This document shows, in pieces, positions 1-64,000 of a stretch of DNA of 64,000 bases. The position numbers were made by a program, and so were the translations under genes. The notes under the pieces were generated by a model. That model saw only the letters and a list, made by a program, of their open reading frames with translations, was not told the origin of the DNA and did no database searches. The DNA comes from Paraglomus brasilianum. Taxonomy: Eukaryota. The number at the start of each line of letters is the position of its first letter. The first letter of the stretch is position 1. The stretch spans positions 1 through 64,000 of the forward strand of contig CAJVPI010000026.1 of the NCBI GenBank assembly GCA_910592345.1, written 5' to 3'.

Positions 1-30
1 AATTGATTGTATTTTTCGAAAAAAATAGTG

Positions 31-184
31 ATATGTTCAGTTCCGTTATCGTACTAAAGCAGCTGTTCGATGAAGTGGCTGGTATCAAGTTACACGTATG
101 AAAATGTATAAAACCATATGTGTAACATACATGCTATCACTTCACCGAACAGCTGCTTTAGTACGATAACGGAACTGAGCATAT
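31..184. repeat. ~150-bp imperfect inverted repeat (fold-back hairpin / MITE-like)
   Basis: atatgttcagttccgttatcgtactaaagcagctgttcg from 31 is near-perfectly reverse-complemented by cgaacagctgctttagtacgataacggaactgagcatat ending at 184; inner arms gttacacgtatg / catatgtgtaac also pair. Confidence 0.9.
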
Positions 185-608
185 TAATATGCAGTCATGT
201 AGTTTATATTTCACCCGCTGCAGTCATGTGTCCGTCCTTAACTAAACAGGTTTCACCTGTAAAGTAACTTCCTTATCAGAACAGAAAACCTTTATCAGGA
301 AACATGGCAATACATTTTTTGCCGAATAAGTAAACCTGTGTGTGATGCAAAAGTACACAAAATTGCAAAGTTTCTGACTGGCTGACGGTGGTGATAACAG
401 CCGCAGAAAAAATTGCACATTCCCCAACGCGCTTCTTCAATATGGCGGCATTCGAACAAGTAAGGCCAACGAATAACTGATCATTCCTTGTGCAAATGCA
501 TGCTTGCTCGCTCACTCAAGGGCAATATTTTGATTTTATAGGATTTTCACACAAGCAACACACAACAGGTCAGTTGCAATTTGTTTTGTGCATGGGCATA
601 AATTGGCA

Positions 609-899
609 CCTACGCCTGTATGAGCTCCATGATTTCGTGGATTGCATATGGCCGATGCTTGGAAGGAGCTCCCTATCAGCCTACCAGGACTGTCAGCAGT
701 TGCTGCGCTCCTGTGTAGTGGTATGGTACCGGGCTTCTGACCAGTTGCCAGACTTGGTGATATCCTACGCCTGTATGAGCTCCATAATTTTGTGGATTGC
801 ATATGGCCGATGCTTGGAAGGAGCTCCCTATCAGCCTACCAGGACTGTCATCAGTTGCTGCGCTCCTGTGTAGTGGTATGGTACCGGGCTTCTGACCAG
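609..899 (+). repeat. Two near-identical 136-bp direct repeats (609-744, 764-899)
   Basis: cctacgcctgtatgagctccat...gggcttctgaccag occurs twice with a few substitutions and a 19-bp spacer. Confidence 0.95.
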
Positions 900-994
900 A
901 ATACACCTTGTCAATGCCCATATTGATTTGATATTGAACATTTGCAAAGATTAATCAATTTATTTTTTAAAAATTTTGTACTTGAGGCTATCTC

Positions 995-3475
995 TATGTT
1001 TTTTGAGGAAACACGCCATCCGGATTGGAGCATTCTGGCTGCTCTTCAGTACATCTCGGAACATAGCAATCTATATAGTGAAAACATTGAATCAGTTCTG
1101 GAAGAGATGAGGATGAAACTTCGCACAATCAGCCGCCAGCAAAATCTCTTATCTCATGCACGCAATAAAGCTGCTGCAATGTACTCCAGCTTTGATGAGA
1201 CAATCAAAAGAACAGTGGTTAGAAACTGGTTCCAAATGCTGGAGAAGAAGGTGATTTGGACTATCAGCTATTGTATGAAATTCTCGTTCACATAGTAATA
1301 GAAGCTAAATTATGTGTTCTTACAGGAAGAGGTTGAGTCGACAAAGCTGGTGTACAGAGAAGCGATGAAGGCAGATGTTTTGCATGATAAGTTCCAAGTT
1401 GCTCCAGAAGCACAGTTGAAAAGGAAGCTGGTAAGTATTAAAGCGAGTCACTTACTGAAAGTAGATAATTCTTCTTGTAGCAAAAATGTTTGCTTATCAC
1501 ACTCTTTTATTACTCTAGGAAGTGGTTGCAGATTTGCTACCGTCAGATGATCAGGTGATTTATGAATGCTAGTGACACTCAGATATTTCGACATGGAGTT
1601 TTCAAGTGGAGGAGCATCAAAGATAGTTTCATGAAGATGTAACCTTTTTATGCATTTACACCTCAGGCGTCGTCCCAATCACAAGCAAAACAACAAATCA
1701 TGGACAACACTGGAAACAGCGATGAGGGAGACGGATATGAGTCTCCTTGTGAAACGATTGTAAGAGAAAGGAGTGCCAGAGCAAATAAGGTATTGATAGT
1801 CATATGCTTCATCATAAAGAGTAGGAACTAACTAGTATCGCATTATAAGCGATTGCATACTCTTCGTGAGGATAATGAAAATGCTGGAACTGACTTCTCA
1901 AGTGAGGAATACAGTCATCATACAAATTATGATGAAGTCGAGGAAACTGTAAGGAATTTACATGTTTTAATTTCTTAGCTTTCGTGTTCTGATATTTGGC
2001 TATGTTTGATAAGGGCAGCAACCTGAAAGCAATTTTGCGAAGTTACTGCAAGAAGAGGACCACTTCGCCTCACGAGTAAGTTCGGCAATATGAAATCAAT
2101 GATACTTACTAATATGAGTGCTTACTTGATGTACTTATTGGTTTCTTGTCAGTCCTGCTCATAGCTTCGTTCTCGATTTGTCGCCAAGTTCCAAAATTCG
2201 GCGTGACTTTTCTCGGAAAAGTTGGCAGGAATTGGTAACAAGCCGACGCATTGCGCAAACAACATACCATCATGAGATCGAGTCTCTTCTCACCCACTTG
2301 TTTGGAAGGGTAAGGCATGTTGCAACTACTGACTAGTCTGAACATGTATTGACAACTCTTTGTGTTTTTAGAGGAACTTAACTGATGCTCGCACAAGGTG
2401 GTACAGCCTCCGTGATCTGCCCACTCCCACATACAGCAACGAGTTTTCATATGCAGAGAACGACTGGCCAAAGATATGTCGTTGGGTCGAGCGGGTGACA
2501 GGCCAATTGTATGTCTATGCAATGATCACAAGACTTGTTATTATTATCATGACATGAGCTGATTATTATTGCTATGGTTCTGTCTTTATAGCTTGGATGC
2601 ATTCGAGTCTTCTCGAAATCCGCTCCAGAATAACTGCTATGAACGAGAATGGCTTGGTGGTTACCTTGTTCCGCTTTTGCAGGGTGCCCTGGCTTTGGAT
2701 GGAAACTGTCGCGTCCGATGGTAAGTTCCAAACATTCCTGTAATTAGCACATTAAATCTAAGTTAAAAAATTTCATGAATTGTCATAAAGGGGAGAGGCT
2801 TCTGTGTTGTCAACGCAGCATCGTCGTAATCAAGACAGAGACGTCTTTGAGCTGCAGGTTGAACGGGCCCACATGGCCGATCTTCTATGCGTTTATGAGC
2901 AACATGAAGTCATGTGTCTGCTTGCGTGTGGTGGTCCTGACTTCTACGATCTTACGAAGATGGCATCAGACGAGTTCAACCTGCCCAGGATGATGAAAGA
3001 CATGCTGGACAACCTACAGGCCAAGTTCCCATGTATGATTGGGGATAAAAAATTATATATAATCGGAATACAGGTGAGTTGTGATAGGTTATTTAAAATG
3101 TGATTTATTATTATGTAGTAATGATTTTTTTCTTCAGACGTATATGACAGAAGTCCGCCTCTACATCATGGAGAGAAATGAGGTGTACCGTCTCCACTTT
3201 CTAAAGTCATTCCATCTTCCACTTACCTTCTCCGCATATAGTAACTTGAGAGTTGCATTGAAGTGGGCATGGAACATTCGAGTAAGTTCGTCCGTTTGGA
3301 ATTTTTATGGAAAATGGGCTTTCTAACTCATATTTTAATTTAGGGCATGTTGAATGAATTGATCAAGAAATTTGAGGCCAGTTCAGATGATGAGTATGTA
3401 TTTATATCATCATCGGATATGAAGACTCAGACGACGCCGGCTAAACATCCCAAAAAAAAGGGACCAGCACATTGA
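995..3475 (+). pseudogene. Multi-exon, disrupted gene of a repetitive fungal family with a probable restriction-endonuclease-like (PD-(D/E)XK-type) C-terminal domain
   Basis: Spliceable segments ...RAHMADLLCVYEQHEV...TKMASDEFNLPRMMKDMLDNL...LYIIGIQ / TYMTEVRLYIME...FHLPLTF / ...MKTQTTPAKHPKKK* with GT-AG introns; middle exons are broken by stops; start uncertain. Confidence 0.5.
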
Positions 3476-3872
3476 GTAGTCACGGGAAATCTAGAGAATT
3501 CTGAAAACAATAAACAACCCCAACTCAGAACTACTTCCACCGCCAAAAAGAAGAAAGACACTTCCATTTGCTCGGCTTCTTACAAACGAAGAGAGTTGGC
3601 AGCAATTAAGAAGAAGCGGAACAGAAATATTATAGTGTGTATCCGACGGGGAAATGTCCAGCTTGTGAAATACGACCCACTGGATACTTAATAATAAGAA
3701 TATTGAATAATAGAAACAAGCGAATTGTGAGAAGCACGGAATTTATAACAAATGCAGTTAACATAAATCTTCACTATATTGCGACTGAAACAAATAACCC
3801 ACGCGTTATTTCTATACTAATCGATCACAAGAGAAACATATTGCTATTCCGATTTCGGGAGCATATGAACTG

Positions 3873-4082
3873 TCATCCCGGAAATCGTATTAATTTCCTA
3901 GCCTCAAGATATTTTTTACTCTGACTTGGCAACAGAACATTTTCTCTAAAATACATTAAGCGTTCCCAGATCCGTTCTTTCCACTCACCAGGAGTTTCTC
4001 CAATACGTACTTGTGGCATCCAGCAATATTCAACCCATTCTTCAGGAGTACAGGAGCCATAAATACGCCTATTTAAATCCAT
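3873..4082 (-). pseudogene. Intronless hypothetical ORF fragment (MDLNRRIYGSCTPEEW...), apparently truncated
   Basis: Protein-like 69-aa ORF; coding-like sequence continues past the TGA toward ~3600. Confidence 0.4.
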
Positions 4083-4259
4083 TTAAAATATTTTATTCAG
4101 CGAATGTTTCTAGCGTTTTTTAGTCTTATACGTATATACCTATATGAAGATTCAATTTTCGTTTGAATGGTTAGGTTGTATCGGTTCACGAAATTTGTAG
4201 CGATTTTCGACATTGTGTTTATGGGATGGTTTCTGCGGACTATAACTATGACGAATATC

Positions 4260-5011
4260 TTTTCAATTCAAAAATAATTATCGATGAGCGGTTCTTTTAC
4301 AGCGGTACCGCGCAAAAATGCCAAATGTCGCGACCATTTATCATCTGAATAATCAGGATATTCTATTTTAATTTTAGGATTAACATCCCTCAAAACTAAG
4401 ATATTTCAAATCATTACAGTTACGGGCTATTTCTTCGACAGCTTTATTGCTAATCGAACAATCACCAAGCTCAAGATGTCTAAGTTTTGGGCACGAGCGA
4501 GTAATTTCGGTGATACATCGATTAGTGAGACATATACATGAATTAAGACTCAGACGTAATAGCTTTGGACAATATCTTGCAATTTCTATAATTGGTATGT
4601 TAGTAAAACCATCACTTCGGTCAAGAATAAGAGTTCGTATATCTGGACATGAGCGTAGAATCGTACTAATCGATGCATCTGAGATTTTTAAACCTTCTAA
4701 CCTGAGGTATACCATCTTGGCGCAATAGGTTGGCTTTATCTTTTCACACATGACTTTTTCAATTGCCGAGTAAAAGCTCGAGGCATCTTTCGACCGTACG
4801 GACCTCTCTGATAATCATTTTCTGTAAAAAACTCAACGCGACGCCATAGAATAGGAACACCACACTTGTACCAAAACCGATTAACAAACAAAGCGGGATA
4901 GAGGGATCGATCAATTTCTAAAAAATACAAGATCTGTTCTAGTAATTCCGGTAAGTCAAAAATATTTAGACCCTTTAGGTCATTGCTCTGTAATAGTTGC
5001 CCCATTCTCAA
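4260..5011 (-). pseudogene. Intronless F-box + cysteine-containing LRR (FBXL/RNI-like) gene, frameshifted
   Basis: F-box-like IFDLPELLEQILYFL...ALFVNRFW...ILW (4736-5011) continues in another frame into repeats CPDIRTLIL, CPKLLRLSLNSC, CPKLRHLELGDC (4380-4751). Confidence 0.75.
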
Positions 5012-5061
5012 GAATATATATTATATATCTTTAATCGGAAAAACAACTATTGTTTGGATAA

Positions 5062-5450
5062 TTAATTTAATGTGCCACCTGGTCTATAAAGCCATTTAAT
5101 TACTGCATGTTGAATTATTTTAGCTGAATTGATTTGTTTTTTCCATAAACGATATGTCTTCTGGATAATTAATGACGCACAATTTTTTTTATATAATGCT
5201 AGTTGAACTTTAAAATCCCTGTATTTAGGGTCATTACCTATTTGCTTATGGCTGGTCAAATTATTTTTGATACGAAATACAAAATTTTCCCAGTAATCTC
5301 TACTATCTATTTTATATTCTAATTTTAATAAACGCTTGCGTATATATTTTGGTGGATAATATTTTGCAAACCGTAACCATGCTTCTGACGGTTTAATATT
5401 GTTAGCAATATAATTTACACCATATTCACTTAACCTATCCTGTAGACCCG
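5062..5450 (-). pseudogene. Intronless ORF fragment with IQ-like motifs
   Basis: ASLIIQKTYRLW and AKIIQHAVIKWLYRP resemble IQxxxRxW motifs; upstream frame is interrupted. Confidence 0.35.
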
Positions 5451-5647
5451 ATTCGAAGAATCGCCTAAAGGCTTGCTTTGCAATACTCTGCTATAACTCA
5501 TATATATTTGCTACTTCCGACGTATCTAATATAGTTTTAACTGGTACTTTGTTAATTTTACAAGATAAAATTCTCATTGTGTTTTATTATGATAATATAT
5601 TTAATTATATTTTTTGTGTATTAATAAATAATAATTCCGCATTTACA

Positions 5648-6107
5648 ATGACTGAAGATAATATCAACAGAGCTGGCACGGCCAATGCTATCTCGTCTCA
5701 AGAATTTTGTAAAGAGTTAGATGCATCAATCAATTTGCAAGAATTACGTGGATGTATCGAAACAGTAACCAAGTCTTTAACAGAGCAGCAGAATACTATT
5801 GGGGTAATAGTGGGCAAGTATTGGATAAAAAAATCCGGATTTCTCTTCACCAATTACTGGAGATAGTGAAACCTGAGGTTCGTCAAGAACTTATAAACGC
5901 GATAGCAAACCCCGATATTTCTCGGAGAAATCGTACACCATGTAAGGCTAAAAGAAAAAAAACTAATTTTTAACAATACCGCATCTGAATCCTCATCCTC
6001 GTCTTCATCCGGGTCTGACTCTGAATCATCTAGCTACGAAGTGACTACTTCTGGCAACGACGATAAAGATTTTACTGTGAATGTGGTGAAAGCAAAGAAG
6101 CGTAGTT
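5648..6107 (+). mobile_element. Frameshifted Gag-like fragment, possibly from a Ty3/gypsy-type retroelement
   Basis: MTEDNINRAG... shifts frame into IRISLHQLLEIVKPEVRQELINAI, reminiscent of the Gag segment before retro-aspartyl proteases, followed by an S/E-rich tail; no protease or RT seen. Confidence 0.3.
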
Positions 6108-7016
6108 AACAACTAATGTTCGGATAATTAATTTTGCGTACATATACTATGCATTTTCTGGATGCCACCGAAATAACCAGAGCAGATCATAATAATGAAA
6201 AAGGTCATCCCACGCTTGGAGAAATATATTAAATGAGAGCACAATCTCTAAGTCTTTCTCAAAGCAATTAAATAAATGTCATTTTTGATAGTTATGAATA
6301 GAACAAGAATGATCACTCAAATAAATGATTCGGAAAATTTAAATGAAACGTTCACAATTGCCGTAGTTTTAATTTCACGAAAAATAGTTCCAAAGTAGAT
6401 AGATCTTACGTCATAGAGCTATTACGCGTAAACCGGTGTTTATATATTCCATCAATACATTAGTCAACCTTGGCATCGTTTATGTAGGCGTTACCCACTC
6501 GGATGATCTATTAGTTGGACAAGTAGATGCGCGCACCAGAACTTTCTCCTAGCCTGTAAGTTTGCGAGAGAAAAATATTCTTATGAAGAAGTAAATACGC
6601 AAAATTAGGCATAGTACGAATATAATTTGTATCATAGCAGCAACCTTATAGTCGTATAAAATGCCGAGAAAAATGCCTACGGTAAGTGGTACGAATATAT
6701 AGTTAGTCTATATTTAGTCTGGTTTTTTTTTATTTACGTTTTCTGCACAGTATATCACGTGCACATGAAGTTATAATAATCTTTGTAAAACTAATTCTAT
6801 AAACATAATCTGCAATGTACGCGTCAATGATTTGATGTTGGTTTATTTATACAATGGTAAATTCGTGTTTACTGAGAGCTACAAAAACTCCATTAAATAA
6901 TATGTACATTAGAATATAGTTCCCGTCGTAATAGACGCTACATTAATTACGTATCCCACCAATCCCCCATATGTATATCACTCTCCTAATATCCTTTTGT
7001 ACAAACTCTTAAATCG

Positions 7017-9039
7017 TCATCTTGTTCTTGTTGTGACATCTTCACAGCAACAAATCGATCCTGCTTCTGCACACCCAAACAACTCGTCTACTTCGTCTAT
7101 CGATACTCCCTTTGCTATTAACATCTTCAATGCTTTTTCGCTCACATCATTTTTATAGTCCTTATACATTTTTAGTCTTCTTAACGATCCTGGCATACAT
7201 TCTAACTCTCCATCACTGATTACGCTGTGCATTCTAAATTCCTGTAAACTCTTCAAAGACGTTAACATTTTAATTCTCCCTGCTATTTCATTATTGTCTT
7301 CATTCATCCATGCTTGCGATCCATATCTTGGCTTTAGCATGCATAAATCAAAATATTGAAGGCTACTCGCATATCTTTCTCCAATTATGTGATATAAATC
7401 AGCTGAATTTGATGTGTATATTCTCAAAATGAGTGTCTTCAATCGAGGTGCATTATCGGGTAGCATTTGTATCCATTTGTTTCCGTATGCAACATAAAGA
7501 TCATCATCTTTTTCTTCATATTGTACGTGGTATACATAGCCCAATATCTTTAAATGTTCAAGTGTAGAAGGTAGTTTTGCATGCATCCAGTCGACAGGAA
7601 GAGAAGGGTATCCGACACTTAGATGCGTAAGAACGCGTGGGAGAGCGAATACTCCATATGGAAGTGTACACTTGGATACGTCTAGTTGATGCAGATTGAA
7701 CGGATAAATGTCTGGATTATTAAGAAGTAATGATTTATCCCAGAGTTCATATTCTGCATCTCTGTGAACAAGATCTTGGTTGCCAAGAACATAGTGTCGA
7801 TGTCGTGGATGATTTTGAGTAAGAACAAGTTCGGAAATGTGATTGGGAAGTGAGTCACGGGTAATATTGGTGTTTGACAAAGATGAACTGTCGATAATGA
7901 GCTGAAGGGTTTGGAGACGAGGAAGGAATGACTGAATTGATGTCGACAGAGATCCATCGGAAAATAATAGTGAAAAATCGATCGCTAGGTAGCTGATATT
8001 GCTAAGATGTTGAAGCGATTGTACCAATTTACGGGATGATACTATCAAGAAAGATTTGAATTAGTGTGAGTATTATCAGAGGTGAACAGGCATATAGTAT
8101 CGTAACTTTATTGATCGCTTTTGCTTACCTTGAGGACAGTTAATTATACGTAGTTCACGTAAGCTGTAGGGTAAATTCATCAATCTGCGAGTAGGGGAGA
8201 ATGAAAGCTTCGTCAATACTGAGATTAAGTGACAATGTTCTATAATATCTTGGCGAACGTTAATTACAAAGCATTGTAACGTTACTTACCCTGCTCCACT
8301 AAAATCCCAGCATCCCTGGACTGTGAACGATTCAAGATTCGACAAGTTACCCTGAAGCCACTTTGATATGTCCGACGAATGTACTCGAGTGTCATGTAAG
8401 TATTCGCTATTCGTAATTGCAAGTCGTTGAAGGCCGAAAGGATATTTGGCAAACTTGTGTGGTGTAAATGTCTATTATTGGGGGGAGGAGGGGGAAGGGG
8501 AGAGAAAGACATTGAGCATGGAAACCAAATAAACAAATGATCTCTTGAGCAACATCAAAAGGACCCCTTGCCCCTTTATGCAGAGTTCGTCTGATGCAGA
8601 TAATATTCTCCCTCGTGGTCGTTAACTTGCTACTTACCATAATACGCCCTATGTCAATATTCCATTCGACCACTGATTCGAGTACAATCGTGTTCCACAT
8701 TTTACATGTCAATCGGAGTACTTTTCTACATCTCTCCGCTTCTGAAATTTCGTTCATTGTGTATACATTCATTTCATTATAGTTTCCGTCCCATGATAGT
8801 TGGCTTTTATCTGGACAGTTTCTCCACACTTGCAAAGCATCGACCGGTTCTACGAGGAGAGCGAATATGCGTATTAATACCTCAACTGGGAGGTTATTGA
8901 GGGATAGCTTGTTATTCCGTATGAAGGAGTTGGAGTCGGAAGTCGAAGCGCGAATGCTTTTAATGGATGTTAATTGCAAATATAAAGGAATACGGGTTTG
9001 TGTCTGTGAACGGAGAGAGCGGAGTCTCGTTCGAAGCAT
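7017..9039 (-). CDS. F-box protein with C-terminal leucine-rich repeats (multi-exon)
   Basis: LNNLPVEVLIRIFALL...LRLTCKMWNTIV F-box in 8407-9039; LRR-like LPxxLxxLxL repeats in 7017-8048; GT-AG introns between. Confidence 0.75.
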
Positions 9040-11711
9040 TCTCTTCTAATGTTTGGGAATTGTGAACGAGTATACATTAATAAATAGATACGATAGATAG
9101 TTGATATTTTTATTCATTGTCCCTCATGTTAATATCCTAAAACATCGACTGCCCATTATTCTAATTGCCATTATTTATTCATGATATAGCGTCATTGCGT
9201 TGCATTCTATACATTCAAATACGTACAAATTTCTTGATGCCATCTTTTCGTATCATCCCGTAGCGCGATGGCTTCAATAGTTTATCTTCAGACAGTGAAG
9301 TAACACCAGGCATAGTTCTGTCTTTAAATGTTTCCTTTCAAGTATATTGTGAGAAATCTCGTTGATCAAAATGGAACTGTATTTATAGAATGGCTACAAC
9401 AATGTGATTGAGATGCTTGTAATGAAATATTGTCTCTTTATTATTGTTCTCTACTCCTGGTCAAAAATGTCAGTTGAGGGAGGAAAAAAATCGTGCACTT
9501 TACAGTGTTCTTTTTATATGTACATGGTATTTGTATTTTTTCTGTAAAACGTAATTGTAAGAGCTACGATTTGCAGTCTTAAATGGCAATTAGATATTTT
9601 ATTGCACAACCCCCATTTGAGAAGAAAAGAACAGTTGCAATGATTGCCGTGATCGGCCGAGTAACTTGGCAAATACAGTATAGAAGATAAATGACAGTGA
9701 AACCGGTTCAGTAAGTGCTAGAATGTCGAATGAGGATGAATATTCTGTATTGATTATAAACATGTATGTCTGCCATGCACAATTATTAATTAATTAGCAA
9801 CGTAATACTAATACTATGTAAGTCCTTAATTGCTGAAATAATCTTGGAATAAGCAAGCAATAACATACAAGCTGCCAATTCCCCCTTCCTTAAGACACAA
9901 CTTGGTACAGTACATGGCCCATATGATATCTATTTTGACTAGATGCATTGGAAGTTCTCTTGCATGTGTACAGTTGATTCCAGTTGCATGATGTCTGTGA
10001 AGCCATTCCGTATATTATTATTGATATTTGATTTCATAAAGTTCATAAATAGTGTTCATTTTGTTACATCGCCCAACCATCCAATCTTATCCATCAACCA
10101 TAACAAACAAATGATTTTAAATACTGCTGATAAGATGATTGATGTTTAGTAAGACCGTTATAGCTAGTTGGCTGGTATTTAATATGACACTAACCACTGT
10201 ATCGTTACCTGTTGATATGATGTTATGCTCGCACTGAATATTACCCTGCCCAACTTAATTCCTTGTTCATGTCAACGTATGCCAATTTCGGTCGAGCACC
10301 ACCATACATAACAACAAACATTACTACCGTTACCATCTCCTTCTCACTTCTTTTATTCCATAGAAAGTCGTAACCATGCGCTTCTCTAAATCCTTGACAA
10401 GAAGTTCTAATTAAGTTTGCTCTTTCGTACTGATGCCATACAAATAAGCGATCGATTTACATTTAGTAGATGAAAGGGGAAAACAAGACAACTGGTAGAC
10501 TATTGGTAGTTCCCAACATCAGTTATTCTACGTTCACCAGACCAAATAGCACATGTCCACTGGTTCATATGCTATGACACAAATCAAAATACTGTACGAA
10601 TTGGAGATCACTTGTAGGAAACACAATCAAGCACCATCAACTGTTAGACTTCTTATATTTGGCTTGTAAATAGTGAGAGAGACCAGTATTACGGCAGTAT
10701 TTGTAAAACATATCAGTCGTACACATATGTTTGATCTCTCATTTACCTTGTCAATCGTACCACAAATGTCGAGACCAAGTTGTTTAATTCCGTTCCTAGC
10801 ATCAAAAAGATTACGACAATTCCCGCCCTTGTTGTTTGCCCCATCCCTAACAAAAAAGATTACACACACACCCCCCGAGGCGTTGACCATTGTGTTTACG
10901 CATACTTTTTATAGGCGAATTATAGGACGCAGTCGTGGCATAGCAATTGTAAGATAATCGCATTGTGATCGGAGACAATACCTAATCATTGAGTATCATA
11001 TAATAATAAATAATACAGTAATATAAGGGACATTCTGGTTACACTGTGCTCGGAGCGGAGATAAGTTTTTCTTTATCCGACAAGCACCGATTTTGTCATA
11101 TACTTGTCATGGTTTCTTTTGTCCAGACAATGAAATGGTTAGGATTCTTTGTTAAAAGTCTAAGAGAACGAAACGAAAATCGCGCATGTTGTATGAGCTA
11201 TTATTATTATTATGTAATGCATCTATAAAAAGAGCAATTCGCATGTGTATATGTATAAATAGTTTTATAATACATAAAAATTGCACATGCCTATAAAAAT
11301 AGGTTTATTGTGCAGCAAACCGCAGCATGGTACTGAAACGTCATAAGACAATAGTTGGTTACAATATGTATTGTACAATTCGTTGTTTCGGCTAAAGCTC
11401 TTCTTTTATTTATTTAGGAATTTGTATGTGTATACGCCTCTTATGGTCAGCACTATAAGAAGACCCTGATTTTTTTTTCAAGTAACGATGTCAAATTGCT
11501 GGGCGATATGATCCTCTATTAGATATACAATGCATAGGAAACATATATTTATTGACTACCAGTCTCAACCCTAACTGTAATATTATTAACAGTACTTGAA
11601 GAAAGCAAATGACTTCATAATTTACGAACACTATTTAATCTAATCTTATTATTTCACATATAGCTAAAGAAATTCTCAACGAGAAAGCAGTAAATCTAAA
11701 TAATAATCACC

Positions 11712-12857
11712 ATGCTGGACCAACCATATAGTTCCCATTACATTGCATTCGTAATTGCTCTGCCTGTTGCTGTAAGTTTATTTCTTTAAAACTGTATCCG
11801 CAAAATACCATAATTACTTTACTCATTAACAATGCACCACGTTAATGTGATACAGATATTCATACAGAATGCTTTCCTGTCGGTATTCCACCTGACCAAG
11901 CATCACAGCTATGTGAGCACGATATTGAAAACACTTTTCAATCTTAGCGGTGCTGCAAGGCTTTTAGTTTCATTTGCTGTTATTATGGTATCCATAATAA
12001 CAGCAAAGCAATGTGACAATATGACGTTTGTGCATGAAGTTCTTTCGTTTATCTACAGAGAATCTCTTGTTGCCTTTTTATTATGGCGATTGATTCACAT
12101 TACGAATTCTGTTTGGGACAAGCATGTTGCTTTAATTTTAATATTGACGAGAACTGGGCTACAGGTAAAAAAACAAAACCAAATTTATGTGATACTCATT
12201 TGTCTAGTGTTATTATGTTTCTAATCGCGCGCGCTTGCTTATTCTTCAATCGGACAGCTATATCAAATTATAGCAGATCGACTCGTGACTCACTCGACTA
12301 CCACCGACTCTTGTAACGTTCTCGTCCATGATAAATTGGCAACAATCATGTTCGTTGTAACCGACTATTTAATAGACTTGTACATTACAGTACGTCTGGC
12401 GCAGATACTTGGAAGCGCCAATCGTAAATATTCGCGCTCTGTATCGGTTCCAAGAGATTCTAAACGAACTATATTTACTGCTGTTCTCTGGTGGAATTTG
12501 TTAAGAGTTTTCGTTGCGACATTGGTAGATTCTCTTGCATTGTATACCGTAACAGCAACAAATATTGATCAAGTTCTTTTTAATACTCTACAAGCAATCG
12601 TTTGCATTGCCATGTCATACGTATTAACGTTTGATGCCGATATAGTGAGGAAAATTCAGGGAAAGACAACAGTGTATAATGGCGATCATGAAACGGGAAG
12701 TAGAGTTGGACATACAAGTGTTTCAGAGGTAACGGTGACAAACGAAACACAGCCTGAGATCTTGCAGAGCAGAATCAAGGATGATGATTTGGAGAGGAAT
12801 GGAAACAGAACCAATGTGGGCTCTGGCGCATGGTTACCACCAAACATGGGATCCTGA
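11712..12857 (+). CDS. Orphan multi-pass (about 7TM, GPCR-like) membrane protein, 3 exons
   Basis: ATG 11712; introns ~11773-11856 and ~12165-12257; serial hydrophobic helices with extracellular Cys; motifs shared with the 29648 gene. Confidence 0.7.
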
Positions 12858-13049
12858 CCGTCTTATAGTATCTGAACATTAAACTTATGTATTATTATAT
12901 AATTAATTCGAGTTTTATTTAATATGGTTATGTTGTAACGTTAATAGTAGCAATAAACATTATGAAGAAGTCTTATTATTGAACACAATGGCAGAGTAGT
13001 GCTGAATAACGAATTCACTGTTTAGGTAGATTGCCTCAAATGTTTGTGA

Positions 13050-16000
13050 TGCTGAATCAGGCTTGTGCTGACAAAGAACCCCTCAATTTGCATACCCCAA
13101 ACATATTTACAACCATACCTTTCTAGTAGTTGGACACAGGAAATTGCTTATATAGCATATAGACAGATGTATAAGCTTCAACTCGATATGGAAACAATGT
13201 TTCGCCTCTTATTATTATTTGTTGAGGCGTTTTGTTTACGGTGTGAGAACAATATTTAGAATTATGATTATATGCATTATGCATTATGCTCATCGTTTCC
13301 GTCATGATGGTAAATAACAATAACCGATGACTTATACAAGTGAATATGATCAAATTCACCCATCATTTTTCACACAACTGTTCGGCGTCCGCAATTCTCT
13401 GACTTGTCAAGCAGAGCCTTGTTGCTATATCAAATTTTTGCGGCGATAGTTGTTTAGTCAGGAGTTGGAGAACCCCGTTTAGTTCACTTATTGACTTTTC
13501 TCCATTTGTTAGTGATTCTAAAACCAGGATTGCGTTCCGTAATCTCCTGCATGTTTTTTCTCATTCATTGTATACCACATATCATATATTTACTCCGCGA
13601 TTTCATGCATCGTATCGCTAGTCAGATCTAGGGCTTAAAACTTAAACTCTGGCGCATATTCGGTAACTGAAACGGTTTTTTTATACTTGTTTAATATCCA
13701 AACCTTATGGACATCAACAGAACGAAATAAGCTGATCGTTTTGCGCCATTTTCTGCGTATTGATGCATGAACACGCGAATACAATGAGGTATACGTTGTC
13801 GTTACTTAAACAAGGACATACTGACATGTCTTTGTTTACAAGTGTATTACATAGCGCCCGCCGTAATACATGCTTTTATACATCCCCTGAGTGGAATACC
13901 CACCCTAAGAAAGGTCTACGGTATCCTCACAATTACAGCGCTTTTGAACTTTTGCATTACATTAGTATCAGGCGCATTGAAACTAATGTGTCCCATAATT
14001 ATCTCTCATTCTATGTTGCACGGGTATGTTAATAATTAATAGCCATTGTCAATTATGAATGTGAATAATAAATCTTGTTGAGCTCAATATTTGTACAACA
14101 TCGTTGGCAACTAATATTAGTAGTTACAGTAAGTATCCGAACAGCCTTAATTCTAATAGTGCATTACAAACCATGATTACCTGTAAAATTTCAGCTTGAC
14201 GACTGTCTTCAGCAAATTTTCCGATCATCCAATATTTACTGTATAAAACATATCAAAGCTGTACGTCGCTTATTTCGACATATACTTCAAAAATCCATAT
14301 CTCCACATGTTTCTAATCGATTTGCGTGATTAATTTTGTCTGTCGGATCAGAAAATCGTTATTATAACAATAAACGCGCATGATTATCGTTATGTCGCAC
14401 GATTATTGCATTTTGTAGTAGCGAGCACACAGTATCTTTAAAAAAGTGTCGGGATATCAAAAACAAGCCAATGTATCTTTTTCCGATACAACAGTGCTTA
14501 GATTTGCACCCCCTTCTTTTTGGGGGTTCTTGGTGGTCATTGCTGAGGTTTCAATCTGACCAAACTGATGAAAGATTGGAATACTGTAGATAATGGAAAG
14601 ATTAGTTAAGTTATTCAAAGTCACCGACAAAGAAGCATGTGGATTATGTTCTTGCGATTCAAATATTGTTACGATCTGATGAATCAGACAAGCAAGTCAC
14701 ATGGTAAAATCTTCGCGACGGTATTAGCTAATTTAGAATTTATTGGTTCTTTAAAGAATTTCTTCGTTTCGCATTTTGGGCAACGCTAAAGTATATATAA
14801 GCAGCCCTTCATGTTATCGATGTTGTTAGTATTACTTTATAATAGTACTACACGGAAATAAACGATTCCCTTTGCAATCGAAATTTTACTTTCTTTCATC
14901 GTTGAAATATTAATTATTTGACCGGACACAATAATTATTTATTGAAGCGAATATCGTTTAATTAGTTTATTAAGAGACAAAGTGACAAGACCCCGACTAG
15001 ATAGCCCTGTTTAAATAGGAGGGCGCATTTTAATTATTAAATTAAGTCACTTGTAAATTCTATTGAACAACTACCGTAATAAGGGCGGTAGCACGAAGCT
15101 AAATCTGGTAACATCCCCCGATCGGAAGAACACCCTACTACTACGCGAAAGATTAATCGCTCCGTGGATATTCGTTGGGACAAAGAAAAGAAAACGAAAT
15201 TGAGCAAAATACCCGAGACAAGAAGTACAGCCCAACAACTCCTAATGAAAAGATGCAAATTATCAATCCAACACTGACACGTCTATTACCTTCTCAATAA
15301 CCCAACTATGAAGCAATTAGTAGAATTCTACGACGACAGTTTGCATGCTTTCCCTTTAAGAAAGGAAAGTGCAGACTACAAAAGTGAAGGGGAACGTTTG
15401 TTTTGTCTATGTCGTTTAATTGTTGTTAGATATATTGTGTATGTGCGGCTCCCAGAGACGGAGGGGAGCGATATAAATTTCTCCGAACTAGCCACTAGTA
15501 TATTGCGGAGCCACTGAGAAACTATAGCACTTTTAAAAACTGGATCTTCTCAGGTCTTTAGGCAGCGAGACACAGGCCCTCTTTTCCAGCAGTGCAAATC
15601 GTACACAATCGCTACTAATGACAATGTGATGATATATCCAAAATTTTCTAGGTCATATCAGTTGCTGGGAGACTCTGTTGAGGTAACAAGACACTATCGT
15701 ACCAGCTATGAACCTAGTAGTTAAACCTAACCTTTTGCTAGTGCTCTTGAGAACACCTTCTTTAAGTGATGGAGAAATCTGCCTGTAAACAGAGCCTGAG
15801 AACTCTGTGGAAAGGGTAGCGAGCGTTCCACCGTGGGGTGTACCTCATTTGTGCGACACTATCAAATTGCCGGAAGGTCCTAAAGCTCCAAAGTACCGCG
15901 GAAAGCGTGAAAACGGTTTTGCAGCAGTAGAGCGTAATGGCTTTATGGATGGTAAAAACCTTTGGAGATTTAAGCACTATAGGCTGCTTGCAGTCTATTT

Positions 16001-17760
16001 TGTTATGCCCTGTATTGGCGACGATGTCATCAGTTCTAACATTTTCTTAGGGAAAATTTAGAGAAGCTAATCAGTTTATTTTTAGGATGGCTAGCTTGGA
16101 TACTCGTTCGAGTCCATGGCCCGTGTGGTGTCCCCACATGTCTGGACCTTAAGCAAGTCCTAGGTACGAGAATAAAGTGAGAAATGCTGATGATATACAG
16201 GGTCCCTTAAAAGAGGGAATGGATAATCGGCAGCCAAGTGGCCTGGGTGAGACTCTTAGAGTGCCCGACCATGCAGTTCACAGACTAAACGGTAGTGGGG
16301 TTCCGTCCCAATGCGACGTTCTGTTTGTTTTCGAGCAGGAGTAATAAGTAACACCGTCACTAGCGTAGACGAGGACTTTTGCTGGAAATCATTAATGAAG
16401 ATTGGGTGTAAGATCTGGAAAAATGGCCAGACACCAGCCAACTTCTACAGCTTGTTAACGTACAAAGGGGTATGAAAAACCGGAATCATAAGATATAGTC
16501 GACAGACGCCCGAAAGGGTAGTTAGTTAGTTCACTAACAAGAATCCGCCTATAGTTATCCACCACTATTTTGGATGTCAGGCCGATGATGATTGTGTGGT
16601 AACTGAGTACCGCGAAAGCATTGGAACAAAGACAAAGTTGGTAGATAACGTCTGAAACCGCAATGTGTGGGAAGCGTGTCTCTTTCTAATGTCCGTGAGG
16701 GGTCAAAAGGTACTGAGAAAAGTGAGGTGAAGTGTCTCGCGCTCCGCAGGCGCGTCATGGATCCGATCTGCTCGACGTATCGTAATGCCTTGTTGCGGGT
16801 TGCATTATGTATTGTAGACGCCGTTCCGACGGCCTCACACGGGATTGGCGATTGTGTTAAACTACTAATGGACGCGGAGGACCAATGTGATTAGGGGGAA
16901 AAGGGTCTGCTCATGATTTAACCCTGGTGTTCGATTTACTGGTAAATCACGTACGGGCCACGTCGGGCCTTTAATGCGGAGCCGCGCTCCAAATGCGTGA
17001 CAAAGTCTTCTTTGGTGAAAAGTCTACGTGAGGATTCTCAGTAGCCTTGGAAGATGGGAGCTATAGTTACCGTGGATGGAGACCTAACCGCTTCTGCTAT
17101 GTTTAAGGACTAACGTATATTATTTCACTTGGGCGAGTTCGGCGGTAGGTAAACCGCGAACCAGAACTTCTAGCATTAAGGGGTATGTGTTGTGATTCCT
17201 ACGATAGGTGTAAAACCGTTGCGATGTCTTATTGGGATTAAAGAACTGTTCTGCGGGCCTCCGATATAAATGGGGATCCATGTGTGTCCTAGGTAAGAGG
17301 GCAGCCTACCAATAAGCATCATTATGCACATCGGAATGAACTGACAATGGGAGATTACGACGCGTACTCATATAGGCGTAGGAGTAAAGCTAAACTGGTA
17401 GCCGAACATATCGAAAAAGGGATAAAACCTACTAAAGCGGGGTGAAATATGTATATTAGGTCAAATCTTGATGCTTGCTAAGGAATGGGCGCGAAATGGT
17501 AAGGGATGCCTGCGCAACTTGGTTGTTAAGCCAAGAAAGGGATAGGCTGGTAGGACCCCGATTTCCGGACCAGTGTCAAGATTTTGTTAGTCTTAAATAT
17601 CAGGTAAGAGTTAGGATGGAGTGTTAATCGTATGTCGAGGGTAGTCTACTCAGGACGCCGTAACGGGCTCACCACCCACTAACCCTCAGCACTCCTGCAA
17701 TTGGCGAAATCTGCGATCCACCAGAATACTCTGACGAAAAATTTTCGCCGAGTGGTAACC
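13050..17760 (+). pseudogene. Highly diverged, insertion-expanded relic of nuclear LSU (25S/28S) rRNA, roughly domains II-V, interrupted by a group I intron
   Basis: Colinear matches to remembered eukaryotic LSU motifs: tctagtagttgg 13122; tatctttttc..aacag..cacccc..gggg 14474-14526; gaatactgtagataatggaaag 14579; attggttct 14742; aaggggaa 15387; tgacaatgtgat 15619; aatgccttgt 16784; tgggagct 17055; ttctagcattaagg 17168; tgtccta 17285; aaaagggataaaa 17415; tcgtatgtcg 17628; cacccactaa 17673. Ends uncertain. Confidence 0.7.
15710..16541 (+). ncRNA. Group I intron ribozyme, subgroup IC1 (3' end uncertain, may extend further)
   Basis: P3 cactatc 15857 / ggtagtg 16291; P4 tgccgg 15868 / tcggca 16227; P5 gtcc/ggat; P5a ctccaaag 15886 / ctttggag 15960 with tacc/ggta and A-rich bulge; Q aatcggcagccaag; R gcagttcacagacta 16273; P8 ggttccg 16299 / cggaatc 16481; S aagatatagtcg 16490; P9 gccc-GAAA-gggt 16508; candidate P1 agctat 15704 / gtagtt 15717 with U.G. 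Confidence 0.93.
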
Positions 17761-20700
17761 GAGGTTCGATCGTCAATCGCATTACCCAATCACTTGTATT
17801 TTACATCGAGTTATACAGTAAGTCGGTTTATCGCGATTTTATTGCAGGTCTTGCAGACAGTAGCACGTTGGGATTGTTAAAATACTGTATGATACGTTTC
17901 GCACCAATTAACACCTTACATGAGCCCAAGAACAGATTTATGTGATACTTGCCAACGGTTTTGGAATAGCTTACAGTACAATGCTCGCAACGAAGAAGAA
18001 GCAAAAAATCTACTGACAAAATCTGGTTAGCATGAGGCCAAGTTAGAAAGAAATTATTACAGCCGACTGCCAATAATTCGACTCTATAATGCGACTTTTC
18101 AGTAATTCGATCGCCTTGAGCGAGGCCCGATTTTTTTATATGATATTTTTCTTCCTTTTATTCGATCGAACTTATTTGTTATTCGACCGCTTATTAAACC
18201 AGTGCATATAAATAATACTATAGTTGCATTCGTTAATTTAATTTCTGCCGATTATTCGAACGGCATTGATTTATAAAAAATTCGATAGTATGTTTCTTTT
18301 TGAAGTTGTACACTCATGCCAATTAGAACATCGTATGTCGACAACTTCAATATTAAAGTTCTTTGCAAACTTGAGGCCTTTTTCTTGAAGTATTTTATCT
18401 GAAAACATTTCCAACATGTGTAATATTCCGCACAGTACTTATTGTAATGAGGTATAGACGAGTGGTCAAAACCGTACTACGACAAAAGCATATCTGTCCA
18501 ATTAAATTATTAAACGAGACCTTAGGAAGATAGTGTTACTGTTCACAATAAGTACAGAAATACTTATACCTTCTAAATCTTGTAAAGGTATAACTGATTA
18601 TAATACATTAATTCAGAAACTGATATTCAATAATAAAAGAGCATCTATTTTAACCAATGGGAGTAATATAATAATAATGCTTTATTGTCAATACTCATCC
18701 AATCATATTGTATGTTCTACGTACAATAACAATACATTCATAATTCCACTATGGTCAGAAAAGGATAAAAGAGATCACCGTCTCCAATTAAGTTGACATG
18801 TCATCCACGTACATAATATTTACCTTATTACTTGCATAGTAAAAAGGCGTCAGGAGTATAGCAGAAATATTATCAAATTTATGTTAAAAAGTAGCAGTAT
18901 TTGTAAAAGAAAATAAGATAATATGACGCAGAGAGTTTCCCGAAGCTATTCGTTGGCATAGCGTTTTTCAAATGCTATCCCGTTATGGAGAAAAAATCGA
19001 GTCGTCGAAACGAGTTTAAGTACGGCTACCTCTCTTTTCCCATGACAATGTTGACACATTCTTGCCACCACCATTGGATAGCCTGTGAGTAGCAATTGTT
19101 ATAATGCTCGTAGATAAGGTGGAATAAAGTGCAGTTTACATGGAAAATTTAACTTGTGCAAAATTGGAGAACTATTGGTTATTGAATAAAATTTAAAATT
19201 AAACCGAAATCTAAAGATAAATTAAAGTCGCCATATTAATATAACATTGACATTAAAAATAATAAGCAAAGGTATTAGAAACGTCAAACATTCGAAAAGT
19301 ACATTTTTTTGCATTCCGTATTAAATAATATGTTATGGATATAATATTGGTTGTTATCTTCGGAATGATCTTCTTCTCTTGTTATCATTTATACCATTTG
19401 GTGCAATTCTAACTTGCCCTTATCGGTAATTGTTTATTATTGCTGGATGTCCGACTATGTACGCAGGGATTGAACTATTTCTCAAAGATTGAACATTCAT
19501 CCTCAAAAATCGAATTCGTCTTGTAAGAAAAGATTCCAACAAACAGTCGTATTGCAAAGCCCAATAGTGTAGTAATAATTTGAAGTTTGGATATACGTGG
19601 AAACAACGCTAAAATCATGACAGTCCATGCGTGCATATTTTCGATAAATGAATTTGTGGCTTTGTGCGACAATGCGTCACATAGTAATAAAATTCACTAT
19701 ATTGCTATATAACGGAAATGTACCGATTAAGATCGTTGCATAACGATACGGCCTAACTGTACTATATCGAAGATTTGCTATGACAAGGTTTGTTGTACAG
19801 CAAATGCCATAACCAGAATGTTCGGGCGACAGACAATTCTAATTGTTCGGCTGACAATATGTGCGACCAATGAGATTCCTTCCATAATCATTCCAATAAT
19901 GCATGTAACAGTGATGACTTCCTCCGCGTCATGGATAAGAATACTCTTTTACGTCATTTATAGCGAGAAAGTAATAAACTTCGTACCACGGCAGCATCAT
20001 GCGGCGCACATGAAGGGGTGAGGAGAAAATAAATGGTAGAGAGGAGGTGGAATGACGACTTAATTACGAAAATATAATGGAAATCAGTTAACTCAAAGCA
20101 GCAAATAAAGCAAGAACTTGAATTAGATTACCTTTTAACAAATAACTGAATTAGACAAGAGCAGCTACCTACATTCAGAGACTGTGGCACCTGTGGCAGA
20201 GTGGCGTTATGTCTTATGATCAACTTATGTGGGTTCCATTTATATACTAGCACGTTTATAGCTATAATAATAATAATAACCATAATGCAAAGTATCCAAG
20301 TGCGACTTTTGCCAGGTTAAGAATCAAGATTGGATCCATAATACAGGTTGCTTCTCTGATTGTTTGAAGAACGTGTGGGAATGTGTGTTCATCAATGATG
20401 AAAAGGGGTGTTGACTATAGTTGGCTGTGTTCAATCACTTGACACGGCTGAATTGGAAGGTGTGAAAGTTAAAGAGGACGTGAGAAGAACTGATGATGGG
20501 GGCCAGCAACAAGATCTTGATGGTTTTAATCGTCCACTTGGAGTACGCCACGCAGCCATGAGTGACCGTGACTGACGATAGCAGAAAGATCACAGCGCAG
20601 TTACACTGCGGAACGCGGAGATTGTGGAGATTTTGATCTGTTATGAGGAAATAATGATCTGATGATATCGTATGATTGGTGGCGATAGAACTCGGCTATA

Positions 20701-20910
20701 CCATCCACCCAATAACAATGGCTCTTCTCATCTTTACCCTCTTTATCAGCCACTTTAATACTCTTTATTCTCCACCAATTACCTCAATAACTAACCTCTC
20801 CCAGACTTAAATCTAACCGACTTCCGGTAAGTAGCCACCACACACCCTTTTCAGACATTCCTCATCTACCTCACCTTTGTCCTCCTAAACTCACTCCTTC
20901 ACTCGACAAG

Positions 20911-22555
20911 ATGTCTAATATTACAACCTCCTCCTCACTACTACTACTAAAACAGTGGGATACAATGGAACATCAAACAGCTGGTATGTTCTCATATGCT
21001 AGGCACTTTAATATTATCAACACAAAACACTTGTGCTCAATATCTTAATTTATGTCAACTACCAGATGAATGTCCCCGTAGACCCTCAGCTGACTCTTTT
21101 TCGACAGAACCGCACACATCCACGCATACAACCCCGATTTCCACCTCACCGACAACTCCAAGCGAGAGGGAGCAACAGATGACCACTGTGCAATCAATAG
21201 ACACAACTCCATCACAACCGACAGAAGCGTCTACTGCTGGACAAGAACAACGATCAATAACACAAACAACTCCAACTAATTCGTCACATGCAATGGATAT
21301 ACTTGTAAACACACAGACAACACCAGACCCCATACATATACAAATGCAAATACATACATCTAATATCATACATACTGCCTCTACTACTCCAGTTACTACT
21401 CCCACACAACCAACATCAAGTATAACCTTCCCTCAATCATTTGCATCGCCGCAAGAAACTTCAATAAGCGCACCCTCCACACCCTCTGCCAACAACTCTA
21501 CAAAAAAACCAGTAGTAACCAGGCAACCTCGCCTATTGGAATGCTACAACTGTGGAATAACAAATACCCCACTCTGGCGGAGGACACCCGACCGCATGCA
21601 TTCTTTGTGCAATGCTTGTGGTCTATACTATAAACAGTACAACACCCATCGTCCTCTCCACATAATACACAAGACAAAACCTGCTGCACGTTCCTATCCC
21701 TATATACTTCCCGCGTCGAAAGAGGCCGCGGCAGCAGCGGCAGCAGCAGCAGTTGCCGCTCAATTGAATACAGCACCGAGTCCGCAACCAACGCAGATTC
21801 AATCTTCTATACCAGTTGACCCGGTAACAATTGTAACCGAATCGGCAGTTCAATGTATTAATTGTGGACAAACACAGACGCCGCTCTGGCGGAAGAACGA
21901 GAAAGGCCAACCATTGTGCAATGCTTGTGGCTTATATGCCAAGATGCATAACAGAGATAGGCCGCTTGCAATGCGCAAGTCAAAAATCCAACGACGACGT
22001 AGAGATTGGGGTGCTGCATATCCATCAGACACTAACGGAAATTCATTAATTGAGGCATCAGGTTCCGACGAGTCTTTCTCGTCGAGTCCGCAGAGTCCTT
22101 CGCTATCACCGATGCAAGGCATAACATCTTCACCTAATCAACGACCGATAATGCCATTACCGCCTCCTACTACACATATTGCTCCTGCACTATTGACTTT
22201 GGCGACTGCAGCAACGTCTCAACAGCAACAGCAGCAGCAATTGCAGCTACAGCAATTGGAACAACTGCAGTTACAGAGAGCGCTGCAACAGCAGCAGCAG
22301 AATAATAATCAGCAGCAGTCCCCGATAAGTTCTCCTCCATCAAGTGATATTAATACAAATAACACACATGACCCGTATATGCCTCCACCGTTTGATTATT
22401 TTGACGAAGCAAAATTCAAGCAGCTGGTGGATAGATTATCGCGACGGCAAGTGGAGGAATTTTTGGCTGTGCTTGAGAGACGATGCGAGATTTTAAAGAA
22501 GGTTTTAGAGGATGAGGATGAGGATGAGGATGAACCAATGGTTAAAATGGAGTAA
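20911..22555 (+). CDS. GATA transcription factor with two C-x2-C-x17/18-C-x2-C zinc fingers
   Basis: [14 protein letters not shown]...LCNACGLY and [14 protein letters not shown]...LCNACGLY; poly-Q/poly-A tracts; likely ATG 20911 with intron ~20984-21065. Confidence 0.92.
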
Positions 22556-24193
22556 ATTGTGGAGAAACAAAAAAAATTCAAAAATCAAAAAAACGGGTGA
22601 AATAATAGAAATAAACAAATTCCCGTAATTATTGTGTGTCATCATGAACTTTTATTAGCTAGTCAATGCTTCTTCTTTTCGTGCTTTTTTTTCTTATTTA
22701 CTGCATGTGTACGTGTTCAAAGAGACTTATTAGACTATACTCAATGTCTTATTTTGTATGATATTTTGTTGTTGTTTTTTTTGTGTTTTGATATCTATCA
22801 TGTTACTATTCGAATTCTTCTCGTGACCGGATCACTCATAAAATAAACTGATTGCTATATTTATCAATGGATATTTATAATCGCATCCTTTGTAGATTGC
22901 GCGTTTTTCGTTGCACCACTGCTTTTATCACTATTCCTATCCCCAAATCTCCATCGCCCATCTGCAGATTATCTTAGATGATATCTTTTCTCTATCCCCA
23001 TGGTCACTGGACCGCGAAATCTTTCCGTAATCTCCTTTACCTCCCCAGCTGATTACATTAGCCAATCATCATATTTTACGTCCCGTATTGGGTAAAATGT
23101 TGTTCGCTCTACAAGACTTAAATTCAGCAGACCGTTTTAGTGAATGGTAATGATCGGCTATCATCCATATGAGGAGGAAAAAAGCCAGGCGATATTATGT
23201 GCATTCCGTGGCTGAGGAGCGAGTGTATACCATGCAGATTTATTCAATGAATACGTCTCACGTACATGAGAATATTTTGTATGGGTGATACAATGAGTTT
23301 ACGAGCCGTGCACGAATACATTCTCATTGAATATAATAATCACATATTAGTCAATCACAATGCAATTTAAAAGTGGGGGATTGACAGGTAGTATTTACAT
23401 GAAACGTGAGAACTGATAGTCGCTCCAGTGATTCCGAGAATCGGAAAATCTTCTTCATAGATGAGTTGATCAAGGATCATAACAGGCGGAAATGTTTCTG
23501 TCGTCGCACTTTCCCAAGGCTGTAAAAAATTCACATGCTTTTTTGCCTCCAATTAAATATTCGCTTTATCACAAACTAAAATCTCCTCTTCAAAGAGAGA
23601 GTCACAGTAAGTCAGGCAAAGAAAGTCCAACATTTCCGTTCTCTTTACTGAAAATTCTTGTCAGATTTTGACGGATACAGTACAGATCCGAGTTCAAGTA
23701 TCCTCTTCGTGAATCATTTTGTGGCTCAAAAGCACATGAATGTCCACAGCATCTCGAGAATATCTTGCCCAGAAAGCTAAAATTGTCCTAGTGCTTCGAT
23801 CGCTCGGGACGGTCCATTATAATAATGGTTACTATCATCATTAAGGAAACTCGCTATACAATTTCGAGCGGAAAGCTATGCCGATTACGACATCTTTGGT
23901 CATGATGAGACTAACCGTTTTCGGGCCGATCTGTGGAAGTTCAATTGATACCAAGTTCCAAATATATGAATCTGACGTAATCACTGCATTTTTTTTTGAA
24001 ATAGGTTTACTTGTTTAACTATACTAGCTGTCCTTTTGCGACAAAGCTCTTTCCCCGCGTAACTCGCAGATTTGAGTGGCCACTTGCTTATCAGGTTTAT
24101 TTTTTATTTCCAAGCCGTGAGGGTAGAGAGCTGTGTCCGACTTGTCCCCACCACGGATTTTCTTTAAAAAAATAAAATAAAAAGAATATTATC

Positions 24194-27100
24194 ATGGGCC
24201 AGCCGTTGTCCACTGCCCGAGACATAAAGTCCGCTGTCACCAACAGGCGTTCGGCTGCAGTCGCTACAGTAGTCTTGCTTGGATATTTGATAAACCGATA
24301 TGTTCGAGAAGAGAAAAAACGTCAAGCTACCCGAAGGGCGGAAGCTGCAGAGATTGTTTCCACTCAAGACAATAGAAGTAGACGCCAAAAAAAAGTCGGT
24401 GTTGATGCCCATTTTTTAGAACAGATCAAAAGGCTCTTGCCTATTTGCATACCGGGTACGTTCCCAAATTCCTACGGCCTTTTATGTAGTCTTTGCGGCA
24501 GAAGAGTCTAATTAACTATTTTCCTTGTTAGGCCCCGCATCAAAAGAATCTGTCTTGCTGGTTTCTCTTGCGCTGGTTCTTATTGCTAGGACGTGGCTCG
24601 ATATTTGGTACGAGCATGATTGATTTTTGAATTTTATTGTTTTTATTTGCCATTAAATAATGCATACATTTCTGATTAGGTTCTCTGGGTTCAATGGGTA
24701 GAGCATTTAATGTGGCGCATTTAATTTATACATTTTTACGTCTCCGATCTTCCTCATTAATGCGACTCCTTCAATTAGACACGTTGTCAAAGCGATTGTA
24801 TCTCGTGATCGGAAGTCATTTATTGCTCTCGCAATTATCGAGTTTGGTTTTATGATGGTAATAGCAATAATATCTGCATTTTGATTATTGCTCGATAAAA
24901 TAAATGCTCACATATTCCTTTGACAGTGGCCAATGAGTATAGTGAATAATTCTCTTAAGCTATCTATAAGTGCCTTGTCATTAGCCTTCAGGAAACGTCT
25001 TACAAAGGTAATCTCGTAATGCTTTCTTTTTTTTTCAGTTACAAGTCCGCGATCCCCATCTTACAAAATAGGTTTCATTGCCTTATAGCACGCGCATAAT
25101 CAATACCTTCGAGACATTACATTCTACAAAATTTCCAACTTGGACAACAGGATTCAAAATGCTGATCAATTATTGACCCAAGTGAGTGTCTTTACTTTGA
25201 TAACAAATATTTGTGTATGCGCGTATATTAGTACTCATCTATTATCATTGAATGAAGGATATTGACAAATTTGCCGAAAACCTCAGCCATCTTTATTCTG
25301 ATATCGCCAAGCCATTGGTTGATATTTTTCTGTTTGCTTATAAATTGGGAGAAGCTATGTAAGTGCTTTTCAATTCCAATGGCAATATATTAAGACCAAT
25401 ACTAGTAAACATTAACTCTTGTCTTAAATCCAACTTGTTTTGCTGCAGTGGTCGAGAAGGTTAGTATTGATAGTTTTCGCTCTTTTTTTTTTTTTTACAA
25501 TAATGCAATTTCTGCATGATACCTGCTAACCATATTATTTTGCTGACAGCTCCTATATATATGATCGCCTATTTTATGCTGTCCGGAGTTGCTTTACGCG
25601 CGATTTCACCACCATTTGGAAAATGTCGGTATTACATATGGCACTGCGCATGTCGCCGCTAACGTGATACTGAATCGTGGTTTATTAATATTTTTACAGT
25701 TACTGCCGTTGAACAAAAACTAGAAGGCGATTTCCGTTTCACTCATGTAAGCATTAATACCGTTAGTACTATCCATAATAGAGAGTTGAAACTGACTTGT
25801 GTTTCTTATAGTCGCGCATTATTGCACACTCAGAAGAGATTGCTTTCTATGGTGGCGGCGAGCGTGAGAAAGTTGTGGTTAATGGGAGCTTTGACAAGAT
25901 CGTTCGTCACGTTAAGAAAATCTATAGATTGCGATTCGCCAATGGAATTATTGATTCCGTCTTGGTAAAATATTGCGCGACCATGACAGCGTACTAGTAA
26001 GTTTAATTCCCTTTCATTGAACATCGGGACTGTTTAATATTCACACTCATCGAAATCGATTGTAGTCTCCTAGCAAGACCTGTCTTTGATCCTAGATATG
26101 GTAAGCGTCTTCTTTTATGGATGTCTTATAAGAATGATTCATGATTCGTAATACTTACTGTACTTGCAACATAGCTACGGAGTACATGGGCAAGTTAGAT
26201 GCTGATCCAACAAAGATTATGGAAGATTATTCAAGAAACTGTAGGTTATTCGCAACATTGCTCTGCTTTTGTTAAAGTCTACTACCAGTAATGCTCATGA
26301 AAATCTTATTACAGCGGGATATCTTGTCAATCTCTCGCAAGCTGTTGGACGGCTGATTTTGGCAGGACGTGATTTAACTAGATTCGCTGGTTATACGGTA
26401 TGTCGTATTACCTACAGACCCTGTGGTTCCATTGATAACACTATTTCCAACAGCATACAATATTGTGTAGTCACGTGTGGCCGAGCTCTTTGATGTGCTC
26501 GAGGATGTTAACAAAGGTCGTTATGAACGGACTATGGTCAGCAAGGATGTGAATGAGGCGAACACTGTGAAAGGTATATAACGATTATTTTAACTAACTA
26601 AAGAAACATGCTGGTGAATAAGAGGTGGAGAGACATGTCTGTTAACTATCATTAATGTCTGTTGAAGCTATAACGCCCAATGACCTTAGTGGAAGGGTGA
26701 CCACACAAGACGGTGTTATTATTTTTGAAAAAGTGCCCATAATTACACCAAATGGGGATGTCTTGGTAAGATATGAAAAATCCGTTGATCGTCAAATGCA
26801 CTTGATATTGACTACATACTACGTAATCTTTGTTGAAATAGGTGAGAGAAATGTCATTCAAAGTCGAAAAGGGAATGAACTGCCTGATATCAGGGCCTAA
26901 TGGCTGCGTAAGACTCGATTATTTTGCATCTGCTTTCATGTAAGTTATGTAGTAATAAAGTATATAACTAACTAACCAACGTCTATTGCTTCAATATAGG
27001 GAAAGTCTTCGCTTTTCCGAATTCTCGGGGACCTGTGGCCATTATTCGGTTAGTTATTACTTTATGATTGATCGAGTGCGACTTCGCAATCTCAGAAAGA

Positions 27101-28252
27101 AAGACTAGTCTAAAACCTTGGATGAAGGAATGCCTACGGAATGGGATCTAATCCTATAATGGATATTGCATCATGTATTAAATTCTTGGTTTATATTGAT
27201 CTATAGACGGCAATGTTACCAAACCGTCAGCATCGCAGTTGTTCTACGTACCTCAGAAGCCTTACTTGGCATTGGGGACTTTTCGCGATCAGGTGAGAAT
27301 GTTGTCGCACAGACATGTCCATTAAACTTGCTAACGTGTTTTATGATATTGGCAGGTTATATATCCAGACACAAGGACACAAGCACGCATGAAGGGGTAT
27401 GATGATACTAAATTGATGGAATTATTGGGTGTTGTCCATCTAGGTTACATAGTTGGTCGAGAAGGTGGATGGGATGCCGTTCAGGACTGGGCTGATGTAT
27501 TATCTGGGGGAGAGAAACAGGTAACATTATTATTTTATATAGGGACATGCATTTTACTAGTCATTTTTTAACCCACTAATTTTATACTTTCGGAAAACAG
27601 AGAGTAGCTATGGCAAGATTATTCTATCATCGACCACAATTTGTAAGCTTGCTTTGTATCCATTTGTATCCGTGTTTGCCGCTATTTACTATCACGACCC
27701 GTTTGTTAACGATGTACATATCATATAGGCAATACTAGACGAATGCACAAGTGCAGTGAGTATTGATGTGGAAGGGCTTATGTACACACACGCTCGTAAA
27801 CTAGGAATTACTCTGTTCACAGTCTCCCATCGTGTCTCATTGGTATGTACCGAATCATCAGATTTAAACTTATATTTCTCGAAATGACAATACTAATAAA
27901 TTTGCTCTCTACGACTTGAATAATATTGCGTTGCGTGGAATTATAGTGTAAGTCTTAAGATCATTAACTCTGCTTTAGTCCTGGCTCTATCTTTCATACT
28001 TATCTAACGTGACTTTTAGTTAAATACCACGAATGGCTTCTTCGATTTGACGGGCAAGGAGCCTATGAGTTTAGAAAGTAAGTGTGGCGTGTCATTTACT
28101 CGGGTTAATTAAAGTGTCTACCACGACTTACGTTTCAACTGTAACACTGTATTATCATGCATAGACTTGTAGAAAGCGATCTTACGGCTCCATTTGCTTC
28201 TAATTCAACACGGAATAGAGACGAAGGCGACATTACTAGTAGTGACGATTAA
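24194..28252 (+). CDS. Peroxisomal ABC transporter, subfamily D (PMP70/PXA-like), very intron-rich
   Basis: [26 protein letters not shown]...EEIAFYGG (EAA motif); [22 protein letters not shown] (Walker A); [38 protein letters not shown]. Confidence 0.93.
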
Positions 28253-28444
28253 AACTTAATCTTTTTAGGAAATAATCACTAATCTTAAATAGATTTGCCT
28301 ATTAGGCTAAAAACAATGATAAAATTATTCTGCGATAATAAATAAATTAAACGAAAAATCGATACGTCATAACTTGTCTTTAAGATGCCCGCGACTGCAG
28401 AGCGTTAAATATTTTATAATTAATAGTGCAATTAGCCGAATAAT

Positions 28445-28500
28445 ACTCGATAAGTTGGCTGGCATGGCTGTCCGACTTAATCGAGAGGATTTTAAATATG

Positions 28501-28532
<32 letters not shown>

Positions 28533-28559
28533 CAGAAAGATTTGTCCGACTTATCGAGT
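28445..28559. repeat. Short inverted repeat enclosing an A30 run; possible DNA-transposon/MITE remnant
   Basis: actcgataagttgg 28445 vs ccgacttatcgagt 28546; tgtccgactta also repeated directly. Confidence 0.45.
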
Positions 28560-29647
28560 TTACCTCGAATACAAGAGTCATATATTCTGAAAGTTGACCA
28601 ACATTTAACTCATGAATAGTATGGAATTGAAATTTCTAATACATATTGCAAGGTCCTTGTGTGTTACAAGCATCATAATCACTCAAAACTGGAATATTTT
28701 TAAACAAGCCCCTCAGCTTTAAATTAGTAATTGCAATAGTAGAGAACAACTATTTTTATCAAGTAGAGACCAATTTCACGAAGAAAAGACTGTTGATAAC
28801 CTGTTGTCAGCCACCGAATATGGATTGAAGAGAAGTAATAATAAATATAATGGTTCGTATCCGGTTTGGCTTGGTCCTTGGCCATTTTGATTTCTAATAA
28901 TAGTGATACTTTGTAAGAATAGACAACCAATCACAACCCACAATCATGACTTAATATTAGCTACACCTAAAACGCTTAATAAGATTAACCTTTACTTACA
29001 GCCACAGTACTAATTATAATGATCATCGATCAGCATATTAATATGCATGCTAATTCTGTCGAATTCGCCACAACGTCGAATTGAATTAACGAGACCTCGG
29101 TTATCGATAACAACTTCTTCACAGGGGATCTACGGAGATCTCAACAAATGTATCAAACCCACAGCTTTTGATACTTTTACTGAATAAACAAAGCCGAATT
29201 CGGGGTTTTTTTTAACAATGATAAGGTGTTTGAGCTTATTGTTACGAATATGTAATATTAATAATAGCAACAACGAAGCAAATGATGGCTATCGACAGAT
29301 TTTAATTGGTTACCATTTAAGCATTTTTGCCAAACAGGTTATAAAGGGATTAACGCTGATATTAAAAATATGCATAGCTTACTATTATTACGACTACGGA
29401 TAACAAATGACCTATATACGGAATCATTACTGGTAGTAATATATTGTCGCTTATTGTGACAGAAACAAGTTTTATCTTATTGAATTGTCAAATCTAGGAG
29501 TATAATAACGAGCATATTACTGGGTTTCACTATTCACTTGCGTCCAGTTTGTTTTCTCGTCAATTTCAACAGAAAACTAATGTTGCTGTAAACAAGCACA
29601 ACACTACAATATCCCCTACTTGCCAAGTCCTCCACAAATAAACAAAT

Positions 29648-31010
29648 ATGACAACGATATCGTCGCTTTTCAAAGATGAATATATTTCGCATGACTCGCT
29701 CTACATTACTGCCTCATGGATAATTGCCACGGCCGTATTCTTTGCATGCCTCGTATACAGTATAATGGCAAGCAGGCAGCACTCGATGATGGTGTTCAAG
29801 TGCTCAATTATGATGGCTGGCATATGGCGAGGGGTGGCTGTAGTGATTTTGAGTCGAATGGAGATAGATGTTGATCAGAAACGTTGTCAAACGACTGGAT
29901 ATATTGCGGGTGTTGGAGATGTGTTGTGGAGGTTGGCAATCGCTGGATTTCTTACTCAAAGGACAATGAGCATAAGAGGTAGAATAACGATAGATGTCTG
30001 CGTGGCAATTGTATTTACAGTGATGATCATTACGATGGAGGTAATTTATCTACATGAACAGTCATTATTGTTCGTTTTGCATCGACGCTTATTCATTTGC
30101 TTACAAAAAATTTTTTTATCTTTCTTTGAAGACATACAAACTTGTAACGAATGCCGGAAAAGTTTCATGTATTCCCGGGCAAATGAATGCTTTTGGGGAA
30201 TCATTATGGACGTACTTTCGCCCTGACATATTCCTAGATCTTTACAACACATTCGTTGTGATATTTATTCTCCAAAAAATATTAACATACACACAGCGCA
30301 CAGGTTTATTCAAGGCTGTAATATTATGGCAGTCTGTATTATTCCTCCTTACGCTTTTGTTTAACATTGAATGGCTTTTGAGACGGGCAGGAAATGATGA
30401 TAAAGCCTATATAATAGCTCCCGTTATTGCAAGTATGGTGTCGATTCTGATGGCATTGGTAATAACATTTGACGGTCAGTTTGTCGGATACTTTACCAAG
30501 AGATGGAATCGCATAGCCAGTAATCGAATAGAGCCAATGACAGTTGTTAACAATAACAGAGGTAATAACAATATAAATAATAATAACAACGCTCCGGGCA
30601 ATCCCGTACGTAACCCGACACACAATCCAGCGTCCAATCCAGCAAGCAACACAAGACATAACGATGCAACCAATTATAATCACAATGCAACCGATGGCTC
30701 TGCAAATGCTGCTCCAACGACTATGTCGAACACACTTCCCGTTAGCTCCGATGATTCCAACACAAATTCAACCAATGTACTCGTTAATTCCACAAGAGAC
30801 AATGGTGACACAATAGCAGACAACTCTGCAATATCCACAATCCAAGATCAGATCAAGCTATTTATATTGGATGTACACGATCCATCTTCCGAGTTAATCG
30901 AAGCAGCCATATTACAGAGTTTTCAACTCTCAATTTCAACGTCTTCATGCGGTCAATTGGTCATATCTTCATCATCAATACATCAAGATCTAGATCTTGA
31001 AGTTGTCTAA
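29648..31010 (+). CDS. Orphan multi-pass (about 7TM, GPCR-like) membrane protein with N-rich tail, 2 exons
   Basis: Exon 29648-30040, intron gtaatt...gaag, exon 30132-31010; hydrophobic helices; paralogous motifs to the 11712 gene. Confidence 0.75.
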
Positions 31011-32853
31011 ACACTGTATAAACGGACAATTGTATAGTTAAATACATGTACACAATTTGTAATGGACATTGGGTATAAACGAGTTGCGCTTATAACGTAA
31101 TTTTCTGCTGGTTCCAATTTAACTTTTTCAGTAATTTATCCAGCTTTAGTGAATTTTTTACAAGAACTCTCGTTATAAAGCTTATAACAAGGACCTTGGA
31201 GCGATAGCAGAAAATTGGTTATAAACGAGTCATTATCGTTTTGTAATAAACGAATAAAATGTTTGCTCTATAGAAATTAATGCTATAAACGTTTATTAAA
31301 ATGGGGTTAATTCTGACATGCCTAAAGCAGGTCTGAGAAAATAATGCTTCTTGTTGTAACAACTTATTGCATATCAAACAAAATTACGTGAAATTATTTA
31401 CAGCTGCAAGTTGATAACCGAGATTGATTGTAATAGAGGCAGTTTCCTTGCTAGTTATTGTGCTAATCAAAATATAAAGGGCGGTAGTTAGAATAAGAAT
31501 CAGAGTACCGAATTGTTTGCTTGTATTATGCATTGCATTGAAAAATTGGAAAAAAATTTTTCATTACCGTCCGATTGGCAAACTGTCTTGTCAGATATTT
31601 GCGTTTACTGTATTTCCTTTATTTGCGTCTGTAATTGGGTTTCATTTTCTCCATTGTAGTAGGCAACTGTGCAGACATATCAAGCTTATTAACATTACTA
31701 TACATTTTACCAGCAATACTACAGTACCTGTGCGGACAATCTCTGGGGCCGGCGATTAATGCATAACAATTTGTCGCGCGTATCTTCAAAAAATGCGATG
31801 CTATAATAACGTATAGCAGTTATATATTGGTGTTGATTTTCAAGTCTGACAGTGCTATGTAAAAAACCTTAGGAAACCTTAATCCTAAATTTGAGGTTTG
31901 CTAAACAATCAAGTAATACAAAGCCTTCATATAATTTAGGCAATTGCTAGAAGGACAAGTAAATGTTTAATATAAGAGAATGAGAAATAAATACGTCAAA
32001 CAAAAGCCGAAGGAGAATCAGTGAGGACAAAAGAAAAACCCCCACAAAGACTCTGAAATTAAGAACAAACGCAACCGATTAAAGACAAATGAATAAAGAA
32101 ATCTGTTAGACAAAGTAAATGAACCCCCAAACTGAAGACAAACAATAAGTATCTCGAGGCTTTTGCTAACACCATCCAATTATCTTTGTTGTTTTGCGTT
32201 AATATTAACCGGAAGCCTTATATTTAAATTCGTTGACCTGTAATCTCTCATACCACGAATAAAATATATACAATAGTGCTGACTCGCAATTATATTCTCG
32301 TAAACTAGTGGGCTTCTGCGGTGACCATAAATATAAATGTAGCATAGCAGTCTTTGGGAAACTTGTGCGTAATAAACGTTTCAATTTATTAGAAAAGTCA
32401 AATTAGAGTTTCCGTCGCAATAACACGACCGTGATAAGATTACAAGCCGACATTGTTTTGTGTTGGCAACAGTGTTAACAAATGCTCGACTTGAACGAGA
32501 AATAAGTTCTCATTTACACTGAACTAATGCAAAGAAGGCTCCCGGTACAACCATGCTTCGTTTTTTTTAATTACAATGGAAATTGGGGTGATTAGAGATG
32601 TGGCGTTCAATAAAGTTAGTACCCCATAAATATAAGTCGCGTTTGCCCCCATTTATTTATTTATTATAATATCATTATCATAGCATTACAACCTAAATAT
32701 TGACCTACTTCCTTGTTTATTTTCGTTTCAGCGAACAGCAACAAGGGAATAGTGTAAGTCTCTTGATTATCTTTTGCTCACTTATTGGTGTTGTTTAATT
32801 CAACATCAGTATTATAGAACTTTTGACCTACACATTCATTTGCATAAATTAAA

Positions 32854-35426
32854 ATGAGTACGGATCCTACTCATAAATCCTCTCCCGCTGCAACAAAACT
32901 GAAACAACCAACTCTGCAAGAAATACTCGCACAATCCACTCGAGTTGGTTCTAAATTTACAACACCTCCGCGCGTCAGTCCGGTTTTCAAGAAGACACCC
33001 TCTCCAAGTCGCGTCAACACTTCACCATTTACTCCACATTGTAAAGGAATATCTTTGACGACAGGACAACCTTGTCGGCGTCCTGTTGTAGTCGACCATT
33101 ACTGTTTTCATCATAGGGCACAGACGAGTGGATCTGTGTTTGGCTTACCGACTAATAATCCAACTACGGAGGAAGAACCGAATGACGCTAGGCAGGACCG
33201 AGAGACGGAGGCGTTTAACGAAAACAGTGACACCGGTTTAGATAGCCTCTCGGCGACGTCATCATTTGTGGATCAAGGGGATGACGAGCAACTTGCAGGG
33301 ACCATAAATCGATTATCAATATCCAACCAGAACCGCAATGCGACAAATTCGCGGAAACGTTCGGAAGTTGGTAAACAACCTACTCAAACGAAGCTGAACT
33401 TTGGTCAGGATGAAATAGTAGAGGTTATTGATTTAGCTAGTGACGACAAGCCAGGCGCAGTTGAGGAGAAGTCCGCAGGGATCACTAAAGGTTTATCAAA
33501 TCAGAATGCGCAGAGACGTTCGGGCGCTGGTAATAAACAGACGAAACTGAACTTTGATCAGAATTGTGAGAACCTCGATAGTTCTACCAGGGCTACAATC
33601 ATTAGTATTCAATTAGACAACAATGTTGAAGTAAAGATTACACAATTACAGGGTGCAACTCAAGCGTCTGGAAGTACATCTAAAACGTCAACTGATGTAT
33701 CGACAGCACCTTCCTGTGGACCTCCCGAATCACAGTCCGAGTCAGATACACATGATAATGATCTAATCCCTAAAGACGGCCCCAGTGTTGCCGAGCATGA
33801 GGATAAACAAGTACAAACTGACACGTCCGACAATACACGCGACCAACCGAAGGGTCCTCCGGAACACCCGACCCCTTTGGAAAGTCCCGCTGTGCCTGAT
33901 GACAGCTTCATAGAAACAACGCATAAAGATCTATTTCGCACGCCGACAACGGTGACTCCAGATATGCAAATACCAACAGCCCCCTGGCTCTCCAGTTCAC
34001 CCACGCAGACAATTTACGCTACTCGGCCCATCGAACTGGGTTCAAGCCCAATTCGTTCTCTTGTCAATGGACCATCGATCCTATGGTCCGATCAAGAATT
34101 TAATGATGGTAATGGCGAGCAATCAAGTGAGAAACAAGGTGAATTTGTCACGCCGTCTTCCTCAACGCAACATTCACCAGCTCATACGCCCAAAGCATGT
34201 GGATCGCCTATTCCGACAAAGCGCGGTGATCGTGATTTGCTGTCGCCGGCGGCGCTAAGGCGGTCCTTACTTCCGCTAGTTGGGTCTCCTACGCCACGTC
34301 GAGATTTGGTGGCGCTTGAGAAAGATAGATACAAAGAGTTATTGACTACCGACGTTGATGCGCCAACTCCATCAGAGAAATATCATCCTATTCCACCGTT
34401 TTCTCCTCTCCCATCCCCCGCAATCTCTTCTCCTCCACTTCGTCGTACATCCACCCACGTTCATGTGGATCTCACCGGAGATACTCCTTCAATATTCTCG
34501 TCGCCATTAAATTCTACAAACTTTGTTCAATGCTGTGGTATCAACAAAACTGGCAAGAGATGCATTCGGCGTGTCAAGTGCTCCGAACACGACCGTGGTG
34601 AGGGGCAATATTGTCATCAGCATAGGGTGGAATATGCTCAATCGCAGAATACAGATGTAGAGAGTGTTTTGTTTGTTCCTGGACGCTCGAGAATGGTTTG
34701 GTTGAAATTTGAAGGTTGGTTTATCACATTCCTAATCTACACTGACACGGTAGCACGTTCCTTTTTGTTATTCAATAATGTTTTTATTGTCCGTCATCCA
34801 ATTCGTTAGAATGGATAAATCCTGATCTGCCGGAAGAAGTCAGACGCATTCTTAAATCTGAAATGGAGAAGCCGATCTCGGAAAGCGACGAGCCGGGTTT
34901 TATCTATGCTTACCATATTGTTTCTGGCTCAGATACACATCGGGATCCGTCCAGTACTCTGTACAAAGTGGGACGCACCACCAATCTCCATCGTCGTCTA
35001 TATCAGTGGTCTCAACACTGCGGATATACGCCCGAGGTCATCGAATACTTTCCCAATGTCAGTCTTCCCCCTTCTCTGTCACGCCGCGAGAGTTTGATCT
35101 CAACCACATCTTTCTCTACGATTGATGATTTCGAGGACATTTTTGCTGACATTCACGAAGATGAGAACAATAGTCCATTTGGGTCATTAAAGAGATGCAA
35201 ATATAGTCATCGTGCCGAGAGGTTGATTCATATCGAATTGGGAGAACGATTCCGTGCAGATATTGAAAAGTGTAGCGGATGTGGCAATGTGCACCGTGAA
35301 TGGTTCAAGGTGGCGGCGAGCGCAGGAAGTGAGGAGAGCAAAGGTGGATTGATCGGATGGGAAGAGGTGAAGAAGATCATCGTACACTGGGTGACTTATA
35401 TTGAGAAAGTGTATGGAATTGGATAG
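32854..35426 (+). CDS. T5orf172/MUG113 (GIY-YIG-related) domain protein with two Cys/His repeats and a long disordered N-terminus
   Basis: EPGFIYAY...YKVGRTTNLHRRLYQWSQHC...HRAERLIHIEL...CSGCGNVHREWF; CKGISLTTGQPCRR...YCFHH and CCGINKTGKRCIRR...YCHQH; intron ~34715-34809. Confidence 0.85.
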
Positions 35427-38400
35427 TGAGACCGCAACTATCCATCATGGGATCAGTCTCGACTCATAAACGTGTTGTTGTTTACATGTATCTTATTTTT
35501 TTTTGCTCAATGTCAACGCGAATAGTCTTTGTAAATTTTAACTGCGTGTTGTAAAATGATCCATATACATTATTCTTCTAATAAATTTATTCCCTGGTGG
35601 ATTGGATTTAAAAACATTTAGATTATCTGGATCAAACACACTTGCTTGCAGGGTAGGTCAAGACCGAATATACTGATACATTAATACAGAAATTGTTCTA
35701 TTCGATAATTTCTTTTCCTCGAGCCTTCGATTTGTTACCATAACGTTAATCTAGACGACTCTAATCAGATTGAGGCGAATTAAGCCCTGGCCTTCACATA
35801 TTTATGTAAAAACTGAGCAGTTCGTCCCTTGATCCAAAAGAAGGGTTATGGCAGGGAATGAATAGCGGCTCGCTAGTGGTTAGATGAAGATTAAAGAACT
35901 GTAACTTCATGCCTGCATTTACTCCTCGCGCGCCTCGAATAGTCGGGATCTTTCTTCTTCTATTTATGAAACGAAAGGCTTTCCAATGCCAACCTAGCAT
36001 AGACATTTCTCTCGTAAATAGATTTTCAGCTACGATTATTGAGCCATTCTGTTGTTGCCGCTGCTGCTTCTGCTGGTTCGCACACAAAGAAGGACACTTG
36101 CAGGTGCTACAATCATTATAGCATATAAAAACTTCTTTTCTTGTCAACTGTGAATCTGATTAGCGTTTCATAAATTGACTGAAACATACTCTAATCGAAC
36201 ATAAATAATTTAAGAACAATGGAGAAAAGCAGAACATCAACAAATCGACTGTGTCACTAGAAAAAAAAAAAGAGCAAGCAAGGAAGAGTCTATTGACAGG
36301 CAGAACAATGGAGATAACAAGTACGGTTTATTATTATAGTTTCGAGAAATTAAAATCGGCATTGAAAAAAATGAGTATGAAAATAGTGGCGGCCATAATA
36401 ATGGTTTTGGACCTTCAACGACCCGCTTCTTTCAATTAAACGGTCGGATTGTTTCGTTCAGAGCGGCGGCGTCTTATTCTAGTTCGAGGGTAAGCTTTGC
36501 GGTTTATTAATGTCGACGTTAATTGACGGAAAAGAATAAATACAAACCATTCTTTGAAGGAATTGGACTTTTGGCTTTTCTTTCCCAGTGATTTATCGGC
36601 ATTGGCCCCAATTCTAATTCGTGCCATTAAACGGACTTTGTATAAACCATGCATATCAAATCTCTGCAGAGAAGGATTTTTCAATAGTTGTAAAACGTAA
36701 AGCAAGCATGAGTGATCACCACATCATAATTAAGAGGACTCAATTCAGCAAAAGTAATTGTGGAAACAAGACACACCTGGGATCTGCCATATTAATTATC
36801 GAATGTTTCAAAGTCGATCTGCAGGTTCTTGGTACTGTTGTACTCGAAACCAAAATTTGGGACAGGTTAAATCATTTGGGCATGTTTGATTACGCAATAG
36901 AAAATTAATTAATGTATCAGGTTGACCGATCTGGTAACGTTATCTCGACCGCGCAAATTCATAGTTCCGATCATTTTCACCACCCTCCCCTCCCCCCTCC
37001 CCCCTTCCTCCTCTTCATTAACACAAAACCCTGATAACAGGCATTTAGCAACCCATTGGAGAAAGTCCAAGTCTAGATTGTTGGATCGATGGCCTCCCGC
37101 TCAATATCTCTATTCATTGATGGAGTTAAGCGGTTAGCAGCTTTGGACATGGTCCAAGAATAATTAATAATAAACACTTGATTACGTACTGTAATGAAGT
37201 AATTACTACGATTTCCCTCTTCTCAAAGTAACCTTATCGATATATCGATCAGGGCGTTGTCATACTCTATGCAATGTGATATTACTCGAGTGTAACACTT
37301 AATAGCGGCTGATCGCTTTTGCTGTGACACAAGTGAAATAAAACCTTATTAGACGATTGTTTAATAATATTAGAGTATGAAGTTTGTAAGCACACCAGAT
37401 ATGGTTATTGGACAAACAAAGAAAAACGAGGAGTAGTGTATTGGTATAACAACACGAGAATAAACGATGGGTTTGTGGGAGGGGGTTACAATTAATTAAC
37501 AATCACTTGATTCATATTACAATTGTGCAGACAAAGGGCAGCTTTATTTAGTGCCAAAAACACAATCATTTTGCCCAAACTACGTAGTCGCTTGGATGGC
37601 CGCGTAACTGCGATATCGACCCGATAGTAATAGGGGGGGGAGGGGATTCGATGTGTAGAACAAATAGAAACAGCTGACCTCCTTGTTTTGTCAACATAAT
37701 TCTTATTACTTCTAAATTCCACGTTTTGATTGATACAAGTAAAAAAAGCATGTGTAAAGGAGTTTTATATACTTTCGACGTTATGTTGTAAAAAAAAAAA
37801 CTGAATAAATATTTATTATTCAAATATATCAGCTGAGCATTTGGTCAGACAAACTCACCAATTAAAAGGTTGGATTGAAGAGCACGTAAAACGGCACATA
37901 ATAAAATAAATGTTGCGTATTAGTATCGGAGTTTAGATGCCGTTTTATTTCCAACCGTTTCCTAATTCTGCTATATCAACCCTAATTTGGATAAATGTCT
38001 GAGTTTCGTTACCCAATAATTCAATCGCTCACGCCAAGTAATCACATGACCTGTTATTGGGCAAGTTTTACATTTGTTTATTTTGTGCTACAAGTTTAAG
38101 ATTCACAGCTCGCATTGCCATATCGGGACTGTCTAAAAAGAGGGATAAAGAGTCGGGTAAGGACTAGAACCTGTTTGTGTGGGTCAGATAAGGTTAGTAA
38201 GAGGGTAAACATTAATATGTTTACTATTTTGGCGCATAGATATTTATTATTGTTGTTGCGTTTAGCTATTTATGGTACATGCACACTAAATTGTTATTTG
38301 TTATGAGCATTTTATGCCTACTCTACAAAGCAACCTTTTTTTTTCCCTGCAACAAACATTTAATAATATGTACAATTTGCAATTTGATTAAAACATTGGA

Positions 38401-38854
38401 AAATCAGACTAAAACGCTCAACGTAAGCGTGTCATTTGTAACACATTATTTTTACTTGCCTGCAAATTATTTCTATACAGAATGCAGTTTCTCTATTCGC
38501 TAATTATGATATAATAATCTGTATGACTAATCATACATTATATAATATACTATGCATTGCCCGACGGTTAATCAAGCCAAGCTTTTTTATTTTATTTTTA
38601 TTTTTACTTTACCGTGCATTCTAACCACTCTATGCTTTCAACACTTATTGTGTAACGAGTAGGCTGATTTTTGTGCTATCCTTCGTCCACGCAGATCGCA
38701 AATAGTAAATTACGTGCTTGTGACCATGCGCATGACCTTTCGCGGATAGGATGCTAGAATATATGTGTGATGAGAAAATCTGTGAGAAAAGTGGATTATT
38801 TTTAGTATGAACATTTTGAAGCTATTGTGCAGGTACGTGTGTAAAAGTATGTGA

Positions 38855-38945
38855 TGTATGGTGTGTATGGTGTGTATGGTGTGTATGGTATTAGTATTAG
38901 TATTAGTATTAGTATGGCGTATATGTATTGGTATGGTATGATGAG
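38855..38945 (+). repeat. Compound microsatellite (GTATGGTGT)n/(TATTAG)n
   Basis: Direct reading. Confidence 0.85.
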
Positions 38946-40659
38946 TAGATGGTGATGTATAATAATAAGCGTTGCTGATTGGATAATATAGAGTAGATCA
39001 GATGATAAGCGAGTAATTTGTGATTACAACCTTATTATTATCATTACCGTTTTGGGAATTCAAAAAACACTGCGGAAAATCACCTCTAAGAAATTTACTT
39101 GAAAATTCCGAAAACCAATAATCAAGGCTTTCCCACCCCCTTTGAAAACTGGGTCTAAACACAAACAATATTCAGTAGCACCAAGAAGGACTTTATTTCT
39201 TCGTATTCATCAAGAAGAGTACGTATTAAAAATATTGGCTCAAGAATCGAGAGCAACTTGGTACCACTTGTACTGCAAAGTATGCGGAAGATCTCGATAT
39301 CTTGCAAATCAATGGACTTTTGAATGTGGATTACTGAATATAGAAGTATATATTTACGTTGGGGAATGTCTTCTTATCAGACACAAAAAGTCCCCACCAT
39401 AAAAGATGACATGAAACACTTTGGAACTGTAACCAATATCATTATTCCTTTTATTACCTCGAATGACGATAGAATACAGAATAAAGAACCAATAAAGAAA
39501 ATCAGAATACACAAAGGCTATTATTAACCCGAGTTACACTAAGTAAAATACATGTTATTAATGGATTGAGTTAATAATTAAGTACTGTTTATATTTATTA
39601 ATAAAATGGGTGAACTTAATAAAGAGGTTATATTTTAAGTTGCGCCAGATTGTGACTAGGTTCATATTTGGTTATGACTTTAACACCAACTGCACATGTT
39701 TGTCAAAATAATAAGCACATTAAGTAGAACGATGCAAGCAAGTGCACTTATTGATTGATCCCTACTTTAATGACTCATAATGTACGAAAATAGCTACGCA
39801 TGAATACAGCGACAATTAGTTCATAAATGATTGGCCAAGTTGAGCGAGTTGTTGATCGAAATATTTGTATTGGTCAGCGAATGCCCCATTTAATGTGCAT
39901 GAATATCATACATGACGTGAATGACATAATTTCACATTTATCACAGTTTCTATCTTTGCACTGGGACGCTTTACTCTTCTCGTATTCTCTCTTAAACTCT
40001 TTTTTCTATTATTAACTTACTGATATCAAGTACATATACCCTGCATGAGGCTTAGTTTCGTGCTCACGGAACAAGTCGTAATGATAGTCAACCTTGTGAA
40101 TGTTGTACAATGCGTCAAGGAGACAGTGGTTAGTAGAGATAGCGAGACGAGAAACGTACGAGAGAGGTGAGGCGGGAGGGCAGTAGTCGTGCACAAGTTG
40201 CAATAGACTTGCATTTGGGGCAATTATTGATACAAACTTACTTGAAAGGTAAAATGCATAATCGTAAATCTCTGCATTCAATGAATGCATAACATTATCT
40301 TGTACTTGCATATGGACGAGTAGTTCTATTTGTCGAACGTTCAATGGATGATCGTCTTATGAAGTGAAAGAGCGTGGTTGACAGCGAATAGATGAAGATA
40401 CCAAGATAAACCCGGATAGAGGGCATTATAAACAGGAAAAGACAAGAAACGGGATAGACTCGGTGAAATGGCTGGTAATAAATAAAGTTAAATGGGTTGT
40501 CAGTGTGAAAAAAAAAAATTAATAGATTATCAACTTGTTATCATTACTTAATCAAGTAGGTATGTGTTATCCCACAGATGTTATCATTTGATATCAGTAG
40601 TCGGATGGGTTGGTGTTCTCGCTTGGATAAAGGTAGCTTGTAACAACAATACGAATGTA

Positions 40660-40935
40660 ATAACTATGACAACAATGTAATAATAACCACTATTATAACC
40701 ACTATACAACTATAACCACTACTATAACCACTATACAACTATAACCACTACTGTAACCACTACTATAACCACTACTATAACCACTATACAACTATAACTC
40801 TAACTCTAACTCTAACCATGACAATAATAATAATAATAATAATATAGCCACAACCACTCTTAACCATAACCACTCTTAACCATAACTATTAACCATAACC
40901 ATAACCATAACCATAACCATAACAATAACAACAAT
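40660..40935 (+). repeat. Compound low-complexity tract (ACTATAACC / TAACCA / TAACTC / AAT units)
   Basis: Direct reading. Confidence 0.9.
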
Positions 40936-42894
40936 ATCAAGAATTATTATTGTCAATATTATTACGAACACTTACGACCACATGTTTACTTACCACACAT
41001 AACCTAATTCATTTATGCTAATCGTATTGGACCCTGCTTGACTACTTACTACCTGTCTCATAACCTAATCGAGCTACATCGTTGTTTTGCGTACCCTTTC
41101 TTCTATGGCTTATATCATCATTGGGGGTTATTATTGGGGAGGGGACTTGCTTATTCGTTTCACTAGAGTATACGGAAATTGACATTTCAATGAGATTGGT
41201 ATTATTCTGGTTGAAAGTCTGGATGCAGCAGCCTGGCAGCAAGTAACTCGGTGTATTTGTTTGCATTGTAGAAGAGGTATATAAGATGAATGTACTAATT
41301 TAGATCGATTAAAATGGAAACCTACGCTTCATATGCAGATACGCACAATGCATTCACAGTGCATACTCTGAGACACACTCTGCGCATCCATCCCAAACAA
41401 AACCTCCGCTATTGTCGGGCCCAATACTGATTTCCACTCTTGACTCTCACAAACATCGTGACACCGAACAGCTTAGAATAGTGATGATACATAATGGTAG
41501 ACACTAAAAAAGACGCAATGTTGTATCGATAGAGTGTGAGTGTTTGAGATGTGTTTAATAGGAAAGGAATGAATGGATGACGGCGTCGGAATTGTTTCTC
41601 CCCCACCCCTTTCTTTTCATACCGAATGTATGTATATCATGCTTCTTATTTTAGGTCCTCCATGACCCATTTCATTATTAATGGGAAGAGTAGAATAGAG
41701 CCATCCAATCAACGGGGACACATTCATCTTCAATATGGTATTATTAATGGTACTCCTAATATTAACATCAAACGTTAAGGATATTACTAATACATCGTCT
41801 TATTATTTCGTCGTTAATCCTCCATAAGGGGTGGTGTCATTATGACATAGTTATGGCCATAAACTTTCCCCGGATGAAGTCACGAAAGGGGTGAAGAAGG
41901 AAAAAGAACGTTCGTGAATGTATTAGAGCGAGTCTCGAATACGGCGAGTAACGGAACAAAGGGTTAAGGAATATTAATTGGTGTTGTATATCGATTGTCA
42001 CGACTCGAATGGAATAGCCCAAATGCATATATTTTAACACATTTCGTAGCATATACTCGACTATGAAATCACCATAGTGTTGTGTCACATTACATCTTAA
42101 CCTTATTGTATCCTCATTCAATGGGATTTTTTATTTACAGTATAGTAATTAACACCCTGTATTTGACCCTTGTCGATTATTTACATTGTTCAGAACAGCC
42201 AAAAAAATATTAATAAATGATTGTGCCGATATTGTGTCGATATTGTGTCGATAACAATTTATACGACGAGTATATGGTTTTGATATACGCAGCTTAATGG
42301 GCCATTCTACCATATCGAGCGGTTGTGTCACATCCTCATCTTTTGTGCGGCCTTCTATAAGGATTCTCATGATTCTATGGTTTTATATTATGTTACGTTT
42401 GAAATTAGATTACATTCATTACATTATTATTATATTGATTCAAATTTAATGAACAATTTACAATAACACTTGCAGATTGTATACTTTTTGGGTGAGTTAC
42501 CGCGGAATGAGGCGGGAGGGTATTTCCTGCAATACCCTAATTTCGTTCGATAAATAATAGGCCTTGCCCACAAAAAACTTGTCTGTCATCGATCATCCTG
42601 TCGCCTGTGTAGTGCTTGCTCTCAGCTGGTTGTTTGTCTCTAATTCACAGAAAGTGTGCGAGCCTTCACTTCTGTTTCACACGACTTTTATAACGACTGC
42701 ACTGTACTACAACCAATATTCTTTTATTTATTTCGAAAGAAAAAATTTATTCTCGCGCGTCGACTATTTGTTCAACTGCAAATACTCGCTCTAACGACTG
42801 CATTTATACTCTCGCGTACTCGCTTGTACGCCAGTAACGACAAAGTAATCAACTACTACCCTTTGGTTTCCTATCACAACGATCAATAAAAAAA

Positions 42895-45102
42895 ATGCCT
42901 TATGACAACAAGTAAGGCTTTTGATATATTTGACGTTCAATATAGTCTTGACCAATAGTCGTAGCAAAAACCTCCCACATTTCTAACGTTAATTTCAACT
43001 ATACTTTCTCTGTAATTAGCAGCATGATTTTGCCTCTGGCTTCTTCACATATGCATTCCAATAATTATGGGAGCCTGCATTCACACTTTGGCCCTGGCGC
43101 TTATCAACAGCACCCGTAAGTATGAACTGTCAAGAGCAATTGAAAAATTATTGGTATCTTTGGTGCTGAGCGCCTTATACTCGTAACCTAATCCTACCAT
43201 CAACCATTTATGTCGAAAAGCAGACCCCACCCTCCTCATCAATCTCTCTACAAACACGACATTCATGACCCGCATCCGAACCATTCAATAATAAATCACA
43301 ACCAAATATTGTCTAATTCCCTACCGACCGTCAATTCTCAACCTTCACTCAGTCCTATACCTTCCCTCAGTCCAATAACTTCCCTCAATGGCGGAAATAG
43401 CAACAGCGATTATCATATGTCGCATCATATCCCCCAACACCATTCAACGTATCATCATTCGCCTCCATTAGATCATGCTCAGCCACCGCAGGAAGTTTCA
43501 TCTAATTACCAGAATAATCCTCAGCCTGTTACCATTCCATCTCCACCGGCGAGTATCAATCAACCTAGCTCGTAAGTAAAAAAATGGTTGAGATTGAGAA
43601 AGCAAGAAGAAATACGTTTCCATCACCAGAGAGTGCCCGAATATTACCTGACGCTCACTCTGTTAATAGGAATCTACGATTCGAAGTTATTCTAGAAGCA
43701 CCTACAGCAGCGGCCCAGCGCGTTGACGAAACACCGATAACTTATCTCAACAAAGGTACATTTCCAACTTTGCTGTTGCTTTCAACTTTCCCTCCCGATT
43801 GCATGCTGACTTGAGGAATCTTATCTTGCATCAGGTCAATACTATGGTATCTTGTTGCAAGATCAGGAAAAGACTGATGCCGAGTTTACGACAATTATCA
43901 GAATAACGTTCCACGATGAAGCTCATCGCAAGGTAGCGTCATCATATTGGTCCTTTTGGCTGAGCCAGCAAGCTTCCACCAAAACTGCTCGGGCTATGGA
44001 TATTGGTATGTACATGCAGATTTACCATCTATTTATTTGATTGTCTTGCTGCATTTTCCAACAACACTAAATAATTCCTACAATCCTGCGATTTGCTGTT
44101 TAATAGACAAGGCTGCATCTGCGGGCATAAAAAATGTCGAGACAAAGTCCTTTGATCGTGTACAATTCCAGTGGAACGGTAAAAAAAGCCCAAAGATACT
44201 GATGAAATTCAACTGCCTGTCGACAGACTTTTCGCGTATAAAGGGTGTCAAAGGCATTCCGCTTAGAGTGCATATTGAAACCAAGAGCGAAAGCGAACAA
44301 TCGCTTGAGAAATCGTTTGCCAAGATTAAGCTCTTTAGGGACAAGGGAGCGGAACGTAAGAATAAGGATGACCAGAAACACCTGGACAAAATGTGTGATA
44401 AAATGAGAGGTACTTTATGGAACGCTTGATACTCGTTGATCTTGTGTTTTCTTGCATAATTTTAAATTCTTACCGTTCGTTCTTTCAAAGGCAAAACACA
44501 AGAAGCGACACCAATGATAATGATGTATGCACAACCTAACAATGTGACAGTGTTTCATGAAATTACGAGCAATTCAGAAGCAGCGGATGATGGCGATTTG
44601 CTAAATCTAGCAGAGCATATTAACAGCTTGGAATCTGACGTTGATGGCGGAGAATTGGTGACCTTACATTTGGGCAAGCGACGACGGATCTCGGTTGGAA
44701 CAGACAATTTCATGGAAGCTTTAGATTGTGATCCAACATACATTCCTGTACGGAAGAAACGTGCTGGTAAGTTTGCGCGAAGTGCTGTTGTAATTGATTA
44801 ATTGTTGCACACTTTAACAAATAATCTTTTATCTAGTCCTTTGCATCTATGCCAAGTTTCCCAATGAAACAGTCTACCGTGCAATCTATCTCAATCAATT
44901 GACGGCTTCCGACCTCATTGCCAAAGTTGTCGACAAGCTCGATTTACAAGGTCAAACCATTACAAGCGTTCATCGTCACACTAAACGTGGGATTACTGTG
45001 CGAGTTGACGATGAATTGATTCATCAGATCGATGATGAACAAGACATGGAAATTGACTATACTGTCGAGCAGGATGGTGTGCTGTTATCGCTGAAATTTT
45101 AA
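42895..45102 (+). CDS. CP2/Grainyhead-family transcription factor (multi-exon; start exon tentative)
   Basis: FEVILEAPTA...ETPITYLNKGQYY; FNCLSTDFSRIKGVKGIPLR; IKLFRDKGAERKNKDD; C-terminal YRAIYL...KRGITVRVDDE. Confidence 0.92.
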
Positions 45103-46830
45103 GGATCCATAATATGATTACGAAAGATGGCATAAGATTACTGGAAAGTGTGGTGATAAACATATTGACAAGATTCACAAGTTTGTTTCTCTTTTTCTTT
45201 TATTACGATGTTTTGTATTTAGTCTGGGTGGTTTCTTTCCTTTTGTTATCTTTCTACTTGTAGTTTTACAAAATTTTATCGGTGTATTATTTTATATATT
45301 ACCATTCTTGTTCCTTTTCCTTTTTCTTTTCCCTCAAAAGTATATATAACAATAGCAGGGACGTGTTTTCATTTACAGCAATTAGGTTTTTATATATATA
45401 GTAATTTTGTATAAAGATTTTTTCATTTACCATTTGTTTTATACGTCTCAATTTTCTTCTTTTCATCCTTTTTTTTTTCCCTTTGACGTGTTTTACTTTT
45501 ACTATCATTTGGCTTCTAGCATTTTTGTTTGTTCACCTGTCTGAATTTGTAAAACAAACCATCCATCTTATTGTTCAATTCTTGCCTCCCTCTTTGTAGC
45601 AAGTACTCGCATACGTTGGGTTGAATATTAGGAATTGTCTCTATGGTTATATTGTAAACCTTTCTGTATCTATTATAGTGTATTTATGTATATTTAGCTA
45701 CCAGGATTCCTTACAATTAGAATTTTTTGGGGAGTGTTATTGAATTAAAATTAGGATTTACTAGTTACAGGGAATCTATATAAATATGGGGTTATTATAA
45801 ATTTAAAACAAATTGTAGTTATATTATTCCATTAAAAAATTCAAATCTTTGAGCATTTGTATATCTAGACAATTGCAACTTCGCCATTGGATTACGGTTA
45901 GCTGAGATTGAGACATTCGTAATTAATACGTCCAATTAGCCCAAGGTGTTTCCATCCTTGAAAATCTTGATAGTTTATGAAGAGTTCATTGCTACAATGA
46001 TCCTTATTTACTGTTTGCGCTGTGAGTGGTAGGCTAGGGGTCCAGCGCCAAGTCTTGGTGTGCGACGTGAAAGCTGATGGGCGCAATGCAAGCCTGCGAC
46101 TCGAGGGCTGAGAGTTTGAGTAAGCAAATGATGCGTTCGCATAGGATATGCAGTGAACATTTGATCACATGGCTAATGTAGCAGAGAAACTATTAATACT
46201 AATTGACTAACATTCAATCGATAAGATGATTCATACGTTTTATCAGCGATCAGATTAGAAAAACTGAACTTTAAACAAGAATCGCGTTTCGAATTGGGAT
46301 CGTGAATTTACGCGTGTGCAGCATGTAAAGCATGAAATTTAATATTCTAATAAATCATCCATACTTACCACTAACAAGTTTACTTTTAGACTGTCGATGA
46401 GCGTTAATATATTCACACAATGGCATAGTAACAGAAACGAGTCTTTTATTGTATATGTCAATAATATATGATAAAGTAGCTATGCTTGCTCTATCATCGG
46501 CGTCAGTTTTTTACTCGTTAGCTTCAAATGGGTATTTACATTGACCAAAATTTTGAAGACGTAATTCTAGTCGCTTAAGCTAAGTCACCTGACACACAGC
46601 GCTAAAATGAGAAACCAAAATTTCTTGATTCAAATCGGGCTTTTTTATGGCCCGTGACCAATTATAGTATTTCTCAAAATAAAAACTGCCGTGGGCTCTC
46701 AAAAAACAGCGTTGCTTCACTGAGACTGAAAGGACCACGATGAATTTTACAATTTCCGCACTTTCTCAAGAATTTTGGTAGTCGGGCGCAAAATGTACAT
46801 TGTATTAGAGCAATGTTAAGACATGTATAC

Positions 46831-49523
46831 TTAATAAGGGTTATTCACGATTTTGTTCCTAGAAATAATCGTAAGAGCAGAATGTTAATTCTATAGATAT
46901 CACTGGTGAAATAACGTACTTCACGGATGTGTGTGATGCTGACCTATACTGATCGATATTGTCTACAGTCAAGATAATAAGCTCTCGCTTTGTCAGAGGT
47001 CTTTTAGTCAACGGACAAATATTCTTCGTCGGCTCGGACGAAAGGCATCGAACCCAGCTGTCGTAACTGTACACATTTCAGTTCGAAATAAGCCGGTCAA
47101 CCAACCAAATCCTGCATAGCATAATATCAAACTAATCACTGTAGCAAACCTCATCACATGTCCGTAAGGCGACATTGCTGGCTTGACCACTTCATCCAAA
47201 GTGATCGGATCTGTAAATCCTGGCAAAGGATTCTCGTTCCTTTGCTGCATATACGGATCCATTTCCTCTCCACTCTCCTCTTTACTAGAAGATGCTCTTG
47301 TCTTGGTCCTCTTAGAAGTGTTCCACGACTTCAAAGTGTAACTACCCGAATCATCACAATCAAAGTCTTCATCCTCATCATCGTCACTAGTCAGCCGAGT
47401 TCTTCTACGCTTTCGCCGAACAAGCACTGACCTCGAACCCGAACTAGAGCTCGACAACCCACCACTTGCGCGTGCATTCCTACTTCCATGTTTCACATGA
47501 GTTCGAAAAGTTTTCTCTGTCACACCAGTTTGTTTGTTTTTGGTGCTAAACAGATAGTGAGCTTTGCCTTTTGGATCAAGCACGTAATTAGGATCGGTGA
47601 TACGTCCGGTTTCGATAAGTAGACGGTAGAAATTTGAGCACTAGAAAAGTATCGACATGAGATACAAGTTGGATAAACTAACAGTGAGATATTAGAACGA
47701 GATTTACTTGGTATCCGACGCGTCCTGGTATGGCCATCGAGAAGAGACCCCATTGCCCATCTGCTCCCACTTCTTCAAGTCTCTGAAAAAAGAGCTTCTC
47801 TTCCTCCTGCATTGGTAATGAGAATTGTATTTAACGTTCGCGCAAAATGAGCCAAATCATATGCTTGTTGATCTGTAGGAAATTACCTCTGTCCATGGCC
47901 CTTTCTTTTGCTCTTCCCCTGGTGCATTGAATCGATAATAGTAAGTATTTGGTTTCGTTTCAATTGCTTTGTATGCTTTAATGCGAGCTTCGGACCATCC
48001 CTCAAAAGCCTTTTCCAGATCTTTGTTATTATCCTGCACTTGTTTCAGAGCTTCGTCGAGTGTGAGACGGCCTTTCATGCGGTGATATTGGCTTAAACGT
48101 AATGTCAGATCAAGATTTCCACGAGTTATGGAGATACAATATCTAAACATACTTTTTACTTGATAAACCAGAAGTCTTTCTAAGAGTTTCTTTACGCTTC
48201 TTTAACAGCTGTTCGTACGCTTCCTTTTGTTCTTCACTCATTTGTTTGGCTGATCACATGGATACAAGCATTTGCTCTGATTATTCGAATCGCGTTATCA
48301 CTCACCCAACCACACCCTCCTCCCACACATCTCTTGTGTCTTTGGCGATTTGCTTACAAGACATCTTTCCTTGCTTTTCCGATAGTTTCTTTCGGAGCTG
48401 ATGTAAATATCCATTTTGTGTCATTCGAACGATGACTTCTTCCTGTAAATGATATGAATTGATTCATCTATATGACGGATACGATACTCAACGCGTAAAT
48501 CATTGCAAGCAAACCTCGTCGTTCTCACAATCCGACAGTGCAGCTTTAATTTCATCGTCAATTAAAAACTCGAATATATCGCGAATTTTTTTGGCTTTGC
48601 GTTCATACTCGCGTTTTTCAAATTCCGCATACTATAAACTATTATTATCAGTTATACACTCTACTACAAGATTTACTGCGTATATCTTTGATAATCATAC
48701 ACACGTGACGCTGTTGAAGAGCAACCCGTTTATCAATGATATCTTGCTCGGACTCTGTAACCTCAGAACTGAACAGGTTCTCTTTCCGAACTGTTGCAAT
48801 GCTTTCACTACATTGAATTGAAAGATGTCTATTATACTGATGGAAAACATGAAAGATTCTTCATTAGAGTCCTCTTATACCTTTCCAGCAGAATTTTCGG
48901 GTTTATACTCTGTGTTTCTTCCTCTTCGGCCTTTAGTTGTTTAGCTTCGAAATTGGCCCTGAGAGTTTTCTGTTAACGAACAAACATAGTACTCGGTGCG
49001 ACTAGTCAATAATTGCTGCAACATTAATGTGAAGGTCACTACAAACCGCTATATTAGTAACTGTTACGCATTGTGGAGGGTTTATTGTCTTCCAGTCAAC
49101 CCTTTTGGTAGTTACAACGGAATTGACTTCGTCTCCTATGCCAGAGGGGCTGGTGTTAAAATAATAACAACTCAAAATTCTAATAATCGATTAACTTTGT
49201 TTTCTATCTCATGTAAGCATGCTTGCCTTCGCGGAAAAATGCTTTGTTTTTTTTTTCTTCTTTTACTTTCGAGTTTCTTGTCGACATGTTATAGCCTCGT
49301 GTCATTCGTCTGTACAGACCGTTATCGAAGCCGAGGCAAGGACTCTTTAATATCAAGGACGAGGACAGAGCTAAGAAGTGAGGAACTATAACATTGTTTA
49401 CAGGGTGGAAAGTTGTATTCGTTGGGATAACCCCCGTCGCGTTTTCTGAATAAGGTAAATTTCGCGGCGATCTTCAAACACGACGCGTGAGGGGCGGCCT
49501 CTGAATGTTCGTTTAGCTTCCAT
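46831..49523 (-). CDS. Protein with Myb/SANT-like domain and C-terminal U-box-like domain (multi-exon; start tentative)
   Basis: YYYRFNAPGEEQKKGPWTE...QWGLFSMAIPGRVGYQCSNFYR (Myb-like); FTDPITLDEVVKPAMSPYGHVM...ICPLTKRPL (U-box-like). Confidence 0.8.
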
Positions 49524-49601
49524 TAATATTAATATTAATATTGGATAAAACACGTTCTCTCCCTTGTAACTAAAAAGCGTCAACGATAGCCATTTCGAAT
49601 C

Positions 49602-52600
49602 ATGGGATCTCAATCTGATCTTGATTTTCCCGAGTTACCTGAAGAAAGTGAATTTGGACTCGAACTGGAAGCACGGGAAGTACCAGAACCAGGAATAGAT
49701 TCCTTCTTAGTGCACACACAAGGCTACACAGTGGTTAGTTATAACGAAGACGGCAAGTATGTATGGGAAAGATGCGTAATAACTTTGATTATTATTATTT
49801 CTAATATTTGATTTCTTCTTAGTTTCTTGCTTACAGCTGGAGCAGATGGAGCAATTCGATTCTTTCTTGTCTTGGCTAACGGAAACATAGATGATAGACC
49901 CATTAACATTCTTCATCATACTAAAGGCGTTCGCTGCATTGGAATAAGTGTGATTATCATTCCGATTCGTTTTACGTAACTTAATTTGATACATTGAATT
50001 ATGATATTTATGTTTATTCCATATATTTGTGATCATGTTTTAACATCAGAATGGAAAGCTTGTTACTGCATCGGAAGACAAGACCGTCGCACTGTTTAAT
50101 CTGACAACCAAGAAATTTGAATCATTACTATATCGTTGTACATTGCCTGCAAGATATGTTTCGTTTGATACGGATGGTTTACGAGTAGCCGTGGCTTCAG
50201 AGTAAATATGCAATGAAGTTTTTGTGGTTGACTTGTTAACATTCAATGCATATGTATTAACATTCTCTATTAGCGATTCGACCATCCAAATAGTTAACAC
50301 AGTAAACATTAGTGATGTGGTTGTAGTCAAAGGGCACACCAATTCTGTAAGATGTGTTGAGTTTGATCCAGCTGGAGAATTCTTGGTGAGTGACTACTAC
50401 CATTCCGATCGATATTGCCAGTGCCCAAATGTATACTGACCTGAAAAGTCACTGATGGTTATGTGAATGTAGGTCTCTTCTAGTTGTGACGGGACTATTC
50501 GAGTATGGGACATGCGATACGGTGAGCCTCGTTTTATTAAGCACTTTTTGGGCATAATTCCGCACACAGATCCAGGGTAAGTCTGTCTTATGAATAACTA
50601 CAGTGCGTGAATCAATCAAATGTTATGCTAAGCAGTTTTACTCTGGATATAGGGACCCACAGACATGTCAGATAGCGTGGCATCCGTCAGGAAAATGCTT
50701 TGCCGTTCCAGGAGATGATAAAGGTATGTTGAGGTCGATTTGCATAAATATTTGATCATGCTAATATTTGCTCTGTTTAGACGTCATAATTGTCAATAAG
50801 AATAGTTGGAAATACAACATAATGTTTAAAGATCAACATAAACAGGTATATTACTTAAGTACTCGCATTTTTGACTTGTACATGCTCACTGGGAATGTCG
50901 TTTTTCAGAATATATGCGTCCTTCAATGGTCACCGAATGGTCGATATTTGGCCACAGCGGGTTTGGATTGTTACATAATGGTCTGGAATTTAATAAAGAG
51001 AAAGTCTTCATGGAAGTAAGTGAACGCTTACCAGTTGGCAGAATATATATGAAATGTACTTATTCAATCCAATATTTTAGAATACGACATAAAGCGCATG
51101 TCACTAGTCTATCATGGCATCCGGATGGCAAGAAAATAGCATACGTAAGAACAATTCCATCATGCTTATTGCCATACCACGTTATCAGATATGCTACTAT
51201 CGCTTATCATCACTACAGGTGGATGTGCAAGGAACCTTATATTTCTGGGAGCCATTTGATTTTGACGATATTGAAGACGAAGGAAGTGTCGCAATGGAGG
51301 AAGATGATGTTGTACTGGACCGTATATTCAACATCAGCATTGATGATGCAGAGCGCGAAGACGAGGACAAAAATGGTAGCGGCTTTAATCATTACATATT
51401 TCGTTGTCGTACGTACTACTAATTGATACATATACAACAGCTCCACGTAGAAGCAATAGGCTCAAGTATGATTACAAAGATGATTACTTTGATCTAGACG
51501 ATTTTGTTGAGGATGACGATGGTGCAGGATATGTGCCTAAAAAGCCCGCCTATGCAATGGATAGGAAATCTAATGGTATGTCGTTCTTATTGTACTATCG
51601 ACCATATGGTGGGACGTGGCTTGTGGCTAAATTAAAAATATGTGCTATCTACAGTCGACATCAGTACACCCCAGAAACCATTTCAGCCAGGATCAACGCC
51701 GGAGAAGGAAAAATCACGCTATCTTGGTCAGATATATATAACAAATTTGTTAAATTATTACCGTAACATAGGCCTGATTACTTATTAAATCTGCTTTGAA
51801 TCTTCTTTTAGCATTCAACTTGATAGGATGTATTACAACACTCGATCAAGGAACACATTCGACAGTAAGTGTTGAATACTTGGACAAATCAATATGTCGA
51901 CCGTATCATTTCACTGACTTGTACAACTTTTCCATGGGTTGCTTGGGTATGTAATGACTAATCATTAACGTATTAAGTGCAAAGAGTTCAAGTCACATTA
52001 ATTACAAATGCTAATTCTTATATAGGTAGACACGGAGCAGCATTTGCGGCCGAGTCAAGTACTGGTAGTCCAAGTGTGATCTCGTTCCAACCAGAAACAC
52101 GGAATTCACGAGGCGAATGGACATTAGAGCTTCCATCAGGAGAATGCGTGATGGGTAATTATGACTGCATTTATATCACAACGGCCAATTATGAATGCAT
52201 TTATATCACAACGGCCTGGATTACTAAGCGAACATACTGTTACGACATTAGCTTTGGCCTTGAGTGGCAAAGGTCCGATTGCGGCTACATCGAAGAACTA
52301 TATACGATTTTTTTCAAGCGGAGGTGTTCAGACAAAAGTCTTTTCTCTACCATCTATCGTATGTATGACGGCCATTGATGAGTTTGCCATGTTTATTTAC
52401 CACATAGGCCCAGGACTGAAAGGTATAGTACGCATTCAACTATTTTATCTGTAGGTTTTGCTAACTTACATTAACATTTATGTTGCTAGGATCACAAAAC
52501 CTTGGCTATATATTGTATAATGTTGAATCGCATGATTTTATTCAAGACGGCCACTTGCCATTATCAACTGGAGCAATTTTGAATTGGGCGGGCTTTTCAC

Positions 52601-54118
52601 AGGACGGAGTAAGCAGCGTAATCTTATGTCCTATTGCTAGATCGATGGGAAAATAACTTATTACCTTGAAAACTTTTAATATTTTATTTGTCACCATTGA
52701 GTTACCGGCCATTTACGATTCAAAGGGAGTTCTAAGCATTCTTCATCGTCATCGTGAGCCTCGTCAAGCACGCTGGATGCCAATATTGGATACATCTACA
52801 ATACCAAAAGAAGAGGGAAAAACAGTAACGTATTGGCCAGTCGGAATACTTGACATGGAATTAATGTGTGTAAAATGCAAGGTATGTTAGACCGATTGCT
52901 TTACTTAGGTCAGAACATAGCGTCTTCCCGATTCTTACATTTAAAAACTGTCAACAATAGGATGGACAGGAGCATCCTTCGCTCCCAAGACCACCGATAG
53001 ATGAAATTAGCTTCCAGATACCATTGCTACAAATCGACAAACCTACCGGTCAATTTGAAGAGAAGTAAGTGGCTTACATCCTGTATAAACCACCTAACAT
53101 TGTTGACTTTATTTATATGATTTCATATCGCAGGTACATGCGCATGAATATTTTGATAGACTACGAACAGCAGGAAGCAGAGGCTAGAAATGAGCACCGA
53201 CGAAGACAGCTCGAGTTCCGTAAGAAGTACACCGAGATCGATAAAATTTTACTACAGCTTATTCAAGTATGTGTATACTTAAATAACATCCGAAAAAGTC
53301 ACCCAGATGTTCTAAGATACTGTCATTCTCAATTCTCCCAGATGGCATGCAAAGCGGAAAAGACAGAGCGCGCCTATGATTTAGCGACATTATTAAACTC
53401 GCCAGCAACTGTAGAGGCTGCTATAAAGATTGCTCAGCATAATAACTATGCGAAACTGGCTGAGAGAATAAATGCATTGAATAAGGTCATTATTTTAATT
53501 CAATACAACTTCGGCCATAGTAAAAGCATTGTATACATATTTTATTCTGCGTTGATTAAAACAGGCATATCGCGAAGAGGAAAGCAGACAACCTCCCATA
53601 AAAATCGCATTACAGCAGCGTATACCATTACAGCCGCAACTGCAACAACCAGAAGCGCAAGTAACGACTAATACGTCCCTCCCTGTACAGAATAGACCAC
53701 AAACGTCGCCTCAGCAAAAGTAAATGAGCATAATTTATTAAGATTCTTTATTCAAGGTATTACATTTATTAATCCAATTTCGCACAGATCAACAGAAGGT
53801 GATGTTGATATCATTATGGGGGATGAAGCAACAGCGACACGGCATAGCGATGCATCTGACAACACTCTAAAGCGACATGTTGAAGAGATGGATGTGAATG
53901 AGGAAAATAACCACACAGAGGAAGCACCAATATTCAAGAAAGCTAATTTAACGCAGAAGGCGGACCTTTCGCATAGAAGTAAGTGCATGATAAGACGCGT
54001 ATTTGGATAACACAATGAACTTATATCTATATTTCTCTTAGAAAATCCATTTCTGAAGAAGCCAAGTGGACAGAAAAAGACACCCGGACTGCTTAAGACA
54101 TTGGATGACAAATTGTAA
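49602..54118 (+). CDS. CTF4: Ctf4/Mcl1/WDHD1 replisome hub (WD40 + SepB domain)
   Basis: N-terminal WD40s (GHTNSVRCVEFDP, SSSCDGTIRVWD); acidic linker DLDDFVEDDDGAGY; PQKPFQPGSTP, RYLAFNLIG, PAIYDSKGVL; C-terminal helical region ACKAEKTERAYDLATLL. Confidence 0.9.
52157..52216 (+). repeat. 30-bp tandem duplication inside a CTF4 intron
   Basis: aattatgactgcatttatatcacaacggcc followed by aattatgaatgcatttatatcacaacggcc. Confidence 0.9.
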
Positions 54119-54431
54119 TAGAAAGTTTATAATATCGATACCAACTTTTATCTGTAATAAAATTATCCACACAATCCAAGTCTATATAACAATTCGACTC
54201 ATTAAGTTGCCGATAGTTATAATCCTCGGCAATACTCTAACCGTTCAAATTTCGATTAATGATGACAAAGCATACGTGCGTCCTGATGCGTGCCAATTAA
54301 TACTAACAAGAGAGTGCATACTACATCAGAATGAAATTAATAATACAAAGATAGTCTAATATTTGTAAAGTATTAGGCGATAATATAAATAACATGTCCT
54401 ATAATTCTTTTACTACAATCAGTTTCTAGTC

Positions 54432-57400
54432 TTATTCTTCTTCCTCTTCCTCCTCCTCATCTTCCTCATCCTCATCCTCATCCTCATCCCCCTCATCGTC
54501 CGTAACAGTTTGCCCAAGGTCGATTAATCTTGTCCGGTATTTACTAATACTCTCCTCTTGCTCAGCAAGGCAAATAAGTAGATCCTCTTGTTCTTTGTTC
54601 AACTGCGCATGCTTGTTCTCCAACGCAATGTATTTTGACTCCAATATGGCATATTTCTCATCGTTTGATTCAAGCGTTTGTTGTGCAGTTGATGCAGAGC
54701 TATTGTTAACAGAATTCTAATGACAACGAAGACAGCATAAAACAAGCGGACAAATATGTAGTTAGTTCCTTGCACAAACGATTATAATGGTCAAAAGCTA
54801 TATGGTCATACCTTAGATTCAAGCTCCAGCTGTCTGATTTTCTCTTTTAGTTCATTAATCTGGGCTTCCTGTGTTTGGATTACGCCTTTTAGAGTAGTTA
54901 TAGCAGATAAGGAAAACGAGTCGTTATCGTTGCCATTGGTGTCGGTACTATGACGAGGTGATCGTGTTGCTTTCGGATCGACTCGAATGGAGCGTTGAAT
55001 GATCTCTAAAAGAGGATGCATGAATTGTGAGATTGGCATGAGCAGTAGAGAAGGTAAATGAGCCCGTTAAAGCAATTCACTTACCGTAATTCTCCTTAAA
55101 GAATTCTACGAATTGGTAATCAAAGTACAGGTCTGGCAAAACTTTGAGCTCATTAGGTGTGATCTAGATTATGTGAATTGAACGATTCAGTAATTGTAAT
55201 CATTTCTGTACCATCAGTCAATACCGCAAAAGTAAATTTACTTACAAAAAGGTACTGTGATGCATGTTTAAAATGTGGTGCTTCGCGCAGCCGTGTGATA
55301 CGATTAACAAATAAATCGATTCCAATACGGTTGATTAAAATAGGATAAAGTGTTGACCTGTTAAACAAAATAATTTCAACTTGTAATCGTTTATATATAA
55401 TAGAGCGCATACAGACCGTCAACTTAGATCCCTGATATCAGTGTGGCTTTGCTTATTGCTTACCTCGAGACATTAAAGCCCTCCATTTCGTTATTGAACT
55501 CATAACATACTCCCAACAAAAATGCACAAAGACCCTGGACACGTGGATCTACACCAGATGACTGAGTGACTAGAGTAATCAACTAAGCGGACATCACAGT
55601 TAAGGCAAATATTTGGACATGAATAAATATACTTCTACCACGAATTACGTGTTCAATCGTTTCAACAAATTTTCCCGATCCACGTCAAAAATGTTGACAT
55701 ATGGCTCAGGCAAATTCGTCGATTCAATTACCCTTTATCCGATGCTAAAAAGGATACCATCTGAAAATGTGATTCCTCAGCCAGGAAATCACCAACACTC
55801 TTCGGGCTATCCCATAGCCATACGCATAACAAACACAAATATCCAATCAGGACTCTCACATCAGCATTATTCTTGTTAGCCATATTCAAATTCTTTACAA
55901 TAAGTTGCAACAATGGTGCCCCCTCGTCGGTTGAATCGGCATCGGCAGTGTAAATACCACGCACTATGCCTTTTGATCGTTCATTGTCCAAGAGAATGTG
56001 TGAGAATATCACCGAGGCAAACCAAACAACGTATGGATCTGCAGCAGAATCCTCCCATTCAAGAAGGGCAGCTAGAAGCAGCGTTCCGGCTGATTGCGCT
56101 CCTGCTATTAATAATTAGAAGAAGGTCAGCATATGGGAAATTAAACTTGAGTTAGCACATGTAAGCTTAGACTTGCGTATAACCTGTTATTGGATCAGAG
56201 TTATTTGCATCGTCAGATTGAGGTGCTATAGAAGATGCAAGCAACACTTGCGCTTCCACATTTCTCATTATATATGCCTACAAAAATAATAACGGCATCA
56301 CAACTAAATTATCAAAGGTCACTAATGTGAACCCACCCCCAATCGAATCTAACCTCGAACGCATACGTCGCAGCGGCTCTAGTCCCATAACTCTCGGGTT
56401 CGGCTCCGACGGCAACAGCGATCAGGCCCATTATAGCTGAGCGAGGAGGCATTGCTTGCGCTAGTTCTTGGAACGATAAATGTGCGCTGCTTTGTGATGT
56501 CGTTCGAGAATGTGAAGTTGATGATTCATTTGATCTGTAAGTCGGAAGGGGTACGGCTACACGCGCTCTCGCCAACACTTCTTGATTTGTTTGATTTGCG
56601 CGTACAAGATCGCCTAAAGCGTAGAATGCCTAAAGAGGTAGTAGAAAAAAGCACGCAGGATAAAAGACAAATGCAAGGTCAAACAATAAATATAATACTC
56701 GGGAAATAGTTAAACAAAGAGAATTGTAAAAGCAATATCACGTACTTGCGTTTTCACTGGCGAGGGGGCGTTGGAGGCCAATGCAAGTTCAATAACAGGT
56801 TTTAACATCCCGCATTGGTTCATTACACGCTGTAAGGAATACAAAAACCTTTAGATTATAACATATGTATATGTACTGTTATGCTGTGCTTCTTGACCGC
56901 ATATGCGTCAGTCACACCCTATAGCTTCTAATCCTGCCCACGCGGTCGTAATATGTGCTTACTTGATTGGTTGTCGTATTGGTGTTATTTTGGGCAACGA
57001 GTATTCTAACGAGCTCCAATAACACGAGAATGTTGTTCGTTCCTTGATCATGCCAATCCGAGAAGTGATAGTTGATAATATTGTCTTCTGATGTAGATGG
57101 ATATCCTAGTAATCCAGATATCCTCTGTATGCAGCTTGTTTCTCTAAAGTAATTCTTTAAATTGTAAAACGTCATGTTAACTAAAAATATGATAGTATTC
57201 AATCATGCATAAATATAGAAACGCCTATCTGATTGATAGTCGAATTACACCCATTTAATTGACTGAATGCAACTATCCTAACCTGATTGGAGACATTATA
57301 CCGCAGCAAGTTCAGCGTCAGTTGTAAGCAATCCTGAACTATGATTCCTCCATTCAAACCACCTTCCGCAGTAATAATCTCCAACAATCTATCAAATGCA

Positions 57401-58410
57401 TTTTCGAACGCGACAATCTTTTGAATATCAGCGTTGGTCTCTGTCAATGAGATCAAAAGTAATAGACCCTCTATACCCGCAACAAAGCGTATGAATGTTA
57501 ATTGTTTGTTTACTATTCAGCAACAATGCAGTGAAAACAAGAGTTATTGTCACACTAACCGTTTCGTATAACCTCTTGTTGGTCATCGAATAAATCCATT
57601 AGTTTAGATATTCCCATAGGTGCCGTCAATATACAATCCTGTACTCTATCTGGCCTTGTTGTCAGTAGAGTAGCGAGCAATTGAATATCGTGAAACCTAA
57701 CATAAAAGTCGACTTCTTGGAGCAGATCAAGGAATAAATGTATATGCGATTCATCCTATCAATAAAAGAACGAATCCCCGAGTCAGTAAATTACAAAGGT
57801 AGATTTATAATAAAGATAAAAGTTGTAATAATGATAGTTTAATACAGTTACGACTACGCCAAGACCAATTCTGACATATACTTACTTGTAAAACTTCATC
57901 AGTGAATCGTAGTCCAAGATCTCTTCCTACTTCCTATAGATCAATTATGATTCGTTCTCTTTATTTATTGAGATAACAATAAATGGACATATTCCTAGCA
58001 AATTGCATTCCAATCTGTCCAACTAACCTGCGCTCTATCTGGTGTACATAATATATTCAGGATCTCGAGAATAGCCTTTGCTGTATCGATGTCTGCTCTG
58101 TCCTCATTCAATATATTCAACAGCACGCCCAATCCTTTATCGCCCACTTCCTTGAAATATGAGAAAGCATCTCTATTCAGTATATATTGTAAACGCGCAA
58201 TTTGAAATTAACATCAAGAATAAGTCAGACATTCTTTACCAGCTTGTACTCCCTGGACAACCCTTTGAGTCCCAGAATAGCAGCCCTTCTGTCTTCAAGA
58301 AGAGTAGAATTCGCCGCTCTATCACATAGCTTAATCACAGTATCTTCTGCCGTCTGTGGTTGACCTTTTTCTCCTAGTAAGCCCTTATATCCTCTTGTTA
58401 GAAAGTCCAT
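54432..58410 (-). CDS. USO1: Uso1/p115 vesicle tethering factor (multi-exon)
   Basis: QTAEDTVIKLCDR...TLLEDRRAAILGLKGLS; DIQKIVAFENAFDRL...GGIIVQDCLQL...NLLRYNVSNQ; C-terminal KEQEDLLICLAEQ...KYRTRL plus acidic tail. Confidence 0.93.
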
Positions 58411-59088
58411 TGTCAAATAATTGACAGTATACGAAGACTGACAACACAAATCCCAAATTCTTCACGTGATTGAATGACCAGTGTGGCTAAAAAATTAATA
58501 GTTGTGGCTCGTGCACTTGTGACCAGTCTTCTCAAAGCGTTCAATCGTAGTAGGTGCTACTAATAATAATAAAGGAACGCAAAACTCCAGTCTTCTCAAC
58601 TTCCGAATAACCATCCTGCAACAACTATAACAAGAAAATGTTTGCAGAATCTTGTTTTCTATTCGTATCCGTTAACCATATTAATATGATTCGACATTTG
58701 ATCACCTCTTATTACGATTGCACAACCATATATTTGCTTGTTAAAACAGTCTTAAAATTTTGCTTTATTATTATCAGCTTGATTTTTTTTTTACTTTTAA
58801 ACAATTTGGTTGTAAAGATTGATAAAATAATAAGAATAAAAATATTATTACTCACATCTGTTCTGTCCAGAACAGATTTTTTTTTTACCCCATACCTCAA
58901 AATTAAGCCACCAATATTCCAACTACATAAAACCCAAGAGGAATTAAAGAAAACAATATACAAAAATTTACATATAATTATCACAGACTATATCTATCCA
59001 TTCGACAAACCAACCAAACCGACCAAACCGACCATAATCAACCAGTAAGAATTAGATAAAGATATGTATATATATAAATAAAACTCAT

Positions 59089-61712
59089 CTACAATGCATG
59101 AGTAATACTCTCACGCGAATCATTAAAACTAGAAAATCTTATCGTCGGTGAATCTAATCCCTTTTGCACCTCGTATCCACCGCTCTCTGTCCTCACTTGC
59201 TTCTTCCCACTAGTCGCTGACATTCTCCTCGACCTAAACGCCACCATTTCAACATCATCCACTTTGGAAGTTCGTCGAGGCACTAGAGGCGAATGGTTTG
59301 AAGGAATCGATCGCTGATACGAATGTTGTTGATTAGGAGATGTGGGAGACGTGACCGTTCTAGGAGAATACGGTGTAGCCGATCGTGGAGATCGTGGAGA
59401 TCCTGGCGATCTGGCGGAAGCCTCGTATACCGAGCTTTGCGTGTCTGCATATGCTTTCGGCACACTCGGCCTGTTAGAATCCCATTTTGTCCATCTTTTA
59501 GATGCTCCGTGTTTATAATCCATTGTAAAATTTGTAGGCGATGTCGGCATCATGTCGCTTGTTGGTGATAACGGAGTAGTCGGTGATTGTAACACGGGCG
59601 ACGAATTCAGTAGAAACAGACTGGGTGAACTCCCACTTCGCATCAAACTCGCCCTTCTCGCTCGCTTTCCCATGCCGTCATGAAAATCTCCCGTTACTGC
59701 ATCGCTCTCCGCTCGTCTGTGGTTGACGGGCATTCCGGCTCCACTTCCGACGTAAGTTATGTGAGGAGACGGGTATTGTTGTTGTTGTTGTTGCGTCAGG
59801 AGAGTAGAGGATCGAAGAGAGTTTGAATAAGAAGTCCATTTGAGATCGCTTTCTGACAGAGATGGGGTTAATTTACGGGTGGGCGACAAAGGATAGGCCT
59901 CCTGCTGCGGTTGTTCTTGCGTTAGTGGCTGCCTTTTGTGGACATCTCTAATAACGTATGCATGAGGTTCTCCACTCTCTGCCTCGTCCACATTCATCTG
60001 GTTCATCCTCCCAACATTATCAGAACTGTTATTTCTCGATGTTGGTAGCGACGGATATTTCAACCCTTCCAACATTTTGACAGATGGTCCTTGTCTCACA
60101 GGTGTCGGTGAATATAGTGATAATCGTGGTGACGTAGCAGACTTTGGTGAGAGAGTTGGGGTTGGAGAGAACGGTGGCGGTGTTGGTATCAAAGTTGATT
60201 GTGACTGGGATGGCGTATCGTCGACTGAATAAGATCGTGGTGGACGTGAGAGAAGCGGAGGTGGAGGAAAGATACCGCTATTGTCTTCCGACATTTCAAT
60301 AACGTAACTCGATTGTTGGGATGATTCTGGAGTATTTGGTAGTTTGTCGTATGTATGTGTACGGGTTTGTGGTTTTGCGGATGCTTGTGTGTGTATTTCG
60401 TTTGCGGCTGATCTGTTGGACAGGGTGCTTTTTATAGTAGCTGAATCGCTAGCTGAACTTCCCGACGGATAAAATATTAAAATTAACGTCAAGAATACTA
60501 TCCACATGGCAATGCTGACATGAGTCATTAACAGATCCGCCGCGAATTTTCTCTTGTTTAGCCACTGGGTCGTTGTCAATCCATCAACACACAATAGCAC
60601 TAATGAGACTGATCCAATTACCAATCCCATTGACAAATACAAGTTCATGTCTCTGAAATATTCCAACTTTGCCACTACGTTCGGTCGAGTTGTTTGTCCT
60701 GTTTTACGGAGAAGCGTAGCAAATCGCTTATTCGAGCGGACCCCTAAGAGAGCTATTATAAACATGAATACACCATAAGCTAGCTGAGGGGCGATATCGG
60801 AATTCAATTCATTATGACGAAAGGTGAATTTTAGTGTTGGAAAGACAGCCGCGCTGAATACAGAGAATATGATATAGGATTTGAATTCTGCATGGGAAAA
60901 TGGCAATGTGAGTTGTTTGAAGATAATAAATATAGCATTGAACCGAGTTGTTAAACGAATGACTCACCGAAGCTCCCCATGAAAGACGCTTTTGCTACAT
61001 TGTTCGCAAGGTAATTCCAAAATGATTGTAAAAGGAATAAAAGTCCACTGTACAAGAATCAACGAGAACGTCAACATAAAAACAATTAGATAATGTCACT
61101 TTCTTCAAATAATTTCCAGTCAAATAAACCGTTTAATACTCACACTTGGACACTGAAACTCATACAAAGCACGTAGTCTGAAGGTACTGACAGGTTTTTG
61201 TGAGCTGGTGTCCAGAGAACGTACGGCTTTGTTATTACTTGTCCGTTAGGAAAGGTTATGAAGCCCTCTTGGTATTTTATGAGTGTTCCGATTATATCGG
61301 AGAAAACTTGCAGTGGGGCCATTATTAACAGAAGAATGGTTATGGCGGTTTTCTAACATCATGATTAAAGCGAGATACGTTAGGAATGGGGGGTAGTGCA
61401 TACTTGTAAAATTATTGCATCAGGTGACATCAAAAAAATCAGCGGGCACTGATTTTTAATATACACACACTCACCAGTTCATACTTCTTTATACGATGCC
61501 AACGTAATGCTTGGAAGCGGTCGACTCTCCAGGCATGTTGAAGAAACCAAAAATAGGTCCATACTATCAAGACTGCCCGCGCTGTTAGAATGGAAGGGAA
61601 GGGTGTTGTTAGAACTATAACTATACATTTATGCTTAGTCAATTCATCTTGGCTGAGACTGTCGCCCACAATACTTACTCAAAAAGGTTACATCGCTAGG
61701 GGAGTGAGGCAT
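59089..61712 (-). CDS. Orphan multi-pass membrane protein with long Ser/Pro-rich cytoplasmic tail (multi-exon)
   Basis: ATG ~61712; spliced hydrophobic helices (…LFLLQSFWNYL…SFMGS…EFKSYIIFS…), then ~450 aa S/P-rich region in the 605-aa ORF. Confidence 0.75.
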
Positions 61713-61924
61713 TTTGTTGTGGTGGGTTTATTAAAAAACGGTGGAAGATAAACTGGAATGGGGGGTGTTAAATAATCGTTGGAGTGATCGTTGTCTTCTT
61801 GGCACTCTTGTTGACGTTCACCAGAGTGTTGCAGTATATTTATCGTATTAGAATGAATGTCGGTAGCGAAGAATGTGCGGTAATGATAAAGGTTAATCTT
61901 AAGTGTATTTGAATATTTACAAAC

Positions 61925-62001
61925 GTTGATAGTGTATTGTTGATAGTGTATAGTAATAGTTGATAGTGGATAGTTGATAGTGTATAGTTGATAGTGGATA
62001 G
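61925..62001 (+). repeat. Short tandem repeat of GTTGATAGTG-type units
   Basis: Direct reading. Confidence 0.8.
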
Positions 62002-64000
62002 AATAAATTACAACACAGCGACAAGCGCAATGTTTTTTCTAATGTATGGTTTGGTGAGCATTCTAAGCCCAGCCGGGGGAAATGAGAGAGGAGGCGGGAG
62101 AGGGAGGATGAGGATGGCGAAAATAACTGCTTGGGAGATGTCTTCATTGCTATATTTATAAAGGCTGGCAGATGAACCGTATCAAATAATAAATTAAATA
62201 CTGATATTGTATTCTACAAATGTACAATAAATATGCGCTTTGAGAAACTGAGATGATCATTTAGGTAATAATGCAATATGGCTATTATTCATCAAGCCTT
62301 AAGCCATAATGTCCGTATTGTAATGTATTTACTTTCGTTGTTATTGTTACACATTCGTAATCCAATCATTTTGCAAAGCAAAAAAATGGAAAAGAAATAT
62401 ACCGTAGACTAAGGCTTTTACTTTACTTTGTCTATATATCTATATATATACCTTGTGTCACGTATACCGTAATACCGCACTATCAACATAACAATGACAA
62501 TGGATAACTACATGTGGAGAACTCTTGCCGCAGCCCATATTAGGTTAGTGTATCCCAAGATGGATATCAAAGGGTTGTTATGTATCACCACCGACAAGTG
62601 CGGCCGACGATAAGAAACAGTAGGGGAAGAAAGTCTGTTGGCGGAATGGGGAGGCATAGGGGAGCAAAGAAAGGAAGAGCGAAGAGTGTCAAATATGTCC
62701 TTCGTTACTCTCGACCAGATTTTGTTTTACCCAAAAGGATGACACCATTGAAGACAATAGACTTCCTGTTGTTATTTGCACATAAATAGAGCGCTGTAAC
62801 GTAACAACTTCACAGTGCTACTTACCAATATAGTAAATACATAGGAATGACGCATACGATTATAAATAAATGCAGAAATTCTGTCCTAAGAGATGTTACC
62901 CGTGTGCCACTACTGACATCTTTGCTGTTACAGTGCTGAGTCAACCTTGGCATTAGTATTAGGTGACGATGAAACAAATTCGGCCATTCTAAATAAATAA
63001 TCGTCATGGTGACACCAATCACACAATATCATAATCCTCACATTCAGTTACTGTTGATTAAAATTTAACATCAAGACAATAAACAATGGCCGCAGTCTTC
63101 TTGTTCAGATACCCTGGAAAACGTGGACAATATCGGTTTATTAGCTGATTATAGTTCCCTGTATAATAAACAATCGTAAGTCTCGGATAGAGATTATTTG
63201 CACAACTCAATTGTCATTTCTTATATTGTATTAGGCAACTTTAAGCAACGTTTGGTGGTTTGGGTAATGACAATAGACGGAATAAGCAATTGATACAAAT
63301 GGCAATGACCAAATTTAACGGGTCTTACTTCCTACTACTACTACTCCTCCTACTACTCCTGACCCACTACCCTGAATCGTCATACGCAGGGAACTTACGC
63401 ACGCATATCTCGGATTTCACCCGTTGCCCTGGAGCCTTGTTCAACACCCCCAACAACATATCTTTGCAGATGATGACGATGAAGCCATCTGCCGTAATAT
63501 CGTACGGCCCGATCATGTACATTATTAAGCGTATCACATATTTCGTATACCCCCAAGCAAGTAATTATTGTACAACATTTTGCAAACTCGTTCGCGCTTC
63601 ACTACACTGCTGTTTTAATCCGTTATCTTTTCCTTGTTCCAGTATTTGGAGTACACGTTTCGATGCACTACAATCAGAAACCAGCAATCTCACTCAGAAA
63701 ACACATCGCCATTCTCCGGACTTTGCCGTCAACAAATTCCTTATAAAATCAACAAACCAATAATAATAGACGCAAAGCCCCGTCTCATTTAATAGATAAG
63801 TAGACACGACAATCGTTATGTTACTTGTTCATAACAATATTATTATAATTAACTATCATAGCCATCGGTATTACTATTAAGACTTTTTGTATCCCAAACG
63901 CTCTTATCAATTAAGTGCAGCAGCTACGTACATAGCATGCACCGCTGTTTTAATACTCGCTCGATTCTTTGGGGAAGATAAGAAAACTTTAACAAGAATG

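What the first reader, a model, noticed from the sequence alone, without database searches (positions are those of the whole stretch)
15503..16857. Long-range helices clamp the two exons around the intron
Nested pairings span more than 1.1 kb: ttgcggagc 15503 / gctccgcag 16741; gcgagacac 15565 / gtgtctcgc 16732 (9/9); cctcttttc 15578 / gaaaagtgagg 16717; cagtgc 15590 / gtactg 16710. In addition, acacaatcgcta 15603 pairs with tggcgattgtgt 16846 (12 bp, crossing the others as a pseudoknot) or with gattgtgt 16590. Such intact pairing is not expected in neutrally decaying DNA.
Basis: seen in the sequence. Interest (0 to 1): 0.72.

Follow-up and report, generated by a model that had tools for sequence, protein, structure and literature searches.

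The report
Giant self-splicing-type RNA outside ribosomal genes
A soil fungus carries, in chromosomal DNA with no ribosomal gene nearby, a stretch of about 2,400 bases that encodes no recognisable protein and is built around an intact self-splicing ribozyme core; it likely cuts itself free and persists as a folded RNA, which is unexpected because such nuclear ribozymes were reported only inside ribosomal genes, and the long-range 'clamp' first noticed is likely just an alternative fold inside it.

Summary
The listed pairings exist at the stated coordinates, but they do not clamp exons, and no rRNA sequence is present. Both arms lie inside one ~2.41-kb ORF-less IC1-type group I ribozyme (about 15342-17754) in the nuclear DNA of an early-diverging fungus. 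P1 (U15341·G15374), the AAA linker, P2 (15383-91/15731-39), P2.1 and P3-P9 are intact, and the P1-P2 geometry matches an rDNA intron fetched here. Several 3' arms have equally good local partners (16975-82, 17035-48). With those partners included and the core enforced, clamp probability falls from 0.95-0.98 to 0.01-0.02, though the two folds are nearly equal in energy. Three DNA data sets join the 5' end to this non-rDNA flank. Best reading: a nuclear group I intron outside rDNA whose product is likely the stable intron RNA itself. Catalysis, both ends and function are inferred, not shown.

The parts
15338..15377 (+). P1 hairpin; U15341·G15374 wobble = predicted 5' splice site; guide sequence 15374-79
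   Evidence: 8/8 pairs; hairpin z -3.6; G lies 9 nt before P2, as in the L004 SSU intron; two relatives keep 15354/69-15400
15380..15391 (+). AAA linker and P2 5' strand (pairs 15731-39)
   Evidence: 9/9 pairs; longest of 14 partners of >=7 bp in the 3.7 kb upstream and the only one preceded by AAA
   Evidence: z -2.8; pair probability 0.79-0.97 with core enforced; relatives' joints 15400>15644 and 15401>15643; an X1 record keeps 15420-42 and 15596-619
15648..15717 (+). second P2 arm, kept in relatives
   Evidence: 3 of 4 pairs of 15676-79/15690-93 changed on both sides and still paired in one relative (read by hand)
15731..15854 (+). P2 3' strand, J2/2.1 and enlarged P2.1 (15741-44/15851-54)
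   Evidence: no listed change at 15728-44 in the X8 relative; relatives' joints 15743>15853 and 15744>15850
15857..16501 (+). IC1-type catalytic core: P3 15857-63/16291-97, P4, P5abc, ~250-nt insertion 15973-16220, P6, P7 16283-87/16496-500 with G-site pair G16283-C16500, P8 16299-305/16481-87 with enlarged loop
   Evidence: Rfam RF00028, 57.7 bits, E 5e-12; P3, P4, P7, P8 fully paired; aligns with fetched IC1-like introns
16502..17751 (+).
   Evidence: 17066-17620 folds at z -3.6; an 89%-identical relative spans 16489-17186
17752..17754 (+). predicted P9.0 3' strand (GU) and terminal G = predicted 3' splice site (inferred; G16598 is the alternative)
   Evidence: only candidate between 17624 and 17943; near-identical RNA contigs end at 17674-77 in two studies and no RNA depth from 17750; foreign homology starts just after
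   Evidence: constrained MFE -752.3 vs -749.1 kcal/mol for the canonical fold
17757..18066 (+). 3' flank: decayed fragment (frameshifts, stop) of a gene family whose long members carry DUF7869
   Evidence: tblastn E 1e-27 to P0024; 7 of 8 longer homologs scanned hit PF25273

Best explanation
The paired segments lie inside one transcribed, ORF-less stretch of about 2.41 kb with an intact IC1-type group I ribozyme core, in fungal nuclear DNA without rRNA genes nearby; it likely cuts itself out of a short-lived precursor and likely persists as the stable product. Shown: core helices, P1-AAA-P2 geometry, RNA contigs confined to the element and unspliced inside it, relatives that keep the helix bases and swap the peripheral arms, non-rRNA flanks. 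Inferred: a guanosine bound at G16283-C16500 attacks after U15341, held in P1 by guide sequence 15374-79. The 3' end is then made at G17754 by exon ligation or hydrolysis, the flanks are discarded, and the expansions at P2, P2.1, P5, P8 and P9 make a large RNA or RNP scaffold.
For: Core intact. The P2 partner at 15383 is the longest of 14 candidates and the only one after AAA, with a U·G-forming G 9 nt upstream; the same geometry is found in 1 of 2 L004 introns scanned. Near-identical contigs in 3 RNA runs of 3 studies cover 15359-17677, with zero depth at 14668-15337 and 17750-18400 in those runs. Two RNA relatives keep both P2 strands and replace the part between predicted pairs 15400-15644 (44 letters between) and 15401-15643. 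An X1 record keeps exactly the two strands of the 15420-43/15596-619 rod. Joints at P2.1 and P8 fall within 1-3 nt of predicted pairs. X1, X4 and L002 carry the 5' boundary joined to this flank, with no loose end there in the two runs laid. No rRNA match in 64 kb or at E<=10 locally.
Against: No ligated-exon or circle joint among the 15 joints listed, so splicing is not shown. All RNA evidence is contigs, which cannot fix ends, strand or level. Exon-guide pairing is only 4 bp, against 6 in the L004 intron; P10 is 3 bp. The 5' flank is not detectably the missing half of the 3' gene fragment, so no host gene was found. G17754 is 1 of 26 GUG-type candidates. The P6 tetraloop-receptor letters seen in the fetched rDNA introns differ here. 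Thermodynamics does not separate the two folds. The geometry scan found no AAA-type P2 in the second L004 intron. The genomic setting of the relatives is unknown.
Confidence: 0.55

Rival explanations
1. One reading: rRNA-derived (LSU-like) exons flank a ~700-nt intron and are held together by long-range helices that juxtapose the splice sites.
For: The helices exist and dominate the fold of 15490-16880 and the unconstrained MFE of 15330-17765; excess WC complementarity between the two regions.
Against: No rRNA similarity. RNA contigs cross 15817 and 16522 unspliced. The unconstrained MFE lacks P2, P3, P7 and P8. The 5'-arm region is replaced in relatives. Of 9 changes in the 3' arms of an 89% relative, 4 break a clamp pair unless unseen partners co-vary and 5 become G·U (read by hand).
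Confidence: 0.05
2. Two-state RNA: the canonical fold forms during transcription and cuts the 5' end; the RNA then refolds so that 15730-37 pairs with 16704-11 and the clamp closes, dismantling P2 and switching the ribozyme off. Compatible with the best explanation.
For: The folds lie within 3.2 kcal/mol of ~750; clamp probability 0.26-0.52 when the P2.1 base is forced; 15 vs 6.4 WC helices, P 0.006.
Against: The 5'-arm region is replaced in two RNA relatives and mostly in an X1 record. The excess is borderline after correcting for window choice. Shared words between 15445-600 and 16880-17070 could produce it as a by-product, but that similarity is itself not significant (P 0.07).
Confidence: 0.12
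3. The intron ends early, at G16598, and 16599-17750 is a separate structured 3' exon that stays attached because the second step rarely occurs; the ribozyme only makes the 5' end of an unknown non-coding RNA.
For: G16598 has a 3-bp P9.0 and the same 3-bp P10 as G17754; the 12-mers at 16596 and 17752 are 11/12 identical; no listed change at 16593-610 in the 89% relative; it gives a normal-sized P9 region.
Against: Contigs of 3 RNA studies cross 16598 unspliced and no joint uses it; the downstream part matches no Rfam family.
Confidence: 0.12
4. A recent ectopic copy of a giant rDNA intron: the RNA comes from an rDNA-resident twin, and this copy is intact only because it is young.
For: The core is closest to rDNA-type introns; the weak exon-guide match suggests a foreign site; an excised rDNA intron would give the same RNA cover.
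Against: X1 holds the 5' boundary in one 9-kb contig and X4 in one contig, neither with a loose end or second flank there; L002 has the same flank. Contigs can drop branches, and the genome is not held.
Confidence: 0.1
5. A catalytically retired non-coding RNA gene with its own promoter and terminator; the group I core is kept as a folding scaffold only.
For: No splicing product seen; receptor letters altered; no host gene.
Against: The G-site pair, J8/7, P1 wobble and exact P1-P2 spacing are all kept, and the guide/P2 segment is among the parts kept in relatives.
Confidence: 0.12

Closest known systems
Subgroup IC1 nuclear rDNA group I introns (Tetrahymena L1925 type; fetched examples in L004)
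   Same: P3-P8 core, P5abc with A-rich bulge and GAAA loop, P2/P2.1, P1 wobble 9 nt before P2, GAAA-capped P9
   Different: About 2.4 kb against ~450 nt for the L004 SSU intron; no rRNA exons, whereas PMC3679873 (passages read) states that nuclear group I introns are found exclusively within functional rRNA genes; altered P6 receptor; no exon ligation seen
Myxomycete obligatory introns L1949/L2449 (PMC3679873 section 11, read)
   Same: Large ORF-less peripheral insertions; stable intron RNA reported for L2449 as unpublished data, with a suggested lncRNA role
   Different: They sit in LSU rDNA, some lack P8, and their insertions can hold direct-repeat motifs; here P8 is intact, no long repeats were found and the host is not rDNA
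ORF-less IC1-like introns in protein genes of giant DNA viruses (recalled for chloroviruses; scan note e1-8224984)
   Same: IC1-like core outside rDNA
   Different: Those split a viral gene and are of ordinary size; this one lies among fungal nuclear genes and no split host gene was found
Unannotated fungal group I ribozymes of Li and Breaker 2017 (PMC5640933, passages read)
   Same: Group I cores found in fungal genomes by comparative search (208 examples in 114 species)
   Different: In the passages seen the authors did not examine P1, P2, P9 or P10 and give no genomic setting; the main text has no occurrence of Mucor or Rhizopus; supplements not opened

Membership tests
Group I intron, subgroup IC1 | Core helices P3, P4, P7, P8 and conserved junctions | tested here: met
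   (my own P6 check used a wrong register; P6 rests on the Rfam alignment)
Group I intron, subgroup IC1 | G-C pair of the guanosine site in P7 | tested here: met
   G16283-C16500
Group I intron, subgroup IC1 | P5abc, P2 and P2.1 | tested here: met
   helix bases kept in relatives
Group I intron, subgroup IC1 | P1 with U·G at the 5' splice site, correctly spaced from P2 | tested here: met
   U15341·G15374, 9 nt before P2; exon side only 4 bp
Group I intron, subgroup IC1 | Terminal G with P9.0 and P10 | tested here: inconclusive
   26 candidates; 17754 preferred by RNA cover and flank homology, 16598 possible
Group I intron, subgroup IC1 | Excision with exon ligation | tested here: inconclusive
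   No ligation joint and no flank cover in 3 RNA runs; contigs drop rare forms
Group I intron, subgroup IC1 | Self-splicing activity | not testable with these tools
   needs an in vitro assay
Nuclear rDNA group I intron | Interrupts an rRNA gene | tested here: not met
   No rRNA match; L004 matches the window only in the core; the 3' flank is a protein-gene fragment
Mobile (homing) or twin-ribozyme intron | Encoded endonuclease or second ribozyme | tested here: not met
   Longest sense stop-to-stop frame inside is 90 aa; one group I match only; internal frames were not scanned against Pfam
Circularly permuted intron (PIE-like) | 5' half of the intron (P1, P2 5' strand) lies downstream of the 3' half | tested here: not met
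   A better P1-AAA-P2 lies upstream in normal order and is kept in relatives
Intron splitting a DUF7869-type gene | Both flanks colinear with one protein | tested here: not met
   The 3' flank matches, the 5' flank does not
Telomerase RNA | Single-stranded template followed by pseudoknot and CR4/5-like domain | tested here: inconclusive
   A template-like 8-mer at 17679-86 is mostly paired in the predicted fold and lies near the 3' end; the host's telomere repeat is unknown

The most novel reading that the evidence does not exclude
A family of domesticated group I ribozymes in early-diverging soil fungi has left the rDNA and become free-standing nuclear non-coding RNA genes.
Probability: 0.3. 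Interest if true: 0.87.

Novelty: new variant of a known kind. Interest (0 to 1): 0.7.

Why it matters
The review read here says nuclear group I introns occur only in functional rRNA genes. An intact, expressed, 2.4-kb example in ordinary chromosomal DNA, with diverged expressed relatives, would be an exception. It would also make testable the idea, raised for myxomycete introns, that intron RNA can be kept for its own sake. It offers a ribozyme that tolerates about 2 kb of insertions at five sites, of use for structure work and circular-RNA engineering. Ten literature searches (open-access library only, judged mostly from listings) showed no description of it; that does not cover subscription journals or supplements.

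Tried and rejected
LSU-derived exons: no Rfam rRNA match. Circularly permuted intron with P1 at 16680-16702: dropped once the upstream P1-P2 was found; the 89% relative also changes 16683-86. A profile gave nothing upstream, and the predicted join (15.4 bits) scored below the best of 700 trial joins (17.3) and did not extend into the 5' flank. Upstream frames: 0 of 8 short frames hit Pfam; no Atlas hit. Second copy in the window: none by blastn/nhmmer; 14488-14725 vs 16537-16781 is not significant (P 0.055 post hoc, 0.75 against the whole element). Duplication origin of the clamp arms: P 0.07. Fixed 200-nt folding windows: only 1 of 23 below z -2 on the + strand, so structure shows only when whole domains are folded (4 of 10 domains below -2, both flank controls near 0). 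Full-length relatives could not be fetched: 0 hits in 5 viral-contig scans and 1 genome-contig scan. The metagenome scan gave 4 loci, 2 near-identical and 2 unrelated introns, so no alignment-based covariation test was possible. Variant tables were cut (40 of 215 rows), hiding changes at the local partners beyond 16764. No whole genome is held, so copy number is open. The promoter scan is bacterial and uninformative. Earlier scan notes near this place, or on look-alike stretches: none.
Full report
1. Observation. In a fold limited to 15490-16880, three of the helices have probabilities of 0.95-0.98. Against chance the picture is mixed. There is no excess with G-U allowed or over the whole element, and P is 0.055 once the choice of window is allowed for. 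The 12-bp pseudoknot is within chance (P 0.38).

2. Setting. The window is nuclear DNA of an early-diverging fungus: named relatives of two of its proteins include Glomus, Kickxella, Umbelopsis and Mucorales, at about 43-63% identity. Rfam finds one thing in 64 kb, a group I intron core at 15817-16522 (57.7 bits). The Rfam edges are model edges, not splice sites.

3. Anatomy. P3, P4, P7 and P8 pair fully and the guanosine-site pair G16283-C16500 is present. P5abc and P4-P7 align with IC1-like introns fetched in L001 and L004; the subgroup label is recalled knowledge. Reading upstream from P3, P2.1 opens at 15741/15854 and the P2 3' strand is 15731-39. Of 14 partners of >=7 bp for that strand in the 3.7 kb upstream, the longest (9 bp, 15383-91) is the only one preceded by AAA. 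Nine bases before it is G15374, which forms a U·G pair with U15341 in a stable hairpin. The L004 SSU intron shows the same geometry; the scan did not recover it for the L004 LSU intron. Downstream, P9.0 needs GU followed by G. There are 26 candidates; 17752-54 is the only one between 17624 and 17943. It lies where RNA cover has ended and just before homology to an unrelated decayed gene begins. The longest sense frame inside is 90 codons.

4. The clamp has local rivals. 16741-48 pairs as well with 16975-82, and 16707-19 with 17035-48. Their duplex is as stable as the clamp (-44.6 vs -43.1 kcal/mol). The pseudoknot's 5' arm lies largely in a rod, 15419-43/15600-25 (duplex z -5.8 for the rod region). 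When these partners are included and the core is enforced, clamp probabilities are 0.00-0.02; they are 0.26-0.52 with the P2.1 base also forced, and 0 with P2 forced. Constrained minimum energies differ by only 3.2 of ~750 kcal/mol, in favour of the clamp, so energy alone cannot decide.

5. Relatives decide it. In one RNA run, two diverged relatives keep 15354/69-15400 and 15643 onward and replace what lies between. Their joints, 15400>15644 (44 letters between) and 15401>15643, are both base pairs of the canonical fold. A low-depth record in the probable source run keeps only 15420-42 and 15596-619, which are the two strands of the local rod, with 212 other letters between. Joints at 15743>15853, 15744>15850 and 16299/300>16489 lie within 1-3 nt of predicted P2.1 and P8 pairs; some of the short-sided ones may come from ordinary rDNA introns. 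One relative changes both sides of 3 of 4 pairs in 15676-79/15690-93 and keeps them paired (read by hand; that record has 8 gaps). An 89% relative has 9 changes in the clamp's 3' arms: 5 become G·U and 4 break unless unseen partners co-vary (table cut, so the local partners could not be checked either). Short conserved arms hidden in the replaced segments cannot be excluded.

6. Expression and location. Of 24 runs listed, 20 hold part of the stretch and 7 are on record as RNA. In the three RNA runs laid (three studies), contigs with 0-2 differences cover 15359-17677 in overlapping but not gap-free pieces. They cross 15817, 16522 and 16598 unspliced, and depth is zero at 14668-15337 and 17750-18400. 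These are contigs found by similarity: they show presence and continuity, not ends, strand or level. The near-equal stops in two studies (15359/15364 and 17674/17677) are a weak hint. None of 15 joints removes the core or joins the flanks. L003 holds 15366-16726 in one identical piece. In DNA, X1 (possibly the source), X4 and L002 all carry the 5' boundary on this flank, with no second flank in the two runs laid.

7. Flanks. 17757-18066 is a broken fragment of a gene family whose longer members carry DUF7869 (that this family is transposon-linked is recalled). The 5' flank is not its other half, so there is no identified host gene. The exon side of P1 is only 4 bp.

8. Mechanism. Most likely (0.55) the locus is transcribed with short flanks, the ribozyme cuts after U15341 with a bound guanosine and at G17754, and the intron RNA is what accumulates. 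The chemistry follows from established group I behaviour (PMC3679873, passages) and is not shown here.

9. Comparison and novelty. It works like an IC1 intron and meets the structural tests, but it fails the test for a nuclear rDNA intron. PMC3679873 (passages and section 11) places nuclear group I introns exclusively in rRNA genes; its closest case is the large ORF-less myxomycete introns, still in rDNA. PMC5640933 (passages) lists 208 unannotated fungal group I cores without ends or setting in the passages seen; its supplements were not opened and might hold relatives. Other papers were seen only as search listings. Verdict: the clamp is an ordinary alternative fold, but the element around it is a new variant of a known kind and worth follow-up. 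Interest 0.70.

Noticed in passing
window 14495-14545 and 14626-14663: Short stretches match other contigs: the first in three RNA runs at depth 200-330, the second in all four runs laid, where it continues into letters resembling the group I J8/7-P7 segment. Possibly remnants of another family member upstream; similarity of 14488-14725 to 16537-16781 is not significant.
   Followed up: partly
window 17757-18066: Decayed fragment of a DUF7869-associated gene family starts within about 15 nt of the predicted 3' splice site.
   Followed up: yes
window 16596-16607 and 17752-17763: An 11/12 direct repeat spans both candidate 3' splice sites; may be chance.
   Followed up: partly
window 15717-15722 and 16518-16523: Two internal 6-mers match the guide sequence better than the actual 5' exon does; possible internal cleavage or circularisation sites.
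   Followed up: no
window 17679-17686: An 8-mer like a TTAGGG telomerase template; an 8-mer is easily met by chance in 2.4 kb, and it is mostly paired in the predicted fold.
   Followed up: partly
L001 (minus strand 1690-1398 and downstream): An IC1-like intron in an AT-rich contig without an rRNA match, followed by a long coding-like stretch; perhaps viral.
   Followed up: no
L002 vs window 14929-14930: A near-identical allele has a 43-nt insertion about 400 nt upstream of the element.
   Followed up: no
window 15073 onward (X1 record 1): The 9-kb contig holding the element has depth 1418 in the probable source run; amplification bias is likely but a higher copy number is not excluded.
   Followed up: no
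window 15092-15341: A coding-like frame broken by one TGA runs up to the predicted 5' splice site; no Pfam or Atlas hit. 15202-15238 matches another contig in run X16.
   Followed up: partly
window 20996-22555: Nearest long ORF downstream has two CxxC-x17-18-CxxC motifs like a GATA-type factor (motif name recalled).
   Followed up: no

Follow-up and report, generated by a model that had tools for sequence, protein, structure and literature searches.

An IC1 intron of 2362 nt in fungal nuclear DNA

We found that the window, meaning the whole 64-kb stretch of DNA analysed, is fungal nuclear DNA and carries on its forward strand a group IC1 intron of 2362 nt (15342..17703) with no homing endonuclease or other long ORF, the longest Met-started ORF being 67 aa under table 1 and 77 aa under table 4. 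Its ends were set by P1 and by a terminal motif common to its relatives, and RNA covers positions 15359-17677. The element is about three times larger than the extent first drawn, 15710-16541; the core does lie inside that extent, which covers only about one third of the intron and left out the real ends at 15342 and 17703 as well as the 3' domain of 1.2 kb, the connection with hypovirus RNA likewise having gone unnoticed. The Rfam model RF00028 matches 15817-16522 on the forward strand with 57.7 bits (gathering threshold 50; E 5e-12 in the 64-kb window), and since this is the only gathering-level match in the 64 kb there is no rRNA gene nearby, which bears out the first-pass annotation in placing an IC1 core outside rDNA. 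Helix-by-helix pairing likewise recovered every core helix that it had named, within the extent it had given: beside the elements of Table 1, P5, P5a (bulge 15955-59), P5b, P5c, P6 and P8 are present and paired. In the 5' and 3' domains of the intron, no Rfam family was found.

Table 1. Features of the intron and its flanks, in window coordinates
Feature	Position	Strand	Basis or remark
5' flank, A/C-rich, one frame open save one TGA	15092..15341	+	no homologue found
5' exon end AGUU	15338..15341	+	U15341 predicted 5' splice-site U; 4/4 pairs with guide 15374-77
P1 extension hairpin and internal guide sequence GACU (15374-15377)	15342..15377	+	predicted fold
P2-region hairpin, conserved	15648..15717	+	fold; both arms recognisable in most of 14 sequences (covariation judged by eye only)
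P2.1 region, starts GCUAGU	15737..15856	+	motif conserved in relatives
Catalytic core P3-P8 with P5abc, 349-nt P5 segment, G site in P7	15857..16501	+	Rfam, pairing, covariation
P3	15857-63/16291-97	+	paired
P4 UGCCGG/UCGGCA	15868-73/16227-32	+	paired
P7	16281-87/16496-501	+	G-binding pair G16283-C16500, bulged A16282
Module inside P8	16341..16445	+	upstream of the core in 4 relatives
P9 with GAAA loop	16508-19	+	paired
P9 and P9.1	16508..16538	+	P9.1 loop motif marks the family
Long-range helix 16543-47/17073-77 enclosing a 525-nt subdomain	16543..17077	+	covariation
Conserved structured block, motifs 16971-78, 17025-33, 17088-97	16925..17125	+	covariation
Terminal motif, hairpin 17618-25/17688-95, terminal G17703	17603..17703	+	fold and relatives' ends
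3' flank, decayed and frame-shifted copy of an ORF from an unnamed family with several members	17763..18066	+	phmmer, tblastn

At the 5' end, U15341 and G15374 form the U·G pair of P1 at the splice site, and the same hairpin start is seen in the relatives L011, L026, L032, L050 and L060, whose guides read GUGU, GAGU, GAGU, GACU and GAUU, respectively. Tetramers of the AGUU type, fitting the guide GACU, make up 0.8% of window sites. The label P2.1 in Table 1 is a tentative one after general IC1 anatomy, the numbering of P2 and P2.1 being uncertain. At the 3' end, all 11 relatives that reach it finish the hairpin of the terminal motif and then read UUG, three of them being placed exactly on intron-less virus RNA. 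The AG after P7 could pair, as P9.0, with the UU before the terminal G in 10 relatives, and in L014 GG could pair with UC provided that the contig end is the true end. The terminal G, which could not be fixed by eye at first, is now placed at G17703 from the relatives, whereas P10 still amounts by eye to 3 bp at most. RNAalifold gives only 3 pairs in the terminal region because lengths vary.

A GATA factor encoded in the window groups at 90% with a protein of Paraglomus occultum, which points to a probable arbuscular mycorrhizal host in Paraglomus or close to it. The setting of the intron points to a decayed neighbourhood. The A/C richness of the 5' flank falls in the top 3% of window tiles, and neither flank resembles any of 17 hypovirus-like proteins (best E 0.06). 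The ORF relic in the 3' flank has five short proteins as relatives (phmmer E 7e-8 to 9e-4) as well as tblastn pieces, and is 47-63% identical to its kin; it has no Pfam name and no Atlas match, its relative P0016 has no PDB match, and we take the family to be transposon-like in these fungi. Removal of the intron gives an open frame across the joint, an outcome with a chance of one in three or better, and without a known product. That P1 pairs 4/4 with the genomic flank is as expected if the intron entered by splicing chemistry.

Relatives outside rRNA genes and conserved structure

We scanned metagenomes with a pattern running from the P4 variant to P7 and obtained 60 loci, to which rRNA context was assigned by blastn against 11 loci carrying rRNA primer motifs. 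Of these, 32 lie in rRNA context, 24 carry the P9.1 loop motif and four show neither, the motif occurring in 24 loci without rRNA context and in none of the 32 with it. The 24 family loci include near-duplicates (L026/L032, L043/L058, L042/L055 and L023/L048/L056), and one contig, L057, is identical to the window over 1361/1361 nt. Introns of the relatives measure 2049-2911 nt. An Rfam scan of 12 of the 24 found no rRNA, the only match being the intron model in 10 of them. The P4 variant is carried by 32/32 loci in rRNA context and is therefore not peculiar to this copy; it is indeed present, as first noted, but is a weak argument for maintained structure because it is common to many rDNA introns and is invariant in our alignment by design of the search pattern.

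A core tree of 50 rows (five loci skipped for missing anchors, six near-duplicates removed; root not fixed and bootstrap not fully settled) splits 19 family rows from 31 others at 100/100, and groups the window with L026, which is near-identical to the virus-joined L032, at 99/97. His-Me endonucleases occur only in two non-family loci, L003 and L053. Family patterns gave no match in viral contigs and none in prokaryotic genomes, and two genomic contigs of other fungi (L021 and L044) carry intact copies among repeats. By sequence, the P9.1-motif family is classed as non-rDNA group I introns, separate from those of rDNA.

Support for the core comes from covariation in P3, P5b/c, P6a/b, P8 and P9. 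In an alignment of the window with 18 of the 24 family loci (n = 19), the proportion of paired cells is 90.6%, and two-sided changes are seen at 46 of the 84 pairs; none of 500 shuffles reaches the observed covariation, a test inflated by relatedness, and slid controls pair at 31-42%. P7 is paired in 19/19 sequences and P3 is 94% paired, with four of its seven pairs covarying, while P5b (98.8%), P5c (92.9%) and P6a/b (96.7%) show two-sided changes; P5a is paired at 70%, within a poorly aligned stretch. The invariance of P4, P6 and P7 partly reflects how the sequences were selected. The module inside P8 matches at 78-92% in L011, L016, L039 and L056, where it stands 228-683 nt before P3/P4. A direct repeat, 15690-98/15855-63, was considered as a P3 switch and rejected, since close relatives, L046 and L050 among them, lack its first copy. 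On every feature that could be assessed 15342-17703 is a real IC1 intron, and it is predicted to self-splice.

Past P9.1 lies a structured 3' domain of 1.2 kb (1.2-2.0 kb across the family) with conserved blocks. Its long-range helix, first spotted by eye and then counted, pairs in 65/65 cases (n = 13) with 7 different strand combinations, a result reached by 0 of 20000 partner shuffles, and spans 500-1000 nt in the family. The block at 16925..17125 is a covarying multibranch element in which two-sided changes affect 14 of the 16 predicted pairs (12 sequences). We rejected a telomerase RNA, CUAACCCU at 17679-87 being one stem arm; rRNA mimicry by the 5' and 3' domains, a resemblance without Rfam support; and an intron end already near 16660, formed by pairing 16503-08 with 16650-55, as RNA crosses that point and the family ends about 1 kb later.

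RNA from the intron and joints of its relatives to viral RNA

All 24 runs listed contain part of the stretch, and in six of the seven runs examined (X1-X6) we observe RNA contigs at least 99% identical to the window between 15359 and 17677; the seventh, X7, has nothing on 16580-18500. These contigs bridge both of the ends first drawn, and in different data sets they start at 15359, 15364 or 15366 and stop at 17674 or 17677, which is the size of the free intron. They differ from the window at few places, for example at 16899 in three runs. Almost no cover is seen in the flanks, the sole exceptions being short matches within 14495-14663 and, at 17877-18042, a single contig of low depth that has a 9-nt insertion. 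As a check on the first-pass annotation we looked for splice junctions in the assembled contigs of the seven runs and found no exon-exon joint for this copy; 12 apparent joints were short matches of other introns and not splicing. This result, along with exons that are barely covered, leaves splicing of this copy and its transcription putative. All of this evidence consists of assembled contigs, which carry no strand, level or read counts and whose uncovered stretches prove nothing alone; DNA carry-over is possible, though the cover follows the intron closely, and the matching RNA could come from an identical copy elsewhere. One relative, L050, forms a circle of 2312 nt, closed between the terminal G and the P1 strand at full length or within 2 nt of it.

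Among the 11 contigs at the 3' end, L052 stops at the terminal G, L050 and L026 are self-joined, and eight enter foreign sequence. Five of the eight continuations (L032, L043, L055, L056 and L060) are hypovirus-like polyprotein RNA in sense orientation, at five different sites; the other three contigs are L011, L016 and L039. L032 leads into a hypovirus polyprotein of 723 aa (Sclerotinia homoeocarpa hypovirus 1, E 7e-84, and also Cryphonectria hypovirus 2), and L056 into the virus contig L068, whose ORF has RdRP and helicase domains. In the eighth, L011, the 5' exon is hypovirus-like with its own proper P1 and both flanks share one open frame, of which only the 5' flank is clearly viral; its 3' flank shows no clear collinearity with L070, a related virus, and so no complete collinear viral insertion is proven. 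Five of the six virus joints concern the 3' side only. The intron at 15342-17703 itself was not seen joined to a virus, and the intron-less virus of L032 was not found.

Where the intron-less virus is known, the joints fall after tetramers that end in U. The 3' flank of L060 is identical over 88/88 nt to the intron-less virus L062, in which the upstream AAUU pairs with the L060 guide GAUU, as 59 of 2638 sites of L062 would. The upstream residues had been predicted from the guide beforehand; P0004 has Lys-Phe there, and L062 confirms AAUU. L056, with 111/111 nt identical, joins L068 after CAUU, and L043, at 95% identity, joins it at another site after GAUU; their guides are missing from the contigs, so that the guide match was testable in the one case of L060, where it held. 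The joint thus follows ATT at each of the three sites, ATT having a frequency of 2.4%. A template switch at the shared UU would not account for the terminal G, which is kept in all three mapped joints. Fit to the guide is uneven among the four self-joints at the 5' end of the intron, and all 11 virus contigs obtained are intron-less.

Proposed spread, alternatives and known systems

We favour, as rather probable, the reading that this is an ORF-less IC1 intron outside rDNA and that the members of its family, found attached to hypovirus-like RNA by the terminal G, likely use reverse splicing to spread, with the viral replicase probably making the copies. The intron would leave its precursor by splicing or 3' hydrolysis and persist as linear or circular RNA; the 4-nt guide would bind a matching tetramer, the terminal G would attack after the U, and the intron would integrate. 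In a (+)RNA virus the viral polymerase could then copy the intron-bearing genome, amplifying the intron without DNA or a homing endonuclease, while splicing would restore the polyprotein frame. Occasional reverse transcription of intron-bearing RNA followed by nuclear insertion may account for copies such as 15342-17703, and the conserved 3' domain is a candidate source of a preference for viral RNA. Because a (+)RNA genome loses its intron once it is spliced, a fixed viral intron fits the many sites and the intron-less consensus genomes less well than repeated re-insertion does. More tentatively, and as a serious possibility rather than our expectation, the family may live as an RNA parasite on RNA viruses without any protein, as a giant ribozyme with many hypovirus sites that is replicated by the viral polymerase and re-excised, with expressed nuclear copies as a reservoir and possibly a role as an antiviral ribozyme.

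The alternatives differ mainly over this copy. It is unlikely, in our estimate, that the family behaves as proposed while the copy at hand is a silent endogenous relic, with the matching RNA coming from virus-borne or other copies. The uncovered flanks, the absence of a spliced joint, the decayed neighbours and the few differences in the RNA contigs would all agree with such a relic, but the RNA is 99-100% identical in several studies and both P1 and the G site are perfect, next to an ORF relic that has diverged far from its kin; an intact intron beside a decayed ORF would need a very recent insertion or continued selection. That the nuclear copy is retained by the fungus for antiviral defence, as a ribozyme whose excised form cuts viral genomes after short U-ending targets and stays attached by its terminal G, we regard as improbable. 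In its favour, five of the six virus joints show only the terminal G on virus, the sites differ, the viruses assemble without the intron, intact nuclear copies exist here and in L021 and L044, and RNA is present in six of seven runs; however, no locus is conserved, the known genomic copies lie among repeats, the viral 5' exon joined to the intron in L011 fits integration, and the absent 5' exons are also explained by contigs that start inside the intron.

Very improbable, and already largely refuted for the family, is a displaced rDNA intron or a domesticated structural RNA that does not splice. In its favour, the core is of the ordinary IC1 kind, rDNA introns commonly carry the P4 variant, and long ORF-less P9 extensions are known in such introns (PMC8395846, in its available sections); against this stand the 0 of 24 family loci in rRNA context, the separate group in the tree, guides that vary between relatives, terminal-G joints that show chemistry in vivo for the relatives, and 5' and 3' domains that match no Rfam family.

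Like nuclear rDNA IC1 introns (Tetrahymena Tth.L1925 type; RF00028), the intron and its family have the P3-P9 core, the A-rich bulge of P5abc, the G site of P7, the P1 U·G, the terminal G and circles, whereas they differ in lying outside rDNA, in a length of 2.0-2.9 kb, in a variable 4-nt guide, in a weak or absent P10 and in many unrelated insertion sites. In the available sections of two reviews, nuclear group I introns are confined to rRNA genes (PMC3679873, PMC8395846). Myxomycete S1389 IC1 introns are similarly large and ORF-less (1274 nt, of which P9 takes 715 nt), but their extensions are direct-repeat arrays in rDNA introns, whereas the 3' domain here is non-repetitive, with conserved motifs and covarying helices (PMC8395846, same sections). 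Reverse splicing of the Tetrahymena and Didymium introns into rRNA is alike in being an RNA-level insertion through a short internal guide sequence and a proposed route of spread, and was demonstrated with rRNA targets in vitro, in yeast and in E. coli, whereas the joints here are natural ones to viral RNA; the same source, in the text available, finds evidence lacking for the full path from reverse splicing to DNA (PMC3679873). The family offers naturally formed joints at several targets, guides whose sequence is known and copies in the nucleus, which makes this question directly testable, and a natural ribozyme that inserts at least 2 kb into a chosen RNA would be of interest for RNA engineering.

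Within the open-access literature, most subscription papers being outside its scope, we found no account of this intron family or of group I introns in hypoviruses; the available parts of PMC12382478, 10.1101/2022.02.15.480533, PMC13377081 and 10.64898/2026.10.28.762433 hold nothing on such introns, and the intron database of PMC11835236, seen from its accessible text, could contain family members. That text also cites group I introns of Chlorella viruses (Yamada et al. 1994, as cited in PMC11835236). The likeness is that of group I introns in a eukaryotic virus. Chlorella viruses are DNA viruses, and a DNA genome keeps its intron, whereas a (+)RNA genome would need re-insertion after each loss by splicing. 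If copying by the viral polymerase is true, the family would be a mobile element whose cycle runs entirely in RNA and depends on no self-encoded protein, and its setting would be viruses of fungi that live in symbiosis with plants. Xenusoviruses also connect group I introns with fungal RNA viruses, as mitochondrial introns that encode their own RdRp; unlike these, the P9.1-motif family encodes nothing. The intron described here is thus neither an rDNA intron nor a homing-endonuclease intron, but an IC1 variant with a possible new way of life.

Placement of a module and joints of related introns

The module inside P8 of the intron under study is found upstream of the core, rather than in P8, in four relatives (L011, L016, L039 and L056), and we take this difference in place to reflect module shuffling between introns. 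In the core tree, L039 lies near L011, a virus-joined locus. Judged by eye, the 3' flank of L039 (its last 102 nt) resembles a decayed Ty3/gypsy integrase; a Pfam search with a 26-aa piece from this flank returned no match. At the contig ends of L026, L027, L032 and L060, the intron 5' end is joined to internal fragments, and in L026 the terminal G is also joined to an internal site. These self-joints represent either partial circles or artefacts.

Coordinates of the features in the window and in two metagenome contigs
Sequence	Positions	Feature
Window	4380-60963	Fungal genes of ordinary kinds (LRR, F-box, GATA factor, T5orf172/MUG113, CP2, Ctf4, Uso1)
Window	20996-22555	GATA factor
Window	14495-14545	Short match to abundant RNA
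Window	14626-14663	Short match to abundant RNA
Window	16341-16445	P8 module
Window	18103-18262	11-nt word, four copies, downstream of the decayed ORF
L021	2800-5400	Genomic family copy (approximate; contig as oriented here)
L044	1870-3700	Genomic family copy (approximate; contig as oriented here)

Genomic copies, a circle and a virus polyprotein

The L021 and L044 copies lie in other fungal-looking DNA, with neighbours that appear by eye to be ankyrin-repeat and retroelement-like, and their 3' regions hold many scattered UGCUAAG-like words with A-runs close by. Outside the family, the L053 intron, a circle of 1215 nt, carries a His-Me homing endonuclease. P0020, a 4888-aa form of the polyprotein of the hypovirus-like virus represented by the intron-less contig L062, has a superfamily 1 helicase as well as one of the DEAD type.

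RNA matches upstream of the intron

Both short matches, 700 nt upstream of the intron, are to a much more abundant RNA, seen in all four RNA runs compared; for the first match, its contig depth is about 200 to 1900. A motif taken from this RNA had no match in viral or prokaryotic collections. The matching stretch may be what is left of a decayed copy of a different RNA, either intron-like or mitochondrial. The loose ends of the abundant RNA resemble group I R and S elements.
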